From a virus (taxonomy: Duplodnaviria; Caudoviricetes): a DNA stretch of 55,845 nucleotides. Below, piece by piece: positions 1-55,845 of this stretch; positions within the stretch are counted from its first letter, which is position 1; each line of letters starts with the position of its first letter. Location of the stretch: the IMG/VR virus record IMGVR_UViG_3300034066_001434, positions 1 through 55,845 of that record; one strand, given 5' to 3'. The position numbers and the translations under genes are program-made. The notes under the pieces are model-generated. The model saw only the letters and a program-made list of their open reading frames with translations, was not told where the DNA came from and made no database searches.

Positions 1-1
1 T

Positions 2-232
2 TGGTTCACTGCTCTGGGAGTTAGCACGATGGCATTCAACCTGAATGGCTTCAACTTCAACCAGTCAATTCAAGATAGTCAGGGTCATGTAATTAATACA
101 TGGGCAGACATTCTGAATCGTGGTGGTCTCGGGATGGAGGTAATGCACGAAAGGAACGCACACAACTTCCCTCTAGATCTTGCTGCTGCTGATAGCACTC
201 CTGTTGCGCTCACTGCACCAGCCATCGGTTGA
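2..232 (+). CDS. psbA: Photosystem II D1 protein, C-terminal part (5' truncated by window edge)
   Basis: Frame from nt 2 reads [22 protein letters not shown]...[18 protein letters not shown], followed by a cyanobacterial-type C-terminal extension ([15 protein letters not shown]). Confidence 0.99.
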
Positions 233-252
233 TAAAAACTTTATAAGTTTTC

Positions 253-278
253 AGGGACCCGAAAGGGTCTCTTTTTTT
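253..278 (+). terminator. Rho-independent terminator after psbA
   Basis: AGGGACCC-GAAA-GGGTCTCT stem-loop followed by a T run. Confidence 0.9.
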
Positions 279-287
279 ATCCATGAC

Positions 288-316
288 TTGACAAGCCCTG
301 AAAACCATGCTATGAT
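288..316 (+). promoter_or_regulatory. Sigma70-like (early/middle) promoter for the endonuclease
   Basis: TTGACA (288-293), 17 bp spacer, TATGAT (311-316). Confidence 0.85.
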
Positions 317-344
317 GCTAGAGCAACCAAAGCCTCCGGTGCCT

Positions 345-707
345 ATGGAGATTATTGATGAACTAAAAACTAAATCATGTGTCTATTGCAATGAAACGAA
401 AAAACTGTCTGAGTTTCCTGGACATCGTGGACATAAGGATAGGCATGATACTAGGTGTAGAACATGTATTAGCGAGCAAAGTAAACTTCGGTATCAGTTG
501 AAAAAAACTGCACCACCAAAACCAGAGGTATGTGATCTGTGTGGAAAGACACCCCCACACAACAAAAAGATTGTTCTTGATCACTGTCATGATACTGGAA
601 AATTTCGTGGATGGATTTGCGATCCATGTAATGTTGGATTAGGAAATCTTGGGGATAATCTTAGTGGCCTATATAAGGCAGTAGAGTATTTAAAAACGAG
701 AAGTTAA
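345..707 (+). CDS. Endonuclease VII-family (His-Me finger) free-standing homing endonuclease, F-CphI-like
   Basis: CxxC pairs and CDLCG...LDHCHDTGKFRGWICDPCNVGLG Endo VII motif; lies directly downstream of psbA. Start placed at ATG 345 because the longer ORF from 180 crosses the terminator and promoter. Confidence 0.85.
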   Translation: MEIIDELKTKSCVYCNETKKLSEFPGHRGHKDRHDTRCRTCISEQSKLRYQLKKTAPPKPEVCDLCGKTPPHNKKIVLDHCHDTGKFRGWICDPCNVGLGNLGDNLSGLYKAVEYLKTRS

Positions 708-710
708 ATT

Positions 711-941
711 ATGGAAGAACAAATCATTGATGTTGAATCAACCGAAGTAGTTGAAGAAGAAACTGTATTAACTCCAGAGATCAGTTTTAATGAAGACAAG
801 ATTAAAAGTCCTGCAGAAATTCAACGAGATCTACAACAACTAAAACAATTAAATAAACAACTCAAAAAAATTAAACGTTACATCAAAAGTCCCATTCATA
901 CAATTCGTCAACTAGATGCCAAAGCTTCGATGAATCAGTGA
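711..941 (+). CDS. Hypothetical protein (acidic N-terminus, coiled coil)
   Basis: 76 aa ORF abutting the endonuclease gene. Confidence 0.7.
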   Translation: MEEQIIDVESTEVVEEETVLTPEISFNEDKIKSPAEIQRDLQQLKQLNKQLKKIKRYIKSPIHTIRQLDAKASMNQ

Positions 942-949
942 TATATAAT

Positions 950-972
950 AAGTAACCACAGGTTACTTTTTT
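950..972 (+). terminator. Probable terminator or processing hairpin directly before tRNA-Ser
   Basis: AAGTAACC-ACA-GGTTACTT followed by T run. Confidence 0.6.
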
Positions 973-1059
973 GGAGGGGCAATCCGATTGGCGACGGAAC
1001 CTGTCTTGAAAACAGTTGAGGTGTTAAAGCCCTTGGGGGTTCGACTCCCCCTCCCTCCG
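973..1059 (+). tRNA. tRNA-Ser(UGA)
   Basis: GGAGGGG/TCCCTCC acceptor stem, CT-TGA-AA anticodon loop, long variable arm, GGGGG-TTCGACT-CCCCC T arm, G discriminator; no encoded CCA. Confidence 0.93.
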
Positions 1060-1076
1060 TTGTTCACAAATACATT

Positions 1077-1232
1077 ATGGATGAGCAATTTTACAAAGAA
1101 CTATGTGAACGAATTCAACACAGCATACAAATTTCCGTCAAGCATGGACACAATGAGTATGCACTTGGATTAAAAAAATCAATTATGATTGTCAATGAAT
1201 TAAAACACAAATATCAAGCTGAGACTAAATAG
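1077..1232 (+). CDS. Small hypothetical protein (51 aa; MDEQFYKELCERIQHS...)
   Basis: Translated by hand; fills the gap after the tRNA and is below the ORF-track cutoff. Confidence 0.6.
   Translation: MDEQFYKELCERIQHSIQISVKHGHNEYALGLKKSIMIVNELKHKYQAETK
1224..1231 (+). promoter_or_regulatory. T4-type late promoter-like motif
   Basis: ACTAAATA about 25 nt upstream of the ORF at 1257, which has a GAGG RBS. Confidence 0.45.
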
Positions 1233-1256
1233 TATCACCTTCAGACCGAGGTTGAC

Positions 1257-1451
1257 ATGAAAAAATGTCCTGCATGTGGTGTGGTTATTGAAAATGAATT
1301 AGCTAAATTTTCTTTTGGAAAACCTGGAGATTTAAATTTTCTTGCACAAAGAGTGTGTCAGTATCGTAAAGTTGACTCTCCTTGTATAAATCCATGTTAT
1401 AATGAGGATATTGATTATCCTCCTGGTTATGATGATTTACCTTTACTTTAA
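1257..1451 (+). CDS. Hypothetical Cys-rich protein
   Basis: MKKCPACG... plus further Cys residues; GAGG RBS. Confidence 0.7.
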   Translation: MKKCPACGVVIENELAKFSFGKPGDLNFLAQRVCQYRKVDSPCINPCYNEDIDYPPGYDDLPLL

Positions 1452-1459
1452 TTACTACT

Positions 1460-1645
1460 ATGACTGATGAAAGAGAAGAAATTGAAATTGAATTAGATGA
1501 TAAGACAGCAGCTATTGCAGAAGCTATGGCCAAGGAAAAAGGAATTTCCGTTGAAGAACTTTTAACTGAACTATTATCCGAAGCAATGGATAGTGGTTAC
1601 TTTAATAATCCAGATAATGTGACAACTGACGATCCATTAGACTGA
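1460..1645 (+). CDS. Putative ribbon-helix-helix (CopG-like) DNA-binding protein
   Basis: EIEIELDDKTAAIAEAMAKEKGISVEELLTELLSEAM fits the beta-alpha-alpha RHH pattern. Confidence 0.5.
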   Translation: MTDEREEIEIELDDKTAAIAEAMAKEKGISVEELLTELLSEAMDSGYFNNPDNVTTDDPLD

Positions 1646-1806
1646 TGGAATACTCAATATACTTAACATTATTTTTAGCAGTATTTGCATATGTTTGCAT
1701 TACGGATCCAAATGTTTTTGATTGGATTAATATAAAAATTAATCACTTTATTGTAGATATGCAATTAAAGTATATTAAACTAAAGTGGATGTTCAAAAAA
1801 TTTTGA
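1645..1806 (+). CDS. Small membrane protein (53 aa)
   Basis: TGATG overlap with previous gene; MEYSIYLTLFLAVFAYVCITDPNVFDW... has a hydrophobic N-terminus. Confidence 0.6.
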   Translation: MEYSIYLTLFLAVFAYVCITDPNVFDWINIKINHFIVDMQLKYIKLKWMFKKF

Positions 1807-1811
1807 TTCTC

Positions 1812-1849
1812 AAAGGGGGCTTGACAGCCCCCTTCTTTTTTGCTATACT
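1812..1849 (+). promoter_or_regulatory. Terminator hairpin superimposed on a sigma70-like promoter
   Basis: AAGGGGGC-TTGACA-GCCCCCTT then CTTTTTT; the loop TTGACA (1821-1826) lies 17 bp from TATACT (1844-1849). Confidence 0.85.
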
Positions 1850-1871
1850 ACTGGGGTAATCCAAACGCACC

Positions 1872-2108
1872 ATGCAAATTACAATTTACAGCAAAGACAA
1901 TTGCCCTTATTGTGAGAAAATCAAGCGAGTATTTGATTTGCTTGAATTGAGTTTTGTCGAATATAAATTGAATGAACATTTTACTCGACAAAATTTTATT
2001 GATCAATTTGGAGACGAAGCCACCTTTCCGAGAGTTCTGATTGACAATGACATTATTGGTGGCTGCGTAGACACCATTGCCCATCTCAAGGAGAACAAAA
2101 TTCTATGA
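1872..2108 (+). CDS. Glutaredoxin (NrdC-like)
   Basis: CPYC active site, TFPRV cis-Pro motif, IIGG. Confidence 0.95.
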   Translation: MQITIYSKDNCPYCEKIKRVFDLLELSFVEYKLNEHFTRQNFIDQFGDEATFPRVLIDNDIIGGCVDTIAHLKENKIL

Positions 2109-2806
2109 GTGAAATTGCAGCTTTTATTGACACTGTTATTGATGATTTTGTTATCACTCGTAAAAAATCAAAGGCTAATTTTATGCAGTTTCTTCGATCA
2201 GAAGATATTGACCGAAGGACTATTAATGATTTTGTAGATAACAAACTAGGTTTTGTTCTAGAGCAAATTGAAGAATTAACTTTGGCACTTGATGGTCAAG
2301 ATCCAGTAGTAAAAGAGGGGTATGGAAACTTCCGTCGCCCTGAGATACGAGAGTTCAAAGATCTGCTAAATCAAATTGTAGATGATCTTTATACATACAA
2401 AAATTCTAAAAAAATTGTTCGCAAAAAGAAAAAATTATCTCCAGATAAAATCGTAAAGTATGTTAAACTCTACGACAACGACCTAGAGATGGGGGGAAAT
2501 ACATACAAGTCAATCAAGCCACAAGATATTATTGGTGCCAAGTATGTATTCTTGTATAACATTGAAAAGCGAGAGCTGTGTTATTATGTTGGAAGGTCTT
2601 TGACAGTTCGCCGCACTATGATTGATGGATTCGATCCAGAAAAATCTTGGGTGCGAACTCTACGAAAGCCAGAAGACTTTCTAACTGAAGTCATTTCCTG
2701 CACTAAATTCAATGCCGAAAATATCGGCAGCCACTTGACAACTAAACCAAAGTCTCCTTCTGGCAGAATGACGCCAAAGCACATTATCATTAAAGTTATT
2801 ACATGA
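2105..2806 (+). CDS. Conserved hypothetical T4-like phage protein
   Basis: 233 aa ORF with ATGA overlap; TLRKPE motif; expected position between glutaredoxin and rnh. Confidence 0.8.
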   Translation: MSEIAAFIDTVIDDFVITRKKSKANFMQFLRSEDIDRRTINDFVDNKLGFVLEQIEELTLALDGQDPVVKEGYGNFRRPEIREFKDLLNQIVDDLYTYKNSKKIVRKKKKLSPDKIVKYVKLYDNDLEMGGNTYKSIKPQDIIGAKYVFLYNIEKRELCYYVGRSLTVRRTMIDGFDPEKSWVRTLRKPEDFLTEVISCTKFNAENIGSHLTTKPKSPSGRMTPKHIIIKVIT

Positions 2807-2970
2807 CATCTATTCAAGAAAAGTTACTAAATAAAAATGTAAAGGCAATGATAAGTGGGAGGAAAAAAGACTTGAAAAAGCCTGACTTCCACTTCGATAA
2901 AATAGTTTCCATTTTCAAAAGAAACTACAGAGTGGAAGTCAAAATCTTCATCCAAGATCAACAAGACTAA
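2803..2970 (+). CDS. Small basic hypothetical protein (55 aa)
   Basis: ATGA overlap; MTSIQEKLLNKNVKAMISGRKK... translated by hand. Confidence 0.6.
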   Translation: MTSIQEKLLNKNVKAMISGRKKDLKKPDFHFDKIVSIFKRNYRVEVKIFIQDQQD

Positions 2971-2990
2971 CACTCTAAAGGGAAAGAACC

Positions 2991-3227
2991 ATGACAAATC
3001 TATTAATTTTACTTACTGTATTTGCAGTAGGATTTGTTTTAATAGGACTAAGTTTTTTAATTGGTATGGTGTTTGGATGGTTCGCTAATGAATATTTTAA
3101 TCCTGTTTCAAATCATGCTACTACTGGCCATCCAGAAATGTATGATGAAAATGGGAATTATATTACCGAAGAATTAATTGCTGTACGTTTTGAAGACGAC
3201 GAAGACGACGAAGACGAAGAGGATTAA
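2991..3227 (+). CDS. Small membrane protein with acidic tail
   Basis: N-terminal TM helix, HPEMYDENG motif, poly-D/E C-terminus. Confidence 0.75.
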   Translation: MTNLLILLTVFAVGFVLIGLSFLIGMVFGWFANEYFNPVSNHATTGHPEMYDENGNYITEELIAVRFEDDEDDEDEED

Positions 3228-3230
3228 TTT

Positions 3231-4112
3231 ATGATACTGGTTGATATGAATCAGTGCATGATTAGTAATTTGATGATGCAAACTAAACTAAGTGACGGAT
3301 TGGACGAGAGTATGATCCGTCACATGGTATTAACATCTCTTAAAGCTTACAAAAATAAATTTCATGCAGAGTATGGCAATTTAGTTCTTTGTTACGATAG
3401 TAAGCACTATTGGAGAAAAGAATTTTTTCCATACTACAAACAAAATAGAAAAAAGGATAGGGAAAAGTCATCCTTTGATTGGAATCAAATTTTTGAAATT
3501 TTGAACAAAATCAGAGATGAGATTCGGAATAACTTTCCATACATCGTACTGGAAATCTATGGAGCAGAAGCAGACGATATCATTGCTACTCTCTCCAAAC
3601 ATGTTTCTATTCAGAATATCAAAAAGCAAAAGGATAATTTAAAACCAGAGAAAGTCTTAATCCTATCAGGAGATAAAGATTTCATTCAACTGTCTAAGTA
3701 TCCTTGCGTTACTCAATACAATCCTGTTCAAAAGAAGTACGTTACTGATGGGATTGATCCAAAACTTTATATCCGAGAACACGTAATTAAAGGAGATCGC
3801 TCTGACGGTATTCCAAACTTTTTATCTGACTCAGATACATTTGTTTCTGGAAAAAGACAAAAACCTATTAGTAAAAAGAACATAGCTAAGTGGGTGCAGT
3901 CAGAACCAGAAAGCTATTGTAACGAAGAGCAATTAGCGAACTATCATCGCAATCTCAAACTTATTGATCTTTCTTGCATTCCTGTTACAATAGAAGAAAA
4001 AATTATAGATGAATATAACTTGTTAAATAGTAACAAACCCAAAAAGGTATCAATAAATTATTTTATTGAAAACAAATTAGTTTCACTATTAAATGAAATG
4101 GAGGATTTTTAA
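3231..4112 (+). CDS. rnh: T4-like RNase H (5'-3' exonuclease, FEN family)
   Basis: ILVD, YWRK...YKQNR, EADDII, SGDKDFIQL and KGDRSDGIPN motifs. Confidence 0.95.
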   Translation: MILVDMNQCMISNLMMQTKLSDGLDESMIRHMVLTSLKAYKNKFHAEYGNLVLCYDSKHYWRKEFFPYYKQNRKKDREKSSFDWNQIFEILNKIRDEIRNNFPYIVLEIYGAEADDIIATLSKHVSIQNIKKQKDNLKPEKVLILSGDKDFIQLSKYPCVTQYNPVQKKYVTDGIDPKLYIREHVIKGDRSDGIPNFLSDSDTFVSGKRQKPISKKNIAKWVQSEPESYCNEEQLANYHRNLKLIDLSCIPVTIEEKIIDEYNLLNSNKPKKVSINYFIENKLVSLLNEMEDF

Positions 4113-4115
4113 CTC

Positions 4116-4568
4116 ATGGCTGAATTACCAGTGGAAAGACTTCTGATGTCAGAAGTTCTACAAAAAGTATCTAATGCTAAAACGAAAAAAGAAAAAATTG
4201 AACTATTGAACAAGTATAAGACTCCTGCACTACAATCAATTCTAATCTGGAATTTTGATGACAGTGTAGTGTCTATGCTACCAGAAGGAGATGTTCCTTA
4301 TACTCCAAATGAAGCTCCAGTAGACACAGAACATACTCGACTACTTCATGAGTATAGAATTCTTTATAACTTTGTTAAAGGTGGTAATGACGGTCTCTCT
4401 GGAAATAAAAGAGAAACCATGTTCATTCAACTTCTAGAAAGTCTTCACCAAGACGAAGCAAAACTTCTTTGTATGGTAAAAGACAAACTTGTAGGTAAGA
4501 AGTATAAGATTACCAAAGCTTGTGTAGAAGAAGCTTATCCAGAAATTAAGTGGGGAAATAGGTCGTGA
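4116..4568 (+). CDS. Conserved hypothetical cyanomyovirus protein
   Basis: 150 aa; LPEGDVPY...KRETMFIQLLE motif in the usual position after rnh. Confidence 0.8.
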   Translation: MAELPVERLLMSEVLQKVSNAKTKKEKIELLNKYKTPALQSILIWNFDDSVVSMLPEGDVPYTPNEAPVDTEHTRLLHEYRILYNFVKGGNDGLSGNKRETMFIQLLESLHQDEAKLLCMVKDKLVGKKYKITKACVEEAYPEIKWGNRS

Positions 4569-4569
4569 T

Positions 4570-4827
4570 ATGTGTAAAATTGTACACCAAGACTGCGACA
4601 AAAGTCTAGCTACCGATAAGACCCTACCTCTAAATTCATATTTGGTCACGTATGCACTTGACAATCAGCTCAAATATGATATAGTGGTATGTAACAAGCG
4701 GGCTCAGATCTTCGACATGTACTGGGACAAGTACCGAGAGGGTCTAAAAGATATCCGCTGGACTGATGGCAAAGTCAATCCTAAACTCTGGGGAAACCCG
4801 CCAAAAGAACCTAAAAAGAAAAAGTAA
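4570..4827 (+). CDS. Conserved hypothetical protein
   Basis: 85 aa; IFDMYWDKY...GKVNPKLW. Confidence 0.75.
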   Translation: MCKIVHQDCDKSLATDKTLPLNSYLVTYALDNQLKYDIVVCNKRAQIFDMYWDKYREGLKDIRWTDGKVNPKLWGNPPKEPKKKK

Positions 4828-4829
4828 TT

Positions 4830-5492
4830 ATGAGCAATGTTTATTTGATTTCACTTAGTCAAGGTGCAGGCAAACTAGAAGGTAAGTCTGCTCAAGAAGT
4901 GATTACTTATACTGCTCGTGTAAGTAATCCAGCAAATCAAGAAAATTTTGATACTGCAGCTAAACTTCTTCGTTATTGTATTCGTCAGAATCACTGGTCA
5001 ATCTTTGAGCAAGCTGATATGACTCTTGAGATTAATACTACTAGAGGTATTGCAGCTCAAGTGCTTCGACATAGGAGCTTCACATTTCAGGAATTTTCAC
5101 AAAGGTATGCTGACACCAAACTTCTTTCTGATCGTCCTGTAATTCCTGATCTTCGTAGACAGGATGACAAGAATCGTCAAAACTCTATTGATGATTTTGG
5201 TGATTATGTAAAGCTTAAGATGCAAGGAGAAATCCAAGAATACTTTGAGAAAGGTCAGCAACTTTACGATAGTCTTCTCAGCCAAGGTGTTGCTAAGGAA
5301 TGTGCAAGATTTGTACTTCCACTATCAACTCCAACTAGAATCTATATGAAGGGTTCAGCCAGGTCATGGATCCATTATATTAATCTTCGCTCTGCCCACG
5401 GCACTCAGAAGGAGCACATGGACATTGCCAATGAATGTAAAGAAGTATTTAAAACTGCTTTCCCTGACCTTGCCGAAGCGTTAGACTGGTAA
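4830..5492 (+). CDS. thyX: Flavin-dependent thymidylate synthase
   Basis: HWSIFE, RHRSFTFQEFSQRY, ECARFVLP and RSWIHY motifs. Confidence 0.97.
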   Translation: MSNVYLISLSQGAGKLEGKSAQEVITYTARVSNPANQENFDTAAKLLRYCIRQNHWSIFEQADMTLEINTTRGIAAQVLRHRSFTFQEFSQRYADTKLLSDRPVIPDLRRQDDKNRQNSIDDFGDYVKLKMQGEIQEYFEKGQQLYDSLLSQGVAKECARFVLPLSTPTRIYMKGSARSWIHYINLRSAHGTQKEHMDIANECKEVFKTAFPDLAEALDW

Positions 5493-5510
5493 TCTGATCC
5501 CCCCTATATT

Positions 5511-6059
5511 ATGAACATTTTTTATTTGAATTATAATCCAGTTGTGTGTGCCCAAGAACATTGTGATAAACATGTTGTTAAAATGATTGTTGAGTATGCA
5601 CAACTTCTATCAACTGCTCATCGAGTTCTTGACGGCATTGGTTATGTTGAACTTTCTGAGAAGAATCGTAAAGTCAAAAGGTTTAAACTCGATGAGCCCA
5701 GGGAATCAAATCTCTATAAAGCTTGTCATATTAACCACCCTTCTGCTGTCTGGACTAGGAATTCTCGATCACATTACAAATGGCTCTATGAACTCTTTGA
5801 GCAGTGCTGCATCGAATACACTAGGAGGTATGGCAAGTTTCATGCTACTGAGTCCCTAAAGGGGTATCTAAAACTAGCACCTGGAAATCTTCCAGATCTA
5901 GGTTGGACGGAACCCCCTCCAGCAATGCCCGATAAATACAAGCAAGCTGATTCAATTCAGTCCTATCGTAACTATTACATTGGAGAAAAAATTTCTTTTG
6001 CGAAATGGAAATCTCCAGCTATTATTCCTGAATGGTTTAAAACTCATGCCAACGTATAA
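5511..6059 (+). CDS. Pyrimidine-dimer DNA glycosylase (DenV)-related protein
   Basis: MNIFYL...HCDKHVVKMIVEYAQLLSTAH...HINHPSAVW...PPAMPD...YRNYY pattern of this phage family. Confidence 0.6.
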   Translation: MNIFYLNYNPVVCAQEHCDKHVVKMIVEYAQLLSTAHRVLDGIGYVELSEKNRKVKRFKLDEPRESNLYKACHINHPSAVWTRNSRSHYKWLYELFEQCCIEYTRRYGKFHATESLKGYLKLAPGNLPDLGWTEPPPAMPDKYKQADSIQSYRNYYIGEKISFAKWKSPAIIPEWFKTHANV

Positions 6060-6279
6060 ATTCCTAGACAATAACACAGGTGAAATGTTTGAAAAGTGGA
6101 TGTATATGGCAGAAAGGGAACCTTATCTAAAAGAAAATCCACACATTACTCAGGTTCCTACTGGAATGTCTTCTGTTAGTGAAGTCGGAGACTGGAAAAA
6201 TACTAAAGTTCCTGGCTCATTTAAAGACGTTTTAGGACGCATCAAAAAATCATATCCCAACTCTACATTTGAAGTATGA
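6046..6279 (+). CDS. FmdB-like small regulatory protein (non-Cys variant)
   Basis: MPTYKFLDNNTGEMFE...; usual position upstream of phoH; ATG at 6046 is in frame with track ORF 5980. Confidence 0.7.
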   Translation: MPTYKFLDNNTGEMFEKWMYMAEREPYLKENPHITQVPTGMSSVSEVGDWKNTKVPGSFKDVLGRIKKSYPNSTFEV

Positions 6280-7031
6280 CTAGTTCCCGCAGAAAAAAGA
6301 TTGAACCATCATTTGCAGACATCTCTAACAAGAAAATGAGACGTAAAAAGCCAATTAATTCCGATCATATGAAGGAGATTGCTCCTTTAACTCCAGCCCA
6401 AGAAAAGGTATTTGAAGAATATTTGAATCAAAAAAATCTTTTCCTATATGGAGCTGCAGGAACTGGTAAAACTTTTGTCAGTTTATATCTTGCACTTAAA
6501 GATGTAATGAATGAAAAAACTCCATATGAAAAAGTTTACATGGTTCGTTCTCTAGTTTCTACAAGGGAGATTGGATTCCTTCCAGGGGATCATGAAGACA
6601 AATCAAGTCTTTATCAGATTCCATATAAGAATATGGTAAAGTACATGTTTGAAATGCCAGACGATGCATCATTTGAAATGCTGTATGGCAATCTAAAAAA
6701 TCAAGGAACGATTAGTTTCTGGAGTACTTCATTCATTCGTGGTACTACACTTGATAATGCTATCATCATTGTAGATGAAAGTCAAAACCTAAACTTTCAT
6801 GAGTTAGATTCTATTATCACTAGGGTTGGACAAGACACCAAGATTATTTTCTGTGGCGATGTCCAGCAGACTGATTTAGTTAAAACTAATGAGAAAAATG
6901 GAGTTCTAAATTTTATGAGTATTCTTGATACAATGGATGAATTTTCCATGGTAGAATTTGGAATCGAAGATATTGTTCGTTCTGGCCTAATTAGGAGTTA
7001 TCTAATCAGCAAACTTAATTTGGGATTTTGA
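6276..7031 (+). CDS. phoH: PhoH-family ATPase
   Basis: GAAGTGKT P-loop, IGFLPG, FIRGTTL, IIVDESQN, IVRSGL. Confidence 0.97.
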   Translation: MTSSRRKKIEPSFADISNKKMRRKKPINSDHMKEIAPLTPAQEKVFEEYLNQKNLFLYGAAGTGKTFVSLYLALKDVMNEKTPYEKVYMVRSLVSTREIGFLPGDHEDKSSLYQIPYKNMVKYMFEMPDDASFEMLYGNLKNQGTISFWSTSFIRGTTLDNAIIIVDESQNLNFHELDSIITRVGQDTKIIFCGDVQQTDLVKTNEKNGVLNFMSILDTMDEFSMVEFGIEDIVRSGLIRSYLISKLNLGF

Positions 7032-7033
7032 TA

Positions 7034-7696
7034 GTGTTTGTACATCTAAATAATGCTCCATTGATTGACCTAGAGGCAGTAACAACTGATAACGGAAGAT
7101 TTTATCTTACACCAGAAAAAAATAAATATCCTTCCGTTACAACTGTTATTGGTGCAAAATCAAAGAAATCAATTCTAGAATGGCGGAAGCGTGTAGGTGA
7201 AGCAGAAGCAAATCGTATTTCTTCTAGGGCAGCTTCTAGAGGTACTAATCTTCATTCCATGAATGAAGATTACCTAAATAATGTATTCGATGAAGAGAAG
7301 TATAAAACCAAAGTACTTCCTCTATTCATGTTCAAACACTTGAAGCCTTTCCTAGACAAAATTAATAACATCCATGTTCTAGAAGGTGCGTTATATAGTG
7401 ACAAATTAAAACTTGCTGGAAGAGTTGATTGCATTGCAGAATATGAAAATGAGCTGGCAATCATAGACTTTAAATCTTCCACTGAACCAAAGAAACGAGA
7501 ATGGATTGAGAATTACATTGCACAGGAATGTGCATATGCAATGATGTATTATGAACGTACTGGTATCAAAGTAAAGAAACTTGTTACTTTAATTGCCTGT
7601 GAAGATGGGGAAATTCAAGTCTTCCAGGAGTACGACATCATGAAATACATGAAAGTTCTCATGACTTATATTGACCATTGGAATAATGCCCACTAA
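7034..7696 (+). CDS. PD-(D/E)XK / Cas4-like exonuclease (start GTG 7034 or TTG 7028)
   Basis: YPSVTTV, RGTNLH, AGRVDCI and IIDFKSS motifs. Confidence 0.9.
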   Translation: MFVHLNNAPLIDLEAVTTDNGRFYLTPEKNKYPSVTTVIGAKSKKSILEWRKRVGEAEANRISSRAASRGTNLHSMNEDYLNNVFDEEKYKTKVLPLFMFKHLKPFLDKINNIHVLEGALYSDKLKLAGRVDCIAEYENELAIIDFKSSTEPKKREWIENYIAQECAYAMMYYERTGIKVKKLVTLIACEDGEIQVFQEYDIMKYMKVLMTYIDHWNNAH

Positions 7697-7702
7697 TTTT
7701 AG

Positions 7703-8047
7703 ATGCATATGGATTCTAGTAAACAGCTAAAAAAGACTGGCAAAAGTCCAGTACGAAACGAAAGTTTTTACAAGAACTCTCCATATGCATGTGAATCTTT
7801 TGACCAAATTATTGAGGACAAATTTATGACTACTGCGAAATTTTCTATGGAAGTTGAGAAAATTGTGAAAACAAATCAAGGTGGAATTAATTACATTGAA
7901 GCAATATTAATTTATTGTGAAAAGTATGATATCGAATTGGAGAGTGTTTCCAAATTGATTTCAAAGCCACTAAAAGAAAAACTTAAAGTTGATGCACAAC
8001 GTATGAACTTTATGAAGAAAACTTCTAGAGCACGACTTCCTCTATGA
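7703..8047 (+). CDS. gp33: Late promoter transcription co-activator gp33 (true start may be ATG 7826)
   Basis: NYIEAILIYCE...ISKPLKEKLKVDA...NF; synteny gp33-gp59-gp32. Confidence 0.88.
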   Translation: MHMDSSKQLKKTGKSPVRNESFYKNSPYACESFDQIIEDKFMTTAKFSMEVEKIVKTNQGGINYIEAILIYCEKYDIELESVSKLISKPLKEKLKVDAQRMNFMKKTSRARLPL

Positions 8048-8631
8048 ATGGATTTGAAGTTTACAAACTTTATCTCTCTATAAAATTACATTTTACTTCA
8101 GATAGTTACAACTATTTCACCTTTAACGGAAAAACAAGAACTACTCTTCAATCTTTTGAAAAACGAAGAGACAAATACTTTTTCAAAAAATTGGCAACAA
8201 AATTTAGTCATGAAGAACTAATACAATATTTTGTTGCTCATTTTGTACAGAATGAAGATACTTGGATTGGTGACATATCCAAGGTAACAAACTCGTCTGT
8301 ATATCTAGAATGGGTAAAGAAAATACAGAGCATGTCATTTGTATTTTCTAATGATGTAGATCAGCTATTAAAAGATATAGAATTTGAACAAATCTTTGAG
8401 GTCACTTCTACTCACCCACCTTTGTTGAAGAAATACTTATCCAAGTCTATATCATTAGAGACTCTGGTTATTTTCAATAAATTATTAAACTTTGTCAAAG
8501 ATTTTGATAAGACTATTGCAGATCCTATAGTCTGGCCAGAACTCAAAAGGAAGGTGTTGAAATACGAACCTTTCCTTTTGGTAGACAAACCTAAATATAA
8601 GCAGATACTTTTGTCAAAGGTAATGAACTAA
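8044..8631 (+). CDS. gp59: Helicase loader gp59
   Basis: YKLYLSIKLHFT...FEKRRDKYFFKKL...ISLETL. Confidence 0.92.
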   Translation: MNGFEVYKLYLSIKLHFTSDSYNYFTFNGKTRTTLQSFEKRRDKYFFKKLATKFSHEELIQYFVAHFVQNEDTWIGDISKVTNSSVYLEWVKKIQSMSFVFSNDVDQLLKDIEFEQIFEVTSTHPPLLKKYLSKSISLETLVIFNKLLNFVKDFDKTIADPIVWPELKRKVLKYEPFLLVDKPKYKQILLSKVMN

Positions 8632-8966
8632 TGTCTTTCTTTGAACATGAATTAATTCGTGATGAATTAGAGGAGATGACTAATCTCTATCAAGAAATTT
8701 CTTTCTTGATGTATAGTCCACATGAAAAATCTGAAGATACTCGTAGAGAATGTTTAGATAAATTAGAAAGACTTGTAGAACTTCAAGAGCTTCTATATTT
8801 TAGAGCGAAGTATTCTAGTGATGCCGAAGCCAACGACTTTGTAGAAATGCTTCGTGCCTCAGCAGCTTTTCTCGGGGTGTCCATGGACATTGATGTGTCA
8901 CAAATCTTCATCCAGATGAAGGAGGACATTTCCAAAGCCAAGGAAGGGCTTGACAAATCTGTCTGA
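8631..8966 (+). CDS. Hypothetical protein (DUF1825-like)
   Basis: MSFF..ELIRDEL...LVELQELLYFR..S; lies between gp59 and gp32. Confidence 0.65.
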   Translation: MSFFEHELIRDELEEMTNLYQEISFLMYSPHEKSEDTRRECLDKLERLVELQELLYFRAKYSSDAEANDFVEMLRASAAFLGVSMDIDVSQIFIQMKEDISKAKEGLDKSV

Positions 8967-8978
8967 ACCTGCTACCAT
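8950..8978 (+). promoter_or_regulatory. Sigma70-like promoter for gp32
   Basis: TTGACA (8950-8955), 17 bp, TACCAT (8973-8978) preceded by TGC. Confidence 0.75.
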
Positions 8979-9040
8979 AGTCTCATGGGTTCAGGTTCCC
9001 AGGCCAAATCCATTTAATCCAACCAATACGGAGAATACAC

Positions 9041-9937
9041 ATGTCATTTGCAACACTCAAGCGTAACTCAACATCTGCTTTTGATAAGCTAACCCAGGAA
9101 ATCGAAAAAATGACCACCACTGAAAGTGGTGCCGATGAACGTTTCTGGAAGCCAGAGATGGACAAATCAGGTAATGGTTATGCAGTAATTCGTTTCCTTC
9201 CCGCTCCTGAAGGGGAAGACGTTCCTTGGGCAAAAGTCTGGAGCCACGCTTTCCAAGGTCCTGGCGGATGGTATATCGAAAACTCTCTAACTACCCTCAA
9301 CAAGAAAGATCCAGTCGGTGAACTGAATCGTCAACTTTGGAACAGTGGTAGTGAGAAGGACAAAGAAATTGCTCGCAAACAAAAGCGTAAACTATCATAT
9401 TACAGCAACATCTACGTAATCACAGATCCTGCCCATCCAGAGAACGAAGGTAAAGTGTTCCTGTATAAGTTTGGCAAGAAGATCTTTGATAAGATCACTG
9501 AAGCTATGCAACCTGCATTTGCAGATGAGAAGGCAATCAACCCATTTGACTTCTGGACTGGTGCTGACTTCAAAATTAAGCTTCGTAAGGTTGATGGTTA
9601 TTGGAACTATGATAAGTCTGAGTTTTCTGGACCAGGCACTCTAGGTGGATTTGATGATGATCAACTAGAAAAAATCTATTCCAAGACTCATAGCCTAGCT
9701 CAGTTCTCTGCCGAAGATAACTTCAAGTCTTATGAAGAACTTCATAAGCGTCTGGATGCAGTTCTAAATTCTCGTCCCGCACCACGAATTGATCGTGAAA
9801 CGTATGAGGATGAGCAAGAAACTACAGTAGAATCTTTCGCTGCTAGTGCTGCTCCTTCCTTCTCTTCTCGTTCTAGCCGAAACGAAGACGAAGACGACAC
9901 TCTAAGCTACTTTGCTCGACTAGCTGAGGAAGACTGA
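9041..9937 (+). CDS. gp32: Single-stranded DNA-binding protein gp32
   Basis: DERFWK, GNGYAVIRFLPA, GWYIEN, GKKIFDKI, NYDKSEF, acidic tail; GGAG RBS. Confidence 0.97.
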   Translation: MSFATLKRNSTSAFDKLTQEIEKMTTTESGADERFWKPEMDKSGNGYAVIRFLPAPEGEDVPWAKVWSHAFQGPGGWYIENSLTTLNKKDPVGELNRQLWNSGSEKDKEIARKQKRKLSYYSNIYVITDPAHPENEGKVFLYKFGKKIFDKITEAMQPAFADEKAINPFDFWTGADFKIKLRKVDGYWNYDKSEFSGPGTLGGFDDDQLEKIYSKTHSLAQFSAEDNFKSYEELHKRLDAVLNSRPAPRIDRETYEDEQETTVESFAASAAPSFSSRSSRNEDEDDTLSYFARLAEED

Positions 9938-9945
9938 TAAGATTG

Positions 9946-9974
9946 AGGGGGGACTTAGATCCCCCCCTTTTTTT
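9946..9974 (+). terminator. Rho-independent terminator between convergent gp32 and gp53
   Basis: AGGGGGGA-CTTAGA-TCCCCCCCT followed by T run. Confidence 0.88.
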
Positions 9975-10656
9975 ATACTTCTTCTGAAAATCTTACTCCT
10001 GCAGAATCAATTTTATACTTGGTATCATATTTAAACAATGAAGCAATTTCATCTTGCATTGTAGTTAAATATTCTGGACGAATTATAAATATTTCTTTTT
10101 TATTTTGATTTTCTCTATATTCAAATTCTCTATTTGTAACCGGAGTCATTACTTGAGATCCTGATAACACTAACCCACTTGGAGTAGTTAATGTAAATAC
10201 ACTTACTAATTGATTTTGACTGTTGAGATATGATGGGTAATATCCAGCTGCTTGTTGTTGAGGTCTCCCTTCATTATACTCTATAATTTGCCCACCTTTT
10301 AGAATTAGTATGTTTCCTTCATACAATTCATTTGTTTCCCAAAATTTAACATCATTTTGCTTATCTCCATATTTATTTTCTATAGATTTATCCAATTCAT
10401 AATCAGCCAGTGGCCAGTCATTATATACATCAATAATGTTATTCAATAACAATATTGTCCAATACCAGTCAGTAGATCCATATTTTTTTTCTGAAATTTG
10501 TTCAGGAGTTTCTCCTGATTGAACCATGTATTTTGTTGATGCAATATACAATGCATTAATGTTATCACGAAATCTAACTCTACGAAATAGATTTTTTGAT
10601 AACTTCATTCCATTTTTATACGGATAATAAAAATTTGGTTGTGAATCAAAAAACAT
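9973..10656 (-). CDS. gp53: Baseplate wedge subunit gp53 (LysM-like)
   Basis: YMVQSGETPEQISEKKYGSTDWYWTILLLNNI.D...DWP; TNREFE...N..KKEI. Confidence 0.88.
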   Translation of the reverse strand: MFFDSQPNFYYPYKNGMKLSKNLFRRVRFRDNINALYIASTKYMVQSGETPEQISEKKYGSTDWYWTILLLNNIIDVYNDWPLADYELDKSIENKYGDKQNDVKFWETNELYEGNILILKGGQIIEYNEGRPQQQAAGYYPSYLNSQNQLVSVFTLTTPSGLVLSGSQVMTPVTNREFEYRENQNKKEIFIIRPEYLTTMQDEIASLFKYDTKYKIDSAGVRFSEEV

Positions 10657-10658
10657 TT

Positions 10659-11636
10659 TTAATATCCTCCAGCTTGGTTTAGAACATCTTTGGATGTGAT
10701 TATTTCTGTCTCTGCAAAATTCAAGTTTAAATCATATGCAATTGGTGCGGGACCACTCAATCCTGTTGAAGAAGTATTGATATGAGTTGCCCATACATTA
10801 TCTGGAGTATAGTTTACTGATACTGATTTCAGTACACACGGTTTAATTTTTGGAAGCGATTGAATTCTGGTACTTGTTCCAGCCTGAATCCAGTTTAATT
10901 GAAAAATATTTGGAACAGTTAACCATCTATCACTTAATTGTAAAGTAGGAGTATTATCAGTTTGTGGTTGATTTTCCGCCATAACTCCACTTCCACTATA
11001 ATTTGGTAGAGAATAATATCTTAATGATTTAATTATATTGTGAATTCTAGATTGTTCATCTTTATTCCTAGGAACTAATTTCCATGAGAAATTAAATTCT
11101 CTCATTCCAATTCCTTTAAATACTTGTTCAGTATATGGATTTAAAATTTTTCCCCCAATTCCTTGAGTAAGTAATTCTGCATTTGGGGCACCTGGAACGT
11201 TAGATAATTGTTTCATCAATAATTCCACTGCTCCCCCAGAAGCCATTTTACTTAAAATGGCTCCAGCTTCCCCCCCGCCTGCAGCTATATTTCCTGCTAA
11301 TGCAGGGGCTAATTTTCCAAGTATTCCTGCAGGTTCGGTGGACCAAGTTAATTGATCATCGTATTTAATATCATTTGGAATAGGCAACATAAGAGTTGCC
11401 AAAGATTTTCTTTGATTTTTGGTTGTTGTAGATCCTGAAATTGTATTGATTTGATTTAATGATTGTATATTTGATACTGAAGTAGATTCAATTCCTCCTT
11501 GCCCAGATCTAGAAATAGGAATATATTCAACCACATTAATTTTTAGCATATCAAACTTATCAATGTTATTTGGCCAAAATAAATTTTCGCCAAATGTATT
11601 ACTTTCATATTCGTAATCTTTACTTATAGTAGCCAT
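10659..11636 (-). CDS. gp48: Baseplate tail-tube cap gp48
   Basis: NPYTEQVFKGIGMREFNFSWKLVPRN.DE; CVLKSVSVNYTPD; LNFAETEIIT. Confidence 0.88.
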   Translation of the reverse strand: MATISKDYEYESNTFGENLFWPNNIDKFDMLKINVVEYIPISRSGQGGIESTSVSNIQSLNQINTISGSTTTKNQRKSLATLMLPIPNDIKYDDQLTWSTEPAGILGKLAPALAGNIAAGGGEAGAILSKMASGGAVELLMKQLSNVPGAPNAELLTQGIGGKILNPYTEQVFKGIGMREFNFSWKLVPRNKDEQSRIHNIIKSLRYYSLPNYSGSGVMAENQPQTDNTPTLQLSDRWLTVPNIFQLNWIQAGTSTRIQSLPKIKPCVLKSVSVNYTPDNVWATHINTSSTGLSGPAPIAYDLNLNFAETEIITSKDVLNQAGGY

Positions 11637-11675
11637 AAATAGTTTATGATATGCCCTTTATAATAAGTATTTATG
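11634..11675. promoter_or_regulatory. Pair of oppositely oriented T4-type late promoters
   Basis: CATAAATA on + (11634-11641) and CATAAATA on - (11675-11668), each overlapping the start codon of the opposite gene. Confidence 0.75.
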
Positions 11676-12110
11676 AATACTCTTAAAGGAAAATACGTTC
11701 CTAAGAATATTCACAAATATAAAGGAGACTATAAAAATATAATTTATAGATCTTCTTGGGAATTGAAGTTTATGAAATATTGTGACACCAGGCCAAATGT
11801 ATTGGAGTGGGGATCTGAAGAGATTGTTATCCCATATAGGTCTCCATTAGATAATAGAATTCATAGATATTTTGTAGATTTTTATGTTAAGATTCAAGAT
11901 TCTAATGGAAATATTAATAAGTATCTAATTGAAATAAAACCGAGTAAACAAACAGTTCCGCCAAAAAAACCTCAACGACAAACAAAAAGTTATATCTATG
12001 AAGTAACTGAGTATGTAAAAAATCAAGCCAAGTGGAAAGCTGCCAAAGAATTCTGTGATGATAGAATGTGGAAATTTAAAATCCTCACAGAGTCGGAGTT
12101 AAAAGTATGA
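11673..12110 (+). CDS. gp4: Head completion nuclease gp4
   Basis: KYKGD..NIIYRSSWE.KFM..CD, WGSEEI.IPY, HRYFVDF, EIKP, NQAKW. Confidence 0.95.
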   Translation: MNTLKGKYVPKNIHKYKGDYKNIIYRSSWELKFMKYCDTRPNVLEWGSEEIVIPYRSPLDNRIHRYFVDFYVKIQDSNGNINKYLIEIKPSKQTVPPKKPQRQTKSYIYEVTEYVKNQAKWKAAKEFCDDRMWKFKILTESELKV

Positions 12111-12667
12111 AAAGAGAAGTATCGGCTAGAACTAAAAACACACCACAGTTAAATATATTTGAGCAAGTAGATAAACTCTTAAAAAATGATAAGGGATTTT
12201 ATAGTAAAAGTTATAGTTGGTACAAAGATAATGTTGCTGCAGTGGCTAGAAAAAATGACATCTATAAAACTTTAGTCACTCTCGATGAAACTCTGATTCC
12301 TTCTGGCGGCAATTTATACTTATTTGAATACAATGCAACTTGGGCAAGAAAGCTTCCATACTATGATGAATTTCCTCTAGTTTATATGCTTCAGGGAGGA
12401 AGAAAATTTTTCGGTGCGAATTTACATTACTTAAACTATTCTACTAGATATAAAGTTTTAAACAGTATCATAGATGGACGACCAACAATTCCGAAACAGT
12501 GCTTTCATAATTATGTTTATGAAGGTCTTGATACACCGCTATTTAAAATAAATAGAGAAGATTGGATTAAATCTATTTTTTTGCCTTTGGAAAGTTTTGT
12601 AAGTCGGCAAAGGGGATCATATAAACAAATAAGTAAATCTTTTGTGTGGGGGGATTCTAAAAGATGA
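12107..12667 (+). CDS. gp2: DNA end protector gp2-like
   Basis: LPYYDEFPLV...GANLHYL motif; follows gp4. Confidence 0.8.
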   Translation: MKREVSARTKNTPQLNIFEQVDKLLKNDKGFYSKSYSWYKDNVAAVARKNDIYKTLVTLDETLIPSGGNLYLFEYNATWARKLPYYDEFPLVYMLQGGRKFFGANLHYLNYSTRYKVLNSIIDGRPTIPKQCFHNYVYEGLDTPLFKINREDWIKSIFLPLESFVSRQRGSYKQISKSFVWGDSKR

Positions 12668-13503
12668 GTTCAAAATTAATAGCTAGTGATATTAAAAATT
12701 TTAATGATTTTAGAGCTTACATTTCAAAATATGGATTTTCTATTAACAATTTTTATGATGTTCAATTTTTGATTGGTAATACTGGATCCAGTTTTTTTAA
12801 TAGTGTATTTACAAGATCAATAAATTCAAATTCAAATAGTGATCAATATATCAGAGAATTGATGAGATTGTATGCAGATGAGTGTTCTATTCCAGGATAT
12901 GCGATTTCTACTGGAGACTTTAGAATAACTAATAGTCCAAATATGAAGTATGGGTATGGAATAGTAAATAATGAACTGACGATTTCTTTTATTTCCGATG
13001 CAGATTCGGAGATAAGACAAACTTTTGATGCATGGGGAAATTATATTTACGGTGGAATTTCTTCAAATACAAATGCTCCAATAAAAAATGCTCTCAATAT
13101 TAATTCCGTGAATGATTTAGGCAGAACTAGATATAAAGACGATTATGTTTTAGATATAGTTATCGTTAAACTAGAACGATATAGGAGTAGTAAACGAAAT
13201 TCTGGATCTCTTACAGATCCACTTACAGGAGAATTTAAAGGAGTTCCATTGAGTAGATTGTTCCCAGGAACAGATCCATCACAACTAACTGATACCAAAT
13301 CTTTATTTGGAGAAGCTAAACAAGTTTATTCGGTTAGGCTTCAAAATGCATTTCCCACAACAATTTCTGCAATTCCTTTAAATAGTGGTGCATCTCAGTT
13401 AGTAAAATTACAAGTTACTTTTGAATATGATATGGCAGTACCAGCTTCTCAAACTGGAGGTACTGTAGATTCTGGAGGAACTTGGGCAACCTTAGCAAAG
13501 TAG
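12664..13503 (+). CDS. Baseplate tail-tube initiator (gp54 / tail-tube fold)
   Basis: CSIPG, RQTFDAW, NAFPTTISAIPL...KLQVTFEY tail-tube-family motifs; synteny. Confidence 0.7.
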   Translation: MSSKLIASDIKNFNDFRAYISKYGFSINNFYDVQFLIGNTGSSFFNSVFTRSINSNSNSDQYIRELMRLYADECSIPGYAISTGDFRITNSPNMKYGYGIVNNELTISFISDADSEIRQTFDAWGNYIYGGISSNTNAPIKNALNINSVNDLGRTRYKDDYVLDIVIVKLERYRSSKRNSGSLTDPLTGEFKGVPLSRLFPGTDPSQLTDTKSLFGEAKQVYSVRLQNAFPTTISAIPLNSGASQLVKLQVTFEYDMAVPASQTGGTVDSGGTWATLAK

Positions 13504-13511
13504 CCTAAATA
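13504..13511 (+). promoter_or_regulatory. Late promoter-like motif upstream of gp26
   Basis: CCTAAATA 26 nt before the ATG. Confidence 0.55.
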
Positions 13512-13536
13512 ATTTTAAATTATATCATAATTCACT

Positions 13537-14247
13537 ATGCCTTTACCTAAATTAGTTGCTCCAACATATGACTTGGAATTACCATCCACAGGTCAAAAAA
13601 TCAAATACAGACCATTTCTAGTAAAAGAAGAAAAAGTTCTTTTACTTGCTATGGAATCTGAAGATGAAAAACAGATGATTAATGCAGTTCAAACTATTTT
13701 GAAAAACTGCATTAGTACAAAATTGAAGATTGAAGATCTTTCAGTTTTTGATATCGAATATCTATTTCTTAATATTCGTGCAAAGTCTGTGGGCGAAGAA
13801 ATTGAATTAAATGTTACATGTCCAGATGATGGTGAGACTGTTGTTCCAATTACTTTAAATGTTGAAGACATTAAGGTTCAAAAATCAGATGAACATGAAC
13901 GAATCATTCCTTTGACTAGTGCTATTTCAATTGCTATGAAGTACCCAAGTATGGAAATGTTTGTTCAAAACAATTTTACGGGAAATATGAAGACTGAAAA
14001 TGTATTCGATCTAGCTTCATCTTGTATTGAACAAGTAATTGAAGGAGATGAAGTATATGAAGTGAAGAGTTTTAGTAAAAAAGAAGTTACTGAATTTTTA
14101 GATAGTCTTGACACAAATCAATTCCTGAAAATTCAAAAATTCTTTGAGACTATGCCAAAACTAAAACATACAATCAAAGTAACAAATCCAAATACTAAAA
14201 AAGATAATGAAATAGTTATTGAGGGTCTTGCATCTTTTTTCGCATAG
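13537..14247 (+). CDS. gp26: Baseplate hub assembly protein gp26
   Basis: MPLPK...YRPFLVKEEKVLL, FDIEYLFLNIRAKSVGE, FFETMPKL, EGLASFF. Confidence 0.9.
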   Translation: MPLPKLVAPTYDLELPSTGQKIKYRPFLVKEEKVLLLAMESEDEKQMINAVQTILKNCISTKLKIEDLSVFDIEYLFLNIRAKSVGEEIELNVTCPDDGETVVPITLNVEDIKVQKSDEHERIIPLTSAISIAMKYPSMEMFVQNNFTGNMKTENVFDLASSCIEQVIEGDEVYEVKSFSKKEVTEFLDSLDTNQFLKIQKFFETMPKLKHTIKVTNPNTKKDNEIVIEGLASFFA

Positions 14248-14429
14248 CACTAGCGCATCAATCGCTAGAGAATTATTTTCGTGTGAACTTTATATTACTT
14301 CAACATCACAAGTGGCCTTTAACTGATATTGAATTTATGATTCCATGGGAACGAGATGTATATGTACAGATGTTAGCCGATTTTATTGAAGAACAAAATA
14401 ATAAAAATAAAACATCTCAGCCACTATAA
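14235..14429 (+). CDS. gp51: gp51-like baseplate hub assembly catalyst segment, probably reached by -1 frameshift from gp26
   Basis: -1 frame reads FFRIALAHQSLENYFRVNFILLQHHKWPLTDIEFMIPWERDVYVQMLADFIEEQN...; no ATG/GTG/TTG before the conserved SLENY motif. Confidence 0.75.
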   Translation, partial: FFRIALAHQSLENYFRVNFILLQHHKWPLTDIEFMIPWERDVYVQMLADFIEEQNNKNKTSQPL

Positions 14430-14433
14430 CCCA

Positions 14434-17400
14434 ATGGCACTTTCACTTTTTAGTTTAAAGAAAACAACTTCACCAAAAGTAACTTCTTTTGTAGATCCAA
14501 CTAAGTTTGGTGGAGTGGCTTCTAATGCAAACAAACAAACTTTAAAAAGTGAAGTTGCCCAAAAATCAATTTCAAATAAACAATTAAAAGAACTTAGTTA
14601 TATTAGAAGATCACTAGATGTATTGATAAGTATTGAGAAAAGACATTTTGAATTTTTAGGTGATGCAATTAAAAAATTTGTATTAAATGAAGATAAAAAT
14701 CAATTAAGAGAAGAAGAAGCTCTCCAAGAATCTGAACCAAAAAAAGATAAAAATGAAAAAAATCCTATATTAAAAGAAGGAAAGCAAAGACTTGAAGGAT
14801 TTGGAAATTTTCTTCAGGGATTAATCAAAATTTTTATTACATATAAAATTCTTGAGTGGGCAGGTAATCCACAGAATATCAAAAAAATTCAAGACTTTGT
14901 AAATCTTTTTACGGGGATATTTAAATTTTTAAATGCTATTGTAGGATTTGGCATAGATAAACTTTTCAGTGGAATTTCTAAATTAGTAGACGGGGAAGGA
15001 GTAACAAGAGTATTTGGGTTTTTAGAAGCTGCTGTTGGATTTTTTACTTTAAAGTGGTTATTAAATCCCACTAAAATAATTTCTGATATTAAAATGATTG
15101 GAAACCTTTTCACGAAGGTTATTCCAAATGCTATTAATACTGTTATAAATTTCTTTACTAATTTAATTCCAAAGGCTGCTGCCGATTCTGCCACAGAAGC
15201 ATTGGGGCAAGCAGCAAACCAGCTTCCAGGGGAAGCCGCAGATGCTGCTAGAACTGGCTCCGCCGCCGCAGAGGGGGCTACTACAGCAGCATCTGCGGCT
15301 AGAACTGGTTCTGCCGCCGCAGGAGCAGCTACTACAGCAGCAGGAGCAGCTACTACAGCAGCAGGAGCTGCTGCTACGGCTGCGAAAGGGGGAGCTAAGG
15401 TAACTGGAAAAAGTATACTAAAAGCACTTCCAGTTATTGGTGCAATATCCAGTGGAATTTTTGCAGCAGATAGAGCCACTAAAGGTGATTGGACTGGTGC
15501 TGGAATGGAGGTTGCATCTGGAGTTGCATCCTTGCTGCCTGGATGGGGAACCGTAGCATCTTTAGGAATTGATGCCGCATTGATTGGCAGAGATATAGCA
15601 AAGGATCAGGGCATTCCTATGCTAGCTAAAGGAGGAATTGTAACTAAACCAACTCAGGCTATAGTTGGGGAAGCAGGACCAGAAGCAATCCTTCCACTTG
15701 ATAAATTGGGGTCATTTGGAATAGATCAGTTTGCGGGAAAAGTTAATAAACAAATTCCAAAATTTATCAAACTTTTAACTTTACCGTTTAAAATTGTTGG
15801 TGCAGGTATTGTTGCATTAATATCATCCAGTATATCTAAGATCCCCGGACTAGGGCCAATATTGATGCCATTGATTTCTAATGTTGCATCTATGTTTGGA
15901 ATTCCTCCAGGATTAGTGAAAGGAATGTCTAACTTTGCATCAACAGCAATGAAAACTGTTGGTCAAGGATTGTCTAATGTAACAGAAATATTCGGGGGAG
16001 AAGATCCTAAAATTTCTAAGACTGATGCAGATGAATTTAAACCATCTGGAGATACATCAGTTAGAGGATTGTTGGGAGATATACTTGGTGCATTGATTAG
16101 CAAGAATGGATCAGATAACTCACAGTCACCGACTTCAACGGGAGGAGCAGGCGGCGGTGGGGGGTCTCCAGGTGGGTCTCCTTCTGCATCTGAAAGTGGA
16201 AACGGAGCAGCTGCACCAGTAGATACTGCAAAACAATCTATTGGAAAAGTAGGTGGATTTAGAGAAGATGGAACTCTCAAGGGAGTTCAAGGAACTACTC
16301 AAGTAGTATCAAATACTCGTGGAGGGGGAACTATAGAAGAACATTCTCCAGGGGCAGGATTAAAACCAGTCATCAATGGAAACAAAAAATACTGGTATAA
16401 TTCTCATGGAGATGTATTTAGATGGGAAAAACCAGGAGATCCATTAACTGACATTACTACAAACAGACTATTTGATTCTAAAACTCTAGGTGGCACATTA
16501 GTTAGAATACCTTCAAGTGGAGAGGTCAAAATTCTGAAGGGAATGTTTGGTGGAGATCAAACTGCAGTTGGAATGTATAATTATCAGATGAATAAGATTT
16601 TAAAATCTAGAGGAGTGAGTGGAAGAGGAACTGATACAAAGGATGCATGGGAGACTCCACAGAATGGAAAATATGGGGAACCTGCAAAATTTATTATTGG
16701 TGGAGGGAATGTACATGGTTCTGGGATTGGAGACAAGTATCCTGCAGTATTAGAAAATAATGAATATGTATTGAATAGAAATGCAGTTGCAGGTATGGGG
16801 GGAGCGAAAGAATTAGATAAAATTAATTTTGGAATGTTCCCTAGATTTGGTTCTTCAAAAATGTCTCAAATTACAAGGAACGAAAATAAAGCTAGTGGAG
16901 ATGGAAGACCAAGAACAAAGTTTCAAATTGGAGGAGCTGCGATATTAGAAGGTGCTAAAAAAATAGTTGGTATGGGTAAAGGTCAGGGAGACATGTGTGC
17001 AGTAACAACTAGAGCTGCATTAAGAGCTGCTGGACATCCTGCTGCAGGAAAGGTTACTCAGAAAGGCGATCTAGATTCCGAGGGGACAAAATATAATGGA
17101 GTAAGATATGCAGCTTCTTTTGCTGGAAGTGATATGGGAGCAGTGGTTAAACAAGCATCCAATCTTCAAGCTGGAGATGTTGTTTTGTGGAAAGGTGGAA
17201 ATGGATATCCTGCAGGTGCTATTACCCATGTAGGAATTAAAGGAGAAGGAAATGATTTATGGCATCATGGTAGAGCTGCTGGATTTAGAAAAGCTAGTAT
17301 GTACACAAGTTCTGGAGGCCAAACATTTGCTGCTGGAATTCGTTTAGGTGCATCTGGAACTACTACGGATGCGTCTGAAAAAAATACTGGGTCGTCATCT

Positions 17401-17760
17401 GGTGGAGACACTTCTTCTGCACCAAATTGGGACTCTATTACACAACATTTAGGAAGTTTGTTCAAGATAATGAACTCTTCTAGTACAGATCAAATAAATG
17501 CTGCGGCAACTCCTCCAGCTCCAAAACTTCCTCCAGTATCTGGAACTCCTCCAAGATCATCACAATCTTTGCAAGCTGCTCAACAAGAAAATATTAGAAC
17601 TGAAGCTCAAAGAAGGTCTGCAACAAAATCTGGAGGTGCTGTAGTTCCTATTAATATTCCAGGCAAAACAGTTACTGAATCTACTACTCAACCAATGGTT
17701 CAGCCATTGGGAAGAACTACACCTCCAGTTACACAAACTGTTTATCCAATAGCACCATAA
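14434..17760 (+). CDS. Tape-measure/baseplate-hub (gp29-like) protein with C-terminal CHAP/NlpC-P60-like amidase domain
   Basis: Helical hydrophobic repeats, GGIVTKPT.AIVGEAGPEA motif, Gly/Ser linkers, MCAVTTR...GDVVLW...HVGI...HHG; ATG at 14434. Confidence 0.75.
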   Translation: MALSLFSLKKTTSPKVTSFVDPTKFGGVASNANKQTLKSEVAQKSISNKQLKELSYIRRSLDVLISIEKRHFEFLGDAIKKFVLNEDKNQLREEEALQESEPKKDKNEKNPILKEGKQRLEGFGNFLQGLIKIFITYKILEWAGNPQNIKKIQDFVNLFTGIFKFLNAIVGFGIDKLFSGISKLVDGEGVTRVFGFLEAAVGFFTLKWLLNPTKIISDIKMIGNLFTKVIPNAINTVINFFTNLIPKAAADSATEALGQAANQLPGEAADAARTGSAAAEGATTAASAARTGSAAAGAATTAAGAATTAAGAAATAAKGGAKVTGKSILKALPVIGAISSGIFAADRATKGDWTGAGMEVASGVASLLPGWGTVASLGIDAALIGRDIAKDQGIPMLAKGGIVTKPTQAIVGEAGPEAILPLDKLGSFGIDQFAGKVNKQIPKFIKLLTLPFKIVGAGIVALISSSISKIPGLGPILMPLISNVASMFGIPPGLVKGMSNFASTAMKTVGQGLSNVTEIFGGEDPKISKTDADEFKPSGDTSVRGLLGDILGALISKNGSDNSQSPTSTGGAGGGGGSPGGSPSASESGNGAAAPVDTAKQSIGKVGGFREDGTLKGVQGTTQVVSNTRGGGTIEEHSPGAGLKPVINGNKKYWYNSHGDVFRWEKPGDPLTDITTNRLFDSKTLGGTLVRIPSSGEVKILKGMFGGDQTAVGMYNYQMNKILKSRGVSGRGTDTKDAWETPQNGKYGEPAKFIIGGGNVHGSGIGDKYPAVLENNEYVLNRNAVAGMGGAKELDKINFGMFPRFGSSKMSQITRNENKASGDGRPRTKFQIGGAAILEGAKKIVGMGKGQGDMCAVTTRAALRAAGHPAAGKVTQKGDLDSEGTKYNGVRYAASFAGSDMGAVVKQASNLQAGDVVLWKGGNGYPAGAITHVGIKGEGNDLWHHGRAAGFRKASMYTSSGGQTFAAGIRLGASGTTTDASEKNTGSSSGGDTSSAPNWDSITQHLGSLFKIMNSSSTDQINAAATPPAPKLPPVSGTPPRSSQSLQAAQQENIRTEAQRRSATKSGGAVVPINIPGKTVTESTTQPMVQPLGRTTPPVTQTVYPIAP
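15247..15381 (+). repeat. In-frame tandem repeats encoding an Ala/Thr-rich tract
   Basis: Two ~51-nt units starting GCTAGAACTGG (15247, 15298) and 21-nt GCAGGAGCAGCTACTACAGCA twice (15319, 15340) plus a degenerate third copy. Confidence 0.85.
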
Positions 17761-17761
17761 G

Positions 17762-20614
17762 ATGCCTACTACAATCACTCCAATTCAAACAGATGTATTT
17801 TTAAATGAAAGTAGAAAGTTGGTAGAACTTTCTAAGATTCGTAGTGGATTTATAAAATTAATAAAATATAAAAAAGATAGAATAAAATTAGAACAAAAAT
17901 TTGAAGCAACTAAAGATAAATTTGCAGTTCGTCAACAATTAATAGATAGAAAAAAAATACAAGGGAAAAAGAAACCAAGTAAAACTATAAAAAATAAGTT
18001 AACTCAAAAATCAGAAAAAACTTTATCGGGAAGTTTATTTAATTTATTATTTACATTTATTCAATTTAAAGTTTTAAGTTGGTTTGGAGATCCTAAAAAT
18101 TTAGAAAAAGTTAAAGGTATAGTGAAAGCTGTACTTGGAATATTTAAATTTATAGATTGGGTTGCAACTGGATCTATTAAAAATTTATTAGATGGATTGC
18201 ATAGTTTACTATTTGGTGGTTCAATCTTAGAAAGAATCCTTGGATTATTTTCTGCTATTGTAGGATTTTTTGGCATAAAATATCTACTCAATCCTTTTAA
18301 AATAATTAAAGATATAAAATTTATTATTAAAAATGGTGACAAGATAGGCCAAATATTTGATGCATTTAGAAAATCTGGAATAACAGAAGGTGTAGGAAAA
18401 CTAGTACAGAATTTAACTAAAACTGGCGACATCTTTAAAAGAGGATTAGCTAAGGGATTTTCCAGAGCAATTTTAAAAGTATTTGGAAAGGGTGGTCTCA
18501 AATTATTAACTAAAGTTGCTTCATCATCTATAGTTGGTGGCGTGACAAAGTTTGCTGCTGGACCACTTAAAGCTATTGCAAGTAAAACTGTTGCAGGAAT
18601 TCCTATTGTAGGGCCTTTGCTGAACTTAGGAATAAATTTATTATTAGGAGATCCTGTTGATAAAGCTATTGTAAAAACAGTTGGTTCTACTTTAGGAATG
18701 GGAATAGGTGGAATTGTTGGATCTGTATTACCCGGACCTGGAACTATTGTTGGTGGAGCACTTGGAGGTATACTTGGTGATTGGGCCGGATCTAAATTAT
18801 ACGATTGGTTAAAAGGTGCATTTTCTAAAAAGAATGAAGAACCTGCACTTGCAGTTGGTGGTATTGTCACAAAACCAACTAGAGCTTTAATTGGTGAAGC
18901 TGGACCTGAGGCAGTAATTCCATTGGGTCAAATTTATAATGGATCAATGATGAGTGCTCCATTAGGCATCGTTGCATCCTCAATGATTGGAGGTATTAAT
19001 GCTCTTATAACATCCATGGGTCCAGTAGGATTTATGATTAAACCATTTGCATCTCAGTTACTTTCTCCATTTGCCAGAGAATTTGGAGTAAAAAATTATA
19101 CGTTCTCATCCGACTTGGCTAAAAAATCTGGAAACGTAATGATAACATCTGGAGGACAAGGAGATCAAAAACAGACTGAGGAATTAAACAATATAGTCGG
19201 TACTGGATTACCTTTAAATATTATATCCAAGAAACAAGAAGATACACAAGATAGATACAACTCTGGATTTAGTATTCGTGAAATACTTGGAGATATTTTA
19301 AACAATATTATTAACTTAGATTTTTCCTCTGGCGATACTGGTGGAGGAGCTGGTGGCGGCGGTGGTGGAGGAGCTGGAGCAGATCAATCATTAACTGCGG
19401 CAGAATTGGATGCTATTAAGGCATCTTCTGCAGACAAGCGAGCTGCTGCCCATCTAGCAACACTGGAAGCTACAGCACCACAGCATGTTGCTGATGTATA
19501 TCAAGTTATTTTAAACAGGGCTGCAGGACAAAGTGGGGGGATTCCTGCAGTAATTACTGCCAAGGAACAGTTTACACCTTACTCTGCAGCATTGTATGGT
19601 GGTAGCCCTGGAGATAAAAATGCAAATGCAAAATATGGTGGACTTGGAGTATCTAAAAAAGAATTATTTGATCTTGCTGCAAAACCAGATGGAATTCAGC
19701 AATTAACAAATAGATTTCAGGCGGGAAATCCAAAAGTTGCTGCTCAAGTTCTTGCAGACTTTGAGAAAAATGGTCCTTTATCTCAATCAGCAAGAAAATT
19801 TGTTGGGGGTGCTCAATATTTTCTTGGTTACAAACATTCTGGGGCAAGAAGTAGACCTGATGGAGGAAACTGGTTCAGAGACAAATATCAAACTGGTGGA
19901 GTAGTTTCAACTCAAGGTGTTTCAGACACAGGACCAGGATATACTATACAAAATGCAATAGATCAACAAGGTAGACCAGTAGTATTCTCTCAATCTGCTG
20001 CGTCTGCGTTTGCAAAGATGATGAAAGATTCTGGTGGGATAGTAAAACCATCAGATGTTGCAAGTAGTAAAAGAAGTCCCGCAAAAAATAGATCAGTTGG
20101 AGGAGCAACAAATTCCAAACATATGTATGGAATTGCTATGGATATTCATGGTTCATCTAATCAATGGATCAGAAAAAATGGTGCAAAATATGGTTGGATT
20201 GCAAATGATTATTCTGGTTCTCATGGAGGACATTTTGAATTTGGTGGACAAGGAATTCAACCATCGGATGTTTCTTCATCCTCTCAAGAAAAACCGACAT
20301 CAGGATCTAGCTCACAATCTACCACACCAGACTGGTCAGCTATCACAAAACATCTCGGAGATTTATATAATATATTAAATGGAACTCCACCAGAACTAAA
20401 AATAAATTCTGAAAATTTATCAACTCAAAGTATGAATTTCTTGGAGAATTCTAAATTAGATCTTGGAGTTTCTGATACATATATTATATCTCAGCAAGGA
20501 AATACAATGATTTCCAATATGAATGTAATGACTCCATTACCTTCTACAGATTATTCTATAGGATCTTATTCTTTAATGGATACTTCCGTTTATCAATCAC
20601 AACGTAGACTCTAA
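17762..20614 (+). CDS. Second tape-measure-like paralog with SleB-like cell-wall hydrolase and M15 peptidase domains
   Basis: GGIVTKPTRALIGEAGPEA; VYQVILNR...VITAKEQF (Hydrolase_2-like); RS...N..VGGATNSKHMYGIAMDI...HFEF (M15 Zn peptidase). Confidence 0.75.
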   Translation: MPTTITPIQTDVFLNESRKLVELSKIRSGFIKLIKYKKDRIKLEQKFEATKDKFAVRQQLIDRKKIQGKKKPSKTIKNKLTQKSEKTLSGSLFNLLFTFIQFKVLSWFGDPKNLEKVKGIVKAVLGIFKFIDWVATGSIKNLLDGLHSLLFGGSILERILGLFSAIVGFFGIKYLLNPFKIIKDIKFIIKNGDKIGQIFDAFRKSGITEGVGKLVQNLTKTGDIFKRGLAKGFSRAILKVFGKGGLKLLTKVASSSIVGGVTKFAAGPLKAIASKTVAGIPIVGPLLNLGINLLLGDPVDKAIVKTVGSTLGMGIGGIVGSVLPGPGTIVGGALGGILGDWAGSKLYDWLKGAFSKKNEEPALAVGGIVTKPTRALIGEAGPEAVIPLGQIYNGSMMSAPLGIVASSMIGGINALITSMGPVGFMIKPFASQLLSPFAREFGVKNYTFSSDLAKKSGNVMITSGGQGDQKQTEELNNIVGTGLPLNIISKKQEDTQDRYNSGFSIREILGDILNNIINLDFSSGDTGGGAGGGGGGGAGADQSLTAAELDAIKASSADKRAAAHLATLEATAPQHVADVYQVILNRAAGQSGGIPAVITAKEQFTPYSAALYGGSPGDKNANAKYGGLGVSKKELFDLAAKPDGIQQLTNRFQAGNPKVAAQVLADFEKNGPLSQSARKFVGGAQYFLGYKHSGARSRPDGGNWFRDKYQTGGVVSTQGVSDTGPGYTIQNAIDQQGRPVVFSQSAASAFAKMMKDSGGIVKPSDVASSKRSPAKNRSVGGATNSKHMYGIAMDIHGSSNQWIRKNGAKYGWIANDYSGSHGGHFEFGGQGIQPSDVSSSSQEKPTSGSSSQSTTPDWSAITKHLGDLYNILNGTPPELKINSENLSTQSMNFLENSKLDLGVSDTYIISQQGNTMISNMNVMTPLPSTDYSIGSYSLMDTSVYQSQRRL

Positions 20615-21984
20615 TGAACCAACAATTTACTGGAGATTTTTCTCTTAAAGAAGTTAGATTATATCCTCTTTTAGATGAATCCAAGTTAGCAGGTAACAAT
20701 AAGTATCTGGATATTAAACAATTAGTTCAAGAGATTACCCTGAACGAAAGTGTAATTTCTACAAGTTTATATTGCCAACTTGTTATTCAGGATATTGGAA
20801 ATAATATTATTGGTTCTTTGCCTTTAGTCGGACAGGAAAGAATAGAGTTAGTAATTTCTACGAGTTATGCCAATTATAATTTAAATTTTTATATTTATAA
20901 AATTGATGGCAGAGCGATGAGAGAAAAAAATCAATTGTATGTTATGCACTGTGTCAGCAAAGAGGCATTGATAAATGAGTACACAAGAATTCGTGAAAGA
21001 GTAGACGCTAAAAAAGCTGAAGATTTTATAGAAGATAAACTAAAAATTATTACTGGTGAAAATACAAACTCAAACTCTACAGAGAATAGAAAGTTTAAAA
21101 AATTAGTCAAGAAGGATGCAACATTGTATCCATTTAATATGTACGTTCCGAATTGGAGATTGTTTGATACTGCAATTTGGATGTCTCGTAGAAGTGTTTC
21201 TACGGATCATAAAGATTCTGTTGGATATCTTTTCTACGAAACGTTTGAAGGATACTATTATAGATCTGTTGATGCAATATTCAAATCCGATCCATATCCA
21301 AACAAAAACACAAAATATACATTTATTCAAGGAAATACAAATGCATCTAAATCTGAATTGAATAATTATAGAATTTTTGATTATTCTTCACCCAAAGCAT
21401 TTGATATACTTGAGGATCTTCGTAACGGAGCTTTCTGTCATAATGCATTGTATATTGATATTAACAATAGAAATTATAGAAACCTTAGAACTAATGCATC
21501 AACATATTGGGATAACATGGAACACTTGGAAAAGTTAACTCCATTTCAAGATCCTCAGAAAGAGTTACTGGAACAACCTTCTAGATTGATATATAGACCT
21601 ACTACAATATCAACTTTCAATTGGAAAGACTTAAGTAATTCTGAAATACAAAATTTAAATAATATTGACGATGTAAATAAAAGTTTTGAAAAATCTATCT
21701 ATAGATATTATTTCCTCGAATATAATAAATTGGAAATCTCAATTCCTGGAGATTTAAAATTAAGAGCTGGAAGTGTAATTAGTGTATCCATTCCTTCTCC
21801 ACAAAAAAGTAGTACTGGAAAAGTTCAAGAAGATGCCAGAATGAGTGGTAGATATATGGTACATTCTATTAGACATACCATAATAAATAGAACTGAACTT
21901 AGAACATTCGTTACATTATCTAGAGATTCTTTTGGGGGAAATGAGATCAGCAAAGCCACAGTAACTAGCGGAGACACATTCTAA
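20614..21984 (+). CDS. Baseplate hub protein (gp27-like)
   Basis: LPLVGQERI, YLFYET.EGY, ISIPGDLKLRAGSVI...SGRYMVHSIRH; precedes gp5. Confidence 0.7.
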   Translation: MNQQFTGDFSLKEVRLYPLLDESKLAGNNKYLDIKQLVQEITLNESVISTSLYCQLVIQDIGNNIIGSLPLVGQERIELVISTSYANYNLNFYIYKIDGRAMREKNQLYVMHCVSKEALINEYTRIRERVDAKKAEDFIEDKLKIITGENTNSNSTENRKFKKLVKKDATLYPFNMYVPNWRLFDTAIWMSRRSVSTDHKDSVGYLFYETFEGYYYRSVDAIFKSDPYPNKNTKYTFIQGNTNASKSELNNYRIFDYSSPKAFDILEDLRNGAFCHNALYIDINNRNYRNLRTNASTYWDNMEHLEKLTPFQDPQKELLEQPSRLIYRPTTISTFNWKDLSNSEIQNLNNIDDVNKSFEKSIYRYYFLEYNKLEISIPGDLKLRAGSVISVSIPSPQKSSTGKVQEDARMSGRYMVHSIRHTIINRTELRTFVTLSRDSFGGNEISKATVTSGDTF

Positions 21985-22200
21985 ATGACTAAACACATAG
22001 ATACCCATATAGATCGTAATAAAGACGAACTATCTGGATCCACAGTTAGTGCCCAAAGACGTAGATTTCTAGAAAATGAACTAGAATCTTTAATTAAATA
22101 CAAAGAAAATCATCCAGATCAAACAAATGATCCAACTCCATTAGAATTATTCTGTGACGAAAATCCAGACTCTCCTGAATGTCGTATTTACGAAGTGTAA
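21985..22200 (+). CDS. cp12: CP12 Calvin-cycle regulatory protein (phage type)
   Basis: C-terminal DPTPLELFCDENPDSPECRIYE motif; no N-terminal Cys pair. Confidence 0.92.
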   Translation: MTKHIDTHIDRNKDELSGSTVSAQRRRFLENELESLIKYKENHPDQTNDPTPLELFCDENPDSPECRIYEV

Positions 22201-22203
22201 TAA

Positions 22204-24648
22204 ATGTCAATTAATCCTACATTACAAAACTCTGCCTTTCTTGGTCATAGTGATTTTACATGGTGGCTCGGCACTGTAGAAAATGCCGATGATAGAGATG
22301 GAAAATTAGGAAGAGTTCGTGTAAAAATTCTTGGATTTCATGACCCATCTGAAAAACCAGAAAATTTACCCTGGGCGCTTGTACTACAACCAACTACAAA
22401 TCCAGCAGTAAGTGGAATTGGCAATGCAGCTAATTGCCTGAAACCTGGAAGTTTTGTCATGGGATTTTTTCTGGATTATCCAGATTGTCAACAACCTGTT
22501 GTATTAGGAACTTTTTATAGTCAAATTAAAGCTATTGGAGAACCAGGAACTTATTCTGAAATTACAAGCCCTGGAGCAGCCAATATTATAGATCCAAATA
22601 TTTCAAAAACTGGCCAACCACAAGATTCTGAAAGAACAAATGATGAAGGTGGAGTAGCTTCTCAATCTGTAGCCGCAGCAAGTTTACCTGCATCTCCATC
22701 AAACCCATCTGGAAATCTTGGTGCGAATTCAATTGCAGACGGAAAAGATGGCCCTGCCAAAACTCTTGTAGAAGATATTAAACGATGTGTAGAAGGACTA
22801 GGAAACATATTTAAGACTGGAATTGTATATAATCCCAACGCAACTAATCCAACTCTCACGAAAGATCTTTCCAAAGAAGAGCAAAAAATTCCAGTAACAA
22901 ATCCAAAATCATTTCCCCCAAGAGGAATAGTAGAAATAAATGGAGAGAGAATAGGATATAACGGAATTAATGAATATTGTTTGATTAATGCTAAAAGAGG
23001 AATGAATGGAACAACTCCTAAAGCTCATGCTAAAGGAGTCAAAGTAAAGTACATTCCAAAAACAGACAGCCCCATTGAAGTATACGGCAAATTTACTAAC
23101 AAAATTGCCGATGTAAAAGGTGCTGTAGACATGTGTTTAAATGTCATACGAAATCTGGTATGGTATATTATTAATCAAGTTAAGTCTTGGTTAATGGCAG
23201 AGATAACCAAATATTTAAATATGTTGGGACTGAGTTCGAGTAGTCCAATTCCATATTTTGTTAAGACTTTAACAGAAGTTGTTATACAAATTTTAAAGAC
23301 CATTGGATGCACTTTTGATGAAGGATTGGCTGATGCTTTAATGAATGGCATTGAAGGATTCATTAAAGATTTTGTAGAGGGATTAACTCAAGATCTTATT
23401 GATATGGCTGATAATTATATCAGTCTTGCAGAACAATGTGTCAATGATATCTTTGGTTCTATTTTTGAATTGACTTCTGTTGCTGCTGAAATTGCTAGTT
23501 CTATAGAAGATATTCTTTCTGTCATGGAAAGTGTGGGTTCTATTGGAAACATGGGATCTTTATTTGATGCAAATGGCATGGTAAATGCAAATATGTTATC
23601 TAATATTGGAAATATTGTTTCATTTATATTACAACTACTAGGAATTGGATGTGATAGGACAACAGAATCTCCAATCCAAATTGATTGGAATGAATGTACA
23701 CTGACTGGAAATAATTGTAATCCATTTAATTTCCGAGTGACAAATAACATAGCAGGAAAATGGAATCCAGAATACTCAAAACAATTTGTACAATCAAGTG
23801 AAGCTGGACATCTTATTATGATGGATGATACTCCATATAATAATAGATTAGTTATCGAAGCAGCAAATAGTAGAACAGGATTCCAAGTTGATGATGATGG
23901 CAATATTCGTGTTACAAATAGTAAAAATAAAGTTGAGGTAACATTTGGAGAACAAAACGTTACTATAAAAGGAAATGCATATATTTCAGTTAAAGGTGAT
24001 TATCATTTAAAAGTAGGAGGAAATTATCATTTAGAAGTAGATGGACAATATAATGTATGGGCAAATAGAGAAAGTAAAGTAACCTATAATGGAGAACATG
24101 AAACCCTTTATAAGAATGATTCTAAACTTAGTGCTGCAAATGGACTTGCTCTTGCTGGTTCAAAAATAGGACTTTCTGCCTCTGGAAGTTTAGATATTAT
24201 TTCTCCAACATTTAGTTCATATTGCACAGAACAGAATCACTTATGTAGTGGATCATGGAATTTATTTGCTTTCTACGAAAATAAATACATCGGACTACAC
24301 AAATTCTGTTTGGTGGGAGGAAATAAAATAAATCTTCGTGCAGGAACTAATTCAGATGTAGGAACTGGAGTTTCAAATAAGTTCCAAGCTAGTGCAGAAA
24401 ATACTTGGAAAGGTGGACTACATAATATGACTATTATGGGAACAAATTCTATAACTAAACTTGGTATCATGAATGACACTACTCAAGGTGTTGCTTCTAA
24501 GAATAGGCTTGCAGTTCAATTAGAATCTGTTGGTGGTACAAATGTTTGTGTCACTGCTGCACCAGAATCTAGAAATGTTCAAGGTCCATTGTTAGATATT
24601 AGTGGAACTTTATGTATGAGAGAAGCTCCAATTATCATAGATAATTAA
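22204..24648 (+). CDS. gp5: Baseplate central spike gp5 (OB-fold plus beta-helix; no T4 lysozyme domain)
   Basis: WWLGTVE...LGRVRVKILGFH...LPWA...VMGFFLD...QQPVVLG; SEAGHLIMMDDTP; VKGDYHLKVGGNYHLEVDG repeats. Confidence 0.88.
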   Translation: MSINPTLQNSAFLGHSDFTWWLGTVENADDRDGKLGRVRVKILGFHDPSEKPENLPWALVLQPTTNPAVSGIGNAANCLKPGSFVMGFFLDYPDCQQPVVLGTFYSQIKAIGEPGTYSEITSPGAANIIDPNISKTGQPQDSERTNDEGGVASQSVAAASLPASPSNPSGNLGANSIADGKDGPAKTLVEDIKRCVEGLGNIFKTGIVYNPNATNPTLTKDLSKEEQKIPVTNPKSFPPRGIVEINGERIGYNGINEYCLINAKRGMNGTTPKAHAKGVKVKYIPKTDSPIEVYGKFTNKIADVKGAVDMCLNVIRNLVWYIINQVKSWLMAEITKYLNMLGLSSSSPIPYFVKTLTEVVIQILKTIGCTFDEGLADALMNGIEGFIKDFVEGLTQDLIDMADNYISLAEQCVNDIFGSIFELTSVAAEIASSIEDILSVMESVGSIGNMGSLFDANGMVNANMLSNIGNIVSFILQLLGIGCDRTTESPIQIDWNECTLTGNNCNPFNFRVTNNIAGKWNPEYSKQFVQSSEAGHLIMMDDTPYNNRLVIEAANSRTGFQVDDDGNIRVTNSKNKVEVTFGEQNVTIKGNAYISVKGDYHLKVGGNYHLEVDGQYNVWANRESKVTYNGEHETLYKNDSKLSAANGLALAGSKIGLSASGSLDIISPTFSSYCTEQNHLCSGSWNLFAFYENKYIGLHKFCLVGGNKINLRAGTNSDVGTGVSNKFQASAENTWKGGLHNMTIMGTNSITKLGIMNDTTQGVASKNRLAVQLESVGGTNVCVTAAPESRNVQGPLLDISGTLCMREAPIIIDN

Positions 24649-24661
24649 TCTCAATACCCCC

Positions 24662-24690
24662 TTGACAACCCATCCTGGGTGTGGTATGAT
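24662..24690 (+). promoter_or_regulatory. Sigma70-like promoter
   Basis: TTGACA, 17 bp, TATGAT. Confidence 0.85.
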
Positions 24691-24713
24691 ATGACTGACC
24701 TCAGAACAATCTT

Positions 24714-24899
24714 ATGAATATTAGAGACAATTCGACATTAAATAAAGTAGAGGTTGATATGTTGTCAAGAAAAGTTCACCTTCATGGAGATGATGGAGAA
24801 TATCTTTGTGTAGATGATTCTGATTCTCAACAGTTCACTAATATGTGCAAATTTATTAATGAAACGTTACCTTCAGATATGATCGAATATAAGTATTGA
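24714..24899 (+). CDS. Small conserved hypothetical protein
   Basis: 61 aa ORF directly behind the promoter. Confidence 0.7.
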   Translation: MNIRDNSTLNKVEVDMLSRKVHLHGDDGEYLCVDDSDSQQFTNMCKFINETLPSDMIEYKY

Positions 24900-24924
24900 C
24901 AGATCTCGAAAGACATGATATGAT
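24896..24924 (+). promoter_or_regulatory. Sigma70-like promoter for the tRNA(CAU) transcript
   Basis: TTGACA (24896-24901), 17 bp, TATGAT (24919-24924). Confidence 0.85.
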
Positions 24925-24971
24925 TATCATGTCCGTGTGAAGGAAGTGATCCCAAGATTTTCTTGGGACTT

Positions 24972-25044
24972 GCTCGATTAGCTATCTGGTGAAAGCACCC
25001 GACTCATAATCGGATATAGGTGGGTTCGATCCCCTCATCGAGCA
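24972..25044 (+). tRNA. tRNA with CAU anticodon (elongator Met or lysidine-modified Ile2)
   Basis: GCTCGAT/ATCGAGC acceptor stem, CCGA-CTCATAA-TCGG anticodon arm, GGG-TTCGATC-CCC T arm. Confidence 0.9.
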
Positions 25045-25045
25045 C

Positions 25046-25074
25046 TTGACAATCCTCTGATCATGTGTTATGAT
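25046..25074 (+). promoter_or_regulatory. Sigma70-like promoter for tRNA-Leu
   Basis: TTGACA, 17 bp, TATGAT. Confidence 0.85.
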
Positions 25075-25087
25075 TGTCTCATCACCT

Positions 25088-25170
25088 GGGCGTATGGTGA
25101 AATTGGTAAACACAACTGACTTAAAATCAGTCGGGGATTCCCCTTGTCGGTTCAAGTCCGACTATGCCCA
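25088..25170 (+). tRNA. tRNA-Leu(UAA)
   Basis: GGGCGTA/TATGCCC acceptor, ACTGA-CTTAAAA-TCAGT anticodon arm, variable arm, GTCGG-TTCAAGT-CCGAC T arm. Confidence 0.95.
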
Positions 25171-25201
25171 TAAATAAAGTATCATTTAGGTAGATACAGA
25201 A

Positions 25202-25540
25202 TTGAAACAGTTAGGGAAGCACTGCGTCGCAGAATTGTATGGTTGCGATCATTCAATTTTAAATAATGAAAAAGTTTTAATTGAATTAATCAAAGAATCT
25301 ATAGATATTGCTGGAGCAACTTTGCTGGATATTTGTTCTCACAAATTTAATCCTCAGGGAGTTACTATAGTTGCTTTACTATCTGAAAGTCATATTTCTA
25401 TTCATACCTGGCCTGAAAATGGTAGCTCCGCATTAGACGTTTTTACTTGCGGAAGTTCCAAGCCAGATTTAGCTCTTTTACATATCATAAACTTCCTAAA
25501 CCCATCAGAATATAATATGAATTGCTTCGATAGAGGATAA
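25202..25540 (+). CDS. speD: S-adenosylmethionine decarboxylase proenzyme
   Basis: HKFNPQGVT...LSESHISIHTWPE...DVFTCG; TTG start; CATAAATA late motif at 25169-25176. Confidence 0.95.
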   Translation: MKQLGKHCVAELYGCDHSILNNEKVLIELIKESIDIAGATLLDICSHKFNPQGVTIVALLSESHISIHTWPENGSSALDVFTCGSSKPDLALLHIINFLNPSEYNMNCFDRG

Positions 25541-25547
25541 CAACTGT

Positions 25548-25555
25548 TATAAATA
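25548..25555 (+). promoter_or_regulatory. T4 late promoter
   Basis: TATAAATA exact consensus upstream of the giant ORF. Confidence 0.75.
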
Positions 25556-25588
25556 AATCTAGTTTTTAGCCTCTCTCAAGGTAAATAT

Positions 25589-28500
25589 ATGGCTCTAACT
25601 AGAATTACCTCTGGTGGCATTGCGGAAGGTGTAAGGATTACATTTGATAAAACTGGTACTCCTACAGCTCCTGCAATTTCGTTTAATAATACTAGTGATA
25701 CTGGAACTGGTATTTACCAGTCAGGAACAAATGAACTTGCAATTGCAACTGATGGTCAGCCAAGACTCATTTTCAAATCTGATGGAAGAATTGTAACTGG
25801 GTCTGGAACAATTCTAGGAGGAACTAATCCAGATTTCGTTAATGCTGATAACATTACATTATATGTAAACCAATCTGATTTAAATGCATCAGATGTGGAA
25901 GGTAATGATGGCGGTAATATCAATAGACCATTTAAAACAATTGAGAGAGCTTTACTTGAGGCAGCTAGAAAGAGTTATAAAGTAAATCCTGCTTCAATTC
26001 CAGTAAATCAAATCGAAATAAATAAATCCTATACTATTACTAGTATAGGAAGTACAGACTTTGTTGCACTAGGAGCAACAACAAATACTGTTGGAGTTAC
26101 TTTTACTGCAAACTCTCCTGGTACTGGTACTGGTACGGTAACTGCAAATAATGATAAGTTTGAGGCATTTACTATTATGGTTATGCCTGGTCAGTATGAA
26201 ATTGATAACAGACCTGGGCACGATGTTACTACAAACCCACTTACTTCAGGAACAGCTGGTTCTATAGAAGACAATGCATTTAGATTCAACCCAAGGAATG
26301 GCGGCGTAATTGTCCCTAGAGGTACTTCTATTGTAGGTTATGATCTTAGAAAGACTGTAATTCGTCCTAAGTATGTTCCTATTCCATCTACTACCACCAC
26401 AACAGAAGAAGGTAGTATTGTAAATGATGGATATGTACTATCTCATGTAATGTATGATGGTGCAACCATGATTGAAAGAAATCGTGGTTATATTCAAGAA
26501 CAAACTAAGTTATTTCTTCAGAACACTAATGTTGCTGGATATACTGGATTAAGTGAGGCTCAAAAAACTCTTTGTGTTCGTGATATTGGATATTTTATTG
26601 ATGGAATAATTTCTGACTTGAGGGAAGGAGGAAATGAAAATACATTTATTAACGCAGAATATTACATTGATGGTGCTGGTGGATATAAAAATAGATTCCT
26701 AAAATCTAACGATACAGATTTAACTGCTGAAGTCGCTGCTACAGTATCTGCATTTAATAGAGCCACTCTATTAATGAGATATACTGTAGAAAATGTTTGG
26801 AGTGGGTATACAGAATATACTACTGCCCAAGGTAAAACTATTGACAGAACTACATTTTCTGCAGGAAATGGTTATGTTTCTAATGGAGATTGCTCTACTG
26901 TATCCAATGCGATAATTGTATTAGGAGGAATTGCAACTGGAATTTTAAACAATCCTAATACTTATACCACATCAAATGTAACAATAACACTTGTTGGTGG
27001 GACTAGCTCTACAGTAAGATTGAGAAAAACTCCAGGAGTATTCAAACAAACCTCCATCTTCAAGGTAACTGGAGGTTGTTATTTCTGGCAGATGACATTT
27101 AAGGATGCAGTTGGCACTCCTTACAATTCTGCAACATTCAATTCTAATGGAGTTCCAACATTTACCACTGCACCTAATCCAAACTATTCTCACCATAGAG
27201 TTGTTGCATTTACTTATGCAGATCAAAGAACTGTAGACGGTGAATTAGATCAATATTATAAGAAAATTGATGCGTGGGATGCTACTTTTGATGCTGGTGG
27301 TTCTAGAGAAGTAAGACCAGAAGAGTATACTATTGTTGGAGATGGTAGTACCAACGCAACTATTGATACTGTAAACTCTTGCTCTCCATATATTTTCAAT
27401 TGTTCACTACGTTCTGTTTATGGTATGTGCGGTATGCATACCGATGGAAGTAAAGTGGCAGAAAAGAGCTTCAAGTCCATGGTTGTGGCTCAGTTTACTG
27501 GCATTTCTCTTCAAAGAGATACAAATGCGTTTAATCAACCAAAAGATGCAGAAGGTGATGCAAATAATTCAACCTATAATGACAATGATCCATTAACTGC
27601 AGCACCTCCAATCTATGCAGATCCAGATGCACAATATAAACCTGATTGGAGACACTTCCACATTAAGGCATCTAATGGAGGATTCATTCAGGTAGTTTCT
27701 GTTTTCGCAGTTGGTTACGCTGATCAATTCCTTGCAGAAAGTGGCGGTGATATGTCTATCACCAACTCAAACTCCAACTTTGGTCAGATCTCTCTACGTG
27801 CTAAAGGATCTCAATTTAATGCATTCAAGCCAGCATCACAGGGCAAGATTACTGCACTTATTCCGCCAAGAGGAATTAATACCAAACCTACTAGTGTATC
27901 TTTTTATAATATTGATTCTACTACAACTTGGGAAAAAGCTGGTCAAGCTGGAGATGAATTTAGCGCAAGTAAATTATCACAATATTCATCTGATGCAGAT
28001 CAGTTAAGATTATATCTTGAAGGGTCTTATTCTAGTGAAGCTGACATTCCAGAACTAGAAGTCAAAGTTCCAGATTATAGTCAATCTCCAGTAAATGGAG
28101 TTTATCCGACTATAACAAGGAGATATTTAACATACGGAACCACAAATCAATATGCGTTATTCAGAGATTACTATGCAACTTCTGGAACTACTGCAGAAGC
28201 AAGTAGATATATTAATGTAGAAGTTGAAGAACAAGATACTGAAGGTTCAATTGCATTCAGTGCAAAGGTTTATTTTGTTGGAAATTCAGGTGAAGTCGGT
28301 AGCCAAAGTAGTCAAACTGCGTGGCAATTAAGTAATTCTCAGCGTCAAGGATATTTTTATGATCCCAATAAAGGTGCAGTATATTTAAAATTAGATGGTG
28401 ATGATGCTAAAACTAAAACATTCTTATCTGACTTTATCTTTAAGTATAAAACAGAAGAAGTTTTTGGTTTTAGAGAAACAAGAGATCCAGAAACTGGAGC

Positions 28501-31500
28501 TACTGTTACCGAGTTTGTGAAACAGGATAAAGATGTTCTTGTTTACAGGGATGGATTTCCATCTGGTCTCACCATTAATAAAAATGAGGATTCCAGAGGA
28601 TCAACTCCAAGTGATTTACTATGGAGAGTAGAGTATACTATTCCAAAAGATTGTCCAGAAATTCCAAAACCACCTGAAAAGAGATTTATTCTCAAAGGAA
28701 TTAGACCAGGAAATGGTCTAGATGGAATGCCATATACTGATTACAGATTTATGATATGGGATGTTGAAGAATATCTTACTTGGGAGAGAAATGTTAGGGA
28801 TGGTGTATATTATTTAACCTTAATTCGTGCCGATATTAATAAATTTGTAGATGGAATAGATAATGCTGTAGATGTAGTAAGAAGAAGACCTACTGCAATC
28901 ACAAATACTAGTTTCTACGATTGTAAGTTTATAGAAGAGACGAATAATTATGATAAAGATACAAGACTAACAACCAACGTAAACTATCTATATCCTTCAA
29001 TTAACGAAGAAGGACCAACCTATGATACTAGAAGAACTTGGAACCCACCACAATCTGAAAGTCGTGTAATAGTTGAGGATATTGGAGCTGGAACAAGACT
29101 AAAAGATATATCAGTACCAAATTATATTAGATACAGAGCAGGTACAACTCCAATTAAAGATGTTCCTGCAATGTATTCTGTAACTGCAGAAACAGTTCAT
29201 AGATTAGTTCAAGCATTTGATCTTCGTTATACAGGAGCAACTTCAAAATCTAGTTCTAATATTGCTGTTGCTTCTGTAGTTTCTTGGGATGATAGAGCTT
29301 CAACTTCAACATATAGTACTTCATCTACTTTTAATGTATATGGAAATAATAATACAAATAGATTTGGTAAAGATAAATCAGTAGGCGTCACTACAAATGC
29401 TACCCAATCTATAGATTATAATGCATATGGTATTAATGGTGATGCTTTAGAAAGACGAATTGTGGTGTGTAGTGGATTATACACTGGTTCTGTAAGTGAT
29501 ACTACTGTAAACAACTATTCAATCTCTCAGGCAGTCTCACTATACAGACCATCTATTCTTCGTGCATCTTCACATACTTGGGAATATGTCGGTCTAGGTT
29601 CTGGTAACTATTCTACTGCATTCCCACAACTACAGACTAGGGTTCTTAAGCCATACGAGCAGTATATTGCACAGGGTTATGAAAACGCTGGTGGATTCGT
29701 AGCATCTTCGGGTACAAACTCCAACGGAGATTTCTATATTGGTACTCAGATTATTCAAGCTGGTGGTTCAAGTACAGTATCACTAAACGTACCAAAAGTT
29801 CGCAAATCTTCAGAATCTAATTTCGTAGATATTGAAAACATTGAAAACAGAATTGCAAACTCTGTTGTTAACGTTACTGCGTCTTCATCTGCTGGCGGTA
29901 AAGCTCAACAAGCTATTAAGGCTTTATCTAATTTCTTCAACGCAGAAAAACTTAGCGTAAGTAATATTGCAACAATTAGTAACCTAGTTGTTCAACAAAA
30001 ACTCTTCATTAATAATGCAAGTATTAATAACGCAGCATTTTACCCAGAAGGAACTACAAATGCATATGGATTTGTAAAAGCTGCAAAACCTGAAAAAACA
30101 GGATTTATTTCAACTGATACCAACGATAAACTATATGTTTCTCCAAAATATCTTGATGCATGGAGAGTAACCAGACAATTAGTTTCTGCATCTGCTGTTA
30201 CTCTTGATAACAATAGAGTTTATATACAACCATCTTCTTTTGCTCTTGCAGATAGTTATGATCCTACAACTTCACGTTATGAAGCTATTTCTTTAACTGA
30301 TATCGAAAGCAAAATTGCGAATAATCAAGAGATTAGACTATACTTAAAAGAAACTTCTGGACTACCTTCTTATGGAACTATTGACATTGAAATGTCATTA
30401 TTAAAGGTAGATATAATTGATTATAGAATGAATCTTTCATCGAAACAGTTTTTAAATCCAAAACTTAATTTATCTTTAGATTATAACGAAATTGATTATA
30501 CAGAAAATTATATTGTTCTCAATAAAATTCAAAACAATTTCCCAATCGTAGATTATATTAAGAGTTGCATTGGAACTTCTGGATATAATATTATTGTAAG
30601 AAGTATTTCGGGATTCTTGGATCAAGGTGAATTTGGAATTAATGCGAATGAAGGTGATATTAAACTACTCACTGCAAGACTATCTGCAAATGTTAATGCG
30701 GATAGTCTAGGATCTCCAAATATAGCTGATTCTTTAACTTATAAGAATATTAGTATCACTACTACAGCATCTGAGTGGGCAAAATGGCCTGATAGAGGAG
30801 CACTATCTTTAAGACAATATCCAAGAGGAACTTCTGCTTCAAATTATGCAATTTCTAGTTTTGTATATATTAAATCTACTACACAGGGAACATTTACTTT
30901 AATCAAAAAACTCGGTGACTCTAGAGGAGATTCAGGGTTTATTTATAGATCAGATTATGAAAATAATTATCCTGGAATTGATTCTAAGAATGTATTTTTT
31001 GCTGGATGTAGCACTGTAGTAACTTTCTCCGATAAGTGGGCTTCTGAAGGTCCATTTATCCCACCATTAGATCCAACTAAAGGTGCTGTTGAAGATGTAA
31101 ATATTGAAGAAGCAACTTTATTTGAACTTCCAAGAAAATCTATTCCAATTGCTGCTGATATTGATAAAGATTATATTGATTCAAACTTGCCAAATCCATT
31201 TAGTTCAAAAGCTCTAGGCGTAAATATTCAAACTAGAACTGCTGTTAAAAAATTTGCACCACTAGCATTCTTCAATCAAGTTCAGCAATGGTGTGATACC
31301 AGTGGATTCAATCCTTCGGATGAAATTGAATTATTGATGAAACCAGGATATTACAAGTTAGATAGGTCCATTTTCCCATGCAAAATTAAAATTAATGGTT
31401 CTGGACTTACTAAGAGTTCTGTATTTGCTGGAAAAGAGCAAACTGGAATATCTGCAGGAAGAATGGGAGGATATCTTGAGGATTCTATTAAGAGAGGTGA

Positions 31501-34500
31501 TAGTATTTACATGTATCGTTCTCCAGAGTTTTCAGATCAATGGGATAAAAGAGATGCAATTTATGTAAATATATCTGGGGGACTAACTTCTAAAGGTGGA
31601 TTTAATTTAAATAATGTTCACTTCTTAGGATTAAATGAAGCTGTATCTAAAAATGAAATTCCAGATGCTCTATATTCTGAGGATACAAAAATTCAATCTG
31701 CAAGAAGACTTTTAAGAAAAGCTTATTATACCAAAAACTTTATCAAAAAATATTTTGATACTCTTACTGCTGATGGCGTATCTGGAGCATTGTCATTTAC
31801 TGCTAATAGCACTATTGGCTCAGCAGATGAAAAAGCAGAAATTGAATTCACTGTAAATAGTGGTAACGTTATTAATTCTGATATTTCCAGTGTAGATTAT
31901 GGTGAATTAAATCCAGCTGTTTCTACAAATTCTCGTTACTTAGTTATAAGACTTAAAGCTTCTAATTTTGCAGGATCAGTATCTGCTAGACGTAAATTTG
32001 CATGGGCCAGAAAATATATTATTCCAGGATCAACAATGTATTGGTTGAACACTGGAGAGAAAGTATCCAATGTAAGTGAATCAACTAAAGTACTAAGTGT
32101 AAGAAGACTCAATTTATCCAATTCTGCGACATGGACATCTAGCTCAACTGAAGAGATTCATCTGCTAGTATCCGTTTTTAGGTCAGGGGGTGCTAACAAT
32201 GGCAATAGTGGAATCTACACAAATGACATTGAAGATTTAAATATTGGTACTTATTCAACTGGAGATAAGAAACTAGTATTCTTAAATGAAGATGGTGCAG
32301 AATTTACTACTCTTGTTTACAACTGGGCACTTAATCGCAGAAGAAACTTCCTACCAAAAGGATTTATGCATGAAGGTGGCTATCAGCCAGCCATTATAAA
32401 GAGAGTTACTGCTGCAGTAACTTTAGGAGCAGGAACTGCTGGAGTTACTATTGCCCTAGACAGTGTAGACTTACTCAAAGTTGGAGATAGAATCGTAGGT
32501 GCTGGAATTCAACCTGGAACAAGAATTGAATCTATTTCTAGTGGAACTAAGACTATTGTAACTTCTGATAATATTAGTGCATCTCTTGCAGTCAAAACTC
32601 CACTATCATTTACACAATTTGATGATTTTGGTGATGAAATACCAAAATATGATATTCCAGAAGTTTTTGGGATTACCAGATCAACAGATGATACATATAT
32701 CTCAATAGTCATTGATAGAAATCCAAATGCATCTATTGATAGTTCAATTAATATGTATCCTTTTGGTGCAGGAAGTTTTGCAGATTATGAAAATGCTTTA
32801 CTTCAATTTAAAACTTCCCACACATCAGTAACAACAGAATATAGTGCTGCAGAAGATTGTGCCGTTGCAATTCCAAGAGCTAGATCTTACTCCAAGAGGG
32901 TAAGTGGATATCAGGATCAAAGATTTGTTATTTTAGATATCAATCCAAATAGTATTGCAGATTTATCTTCTATAAATCCATCAAATCCTGTTAATTCATC
33001 CCCAGCTAGATATATAGATAATGCTGGAATTTCTGTTGATATTCTTAGAGATTTTGCTCTATATAATAGAAACACAATTTCTTTTGGTGGTGGATTTGGA
33101 ACTGGATTTACTTCAAGTACTGTTGCATTTACATCCGCTGATGACACTACCGCAGAAATCAAGGCTAAACTGGATGCTGCTATTACAAATGGTGGACGTA
33201 AATATAATGCATTAGCACAAGTAACTTTAACTGCTCAATCTGGTGCTACTTTAGGATCTGGATTTAGAATATCTCCTATCATTAATACCGCTGGTGGGGC
33301 TGGAAATGTTACAGGATTTACTGTAAGTCCAATCTCTGGCCAATCTATTGTTGCACCAACTGGAAACTTTACAATTACTATTACAGATAGAAAGGGATAC
33401 ATTTTATCTCCAACTGGAAGAACTGTTGATATTAACAGTACAAGATTAGATGGTGAAGATTTTACTGCGGTAGCAAAGGCAAACCTATTTGCTTCAATTA
33501 GAGTTTCTGGAAATGGATCTGTAACTTTAGGATCTCCATATGTAGAAGATTATGGCCTAGATTCAAATGGCGACATTGATACAATCAATGCTAGAGGTAA
33601 AAAGATTTATTGTTCTTGGCCAAGTTCTTATAGAGCACTCAGAAGAAGATTCCCATCAGCACCAGGAACTAATATTAGTGCAGTAAATGGAAATTATCAA
33701 AGCAGTCTAATTAATGTAGATGCAATTCCAGGATCAAATTTCACTCTAAATCTAACAAATGTGACTATTGGTGCTCAATCCCCTGCAAGTGAATCTGCCA
33801 ATACATTTGGTGGCGGTTATCGTGGAGGTCTTATCAGATGTAGGGGTTCCAAACTAACACTTGCGGGAACTAGATTTAGAGGAAATCTATCTCTAGACTG
33901 GACTGGACTATTGTGTGAAAGGGACTCTAGGGCAGGTGGATTATTCATTGCGGGACACTCTATTGAAATGTTCCAAATGGAAGATCAAAATTCCTTTGAT
34001 AGAATTGGAGGATCTTCACCTGCTCAACGTATTACTACATCTAAAGAAGATGAAGAATTCTACAAGATTACAGAATTTGATCCACTTTCTAATGTATATC
34101 TAGAACCTGCAAAAGATCCATATGGCCAATTAAGTGATGGAGATCCTAGAACTTTTGAAATTTCAACATTCCAAGCTATTAGAAGACAAAATTTAGGATC
34201 TAGAGTTTTAACTGCATTTGATGGTAGTTCAGTTCAACCAGGAGAATTGCAAACTAAGATATCTCTATTTGAAAGATATCAATCTCCATATGGAATATAT
34301 TATGATAATACTACAACCACAGATCCAGATTTAATAACTGAAGATACTAATGGAAATCAATATCTAGCACTTTCTGGTGGAACAAGAGCCACTGCAGTTA
34401 GATTAAGATGGAATAATACTACTACCACAATACAAAGAAACGCTGTAACTGACAATACTACTGTAACCTCTGGAACACTAGCAAATCTTCCAGGTAGAAC

Positions 34501-37500
34501 ATTAACATTCCTATACCCTGATACTGAAAGTGGCCAAGATTTGATCAATAACATTTTCTTTGGTGCCAATGCTACTAGAATTGTTAAACCAACAAATATT
34601 CAAACTACTTATGCAACGGTAACTAGGTTACAAACTTATGCAGAAACTAAATTTACTAAAGATGGAGTTCCATCTTCCACAGGAAAATATAGAATTGCAG
34701 TTATTACCTATTCTGGAACTATTCCAGCTGAAGTAACTGCAGCAAATGGATCATTTATACAATTTAATACCAAGTATCTAAATTCTCAAAGATATAATTA
34801 CATTTCAACTATAACATCTAGATATCAAAAAACTGTTCTAAATGGTGCTTCTAAATTAATTCTTTCCAATGACGGTGGAGTTCCTACATATGCAAGTCAT
34901 GCAGATCTTGATATTGAAGATGATGTGATGACTCCACAGCTTTCAAGATCAACTATATTAACTCTAAAAAATATCACTCAAACCACTGGAGTTACAGATG
35001 GTATGGTGAGAATGAGTACGAATTCTAGTGGAAGAATTACTTCCTTAGATATTATAACTTATGGCACTGGACACAAAGAAGGAGATAATTTTGCAATTTA
35101 TAATGGAGTTACATTATTATCATCTGGGTTGACTATTAAAGCGAGAAGAAATCTAAGTGATATTGATATATCAATATTAGACGAAGGAGAATACATGGCA
35201 ATTTTACCAAAAAATTGTTTTGTAGTTAATAGTATTAATCTACCATCTCCATCTTCCATAAAACAAAAATTAATTGAAGCTAGACTTATTTTCACTCCTG
35301 GAAGTTATATTTTCTACGCAAACAATTATTATAGAATTGGAAATACAGACTTAACCAATAAAAAACCTTATATTGGAGTTTATAAGTATGTTAACCCTAT
35401 AAATCTTTCAGATCAACGTGCTGATATTGTTGTAATGCTTGAAGATCCAGAATATGCCCCAACATATGCTGCAAATACAAGATTTGATTTATTTAAATAT
35501 GATAATATTTTAAATTACTGGCCAGATTCTGGAAGACTAGTGATTGGAAATCGTGAAACTTGTGAATTTACAAAAGTAGGAGATCCTACAACAAATACTG
35601 GTTATCAATTACAACTAACCAGAAGTATGACTAAGTATTGGCCACATTATATTCGTGACTGGGAAGGATTAGATCCCAATGATTCTACAGATGCTACTGT
35701 TACTTTTAATACACTAAATCCAACTGTTCTAAGACTTTCTGGGCCAGTAGATGTGACTTGTTATGGAATCAAGAGAATTCTACCATCTGATAATACTACT
35801 ACCCAAACATTTGACTCTCAAACTGTTGCAGAATATGTGTGTCCAAGCGGAATGGTTTCTAATAAGGTTGCAAGAGTATCTATTCCTGCAGAAAATTTAG
35901 ATGCAGATTTCCAAAAACTATCTATTGGACAAATTATTACAATTCCTTATAAAGATATTGCAGATACATATAATTGGTCTGGTTGTAGAATTACCGTTGG
36001 CGATGCACAATATAATGCAGGATCTTCAAATTCTACAAATAGAGCTGGAGATAGAGTAATTAGTGGAACTATTAGATCTACAACAACTTTTAACACAAGA
36101 AGTGATAGAACATTTAATATCTTTGGAACTTCTACTACAAATATTGCTCCATATGAGTTTATAAATCCAATGACAATGGGCAGAATGTCATCACCGAGAG
36201 GAGATACATTCTCAGTTGGACCTGCTGGATTTGGAAGCTACAATTATATGTGGACACCACTACATGAAACAGCACTTTCTGGTTCTACTAGTGTTAAAAT
36301 TTCAGCTGCATTTATTAGATCAATAAGAAGATTGAATACTGATGGCCAATATACTGCTACTATTGAATCAATTAATAGTACAACGGATCCAACAGAAAGA
36401 ATGATGACTGTAACTGCAGTTGCAAGTGGTGGATTATTCAAAGGTCAACCAATTAGAACTGGATCTCCTAGTGGACCTATAATTGGTTATGTTGTTGGAT
36501 TTGAGGGTGATTTTATTAATGATGCTGGAACTTATGAAGATAATATTACATTAACTGGAAATGGTAACACTGGAGTATATAGAATTCAAATTGTAGATGG
36601 ACAAACAATTCCTACAACATCTACAACATTCTATGGAACTAGATTAAGTGGTGGATTAGATTATCTAGTTTGGGCTAGAAATAATGGTGGTTGGAGCAGA
36701 ACAGTAACTTCTGTTACTGTAGATCCTGTAACAAAAATTGCAACAATTAATTTAAATGCTGGATTAGCTACTCCATCTGGAGGAACTACTGGGACTACTC
36801 CAAGTATTAACGCAGGAGACTGGGTTCTTTGGTATTTCTATGGAACTAGTGATAATAATATAAGACTATTACTAGACAAACCATTGATGAAGAATATTCC
36901 AGAAGGAACTGTATTATCTATTTGCCCAACTAATGATTTGCGTGACGGCACATTTGGAGAAGCTGGAATTAGAGCTACAAATGGATTTATATTTAAGTCT
37001 AGAATTATTGATATTGAGAAATCTACCAATAAACTTAATTTATATCTAGCTGATGATTTTCCACAAGAAAAATGGTCAAATTCTGTTTCAAGAAGTTATG
37101 GATTACTTTATGTTAATCATGGTGGTTGGACTTATCCTAAGACTGGAGGTAGTTCATTCCGTGCAAACAATGCAGTACTAACTGCACCAGATGGTACTGG
37201 AATTGGAACTACTATCAAACTTCCAAATAGAAGTGGTAGAATTCAAGCTGGAGATACTTTATCATATACTTGGGAAGACGAGTTAGTTGTAGAATCTACT
37301 GCTCATGCAGGTGGAACTATTACTTCTTTAACAACTCAAAATTTTATTACCACTTTAAATGATCAAAGATATTATATTTTCCCTGGATATTTAATATATG
37401 ATTCTGGTAATAATTTGATTGGAACAGTTAGTTCCGTTGCAGCAGATAGAATTAATTTAACTGCAAATTGCTTAGTTGCTACAACAAGTCTAAGTGGTTG

Positions 37501-38980
37501 GAAATTCACATCCACTGGAAGGATAGTTACATACTCATCACAAATAACTGGCATTACATCTTCATTAGATTCTAATGGTTACGCAACTATTACTATCAAT
37601 GGATCCCTAAATCAAATTCTGCATACATCATTCCCAAATAAGAAACTCTGGTTAAGTATTGACGATATATTTGTAAGTCATAGAGAAGGAAACTTCACGT
37701 TTGATGGCCCAGTTGCTAGAAAATTCATCTATACTGATACTGGAGTTAAGTTAACTTTTGGTGATTATCGCATGTGGTATGAAAGATATCAAAATTATAT
37801 TCGTGCAGGTGTAGAAGCTGGCGGTCAAGAAATTTCTGGAAGACAGGGTTGGGTTGGTAACTTTGGATTATCAACTAGCGGACAAAGAACTATTGGATTG
37901 GTAATGAATGGGGCTTCATCTGTACAATGGGGAAGACAATATAACAATTCTATGTGGCTTGCTGCGGTTCCAATTCATGCTAAGTGGGAAAGTATTGGAT
38001 ATAGTAACTATATGGTTTCTATTAATGACTCATCTACTATTGAAAATAATTATGCTCTATCGACCCTAACTTCTTATGATGGAGACGGAAGATTTAAGTT
38101 TAATGCATTGAATCACACAAGTTTAGGAACTGGTAGTATCTATGCTGGCCAAAATACTGGAGATTATAATTCTGGTGGCGGAGAGTCTTATGATACAAAG
38201 CAATATCAATTTGCATCTTCAATTAGACTCAAATATTCACTACAAGATGGTACAGTTTCTAGTTCTGGAACAGTTGCTGGAGGATCTGTTTCAAGACTTG
38301 CTGAACAATATATTGTTAATAGAATAATTCATTACAAACCATCATTAGATGTGACTGTATCAAGAATCTCCCAAACACTTCCAATATCAATTACTACCAA
38401 TACTGCTACATTAAGTGGCACTAACATTGGAAACATTCTTCTTCCTGGCGATGTTGTTTACAGTGAGCCTACTCCTTCTGCATCCAATAGAATTGGTACT
38501 GTTATGGAAGTAGCTTCAGATAATAATTCCGTGACTCTATCAAAAGAATATACTGGAACTACTATAACTGGTGATACTTCATGGAGTTATATTTCTCCAA
38601 GAGTAAAACATTCAGGAACTTCTAATGCACCTTCAAATGCATTAGTATTCTCTGGTGGGGGAGATACAGGTACTACAGATATTAATGATATTGGAACTAG
38701 AGGATTTAATGTTTCCGCAACTTCTGCCCCTGGTTACAATAGATATAACTTCAGATTCAATATTAATAGAAGAACATTCAATCAAACCGTCCTTCTAAAT
38801 ACTTATGATCAATTCCTGCCAACAAGAACTATTGCTGATGCAAGTAAAGTGATTGATATATCTATCGGAGATCTACCAGTTTATAGATCTCCTCTGATGA
38901 ACGTTGAAGTTACTAGATTAAATTCTAAGACTCATATTGAACAATCAATTTCTGTTGTGGGATCACAAGCAAACATTTAA
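25589..38980 (+). CDS. Giant (4463 aa) virion structural / tail-fibre-like protein
   Basis: Uninterrupted 13.4 kb ORF; MALTR start, LYVN..D..A.D...N.G....PFKTI.RAL, RGTSIVGYDLRKT.IRPKYVP, SPYIFNCSLRSVYGMCGM and RASSHTWEYVG motifs typical of cyanomyovirus structural proteins. Confidence 0.85.
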   Translation: MALTRITSGGIAEGVRITFDKTGTPTAPAISFNNTSDTGTGIYQSGTNELAIATDGQPRLIFKSDGRIVTGSGTILGGTNPDFVNADNITLYVNQSDLNASDVEGNDGGNINRPFKTIERALLEAARKSYKVNPASIPVNQIEINKSYTITSIGSTDFVALGATTNTVGVTFTANSPGTGTGTVTANNDKFEAFTIMVMPGQYEIDNRPGHDVTTNPLTSGTAGSIEDNAFRFNPRNGGVIVPRGTSIVGYDLRKTVIRPKYVPIPSTTTTTEEGSIVNDGYVLSHVMYDGATMIERNRGYIQEQTKLFLQNTNVAGYTGLSEAQKTLCVRDIGYFIDGIISDLREGGNENTFINAEYYIDGAGGYKNRFLKSNDTDLTAEVAATVSAFNRATLLMRYTVENVWSGYTEYTTAQGKTIDRTTFSAGNGYVSNGDCSTVSNAIIVLGGIATGILNNPNTYTTSNVTITLVGGTSSTVRLRKTPGVFKQTSIFKVTGGCYFWQMTFKDAVGTPYNSATFNSNGVPTFTTAPNPNYSHHRVVAFTYADQRTVDGELDQYYKKIDAWDATFDAGGSREVRPEEYTIVGDGSTNATIDTVNSCSPYIFNCSLRSVYGMCGMHTDGSKVAEKSFKSMVVAQFTGISLQRDTNAFNQPKDAEGDANNSTYNDNDPLTAAPPIYADPDAQYKPDWRHFHIKASNGGFIQVVSVFAVGYADQFLAESGGDMSITNSNSNFGQISLRAKGSQFNAFKPASQGKITALIPPRGINTKPTSVSFYNIDSTTTWEKAGQAGDEFSASKLSQYSSDADQLRLYLEGSYSSEADIPELEVKVPDYSQSPVNGVYPTITRRYLTYGTTNQYALFRDYYATSGTTAEASRYINVEVEEQDTEGSIAFSAKVYFVGNSGEVGSQSSQTAWQLSNSQRQGYFYDPNKGAVYLKLDGDDAKTKTFLSDFIFKYKTEEVFGFRETRDPETGATVTEFVKQDKDVLVYRDGFPSGLTINKNEDSRGSTPSDLLWRVEYTIPKDCPEIPKPPEKRFILKGIRPGNGLDGMPYTDYRFMIWDVEEYLTWERNVRDGVYYLTLIRADINKFVDGIDNAVDVVRRRPTAITNTSFYDCKFIEETNNYDKDTRLTTNVNYLYPSINEEGPTYDTRRTWNPPQSESRVIVEDIGAGTRLKDISVPNYIRYRAGTTPIKDVPAMYSVTAETVHRLVQAFDLRYTGATSKSSSNIAVASVVSWDDRASTSTYSTSSTFNVYGNNNTNRFGKDKSVGVTTNATQSIDYNAYGINGDALERRIVVCSGLYTGSVSDTTVNNYSISQAVSLYRPSILRASSHTWEYVGLGSGNYSTAFPQLQTRVLKPYEQYIAQGYENAGGFVASSGTNSNGDFYIGTQIIQAGGSSTVSLNVPKVRKSSESNFVDIENIENRIANSVVNVTASSSAGGKAQQAIKALSNFFNAEKLSVSNIATISNLVVQQKLFINNASINNAAFYPEGTTNAYGFVKAAKPEKTGFISTDTNDKLYVSPKYLDAWRVTRQLVSASAVTLDNNRVYIQPSSFALADSYDPTTSRYEAISLTDIESKIANNQEIRLYLKETSGLPSYGTIDIEMSLLKVDIIDYRMNLSSKQFLNPKLNLSLDYNEIDYTENYIVLNKIQNNFPIVDYIKSCIGTSGYNIIVRSISGFLDQGEFGINANEGDIKLLTARLSANVNADSLGSPNIADSLTYKNISITTTASEWAKWPDRGALSLRQYPRGTSASNYAISSFVYIKSTTQGTFTLIKKLGDSRGDSGFIYRSDYENNYPGIDSKNVFFAGCSTVVTFSDKWASEGPFIPPLDPTKGAVEDVNIEEATLFELPRKSIPIAADIDKDYIDSNLPNPFSSKALGVNIQTRTAVKKFAPLAFFNQVQQWCDTSGFNPSDEIELLMKPGYYKLDRSIFPCKIKINGSGLTKSSVFAGKEQTGISAGRMGGYLEDSIKRGDSIYMYRSPEFSDQWDKRDAIYVNISGGLTSKGGFNLNNVHFLGLNEAVSKNEIPDALYSEDTKIQSARRLLRKAYYTKNFIKKYFDTLTADGVSGALSFTANSTIGSADEKAEIEFTVNSGNVINSDISSVDYGELNPAVSTNSRYLVIRLKASNFAGSVSARRKFAWARKYIIPGSTMYWLNTGEKVSNVSESTKVLSVRRLNLSNSATWTSSSTEEIHLLVSVFRSGGANNGNSGIYTNDIEDLNIGTYSTGDKKLVFLNEDGAEFTTLVYNWALNRRRNFLPKGFMHEGGYQPAIIKRVTAAVTLGAGTAGVTIALDSVDLLKVGDRIVGAGIQPGTRIESISSGTKTIVTSDNISASLAVKTPLSFTQFDDFGDEIPKYDIPEVFGITRSTDDTYISIVIDRNPNASIDSSINMYPFGAGSFADYENALLQFKTSHTSVTTEYSAAEDCAVAIPRARSYSKRVSGYQDQRFVILDINPNSIADLSSINPSNPVNSSPARYIDNAGISVDILRDFALYNRNTISFGGGFGTGFTSSTVAFTSADDTTAEIKAKLDAAITNGGRKYNALAQVTLTAQSGATLGSGFRISPIINTAGGAGNVTGFTVSPISGQSIVAPTGNFTITITDRKGYILSPTGRTVDINSTRLDGEDFTAVAKANLFASIRVSGNGSVTLGSPYVEDYGLDSNGDIDTINARGKKIYCSWPSSYRALRRRFPSAPGTNISAVNGNYQSSLINVDAIPGSNFTLNLTNVTIGAQSPASESANTFGGGYRGGLIRCRGSKLTLAGTRFRGNLSLDWTGLLCERDSRAGGLFIAGHSIEMFQMEDQNSFDRIGGSSPAQRITTSKEDEEFYKITEFDPLSNVYLEPAKDPYGQLSDGDPRTFEISTFQAIRRQNLGSRVLTAFDGSSVQPGELQTKISLFERYQSPYGIYYDNTTTTDPDLITEDTNGNQYLALSGGTRATAVRLRWNNTTTTIQRNAVTDNTTVTSGTLANLPGRTLTFLYPDTESGQDLINNIFFGANATRIVKPTNIQTTYATVTRLQTYAETKFTKDGVPSSTGKYRIAVITYSGTIPAEVTAANGSFIQFNTKYLNSQRYNYISTITSRYQKTVLNGASKLILSNDGGVPTYASHADLDIEDDVMTPQLSRSTILTLKNITQTTGVTDGMVRMSTNSSGRITSLDIITYGTGHKEGDNFAIYNGVTLLSSGLTIKARRNLSDIDISILDEGEYMAILPKNCFVVNSINLPSPSSIKQKLIEARLIFTPGSYIFYANNYYRIGNTDLTNKKPYIGVYKYVNPINLSDQRADIVVMLEDPEYAPTYAANTRFDLFKYDNILNYWPDSGRLVIGNRETCEFTKVGDPTTNTGYQLQLTRSMTKYWPHYIRDWEGLDPNDSTDATVTFNTLNPTVLRLSGPVDVTCYGIKRILPSDNTTTQTFDSQTVAEYVCPSGMVSNKVARVSIPAENLDADFQKLSIGQIITIPYKDIADTYNWSGCRITVGDAQYNAGSSNSTNRAGDRVISGTIRSTTTFNTRSDRTFNIFGTSTTNIAPYEFINPMTMGRMSSPRGDTFSVGPAGFGSYNYMWTPLHETALSGSTSVKISAAFIRSIRRLNTDGQYTATIESINSTTDPTERMMTVTAVASGGLFKGQPIRTGSPSGPIIGYVVGFEGDFINDAGTYEDNITLTGNGNTGVYRIQIVDGQTIPTTSTTFYGTRLSGGLDYLVWARNNGGWSRTVTSVTVDPVTKIATINLNAGLATPSGGTTGTTPSINAGDWVLWYFYGTSDNNIRLLLDKPLMKNIPEGTVLSICPTNDLRDGTFGEAGIRATNGFIFKSRIIDIEKSTNKLNLYLADDFPQEKWSNSVSRSYGLLYVNHGGWTYPKTGGSSFRANNAVLTAPDGTGIGTTIKLPNRSGRIQAGDTLSYTWEDELVVESTAHAGGTITSLTTQNFITTLNDQRYYIFPGYLIYDSGNNLIGTVSSVAADRINLTANCLVATTSLSGWKFTSTGRIVTYSSQITGITSSLDSNGYATITINGSLNQILHTSFPNKKLWLSIDDIFVSHREGNFTFDGPVARKFIYTDTGVKLTFGDYRMWYERYQNYIRAGVEAGGQEISGRQGWVGNFGLSTSGQRTIGLVMNGASSVQWGRQYNNSMWLAAVPIHAKWESIGYSNYMVSINDSSTIENNYALSTLTSYDGDGRFKFNALNHTSLGTGSIYAGQNTGDYNSGGGESYDTKQYQFASSIRLKYSLQDGTVSSSGTVAGGSVSRLAEQYIVNRIIHYKPSLDVTVSRISQTLPISITTNTATLSGTNIGNILLPGDVVYSEPTPSASNRIGTVMEVASDNNSVTLSKEYTGTTITGDTSWSYISPRVKHSGTSNAPSNALVFSGGGDTGTTDINDIGTRGFNVSATSAPGYNRYNFRFNINRRTFNQTVLLNTYDQFLPTRTIADASKVIDISIGDLPVYRSPLMNVEVTRLNSKTHIEQSISVVGSQANI

Positions 38981-39000
38981 TTATTAAATTGGAGAAATTT

Positions 39001-39474
39001 ATGGCTTATTTTTTAACTGATGAACAAGAGTACGAGTTGAATGTATTTTTAGATGAAGAAAACAGGAACATCTGTGAACAACAATTAGAATCTGAAGATG
39101 TTCCTGAAGAATTGAAGCAAATTATTAGATCTACGATTGATGCTGGTAGTCCAATTCCAGCCTTCAATCCGATACATGGATATTATAGTGTTTCATTTAC
39201 TCCATGTGAAGAAGGTAATAGAATTTACGTTCATCATCATCTATCAAATAAATCCAAAGCTCTTCATGATCCATCGAAAGTAAATGATGAAATTGAAGAA
39301 CATTTTGGTGATGTAAAGGAATCTATAGATTCTGAAGTATATGAAGATACAAATGATGAAAATATTATTACTGATATATTGGAATTGGAAGAAAAATTAT
39401 ATACAGATCCTGAATCACTTACTAAAGAAGAGATTGAATCTTTAGTTGGCCCACCACCAGTAGAAACGATCTAA
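39001..39474 (+). CDS. Acidic hypothetical protein
   Basis: GGAG RBS before ATG 39001; very D/E-rich. Confidence 0.75.
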   Translation: MAYFLTDEQEYELNVFLDEENRNICEQQLESEDVPEELKQIIRSTIDAGSPIPAFNPIHGYYSVSFTPCEEGNRIYVHHHLSNKSKALHDPSKVNDEIEEHFGDVKESIDSEVYEDTNDENIITDILELEEKLYTDPESLTKEEIESLVGPPPVETI

Positions 39475-39482
39475 TTTATATT

Positions 39483-39521
39483 AATAAATACATAGAGGGA
39501 TATATATCCCTCTATTTTTTT
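39483..39521 (+). terminator. Late promoter fused to a palindromic terminator
   Basis: AATAAATA (39483-39490), then the 24-bp perfect palindrome ATAGAGGGATATATATCCCTCTAT (39492-39515) and a T run. Confidence 0.75.
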
Positions 39522-39550
39522 AGGTATATACCATTGGAGATCTTCGCCAT

Positions 39551-40270
39551 ATGGCAACAAATATTAAATTAAAATCCAGTGCTTTAGCTGGAAAAATTCC
39601 AACACTTTCAGACTTATCTTTAAGAGAACTTGCAGTTAATACTACTGATGGTAAACTGTTCCTTAGAAAAGGTACTGGAAGTGGTACGGATACAATTGTA
39701 GATCTTACTGATCATGGTACATTAAATGGTCTTGCAGATGATGACCATTTACAGTATTTGCATGTATCAAATAACAGAACTAGTGTAACTGCAGATATCA
39801 GTACTAGTGGCACGTTAACCATTAGTAATACTAGCAACACTGCACTGACTGTGGCTGGTAATGTTGGAATTGGTGCTACAGCCCCATCAGAAAAGTTAGA
39901 TGTAAATGGAAAAATTAAAACAAATGATTCGGTTCTTATAAGTGATTCTCAAATAAAAACCACTACAACAACAAGAACCGCATCTACTGCACAGTTTACT
40001 GCAGATACGTTCTCTAGTACAGCTTATAGATCAACTAAATACTTAGTAGAGGTAAGACAAACATCCACTTCTAATTTCTATACATCTGAAATATTACTAA
40101 TGCATGATGGAACAGAAGTTTATTTAACTGAATATGGAACATTAAAAACTTCTAGTTCACCTGTTTCTTCAATTGATGCTGATATAAATTCTGGGAATGT
40201 TAGATTATTAATTACTCCATTCGTATCGAATACGATTACAAAAATTTCTAGAATTTCATTAACAGCATAG
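39551..40270 (+). CDS. Tail-fibre-associated protein
   Basis: IKLKSS...ELAVNTTDGKLF N-terminal motif, GNVGIG..P..KLDVNG, C-terminal DTFS...YRS.KYLV...HDG...TEYG domain. Confidence 0.75.
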   Translation: MATNIKLKSSALAGKIPTLSDLSLRELAVNTTDGKLFLRKGTGSGTDTIVDLTDHGTLNGLADDDHLQYLHVSNNRTSVTADISTSGTLTISNTSNTALTVAGNVGIGATAPSEKLDVNGKIKTNDSVLISDSQIKTTTTTRTASTAQFTADTFSSTAYRSTKYLVEVRQTSTSNFYTSEILLMHDGTEVYLTEYGTLKTSSSPVSSIDADINSGNVRLLITPFVSNTITKISRISLTA

Positions 40271-40282
40271 GAGATTAACTAA

Positions 40283-42691
40283 ATGGCTACCACTAAAGCT
40301 TTAGACACTAAGTATGGCATAAGCGTAAATAGTAACGACTTTGTTGATAGTTCAAGAAATATTACTTCTACAACTATTAACAAAGTTACTATTACTGCTC
40401 CTGCAGCGAGTGCAACACTTACTATTGCTAATGGTAAGACTTTAACAGTATCAAATACATTAACATTTACTGGAACAGATGCATCTTCAGTTGCATTTGG
40501 TGCTGGAGGTACAGTTGCATATACTGGTGGAAATCTTAGTCAATTTGCTGCCACAACATCTTCTCAGTTAGCAGGTGTCATTAGTGATGAGACTGGTTCT
40601 GGTGCTCTAGTATTTGCAACTTCGCCAACTCTAGTTACACCTACTTTGGGAGTAGCAACTGCTACTAGCATTAACAAAGTTACTATTACTGCTCCTGCTA
40701 CTAGTTCTACATTAACCATTGCTGATGGTAAGACTTTAACAGTATCCAATACTCTGACATTTACTGGAACAGATGCATCTTCAGTTGCATTTGGTGCTGG
40801 AGGTACAGTTGCATATACTGGTGGAAATCTTAGTCAGTTTGCAGCTACTACTTCTTCACAATTAGCTGGTGTTATTTCAGATGAGACTGGTTCTGGTGCT
40901 CTAGTATTTGGTACATCACCAGCATTCACTACAAGTGTAACAACTGGTTCTGCATCGTTTGATGTATTCAATACAACAGCAACTACAGTTAATGCTTTTG
41001 GTGCTGCTACAGCATTAGCTTTAGGTGCTACTAGTGGAACTACTACGGTTAGAAATAATTTAGTTGTCGCTGGAAATCTTCAAGTAGATGGCACAACTAC
41101 TATTGTAAATTCTACCGTAACATCTCTTGATGATCCTATTCTTGTGTTGGGTGGTGATACTGCAACTGCAGAAACAACTAGAGATAGAGGTATAGAATTT
41201 AAGTGGGGTGGTGCAACAGCTACAGTAACTAGTTATACTGGTAATGGTACAACAACTGTTACTGCTGCTGGTGGCGCTGGATTAACAACTGGATGGGTTG
41301 CTGGTGATATTATTACTATTTCTGGTGCTACAGGAACAGAACAAGCTAAATTGAATGGTACTTGGACTATTGCATCAGTTCCAAGTGGGACTTCATTTAC
41401 ATTTGTAGTTTCTTCTACAGTTGCTGCAGGAGCACTATCAACTAACCTAGGAACTACTGTAAGATCTAGAAATGGATTCTTTGGTTTAGATCAATCTACA
41501 CAAAGATTTACATTTATTCCACAAGCATCCAATTCTTCCGAAGCATTTTCTGGAACTGTAGGCGATATAGAAATTGGAGATTTATATGTAACTGGAGGAG
41601 ATATTTTCTCAGGTGCTGCTGTTGCATCTACATTATTCTCCACCACAACTACAGGTAATGTTTCCCTTGCAAATGGATTAACAACTGGAACTTTAACATT
41701 AGGTTCTGCTAATGGTTCTGGAACTATTGCTATTGGTAATACAGGTACTGCTGCTGCACAAGCAGTTAACATTGCAACCGCAACTACAGGAACTATTACA
41801 ATTGGTGGTACTGGTGCAACTGCAGTTCAACTACCAACTGGCAAAACTAAAATTGGCACATCTTTTCTTGCTGAAGGTTCTGCATTTACATATAGTTTGC
41901 CAACTCATACTGCAAATGCTACCATAGCAATTACTGCAAACAAACTGTCTGCTTTTGCTGCCACAACTTCTGCTGAACTTGCTGGTGTTATTTCTGACGA
42001 AACTGGAAGTGGTGTTCTAGTATTTGGTACATCACCAGCATTCACTACAAGTGTAACAACTGGATCTGCATCGTTTGATGTATTTAATACCAACGCAACC
42101 ACTGTAAACTTTGCAGGTGCTGCTACAACATTAACTCTTGCTAACACTGGTACTGGTGCAAGAACAATAAACGTTGCAACTGCAGCTACAGGTGGCGCAT
42201 CAACGCTAACATTTGGTGGAGCAGTAAGTGGTAACACATTAAAAGTTGCTAGTACTGCTGCAGGGTCAATTAGTTTGACCACTGATGTAACTACAGGAAT
42301 CGCAAATATCTTTACTTCAGTTACAGGAACTGTAAATATTGGCGGAGTAAATTCCAATGTTTATCTAGGAACTCAAACTGCATTATCAGGAAATACTGCA
42401 ACTGTAGCTACCATTTCTCAGACTGCAGTTGATACGTTTTCCGCAACAACATTCAGAAGTTGCGAATATCTTGTTCAAATTGCACAGGGATCTGCATATC
42501 AAATTAGTAAAATTTTATTAGTTCATGATGGAAGTACTGCATATATAACAGAGTATGGAACAATTACTTCTGGAAGTATTTTAGGAACTCTTGATGCAGA
42601 TGTTACTGGTGGAAATGTTAGATTACTAGTAACTATGGGATCTGCAACTTCATCATCCGTAAAAACATATAAAACTGCTATTGTTGTATAA
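40283..42691 (+). CDS. Tail fibre protein with internal repeats
   Basis: T/A/G/S-rich; repeated FAATTS..LAGVISDETGSG.LVF; same C-terminal domain as the upstream gene. Confidence 0.8.
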   Translation: MATTKALDTKYGISVNSNDFVDSSRNITSTTINKVTITAPAASATLTIANGKTLTVSNTLTFTGTDASSVAFGAGGTVAYTGGNLSQFAATTSSQLAGVISDETGSGALVFATSPTLVTPTLGVATATSINKVTITAPATSSTLTIADGKTLTVSNTLTFTGTDASSVAFGAGGTVAYTGGNLSQFAATTSSQLAGVISDETGSGALVFGTSPAFTTSVTTGSASFDVFNTTATTVNAFGAATALALGATSGTTTVRNNLVVAGNLQVDGTTTIVNSTVTSLDDPILVLGGDTATAETTRDRGIEFKWGGATATVTSYTGNGTTTVTAAGGAGLTTGWVAGDIITISGATGTEQAKLNGTWTIASVPSGTSFTFVVSSTVAAGALSTNLGTTVRSRNGFFGLDQSTQRFTFIPQASNSSEAFSGTVGDIEIGDLYVTGGDIFSGAAVASTLFSTTTTGNVSLANGLTTGTLTLGSANGSGTIAIGNTGTAAAQAVNIATATTGTITIGGTGATAVQLPTGKTKIGTSFLAEGSAFTYSLPTHTANATIAITANKLSAFAATTSAELAGVISDETGSGVLVFGTSPAFTTSVTTGSASFDVFNTNATTVNFAGAATTLTLANTGTGARTINVATAATGGASTLTFGGAVSGNTLKVASTAAGSISLTTDVTTGIANIFTSVTGTVNIGGVNSNVYLGTQTALSGNTATVATISQTAVDTFSATTFRSCEYLVQIAQGSAYQISKILLVHDGSTAYITEYGTITSGSILGTLDADVTGGNVRLLVTMGSATSSSVKTYKTAIVV
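40376..40910 (+). repeat. Near-identical in-frame duplication with 294-nt period
   Basis: 40376-40616 vs 40670-40910 (INKVTITAPA...DETGSGALVF); the following segment (~40900-40975) recurs at ~42018-42090. Confidence 0.9.
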
Positions 42692-42705
42692 CCGAGGTAT
42701 TTTAA

Positions 42706-43335
42706 ATGGCAACTAAAAGAGATTTTGTAATTAATTACGGTCTTCAAACTGATAAAACTGGAGCTACTAGCAATACTTTAGTAGTAGATTCTATTAATGA
42801 TCGAGTTGGAATCGGTACTGGAGCATTATCAATACAAGATAAATTAGACGTAGTTGGAAATGCAACTGCATCTACGTTAAGTGTTGGAAGAAGATCAATT
42901 GCAGTATCATATAATTGTATTTCTGAGACTGAAAGTGGTGTGATGGGGATCTACGGGCATAATGCCCGTTCAAGTACGTCAGTAAATAACCAAGTTATAG
43001 CAAATAATAATGCTTGGCATGGACATTTCATGAGAATGTATTATAATCATGGTATTGCATTCCATACTACTTCCACAACCGTAAGTAGTGGTAATATTTT
43101 ATACGATCAAGTTACTCCTGCTAACCAAGTAGCATCTGCTGGAGAAAGACTTAGAATTGCTCCAAGTGGAAATATTGGAGTCAACTCAACTGCACCAAAT
43201 TATACATTAGATGTTAATGGAGATGTAAGAGTAACTTCCACAAACAAAATGAGATTTGGTGGAACATCAGGAACTACTAACTTCTATATACAGTACAACT
43301 CAACCGCAAATAGTTTAGATTTTGTAGCAGGATAA
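42706..43335 (+). CDS. Short tail-fibre-like protein
   Basis: DRVGIGT...KLDVVG and ERLRI..SGNIGVNS..P.Y.LDVNG fibre motifs. Confidence 0.7.
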   Translation: MATKRDFVINYGLQTDKTGATSNTLVVDSINDRVGIGTGALSIQDKLDVVGNATASTLSVGRRSIAVSYNCISETESGVMGIYGHNARSSTSVNNQVIANNNAWHGHFMRMYYNHGIAFHTTSTTVSSGNILYDQVTPANQVASAGERLRIAPSGNIGVNSTAPNYTLDVNGDVRVTSTNKMRFGGTSGTTNFYIQYNSTANSLDFVAG

Positions 43336-43339
43336 TATT

Positions 43340-44326
43340 ATGGGTGTTGTAGGAAGATTAGATCAATATGCATCAATGCTTGTAACAGAGTTTGATGAGA
43401 CTACAGCAAATAATCCAAGCATAACTGGACTTGGAACTTATTATGCATCAGAGTTTTCTGAGAATGTAGGAATCGCAACAACACTCGCTGCAAATGTCTT
43501 TGCTCCTTATGATCCTGTGTATGATGAGTTTGGTGGAACTTTATTTGGTGCAGGGCAAGGAAGATATATGAGACAAAATACTGATAAGTCGGTAATTGTT
43601 TATAATGAGATTGATGAAATTACTGACTTTAGAGATATTGTAAGAAGTGGATTGGTTTTAGATTTAGATGCTGGAATGGCATTATCTTATCCTGGATATG
43701 GAGATACTATTTTTAATTTAGTACCACAAACTTCATATCCTTCAATTAGTTTATTTGGTGATCCTTTATATGGTAATATCACTAATGGTGTTGTAAATAT
43801 TAGTGGAGCTGGAAATAGTACATCAAGTGGTATGATATTAAGAGGTCTAGGAAATTTAGCTTCTACTATAAACAGTAATTTTACAACTATTGGATGGTTA
43901 TATAGAACTGTTGATAGAGCTGATGAAGTTATGTCATATCGAGAAGGATCTTATAGATGTGCATTTACTGTAAATAACAGTTTAATGTATTTTGTTCAAC
44001 GAGAAACATTTGATCCATTTACTAGTAATAGTACATCGGTAGTAATATCAACTAGTTTAAATACTTGGTATTGTTATGCACTAACAAGATCTGCAAATTC
44101 TTGGAGTTTTTATTTAAATGGTTCTTTAATTGGAACTAATACTTTTACTATGACGCAAACTATTTCAAGTGGAGCATTTCATGTTGGATATGCATATACA
44201 GACGATGATTTTCTTTCTAATGGAATGAATGGTTCTGTTGGTCCTATAATGCATTATACCAGAGCACTTACTCAATCAGAAATCACTCAGAACTTTAATG
44301 CTCTAAGACATAGGTTTGGATTATAA
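43340..44326 (+). CDS. LamG/concanavalin A-like lectin-domain virion protein
   Basis: GLVLDLDAG...SYPG.G, NTWY...T, FYLNGSL, YTRALTQSEITQNFNALR.RFG. Confidence 0.85.
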   Translation: MGVVGRLDQYASMLVTEFDETTANNPSITGLGTYYASEFSENVGIATTLAANVFAPYDPVYDEFGGTLFGAGQGRYMRQNTDKSVIVYNEIDEITDFRDIVRSGLVLDLDAGMALSYPGYGDTIFNLVPQTSYPSISLFGDPLYGNITNGVVNISGAGNSTSSGMILRGLGNLASTINSNFTTIGWLYRTVDRADEVMSYREGSYRCAFTVNNSLMYFVQRETFDPFTSNSTSVVISTSLNTWYCYALTRSANSWSFYLNGSLIGTNTFTMTQTISSGAFHVGYAYTDDDFLSNGMNGSVGPIMHYTRALTQSEITQNFNALRHRFGL

Positions 44327-44332
44327 CTAATT

Positions 44333-44340
44333 GATAAATA
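44333..44340 (+). promoter_or_regulatory. Late promoter-like motif
   Basis: GATAAATA in the intergenic gap. Confidence 0.55.
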
Positions 44341-44367
44341 GTTCAAATAAATGCGATATCTTTACTG

Positions 44368-47300
44368 ATGGCAAGAAAAGTACTACTTGAAGCGGGATAT
44401 AGTTTTACTCCTTCTACTGGAACTATTGTTTTCAATAAATCAATTCCTAGAGAAAGATTAATTTTAATCACCAATGTAACTACCAATACAGTAATTTATA
44501 ATTTTTCAGATGCAAATTTAAGAGCTACTTCATATACAATAAATGCATCTAATTATCAACAAGGTGCTACTGTAAATTTTAATACTAAGGTTGTAACTGG
44601 TGTTAAAGATACAACTACTGTTGTATTAAATTATAATACATCTGGTATGAGTAGTACTGATAAACTTCAAATTGTTGTTGATGAATATGAAGAAAAATTT
44701 GCACCATCAGAAACATTTCAAGATCCAGTATCAAAACTAAGAATTTCTCAACCACAATCTCTAATTGATACTGACTTTGAATATTCTGTACAACCTTCAA
44801 AATGGGAATCACTTTCTTTAGTTCAGAACTATCCATCTTTTTATGCTAAGGGAACTGGTGCAGTAGCCTTTGAAGTTACTGGTCTAACTGGAGGAAATCA
44901 AACACCTAGATCAACAATTACAGCAACTACTTCAGTGGCACATGGCCTTGTTGTTGGAGACATTATCAATATTGTAGATTCAACAAACGCAGCCTCAAAT
45001 GGAACATTTTTAATTGAATCGGTCCCAACAACTACAACATTGACTTATTTTGCAAAAGGTCAAGTTAATGGTTCTGTTTTAGATACTGGATATACAACTG
45101 TAACTGGAGGAGGAATTTTCCCATCGGCAAGAATTCCACTCGCAGTTTCTGCGAGTGCTATGACTTATTCAGGCACTACAATAACAGTAACAACTACAAA
45201 TCCCCATGGGCTATACCCAGGAACTCCTATTCTTGTTTCTGGAGTTACTGCTACAACAAATGCTCCCAATGGAGCATGGGTAATTAGTAGAGTTGCAACT
45301 CCAACTACTTTTGAATTTGTAGTTGCAGCTGCACCAACAGGAACTCTTGCATCTGGAACAAACTTTCAGAATTGCCTATTGTATACAAGACCAGAAAGTT
45401 ATCAACAACATAGAGCAACTGACGGTGGTGTTCTTATTACTACTGGAAATAACGTAACTGGAGTTCAACAAATTAGACAAACTAGAAGATATTTTAGATA
45501 TCAATCTGGTAAAGGAATGCAGTTTTCAACTGGAGCAAAATTAACTCCAACATATGATATATCTACCATTTCTGCTTCAGGAACAACTGTAACAGTAACC
45601 ACAATTCAAGATCACAACCTTCAAGCAGGAGTTACAGTTTTAATAGAAGGTGTTGAATCTTCATCTGGATCTGTAGATAGTGCTTTATATAATGGATCCA
45701 GGACTATTGCTACAGTAACAGGATTAAAAACTTTTACTTATACTACAACAGGAACTCCAGCAGATTTAGCTCCAGGAGGATCCAATGTTTTTGCAACTGC
45801 TATTGGATGGAAAGGTGCTTCTGTAAGAACTGGTTTATTTGACGAGCAAAATGGATTTTTCTTTGAGTATGATGGTTTAACTTTATATGCTTGTAGGAGA
45901 GATTCTGTTAAAGAATTATTTGGAACTGTAACAGTTACAAATAATAGCGGTTTGGTAACAGGATCAAGTACACAATTTAGAAAACAGCTCGTTGTAGGAG
46001 ATAGAATTGTAATTAAAGGACAAACTTATGAAATTTCTCAAATAGATTCAGATACTCAATTAAGAATCAATCCAAATTATATTGGAATTACAAGAAGTGG
46101 TAATAGATATTTAAAAACACAAAATTATCGTGTTCCACAATCTCAATGGAACATGGACAAGATGGATGGAACTGGACCATCTGGATATAACTTAGATATT
46201 TCTAAGATGCAGATGGCATACATTGATTATACTTGGTATGGTGCTGGATATATTCGTTTTGGCTTCCGTGCAGTAAATGGTGAGATTGTTTATTGCCATA
46301 AGATGCCAAATAATAACGTAAATACCTCAGCATATATGCGTTCTGGTAACTTGCCAGGTAGATTTGAAGCTATTAATTTTGGACCTTATAGTAAATTAGT
46401 TGCTGGCGCTACTGCAACCAGAGGAAGTAACTTGACTTCTACTGATACTACTTTACATATAGAGGATGCGGTAGGATGGCCTACTTCTGGATTTGTAATG
46501 ATTCAAAATGGAATTAATGAAGAGCTTATTCAATATACTGGAATTGGTGCATATAATACAACAGTTCGTGGTTATCCTCTCACAGGATTGACAAGAAGAA
46601 CAAGTTATACAATAGCTGGCATTAATCCATCTGGAACATTTAGTGCCACTGCATATACTTTAGCAGGAACAACTAGTTCTGTCACTTTTTCCCCAGATAC
46701 AACTATTGGTGGATCGGGAACTACTCAGGTATCAGTTCAATTCTTACACTGCACATGTGCGCCTGTCGTAAGTCATTGGGGGGTTTCTGTAATTATGGAT
46801 GGTCGATATGATGATGATAAGTCTATTATCTTTACTGCTGGTATGAACAGATATCTTAGTATTGCAGCTGGAGAACAAAGGCCAGTTATAGCAATTCGTA
46901 TTGCTCCTTCCGTTGATTCTGGTATTGGTAAAAATTTCGGCATTCGTGAAATCATTAATAGAATGCAATTAACTTTATCAAGTTTGGGAATTTATTCTCA
47001 AGGACAATTTCTCATTGAAGGAATTTTAAATCCACAAACAATGACTGGTGGAGGTTTAACTTTCCCAACTGATTGGCAAAATGTGCCTGTAGGATCTGGA
47101 TCATTGGCACAAGTAGTTTATTTTAATAACACTGCAGTTTATAATGCCACAGCTTCGGCTGCAAATGGGACATTTACTGGAGGTGATAGAATTTTTGCAG
47201 CTTATACAGAAAACTCTGGCGGAACTAATTTTAGTGCTACTAGAATTGAATTGAATAATGTAAGAGATCTTGGAACATCTATTTTGAGTGGAAATGGTCT

Positions 47301-47427
47301 TGCAGGAAATATAAATCCTGGCTATCCAGTTGGACCAGATATTTTATTAGTATCTGCGAGAAATTTAGCAGCTACAGGAACAGCAAACATCGCATGTCGT
47401 ATTTCTTGGACGGAGGCTCAGGCGTAA
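44368..47427 (+). CDS. Virion structural protein
   Basis: LILITNVT.N.VIYNFSD, DPVSKLRISQPQSLIDTDFEY, RQTRRYFRYQSGKG, WYGAG.IRFG; repeated HGL..G modules. Confidence 0.85.
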   Translation: MARKVLLEAGYSFTPSTGTIVFNKSIPRERLILITNVTTNTVIYNFSDANLRATSYTINASNYQQGATVNFNTKVVTGVKDTTTVVLNYNTSGMSSTDKLQIVVDEYEEKFAPSETFQDPVSKLRISQPQSLIDTDFEYSVQPSKWESLSLVQNYPSFYAKGTGAVAFEVTGLTGGNQTPRSTITATTSVAHGLVVGDIINIVDSTNAASNGTFLIESVPTTTTLTYFAKGQVNGSVLDTGYTTVTGGGIFPSARIPLAVSASAMTYSGTTITVTTTNPHGLYPGTPILVSGVTATTNAPNGAWVISRVATPTTFEFVVAAAPTGTLASGTNFQNCLLYTRPESYQQHRATDGGVLITTGNNVTGVQQIRQTRRYFRYQSGKGMQFSTGAKLTPTYDISTISASGTTVTVTTIQDHNLQAGVTVLIEGVESSSGSVDSALYNGSRTIATVTGLKTFTYTTTGTPADLAPGGSNVFATAIGWKGASVRTGLFDEQNGFFFEYDGLTLYACRRDSVKELFGTVTVTNNSGLVTGSSTQFRKQLVVGDRIVIKGQTYEISQIDSDTQLRINPNYIGITRSGNRYLKTQNYRVPQSQWNMDKMDGTGPSGYNLDISKMQMAYIDYTWYGAGYIRFGFRAVNGEIVYCHKMPNNNVNTSAYMRSGNLPGRFEAINFGPYSKLVAGATATRGSNLTSTDTTLHIEDAVGWPTSGFVMIQNGINEELIQYTGIGAYNTTVRGYPLTGLTRRTSYTIAGINPSGTFSATAYTLAGTTSSVTFSPDTTIGGSGTTQVSVQFLHCTCAPVVSHWGVSVIMDGRYDDDKSIIFTAGMNRYLSIAAGEQRPVIAIRIAPSVDSGIGKNFGIREIINRMQLTLSSLGIYSQGQFLIEGILNPQTMTGGGLTFPTDWQNVPVGSGSLAQVVYFNNTAVYNATASAANGTFTGGDRIFAAYTENSGGTNFSATRIELNNVRDLGTSILSGNGLAGNINPGYPVGPDILLVSARNLAATGTANIACRISWTEAQA

Positions 47428-47430
47428 ACT

Positions 47431-50400
47431 ATGGCTAAACTTAAATCAGGTACTAGAATATACGGAAGTGCTACAGTTGATACCAATTTAACTGTTTCTG
47501 GAGATGGATTTTTCTCTAATATAGCTTTGTTTGATGATAATGTTCCATCACATTATCTAACAATAACAAATAGTGCTAACTTAACTGCAACAAGAACTTT
47601 AAGCGTAAATGTAAACGACGCTGATAGAACTATTTCACTAAGCGGTAACTTAACTTTAGCAAATAGTTTAACAACTTCTGGCAACTTTGCAGTTACATTT
47701 ACTGCCACTGGAGCTACAACTTTAACATTACCAACTACAGGAACTCTTGCAACTTTAGCAGATATAACTGCATCAGTTGGATTATCTGCGTCAACAACTT
47801 CTACTCAGTCTGGATACTTTGGAGATATTTTCTTATTTGATGATTCTACTCCATCTCATTATTTACAAATAACAAACAGTGCCAATTTAACTGCTGCTAG
47901 AAGTTTAAGTGTAAATGTAAATGATGCCAACAGAACAGTATCATTAAGTGGAGATTTAACTATTTCTTCTACTGCAACAGTTTCTGGAACTAATACTGGA
48001 GACCAAACTATCACACTCACGGGTGATGTAACAGGCACTGGTACTGGATCTTTTGGTACCACTCTCGCCAACAGTGGTGTAACTGCTGGCACTTATAATG
48101 ACTCAGCAACTGCGGTAAGACCATTTACAGTTGATGCTAAGGGACGTATCACGAGCATAGGCACCGCTGTGACTACCACTCCAGCTTTTAGCTCTATTAC
48201 TTCAAAACCCACTACTTTAAGTGGCTATGGGATCACCGACGCCCTGTCTAGACTCGTCGTGACAACAGCTGTGGGTGGTATAGCAGCTGCGGATGGGCCG
48301 AATACTTGGGCGAAGATCGCAACATTCTCCACAGGCACGAACCAGTTTGCCGACTGCACGTTGATTCTCGGGATATCCAGTAGTGTTTCCACGCTTCACG
48401 ACACGGCCATCGTGTCCGTGTACTTCCGCTCCAACGTCACAAATGAAAACCCGACAGTCGATGTAGAGATTCTCTCAAAGGGAGGAAATACCTCAGGACA
48501 TATCGTTAACGACTCGTTCAAGATGATATCTGGCGCCTGGTCCACAAATATGGAACTGTGGATGAAGAAGGCCCAAGCATACGGTCAGTTCAACATATTC
48601 GAGTTATCTAGAAGGTTCCAAGGTGGCACGCTCACTTACCACGACGCAGCGTCGTGGCAGGCTGCAACACCCACTGGAGCCACTAATAACGTCTCCAGCG
48701 ACGGCGTAACATCGGGTCTGAAGCTTACTGCAAACTCACGTTCCTCCGCAGCGGACTGGGTGATTACTGGCAATAGCATAGGTGTTGCTAATGCCTCAGG
48801 TCTGTACCAAGACTCATCCAATAACATGCAGTTTGCTGCAAGAGATGGTTCTGGAACTTTAAGATTAGTTTTAGATTCAAATAACACTTCAGGTTCTTAT
48901 TTAAACACAACTGCTGGATTTGCAATTGGAAGCAATTCAACAACTCCTGGATATACTACATTAGCAACTAATCTTAGATTAGGTGTTAGCACAAAGACAG
49001 GAACTTATTCAAACTCTGCTGGTGGAACAGTTATTACTATAACTTGCACTAACCATGGACTGACAACTGGAGATTCAGTTTATATTGATTATACTTCTGG
49101 AACTGCAGGGGATTCATATTACAACCAAGTAACAGTAACAAACTCAAGTACATTCACTGTAACTGGCGGTGTTATTGCTGCAGCCAACTCTGCTCAATCT
49201 TGCACTATTTACCTAGAAACACAAATTAGATTCCCTGGGGCATTTGGAGATGGTGGTAATACTTTTGATCACACAGTAATTTCGGAAAGACTTTATGGTG
49301 CTGGTGATGATTCTGAATTACTTATATACAAAGGTAATGATGGTGGAACATCTATTCAAGACAATATAAGACTTGCTGCTACCGGCGATATTTATTTTCA
49401 TAGCGGTACTGGAACGGGTGTGTATAGTGGTTTTATCAATTCCTTTGGAAATTCTTTAGCATCATCAACAGTTTCCATTCTTGCTTCTGGTAATGTTGGA
49501 GTTGGCACAGTTAATCCAGGTGCAAAACTTGAAGTTTTTGGTACGTCAAGATTTGGCGGAACTACAAGTGCTGGAAGAAGAGCAGATATAGCAACTGATG
49601 GTATTTTAACTCTTGCGTATGGAAATAATACAAATACTTCTAACTTAATTCTTCAAAATATTTCTGATGTTACTTCTACAACGAATCATGGAAATAGTAT
49701 TTTATGGCAATTTGGAACTAATACTACAACAACTGCAATTAGTGCTGGAAGAATTAATATTCTTAAAGAACAACAGTGGACTACTACTGCTTCTACACAA
49801 GATTCATATTTTTCAGTTGACCTTGCAGTTGATGGAACTTTAACTGAAAGATTAAAAGTTACTTCTGCTGGTAATCTTACAGCTAATGGAAGCGTTACTG
49901 CAAGTAATGATGTAAGCCTTGGAGGAGAACTTAATTTTTCTAATGCAAACAATAAATATATTGATTTTTATACTACAGATGATGTAACTAATTACACTGC
50001 ACATTTAAGACTTGTTAATAATGCCTCAAGTTCATTCCATCTCGGAATGACTATGGCAAGAGCTGGTGCAGTTACATTATATCATAATAATAGTGCTAAA
50101 CTTGCAACCTCTGCTGATGGAGCTTCTGTAACTGGAAATCTCACTGTAAGTGGAAACCTTACAATAAATGGAACAACTACTACAATAAATTCTAATGTAA
50201 CTACTTTAGATGATCCTATTATTACTTTAGGTGGTGATACTTCTGTTGCTGAAACTACTAAAGATAGAGGTATAGAATTTAAGTGGGGTGGCGTTGCCAT
50301 AAGTGTCTCAAACTATGTTGGTGTTGGAACGGCCCTTGTAACTGCTAACGTTGCCTCGACCACTGGTTATGCGACTGGGGACATTATTACAATTTCTGGA

Positions 50401-53400
50401 GCAACTGGCACCGAGCAGGCTAAGCTTAACGGTACCTGGATCATATCTGTGCTGAATGGTACTCAGTTCTCCTTCTCCATATTCCCCGCAATTCTAACCA
50501 CGGGAACGTACTCAACAACTATAGGTACTACTGTAAAATCAAATAATGGTTTCTTCGGGTTCGATCAGTCCGCTCAACGATTGACCTTTATCCCAAGGGC
50601 AGATGCAGTCAATGAAGTTTACGCTGGTACGAGAGGTGACTTTGAGATAGGAAATATTATTGCTTCAGGTGCTCTGACGGGTTCTGTCCGTCCAAGAACT
50701 GCCGTTACGTCTTACAGAGACCACTCTGTTGGAGCTTTTGACGATGCTCCGATTTACTCCAGAGCAAGTACAGAGGATAACTGGATATACTGCGATACAG
50801 CAAATGCACAGTGGGGAATCTATCATAGAAATATAGATAGCACACTTGTTGTCTCCGGTCAACCAGATCTTCCACAGAACTCTATTGCCTTTATCGGGGG
50901 TAATAATCTCACTGCGTATGTAAACTTAGCTAATGGAAATGTTTATTGTGGAGATATAATCGCTTCTGGAGGAGATATCACTACCGGGGCCGCAGTTGCT
51001 AGTAATTTATTTGGTACTACTACAACGGCAGCCATTGAAATTGGCGGAGCACTAACCACAGGAACTATAAGAATAGGTTCTACTACTGGCTCAGGAGCGA
51101 TTAATATTGGTAATACAGGTACTGCAGCAGCACAAGCAGTTAATATTGCAACTGCAACTACTGGTACTATTACAATTGGTGGTGCTACTTCACTAGTAAA
51201 TATTGCAACTGGTTCTGCAACGGGAACTGTACAAATTGGAACTACCACTGCAGCAGCACAACAAATTATTATTGGATCTGGAACTACGAGTACTATATCT
51301 ATTGGTGGTACTGGTTCTCCAGTAAATATCGCAACTGGTGCTTCGACGGGAGCCATACAGATCGGAAGTACCACAGCATCTGCTCAGAACATTACAATTG
51401 GTGGAACTACAACGGGAACTATTAATATAGGCTCAGTATCTGGTGCGAACACTATCAACGTAGGAAGTACAAGTTCCACTGCAGTTAATCTACCAACAGG
51501 TAAAACAAAAGTTGGTCAGACATTCCTACTGCAAGGTGGTGCTGTAAATATCACGCTACCTACTGCTGCTGGTACTTTAGTTGGTTCTGGAGATACTACT
51601 TTACCGTCATCTATTACAGCTTCTTCACTGACTTCTGTAGGAACTTTAACTGGATTAACTGTAACTGGTACTGGAACTAATGCTATTTCATTAACTACAG
51701 GAACAACTGGCGTATTAACTCTAGATTCTGGTTCAACTGGAGGTATTAACATTGGCACTAATACCAACGCTAAAACTATTACTATTGGTAACGCTACTGG
51801 TGCTACGTCAGTGGTCTTAAATTGTGGTACTGGCGCTTTAAACATCGGTTCTAATGCAATTGCTAGAACCATAACAGTTGGAAACTCCACTGGTGCATCT
51901 ACTCTTGCCCTAAATGCTGGTACTGGTTTTATTAGATTTAATACACATATTGCAGATTCAAATGGTAATGAATTAATTAAGTTCCCTACTGCAGTTGCTT
52001 CTGCTGTAAATGAAATTACTATATCAAATGCGCCGACTGGCATTGATCCTATTATTGAAGCTTCAGGATCAAATACCGATGTCGGTTTAGGTATTTATCC
52101 CAAGGGGACAGGGTATCTTTATTTGGGGAAAAACTCTGTAGGATCACCTTTACTAACAGTAACTCAAACCCAGTTTCAATCAGTTGCCTCTACAAATCTA
52201 TTTCAGGGGTCTGTTGACGTAAATGGCACTCTAAGTGTATCAGACCCATCTGCAACGCAGTCAAGAATTAATCATCTTAATAATGTAGATACAATCGTAA
52301 TTGATAACGGAAATAATACTTATACCTACAAAGTTGCCCCAAATGGGAGTTCCACAGATAGTTATTTTGCAGTTACAGGAATTCCTGGACCAGTATCTCC
52401 CTCTATAGCCACAGTTGTTGTTGGATCTACATTTAATCCCACAAATATTAGATCTACAGAAAATTATATTAACAATCCAGTTGTAATAGGAAGAACTGAT
52501 CTAGCTTTAACTGGACCAGTTACGGCATTTAACACAACTCCTACAGTCGCAGGACTTGGATATAGAGATGGCGTAAACACATTTTTAACAACATCTGCTG
52601 AGAGTGGTTTTCTAGCTAGAGTTACTTTACTAGTTGGAGGTGGAATTATAAGATCTGTAGTATCAACCCCACTTAGAGAAGGTGCCGCATATCGTGAATC
52701 TGAAGTACTATCAGTTAATACTCCAGAATCAATTGTTGGTATAACTAGTGCCACTGGAAGTGGATCAAATGCGACTGTTAATTTCTTACGAGTCACTCCT
52801 ATTGATTGTACTTCTAGTGGAAGTGGAACCGCTGTAACTTTAACTTTTGCAGTACAACAAACATATGCACCATATCCAGTTGGGTCTACAATCACAGTAA
52901 CTGGATTGAGTGTTGCAGGTCATAATGGAACATTTACCGTCACTGGTTGTACTACTACTACTGTTACATACACCAACGCAACTACTGGATCAGGAACAGG
53001 AGGAACTGTTTCAATTCACCCATTCACTACAGCTCATAGAGTAACTATTACTCTTGTTACTCCAACAAATTACAACGCAACTAATGTTGCTGTCATAAGT
53101 TCTACAGCTACATCTGTTACTTATGCATTCCCAGGAGCTGCCACAACTACTCCAGGAACCACAGGTACACTAGCTCAAGGAACTACAGTTACAACCACAG
53201 GACAAGTTACTGTGTCCACTGTAAGAAAAGCGGGACTTTCTATATTAAATAGCTCTTTAAACACCATAAGACTTGAAGCGACAGAAACAACATCAACAAA
53301 TTCGTCTACTATTCTTGGAAATATAGTATTCTCAGCTAAAGACCTTAATTCAGGAGGTTATGGAGATAAAGTTCAACTTCGTGGAGTAGCAGAAGGAACC

Positions 53401-54144
53401 AATGCAGGAGGAAGATTAGAAGTATGGACCTCGCAAAACGGACAAGAACCTATTTTAGGATTTGCTTTTACTGGAACTAATGAGTTTAAACTCTATAACA
53501 GTACTGGAACTTTTAGTCATACATTTACAAACAGTCCGACTGGCAATAGAATTCTTACGATCCCCGACGTTACGACAACCCTAGTTGGAACAGACGCAAC
53601 TCAGACTTTATCAAATAAAACCTACCTAATCCCATTTACTCAAGGTGCTGGAACATATTTAACAGCTACACAAGAAACAACAAATCAACCATTATTCCCT
53701 GCTCCTGGAGATACTATTATTTTAGCTGCTGGTGTATATGAAGTTAAAATGCTTGTTTTCGTGACTAGAGGTGCAACTTCTATTACTGCATCACAACTAA
53801 GAATAAACCTTCTTGGAGCTGGCAATGCAGCAGGAACATTTACTGGAATTGCTATTGGATTCAATGCTGGCACTGGTGCATCAACTGCGTATCATTTTTC
53901 TGCTATTAATATCACCACAAACAATACAGTAGCGCCTTCTATCACAACTGCAGCAGGTAGTTATCAAGCTGAAATTTCTGGAATAATTAAAATTACCACA
54001 GCGGGAACATTTATTCCTGCATATGGATTAACAGCAGTATTAAATAATGCAACTACACCAACAACATGTAGTGCAACAAACTACATGAGACTTCTTCCAA
54101 TCAGTACATCTGGAACTACTACAGTTCAGGGTGGATGGAGCTAA
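47431..54144 (+). CDS. Large mosaic tail fibre protein (2237 aa)
   Basis: MAKLKSGTRIYG start; TVDAKGRIT, KPTTLSGYGITDA and GNLTVSGNLTINGTTT fibre motifs; IG-repeat beta-solenoid tract. Confidence 0.85.
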   Translation: MAKLKSGTRIYGSATVDTNLTVSGDGFFSNIALFDDNVPSHYLTITNSANLTATRTLSVNVNDADRTISLSGNLTLANSLTTSGNFAVTFTATGATTLTLPTTGTLATLADITASVGLSASTTSTQSGYFGDIFLFDDSTPSHYLQITNSANLTAARSLSVNVNDANRTVSLSGDLTISSTATVSGTNTGDQTITLTGDVTGTGTGSFGTTLANSGVTAGTYNDSATAVRPFTVDAKGRITSIGTAVTTTPAFSSITSKPTTLSGYGITDALSRLVVTTAVGGIAAADGPNTWAKIATFSTGTNQFADCTLILGISSSVSTLHDTAIVSVYFRSNVTNENPTVDVEILSKGGNTSGHIVNDSFKMISGAWSTNMELWMKKAQAYGQFNIFELSRRFQGGTLTYHDAASWQAATPTGATNNVSSDGVTSGLKLTANSRSSAADWVITGNSIGVANASGLYQDSSNNMQFAARDGSGTLRLVLDSNNTSGSYLNTTAGFAIGSNSTTPGYTTLATNLRLGVSTKTGTYSNSAGGTVITITCTNHGLTTGDSVYIDYTSGTAGDSYYNQVTVTNSSTFTVTGGVIAAANSAQSCTIYLETQIRFPGAFGDGGNTFDHTVISERLYGAGDDSELLIYKGNDGGTSIQDNIRLAATGDIYFHSGTGTGVYSGFINSFGNSLASSTVSILASGNVGVGTVNPGAKLEVFGTSRFGGTTSAGRRADIATDGILTLAYGNNTNTSNLILQNISDVTSTTNHGNSILWQFGTNTTTTAISAGRINILKEQQWTTTASTQDSYFSVDLAVDGTLTERLKVTSAGNLTANGSVTASNDVSLGGELNFSNANNKYIDFYTTDDVTNYTAHLRLVNNASSSFHLGMTMARAGAVTLYHNNSAKLATSADGASVTGNLTVSGNLTINGTTTTINSNVTTLDDPIITLGGDTSVAETTKDRGIEFKWGGVAISVSNYVGVGTALVTANVASTTGYATGDIITISGATGTEQAKLNGTWIISVLNGTQFSFSIFPAILTTGTYSTTIGTTVKSNNGFFGFDQSAQRLTFIPRADAVNEVYAGTRGDFEIGNIIASGALTGSVRPRTAVTSYRDHSVGAFDDAPIYSRASTEDNWIYCDTANAQWGIYHRNIDSTLVVSGQPDLPQNSIAFIGGNNLTAYVNLANGNVYCGDIIASGGDITTGAAVASNLFGTTTTAAIEIGGALTTGTIRIGSTTGSGAINIGNTGTAAAQAVNIATATTGTITIGGATSLVNIATGSATGTVQIGTTTAAAQQIIIGSGTTSTISIGGTGSPVNIATGASTGAIQIGSTTASAQNITIGGTTTGTINIGSVSGANTINVGSTSSTAVNLPTGKTKVGQTFLLQGGAVNITLPTAAGTLVGSGDTTLPSSITASSLTSVGTLTGLTVTGTGTNAISLTTGTTGVLTLDSGSTGGINIGTNTNAKTITIGNATGATSVVLNCGTGALNIGSNAIARTITVGNSTGASTLALNAGTGFIRFNTHIADSNGNELIKFPTAVASAVNEITISNAPTGIDPIIEASGSNTDVGLGIYPKGTGYLYLGKNSVGSPLLTVTQTQFQSVASTNLFQGSVDVNGTLSVSDPSATQSRINHLNNVDTIVIDNGNNTYTYKVAPNGSSTDSYFAVTGIPGPVSPSIATVVVGSTFNPTNIRSTENYINNPVVIGRTDLALTGPVTAFNTTPTVAGLGYRDGVNTFLTTSAESGFLARVTLLVGGGIIRSVVSTPLREGAAYRESEVLSVNTPESIVGITSATGSGSNATVNFLRVTPIDCTSSGSGTAVTLTFAVQQTYAPYPVGSTITVTGLSVAGHNGTFTVTGCTTTTVTYTNATTGSGTGGTVSIHPFTTAHRVTITLVTPTNYNATNVAVISSTATSVTYAFPGAATTTPGTTGTLAQGTTVTTTGQVTVSTVRKAGLSILNSSLNTIRLEATETTSTNSSTILGNIVFSAKDLNSGGYGDKVQLRGVAEGTNAGGRLEVWTSQNGQEPILGFAFTGTNEFKLYNSTGTFSHTFTNSPTGNRILTIPDVTTTLVGTDATQTLSNKTYLIPFTQGAGTYLTATQETTNQPLFPAPGDTIILAAGVYEVKMLVFVTRGATSITASQLRINLLGAGNAAGTFTGIAIGFNAGTGASTAYHFSAINITTNNTVAPSITTAAGSYQAEISGIIKITTAGTFIPAYGLTAVLNNATTPTTCSATNYMRLLPISTSGTTTVQGGWS

Positions 54145-54197
54145 TTTAATATAGTAGTTAGATACTTAAAGTATTAATTCTGAACCCTGACAGAGTT

Positions 54198-54226
54198 ATT
54201 ATAGCAGGTTCGGCTACCCTTGTCAA
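54198..54226 (-). promoter_or_regulatory. Antisense sigma70 consensus promoter
   Basis: Minus strand: TTGACA (54226-54221), 17 bp, TGC-TATAAT (54203-54198). Confidence 0.8.
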
Positions 54227-54231
54227 CCCCC

Positions 54232-54260
54232 TTGACAAACCCGCATAAATATGTTACGAT
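54232..54260 (+). promoter_or_regulatory. Sigma70-like promoter with a nested late promoter motif
   Basis: TTGACA, 17 bp, TACGAT; CATAAATA at 54244-54251 in the spacer. Confidence 0.75.
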
Positions 54261-54290
54261 TACCACATTACACTATTTTAGGTAAGAACA

Positions 54291-54494
54291 ATGACAATGA
54301 CTCCTGAACAACTTCTAGAAAATTTCAAGTCCCAACAACAAGCTGTTGGTGAAGAAATTCGTAAGGCCGAGATGGAACTTGCACAAAAGAAAGAACTATT
54401 TGTAAAACTTCAAGGTGCTATTGAAGGGTTTACACTTCTAACTGGAGAAACAGAAGAGCCAGAAGTTTCTCCAACGGAAGTAGTTGAAGAATGA
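54291..54494 (+). CDS. Small coiled-coil hypothetical protein
   Basis: 67 aa; KLQGAIE motif. Confidence 0.75.
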   Translation: MTMTPEQLLENFKSQQQAVGEEIRKAEMELAQKKELFVKLQGAIEGFTLLTGETEEPEVSPTEVVEE

Positions 54495-54495
54495 A

Positions 54496-54765
54496 ATGTC
54501 TAATTCAAATCAAATAAAAAATGAATTAATGGGAAGATTAAAAAATCTTTCTGAAACAATTACTGATTCTCTTGGTGAAATATCCAAGGGAAATTCAGTT
54601 TTTGTTGAATCTTCTATTCAAGAATCTAGAATGAATACTTGTAAATCCTGTGAATATTTTAATGCAAAAACAACTCAATGTCGTCATTGTGGTTGTTTCA
54701 TGAGTGCAAAAACCAGACTAAAATCTGGTTCTTGTCCTGTTGGAAAATGGAGTAAATCATCATGA
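54496..54765 (+). CDS. Cys-rich hypothetical protein (DUF6171-like)
   Basis: RMNTCKSCE...QCRHCGCFMSAK......CPVGKW. Confidence 0.75.
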   Translation: MSNSNQIKNELMGRLKNLSETITDSLGEISKGNSVFVESSIQESRMNTCKSCEYFNAKTTQCRHCGCFMSAKTRLKSGSCPVGKWSKSS

Positions 54766-54914
54766 ACAAATACAAAATTCTAGATACAATTTTAAAAGAA
54801 CGTTGTGACCGATTTCAAGAATTAATTGAAGAAGGTCGATATGAAGATGCACTTTCAATTGGTGAGGAATTTGACGAATGGATCTCAGTGTGTCAGAGTT
54901 GGCCAATAAAGTAG
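54762..54914 (+). CDS. Small hypothetical protein (50 aa)
   Basis: ATGA overlap; MNKYKILDTILKERCDRFQELIEEGRYEDALSIGEEF... Confidence 0.6.
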   Translation: MNKYKILDTILKERCDRFQELIEEGRYEDALSIGEEFDEWISVCQSWPIK

Positions 54915-55027
54915 AAATACTTGAGGAACAACTGAAAGAACAACAAGTTCTTTTAAATAATCTTATATTAATGATTCATCTTGCAGACACTGATTTAAAA
55001 AATCAATTGCATTTATTGGACTCATAA
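54878..55027 (+). CDS. Small coiled-coil hypothetical protein (49 aa)
   Basis: MDLSVSELANKVEILEEQLKEQ...; GAGG upstream. Confidence 0.5.
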   Translation: MDLSVSELANKVEILEEQLKEQQVLLNNLILMIHLADTDLKNQLHLLDS

Positions 55028-55049
55028 GTTTTCCTGATTACCGAACCCC

Positions 55050-55078
55050 TTGACAGATGGACAAAACTCCTATATATT
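55050..55078 (+). promoter_or_regulatory. Sigma70-like promoter
   Basis: TTGACA, 17 bp, TATATT. Confidence 0.65.
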
Positions 55079-55104
55079 ATTACATGTTCGACAGGGATTC
55101 AATC

Positions 55105-55269
55105 ATGGCTTATCTAAGTTACCGAGGGTCGATCTTTGACCAAATTCGAGATGACATCAAACTTGATAGCATCTATCGCAAAAAGAGACTTGACAAGTAT
55201 GAGGATGAGTCCTATGATGATTACGCTACAGACTACGATTACGATTACACTTTCGATTACGCAGACTAA
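55105..55269 (+). CDS. Small Asp/Tyr-rich hypothetical protein
   Basis: ATG 55105 lies downstream of the promoter; DY-repeat C-terminus. Confidence 0.6.
   Translation: MAYLSYRGSIFDQIRDDIKLDSIYRKKRLDKYEDESYDDYATDYDYDYTFDYAD
55190..55218 (+). promoter_or_regulatory. Intragenic sigma70-like promoter
   Basis: TTGACA, 17 bp, TATGAT. Confidence 0.7.
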
Positions 55270-55278
55270 TTACTAACT

Positions 55279-55461
55279 ATGGGACGCACATTTCGTAAAG
55301 GAAACAAATCTCAAACTGGCAATCTCTCTGAGCTTCGCCAGAATGCATCACTTCAAGATCTTGAATATGATGAAGGATTCCAGAATTACAAAATTTCTGG
55401 AAAGAAGCGTTGGAATCGTAATGAATCCACGTTCCGAGATTATGACGATTACGAGTATTGA
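55279..55461 (+). CDS. Small hypothetical protein
   Basis: 60 aa; MGRTFRK start, DY-rich end. Confidence 0.7.
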   Translation: MGRTFRKGNKSQTGNLSELRQNASLQDLEYDEGFQNYKISGKKRWNRNESTFRDYDDYEY

Positions 55462-55469
55462 TCTTTCCA

Positions 55470-55493
55470 GGGGAACTTAATCAGTTCCCTTTT
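55470..55493 (+). terminator. Probable terminator
   Basis: GGGGAACT-TAATC-AGTTCCCT followed by TTT. Confidence 0.65.
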
Positions 55494-55498
55494 CTACT

Positions 55499-55684
55499 AT
55501 GACACACTATGACAAGCTGATTGACACTATTAAAGACCATTTGTATGGTTACTATTCTCATGGTATAAACCAGGATGGTTGGGATGAATCGGATGCAAAT
55601 GAATCTGCACAACTAATTCTTCAAGCAGTAGAAGAGTTTCAATCTACTCGTACTAAACTTACACAATGGAGGGCCAGTGACTGA
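55499..55684 (+). CDS. Small hypothetical protein
   Basis: 61 aa ORF. Confidence 0.7.
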   Translation: MTHYDKLIDTIKDHLYGYYSHGINQDGWDESDANESAQLILQAVEEFQSTRTKLTQWRASD

Positions 55685-55826
55685 ATTTACACTAGAACAA
55701 AAGAAGATTATCTTTAACGCTGTACGGTACTATCAAATGAATAAAGTACCACTTAATGGTAAAGAGTATGGTGTTTGTGATGATATTTTAAATAATCTAT
55801 TCATAGAAACTAAACTAGAAAGATGA
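55677..55826 (+). CDS. Small hypothetical protein (49 aa, GTG start)
   Basis: MTEFTLEQKKIIFNAVRYYQMNKV...; GGAGG RBS upstream. Confidence 0.6.
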   Translation: MTEFTLEQKKIIFNAVRYYQMNKVPLNGKEYGVCDDILNNLFIETKLER

Positions 55827-55845
55827 AAGCAGGAAACTACGTTAA

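Follow-up and report, generated by a model that had tools for sequence, protein, structure and literature searches.

An AGG-bearing haplotype at the group I intron insertion site of an intronless cyanophage psbA, and the free-standing Endo VII-motif endonuclease gene beside it

Introduction

Free-standing endonucleases of the T-even phages, among them SegF, SegG and MobE, are said to carry out intronless homing. The closest described system to the locus examined here is that of Synechococcus phage S-PM2, in which psbA exon 1 ends with CAC GAG CGT and is followed by a 212-nt intron and then by AAT. This ORF-less psbA group I intron and the endonuclease F-CphI together constitute what has been called 'collaborative homing' (PMC6083498, citing Zeng, Bonocora & Shub 2009). 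In the outlines given by Fang et al. 2018 (PMC6083498) and Puxty et al. 2018, F-CphI cuts intronless psbA near the insertion site, the intron protects its carrier, and free-standing endonucleases spread by break repair with co-conversion of the flanks. The former account also separates an endonuclease clade, in which the Endo VII motif is C-terminal, from a resolvase clade, in which it is N-terminal (Fang et al. 2018, PMC6083498).

In this study, a stretch of 55,845 bases (hereafter the window) was analysed. It is an IMG/VR virus fragment from a T4-like cyanophage and is about 30% complete. At its left end, an intronless psbA with the rare codon AGG at R334 is followed by a free-standing nuclease gene, which we call W-type. 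The psbA gene is the best-known host-derived cyanophage gene and a standard diversity marker. The clades of psbA-adjacent nucleases are designated W (window), F (F-CphI), A (L218 type), B (L086 type) and S (L167 type), and their references are 28-46% identical in pairwise comparison.

Results

Architecture of the psbA 3' end

The features of the locus are collected in Table 1. The psbA tail of the window shares 79-85% DNA identity with psbA of Synechococcus phages. Its four codons at H332-N335 can be read directly as originally described, and the D1 peptide is unbroken across them; since the peptide reads through the site uninterrupted, there is no intron in the window psbA. The original description of the downstream order is also borne out, in that the psbA terminator-like hairpin is followed by a promoter-like element, recognised by consensus matches, and by an Endo VII-family ORF with a PF02945 match. 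The block that contains the promoter region (286-333) is 96-100% identical in L003 and L004.

At least 12 studies of lake and freshwater metagenomes contain the first 1,100 bases of the window. In addition, contigs with the identical site and nuclease gene, including AGG, were found in three further lake and freshwater studies (X2, X4 and X6), and the arrangement of the window is therefore not an assembly artefact.

Table 1. Positions of the features at the psbA-nuclease locus of the window
Feature	Position	Strand	Remarks
psbA 3' end, intronless, last 76 D1 codons and stop	2..232	+	ORF open at the 5' side, 5' part lost at the contig end
Patch that differs in a near-identical 14-kb contig (run X13, record 1)	130..217	+	14 of the listed differences
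Codons H332-E333-R334-N335	CAC 146-148, GAA 149-151, AGG 152-154, AAC 155-157	+	In frame with ORF 2..232
Variant site haplotype	148..160	+	A at -3, G at -1 and A at +6, counted from the insertion site, all matching nuclease carriers
S-PM2-type group I intron insertion site (R334/N335)	between 154 and 155	+	
psbA terminator-like hairpin (253-272) and T run	253..281	+	Conserved in L006
Sigma-70-like promoter, TTGACA-17-TATGAT with TG extension	288..316	+	11/12 matches; consensus matches only
Free-standing Endo VII-motif (DHHRN) endonuclease, W-type, 120 aa	345..707	+	PF02945, phrog_2633
Conserved 76-aa ORF	711..941	+	Right edge of the nuclease insertion

The W-type protein and its relation to F-CphI

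The nuclease ORF has in-frame starts at 312, 315 and 345 and its stop codon at 705-707. The ATG at 345 is the likely start, because the ATG codons at 312 and 315 lie inside the -10 element and the relatives start at 345. A small hairpin found by pattern match at 334-350 on the plus strand takes in this start codon, and one contig of run X6 skips 333-351, over the hairpin. Hairpins that mask the start have been described for some T4 nuclease genes, and this one could do the same.

The ORF matches Pfam Endonuclease_7 (PF02945) with an E value of 2.2e-17 and 63.1 bits (cut-off 23.6) and phrog_2633, 'endonuclease VII', with an E value of 1.3e-26. The protein carries an N-terminal CxxC...CxxC zinc ribbon, followed by C63/C66, D79, H80, H82, R88, C92/C95 and N96, so that the conserved D, H, H, R and N are flanked by CX2-4C and CX2C. 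Both N-terminal CxxC pairs and all the other residues listed are invariant in an alignment of W, F-CphI, an F-CphI orthologue and three other psbA-adjacent clades. The best solved relative is the restriction endonuclease Hpy99I (PDB 3fc3), with an E value of 8.3e-13 over residues 11-118. The Endo VII motif is C-terminal, occupying residues 65-128 of the 131-aa translation. The window ORF is thus assigned as a DHHRN, or Endo VII-motif, endonuclease with predicted site-specific cleavage. A resolvase of the T4 gp49 type was rejected on the basis of the C-terminal motif and of a complete syntenic genome that has no PF02945 match.

The original prediction described this protein as F-CphI-like, and this description applies to the motif, in which all the DHHRN residues are present. 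On the other hand, orthology with F-CphI was rejected: W is only 28% identical to F-CphI of S-PM2 (E 7e-13, 22 gap positions) and is without a segment of about 20 residues, the S-PM2 gene is absent among the best 60 of 128 tblastn matches listed for the W protein, and true F-CphI orthologues, which are 54-100% identical by the same method, coexist with W. The window shows neither full-length similarity to F-CphI nor an intron-interrupted psbA. At 28% identity to F-CphI, the same specificity therefore cannot be assumed for W.

Layout of the locus in related phages

The protein-based scan of viral contigs for W returned 17 loci, and the metagenome scan added L220-L224 and L227. W-type genes with 79-99% identity are present in 8 of the 17 viral-contig loci, all of them directly upstream of a homologue of the 76-aa ORF. 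The simplest layout is that of the window, namely psbA, terminator, promoter and W.

The closest copies of W are found in L003 (99%), L004 and L005 (97%) and L227 (95%, partial). These four loci have a psbA group I intron exactly at R334/N335, with exon 1 ending CAT GAG CGT; the Rfam model Intron_gpI gives 84 bits for L003 and 81 for L004. Between psbA and W, each of them holds a true F-CphI orthologue, which is 75-80% identical to that of S-PM2 (78% in L227). The gap between psbA and W is filled differently in other relatives: by a clade B gene and an HNH gene in L007, by an HNH gene (Pfam) in L006, by a clade A gene, a 312-aa ORF and an HNH gene in L222, and by a 220-aa ORF in L220. For the 299-aa ORF of L004 and for the ORF within its intron, no Pfam match was found; the label 'GIY-YIG-like' for the L004 ORF would be a provisional one, taken from a single YIGKGK motif.

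In L004 (2820-2890), L007 (2290-2327) and L220 (1140-1175), a remnant resembling the psbA C-terminus of the window is stranded on the downstream side of the inserted genes; in L007 and L220 it continues the reading frame of the inserted ORF, to whose end it is fused. The stranded tails are the scar of insertion adjoining the intron site.

Three further observations concern insertions in or near this gene. In L004 (1-350) and L005 (424-1147), psbA has a further interruption after codon 60, with an ORF of at least 100 aa that has no Pfam match. In L338 (2135-2350), and also in L340, a psbA intron separates A336 (GCT) from H337 (CAC), 6 nt beyond the S-PM2 site on the downstream side; it adjoins a clade B nuclease and represents a second insertion site in the same patch. 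Away from psbA, relatives of W with 49-54% identity lie between a class II ribonucleotide reductase gene and phoH in L012 and L014, which is again a place where two conserved genes meet.

An optional, selected and recently exchanged gene

A synteny scan with the 76-aa ORF showed that in L416, L417, L418 and L419-421 psbA is followed directly by this ORF, without a nuclease. W is present in L003-L010, L220, L222 and L414/415 and absent from the syntenic L416-L421, and no PF02945 match was found anywhere in the 172-kb genome behind L420, which has terminal repeats and is rated 100% complete. The dN/dS of W is 0.02-0.10; W is a functional gene under purifying selection.

Between the window and L003, dS is 0.07 for psbA exon 1 and 0.15 for W, rises to 1.06 for the adjacent 76-aa ORF, and is saturated for most genes further on. 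Because dS is low in psbA exon 1 and W compared with the saturated flanks, the block from psbA through W can be read as having moved recently between otherwise distant genomes, ending at the 3' end of W. A block of this shape would be the trace expected of a break in psbA and subsequent copying through the nuclease gene. Optionality, purifying selection and recent exchange fit a free-standing homing endonuclease. Accordingly, the part of the original idea of intronless homing that stands is the optional gene and the recent exchange reaching into psbA, whereas the codon link is weak for W and the cutting of psbA by W is a prediction. The 5' end of the 76-aa ORF was examined as an alternative target, and no clear difference between carriers and non-carriers was found there in 16 sequences.

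Two observations were made further downstream. The stretch 972-1060 of the window is tRNA-Ser with anticodon TGA according to ARAGORN, while the best clan member in Rfam is tRNA-Sec, at 49 bits (threshold 47); it is 93-99% identical to S-PM2, S-H9-2, S-RIM32 and the Streptomyces phages TunaTartare and Sham. Just after this tRNA, a 51-aa ORF (1077-1232) has 100% protein identity and a dS of 0.08 to L003, L004 and L220, with saturated neighbours, and forms a second island of recent exchange.

Recombination at R334/N335

The psbA of the window is a mosaic with respect to its relatives. Its exon-1 part (1-151) shares 97.9% identity with L003 and 95.9% with L220, whose tails reach only 77.6% and 73.2%. 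Conversely, its tail (152-290) shares 96.9% identity with L006, 94.5% with the remnant stranded in L004 and 93.9% with L010, and the exon-1 parts of these three are 89.8%, 90.4% and 76.2% identical to the window. In the alignment of the window with L003, the two agree until the three codons that precede the insertion site are reached, and they diverge thereafter. The window site from -9 to +21 is identical to that of the clade B carrier L352.

Short patches of difference were also found between near-identical genomes. The nuclease-free loci L418, with AGG, and L419, with CGT, share about 99% identity over 3.2 kb, yet 6 positions in a 30-nt stretch around the site differ. Similarly, the 14-kb X13 contig from another study differs from window positions 1-1100 at 17 positions, and among those listed, 14 fall into the patch given in Table 1; no listed difference lies in 218-785, and hence none across the nuclease gene. 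The X13 site reads CAT GAA CGA AAT GCT CAT AAT. As judged from these alignments, R334/N335 is a recombination hot spot, on which mosaic breakpoints and short conversion patches centre.

The R334 codon and its association with nucleases

The rarity of AGG at R334, asserted in the original prediction, is confirmed. Among 79 scored psbA tails, taken from the best 80 of at least 597 protein matches and all intronless by construction, R334 is CGT in 52, CGC in 14, CGA in 4, CGG in 1, AGG in 4 and AGA in 4. The other Arg codon in the visible psbA tail of the window is CGT only, and across 13 distinct full-length psbA alleles that have AGG at this position, AGR accounts for just 2 of 140 other Arg codons. 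On this last count, codon usage was rejected as the cause of AGG; it remains a confounder for AGA in AT-rich phages.

The nuclease-protein scans for the clades are blind to the psbA codon. Clade A (72% or more identity) gave 15 loci, with AGA in 12, AGG in 1, CGC in 1 and an intron in 1. In clade B (60% or more), the 25 scorable loci comprise 12 with AGA, 8 with AGG, 1 with CGA, 2 with an intron after CGT and 2 with an intron 6 nt further. Distinct intronless carriers of clades A and B have AGR in 21/23 cases, compared with 7/69 in the nuclease-free background (Fisher 8.6e-13). The counts refer to distinct sequences and should not be read as independent events; moreover, the nuclease gene is physically linked to the site, and hitch-hiking alone could give the association. 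Carriers and background differ at -3 (C to A), -1 (T to A/G), +6, +9, +12, +15 and +19. Clade F loci numbered 73, and the intron follows CGT in all 53 that could be scored; the remaining 20 were left out, 12 being cut too close upstream and 8 showing no psbA site recognisable by motif although some 2 kb or more precedes the nuclease gene (five of these 8 inspected). Clade S is an exception to the AGR rule, its nucleases lying directly after an intronless CGT psbA in 4 loci (L167, L179, L195 and L372/373). The clade S sites share CAC AAT TTY or GAA CGT spellings, and the reference L167 is 46% identical to F-CphI.

In clade W itself, intronless carriers have AGG (window, L006, L007), AGA (L222/223), CGA (L220) or CGC (L010, L414/415), with CGT in 0/7, and the W carriers that do have CGT (L003, L004, L005 and L227) all have the intron. 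Before L414/415 were included, the comparison was 0/6 CGT against 44/69 in the background (p 0.0037). Within the syntenic lineage, CGT is found in 0/7 W-plus cases and in 1 of the 4 W-minus haplotypes (CGT, AGG, CGA, CGC), a split with a chance of 4/11, and the codon link for the W clade is weak there. The expected correlation between the R334 codon and the presence of an endonuclease thus emerged for clades A and B and only weakly for W.

Specificity of AGG for this enzyme was not upheld. The spellings of W carriers vary as listed above, L418 has AGG and no nuclease, and in X13 the nuclease gene, with no listed difference, stands beside CGA; AGG is therefore not required by the W enzyme and is at most one of several acceptable non-CGT spellings for W. 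In absolute numbers, AGR at R334 is no rarity. In the AGR pattern scan, the 80 matches listed of at least 120 stretches comprise 64 AGA, mostly without a nuclease, and 16 AGG. Three of these AGG loci end too soon downstream to be scored; among the 13 scorable ones, an Endo VII-type ORF lies within 1.5 kb in 2, and none was found over that distance in the other 11.

Discussion

Based on the results presented above, the window probably combines an intronless psbA and a free-standing, homing-type W nuclease with an AGG haplotype that is a nuclease-refractory spelling at a contested site. In this explanation, R334/N335 in lake cyanophages would be contested by several nucleases, namely F-CphI with its intron, clades A and B, and others, and double-strand-break repair at the site would yield the mosaic psbA, the stranded tails and the short conversion patches. 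The majority CGT allele would be susceptible to at least one Endo VII-motif nuclease. The window spelling GAA AGG AAC GCA belongs to a small group of minority synonymous haplotypes found with nuclease-bearing, intronless psbA genes, and in it C(-3) and T(-1) of the majority allele are replaced; together with neighbouring third-base changes, these replacements would remove contacts and leave the site proofed. A group I intron requires the upstream exon to end in U. The loss of T(-1) would also take away this U at the 5' splice site, and the site would be unusable for the intron without co-conversion. Proofing haplotypes would move both in company with nuclease genes and by themselves, in the form of short patches.

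We infer that the haplotype blocks cleavage, and the protection given by AGG could be directed either against the phage's own nuclease or against those of co-infecting phages. That the W enzyme is itself among the cutters of the R334/N335 site is a possibility that we hold at well below even; it is suggested by the shape of the exchanged block and the absence of CGT from intronless carriers. F-CphI and intron cassettes have entered window-like genomes, as the stranded window-like tail in L004 records, and the lineage is therefore not immune to every invader.

A broader version of this explanation is tentative, and we consider it somewhat less probable than its converse. It envisages a many-sided arms race in which at least four Endo VII-motif clades and the intron home on R334/N335, silent AGG, AGA and CGA haplotypes with neighbouring third-base changes act as immunity alleles that spread as patches even into nuclease-free phages, and W cuts the CGT allele and rides with the proofed tail.

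The original prediction was narrower: W would cut intronless psbA as F-CphI does, AGG would protect the phage's own genome, and nuclease and allele would spread together by intronless homing. It is favoured by the absence of CGT from all seven intronless carriers, three of which have AGG, by the intron that interrupts the site in every W carrier with CGT, and by the extent of the exchanged block, which reaches from the 3' end of the nuclease gene back into psbA, as expected for a psbA break. Such strict self-immunity is nevertheless unlikely. The X13 copy of the gene stands beside CGA, not AGG, as does a 98%-identical enzyme (L220), relatives of 79-80% stand beside CGC (L010, L414), and AGG is found in the nuclease-free L418. 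Moreover, the AGR carriers L007 and L222 also hold a clade B and a clade A nuclease, respectively, which are a possible cause of the codon, and W has only the low identity to F-CphI given above.

It is slightly less likely still that AGG is a relic or hitch-hiker, acquired from a clade B donor by co-conversion or descent, with no effect on any nuclease, and that W targets another sequence. The identity of the window site to that of L352 would be accounted for, as would the row of psbA (AGG), clade B nuclease, HNH gene and W in L007, from which deletion of the middle gives the window layout; the W relatives beside phoH likewise show that such genes occur away from psbA. Yet near-identical genomes differ mainly at the site, which points to repeated breaks or selection there, and the AGR link spans diverse psbA backgrounds and two nuclease clades. 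That the ORF is not selfish at all, being a domesticated nuclease (a resolvase or a regulator of recombination in the psbA region) kept for the benefit of the phage, is very improbable: the strong purifying selection and the conserved place beside the 76-aa ORF in 8 viral-contig relatives would suit it, but the complete syntenic genome has no Endo VII-family gene, the C-terminal motif is the architecture of the endonuclease clade and not of the resolvases in the scheme of PMC6083498, and the low synonymous divergence against saturated flanks indicates horizontal movement.

If the explanation of a contested site with refractory spellings is true, part of the psbA 'microdiversity' and mosaicism in lakes and oceans would be the footprint of a conflict among selfish genes and not of codon usage. 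The locus would also offer a natural series of target variants (CGT, AGG, AGA, CGA, intron at 0 and intron at +6) together with at least five related enzymes, from which it could be learned how Endo VII-motif homing endonucleases read DNA. In addition, 'collaborative homing' would be extended to carriers that are protected by silent recoding and not by an intron.

Comparison with known systems

The DHHRN family and the principle, that is, intronless homing with a variant target in the carrier and collaborative homing with an intron, are already known. Relative to the literature searched, which consisted mostly of abstracts, the distinct nuclease clade at this locus, its coexistence with F-CphI and the codon-level association are new. 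Silent proofing of cyanophage psbA is not described in these sources; Zeng et al. 2009 and Millard et al. 2010 may bear on this point.

Like F-CphI, W is free-standing, lies downstream of psbA and joins an N-terminal zinc ribbon to a C-terminal Endo VII motif; the locus is the same, and the mosaic breakpoints lie at the same insertion site. It differs in its low identity (28%), its missing segment of about 20 residues, the intronless psbA of the window and its coexistence with true F-CphI orthologues, and while psbA cleavage has been shown for F-CphI, it is a prediction for W. With T4 endonuclease VII (gp49), a Holliday junction resolvase, W shares the catalytic motif PF02945, but this motif is N-terminal in gp49 according to the description in PMC6083498, and W is absent from a complete relative. 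The match to Hpy99I includes both cysteine pairs and the catalytic block. Hpy99I is a methylase-paired enzyme of Helicobacter, whereas no methylase adjoins W, whose carrier would be protected by the site sequence itself.

The resemblance to SegF, SegG and MobE lies in the arrangement. In both cases an optional nuclease gene is located between conserved genes, flanking markers are co-converted, and silent changes close to the presumed target may set carriers apart from non-carriers. Unlike those enzymes, which have GIY-YIG or HNH motifs, W has an Endo VII motif, and at R334/N335 several unrelated nucleases and an intron appear to compete for one site in a host-derived photosynthesis gene.
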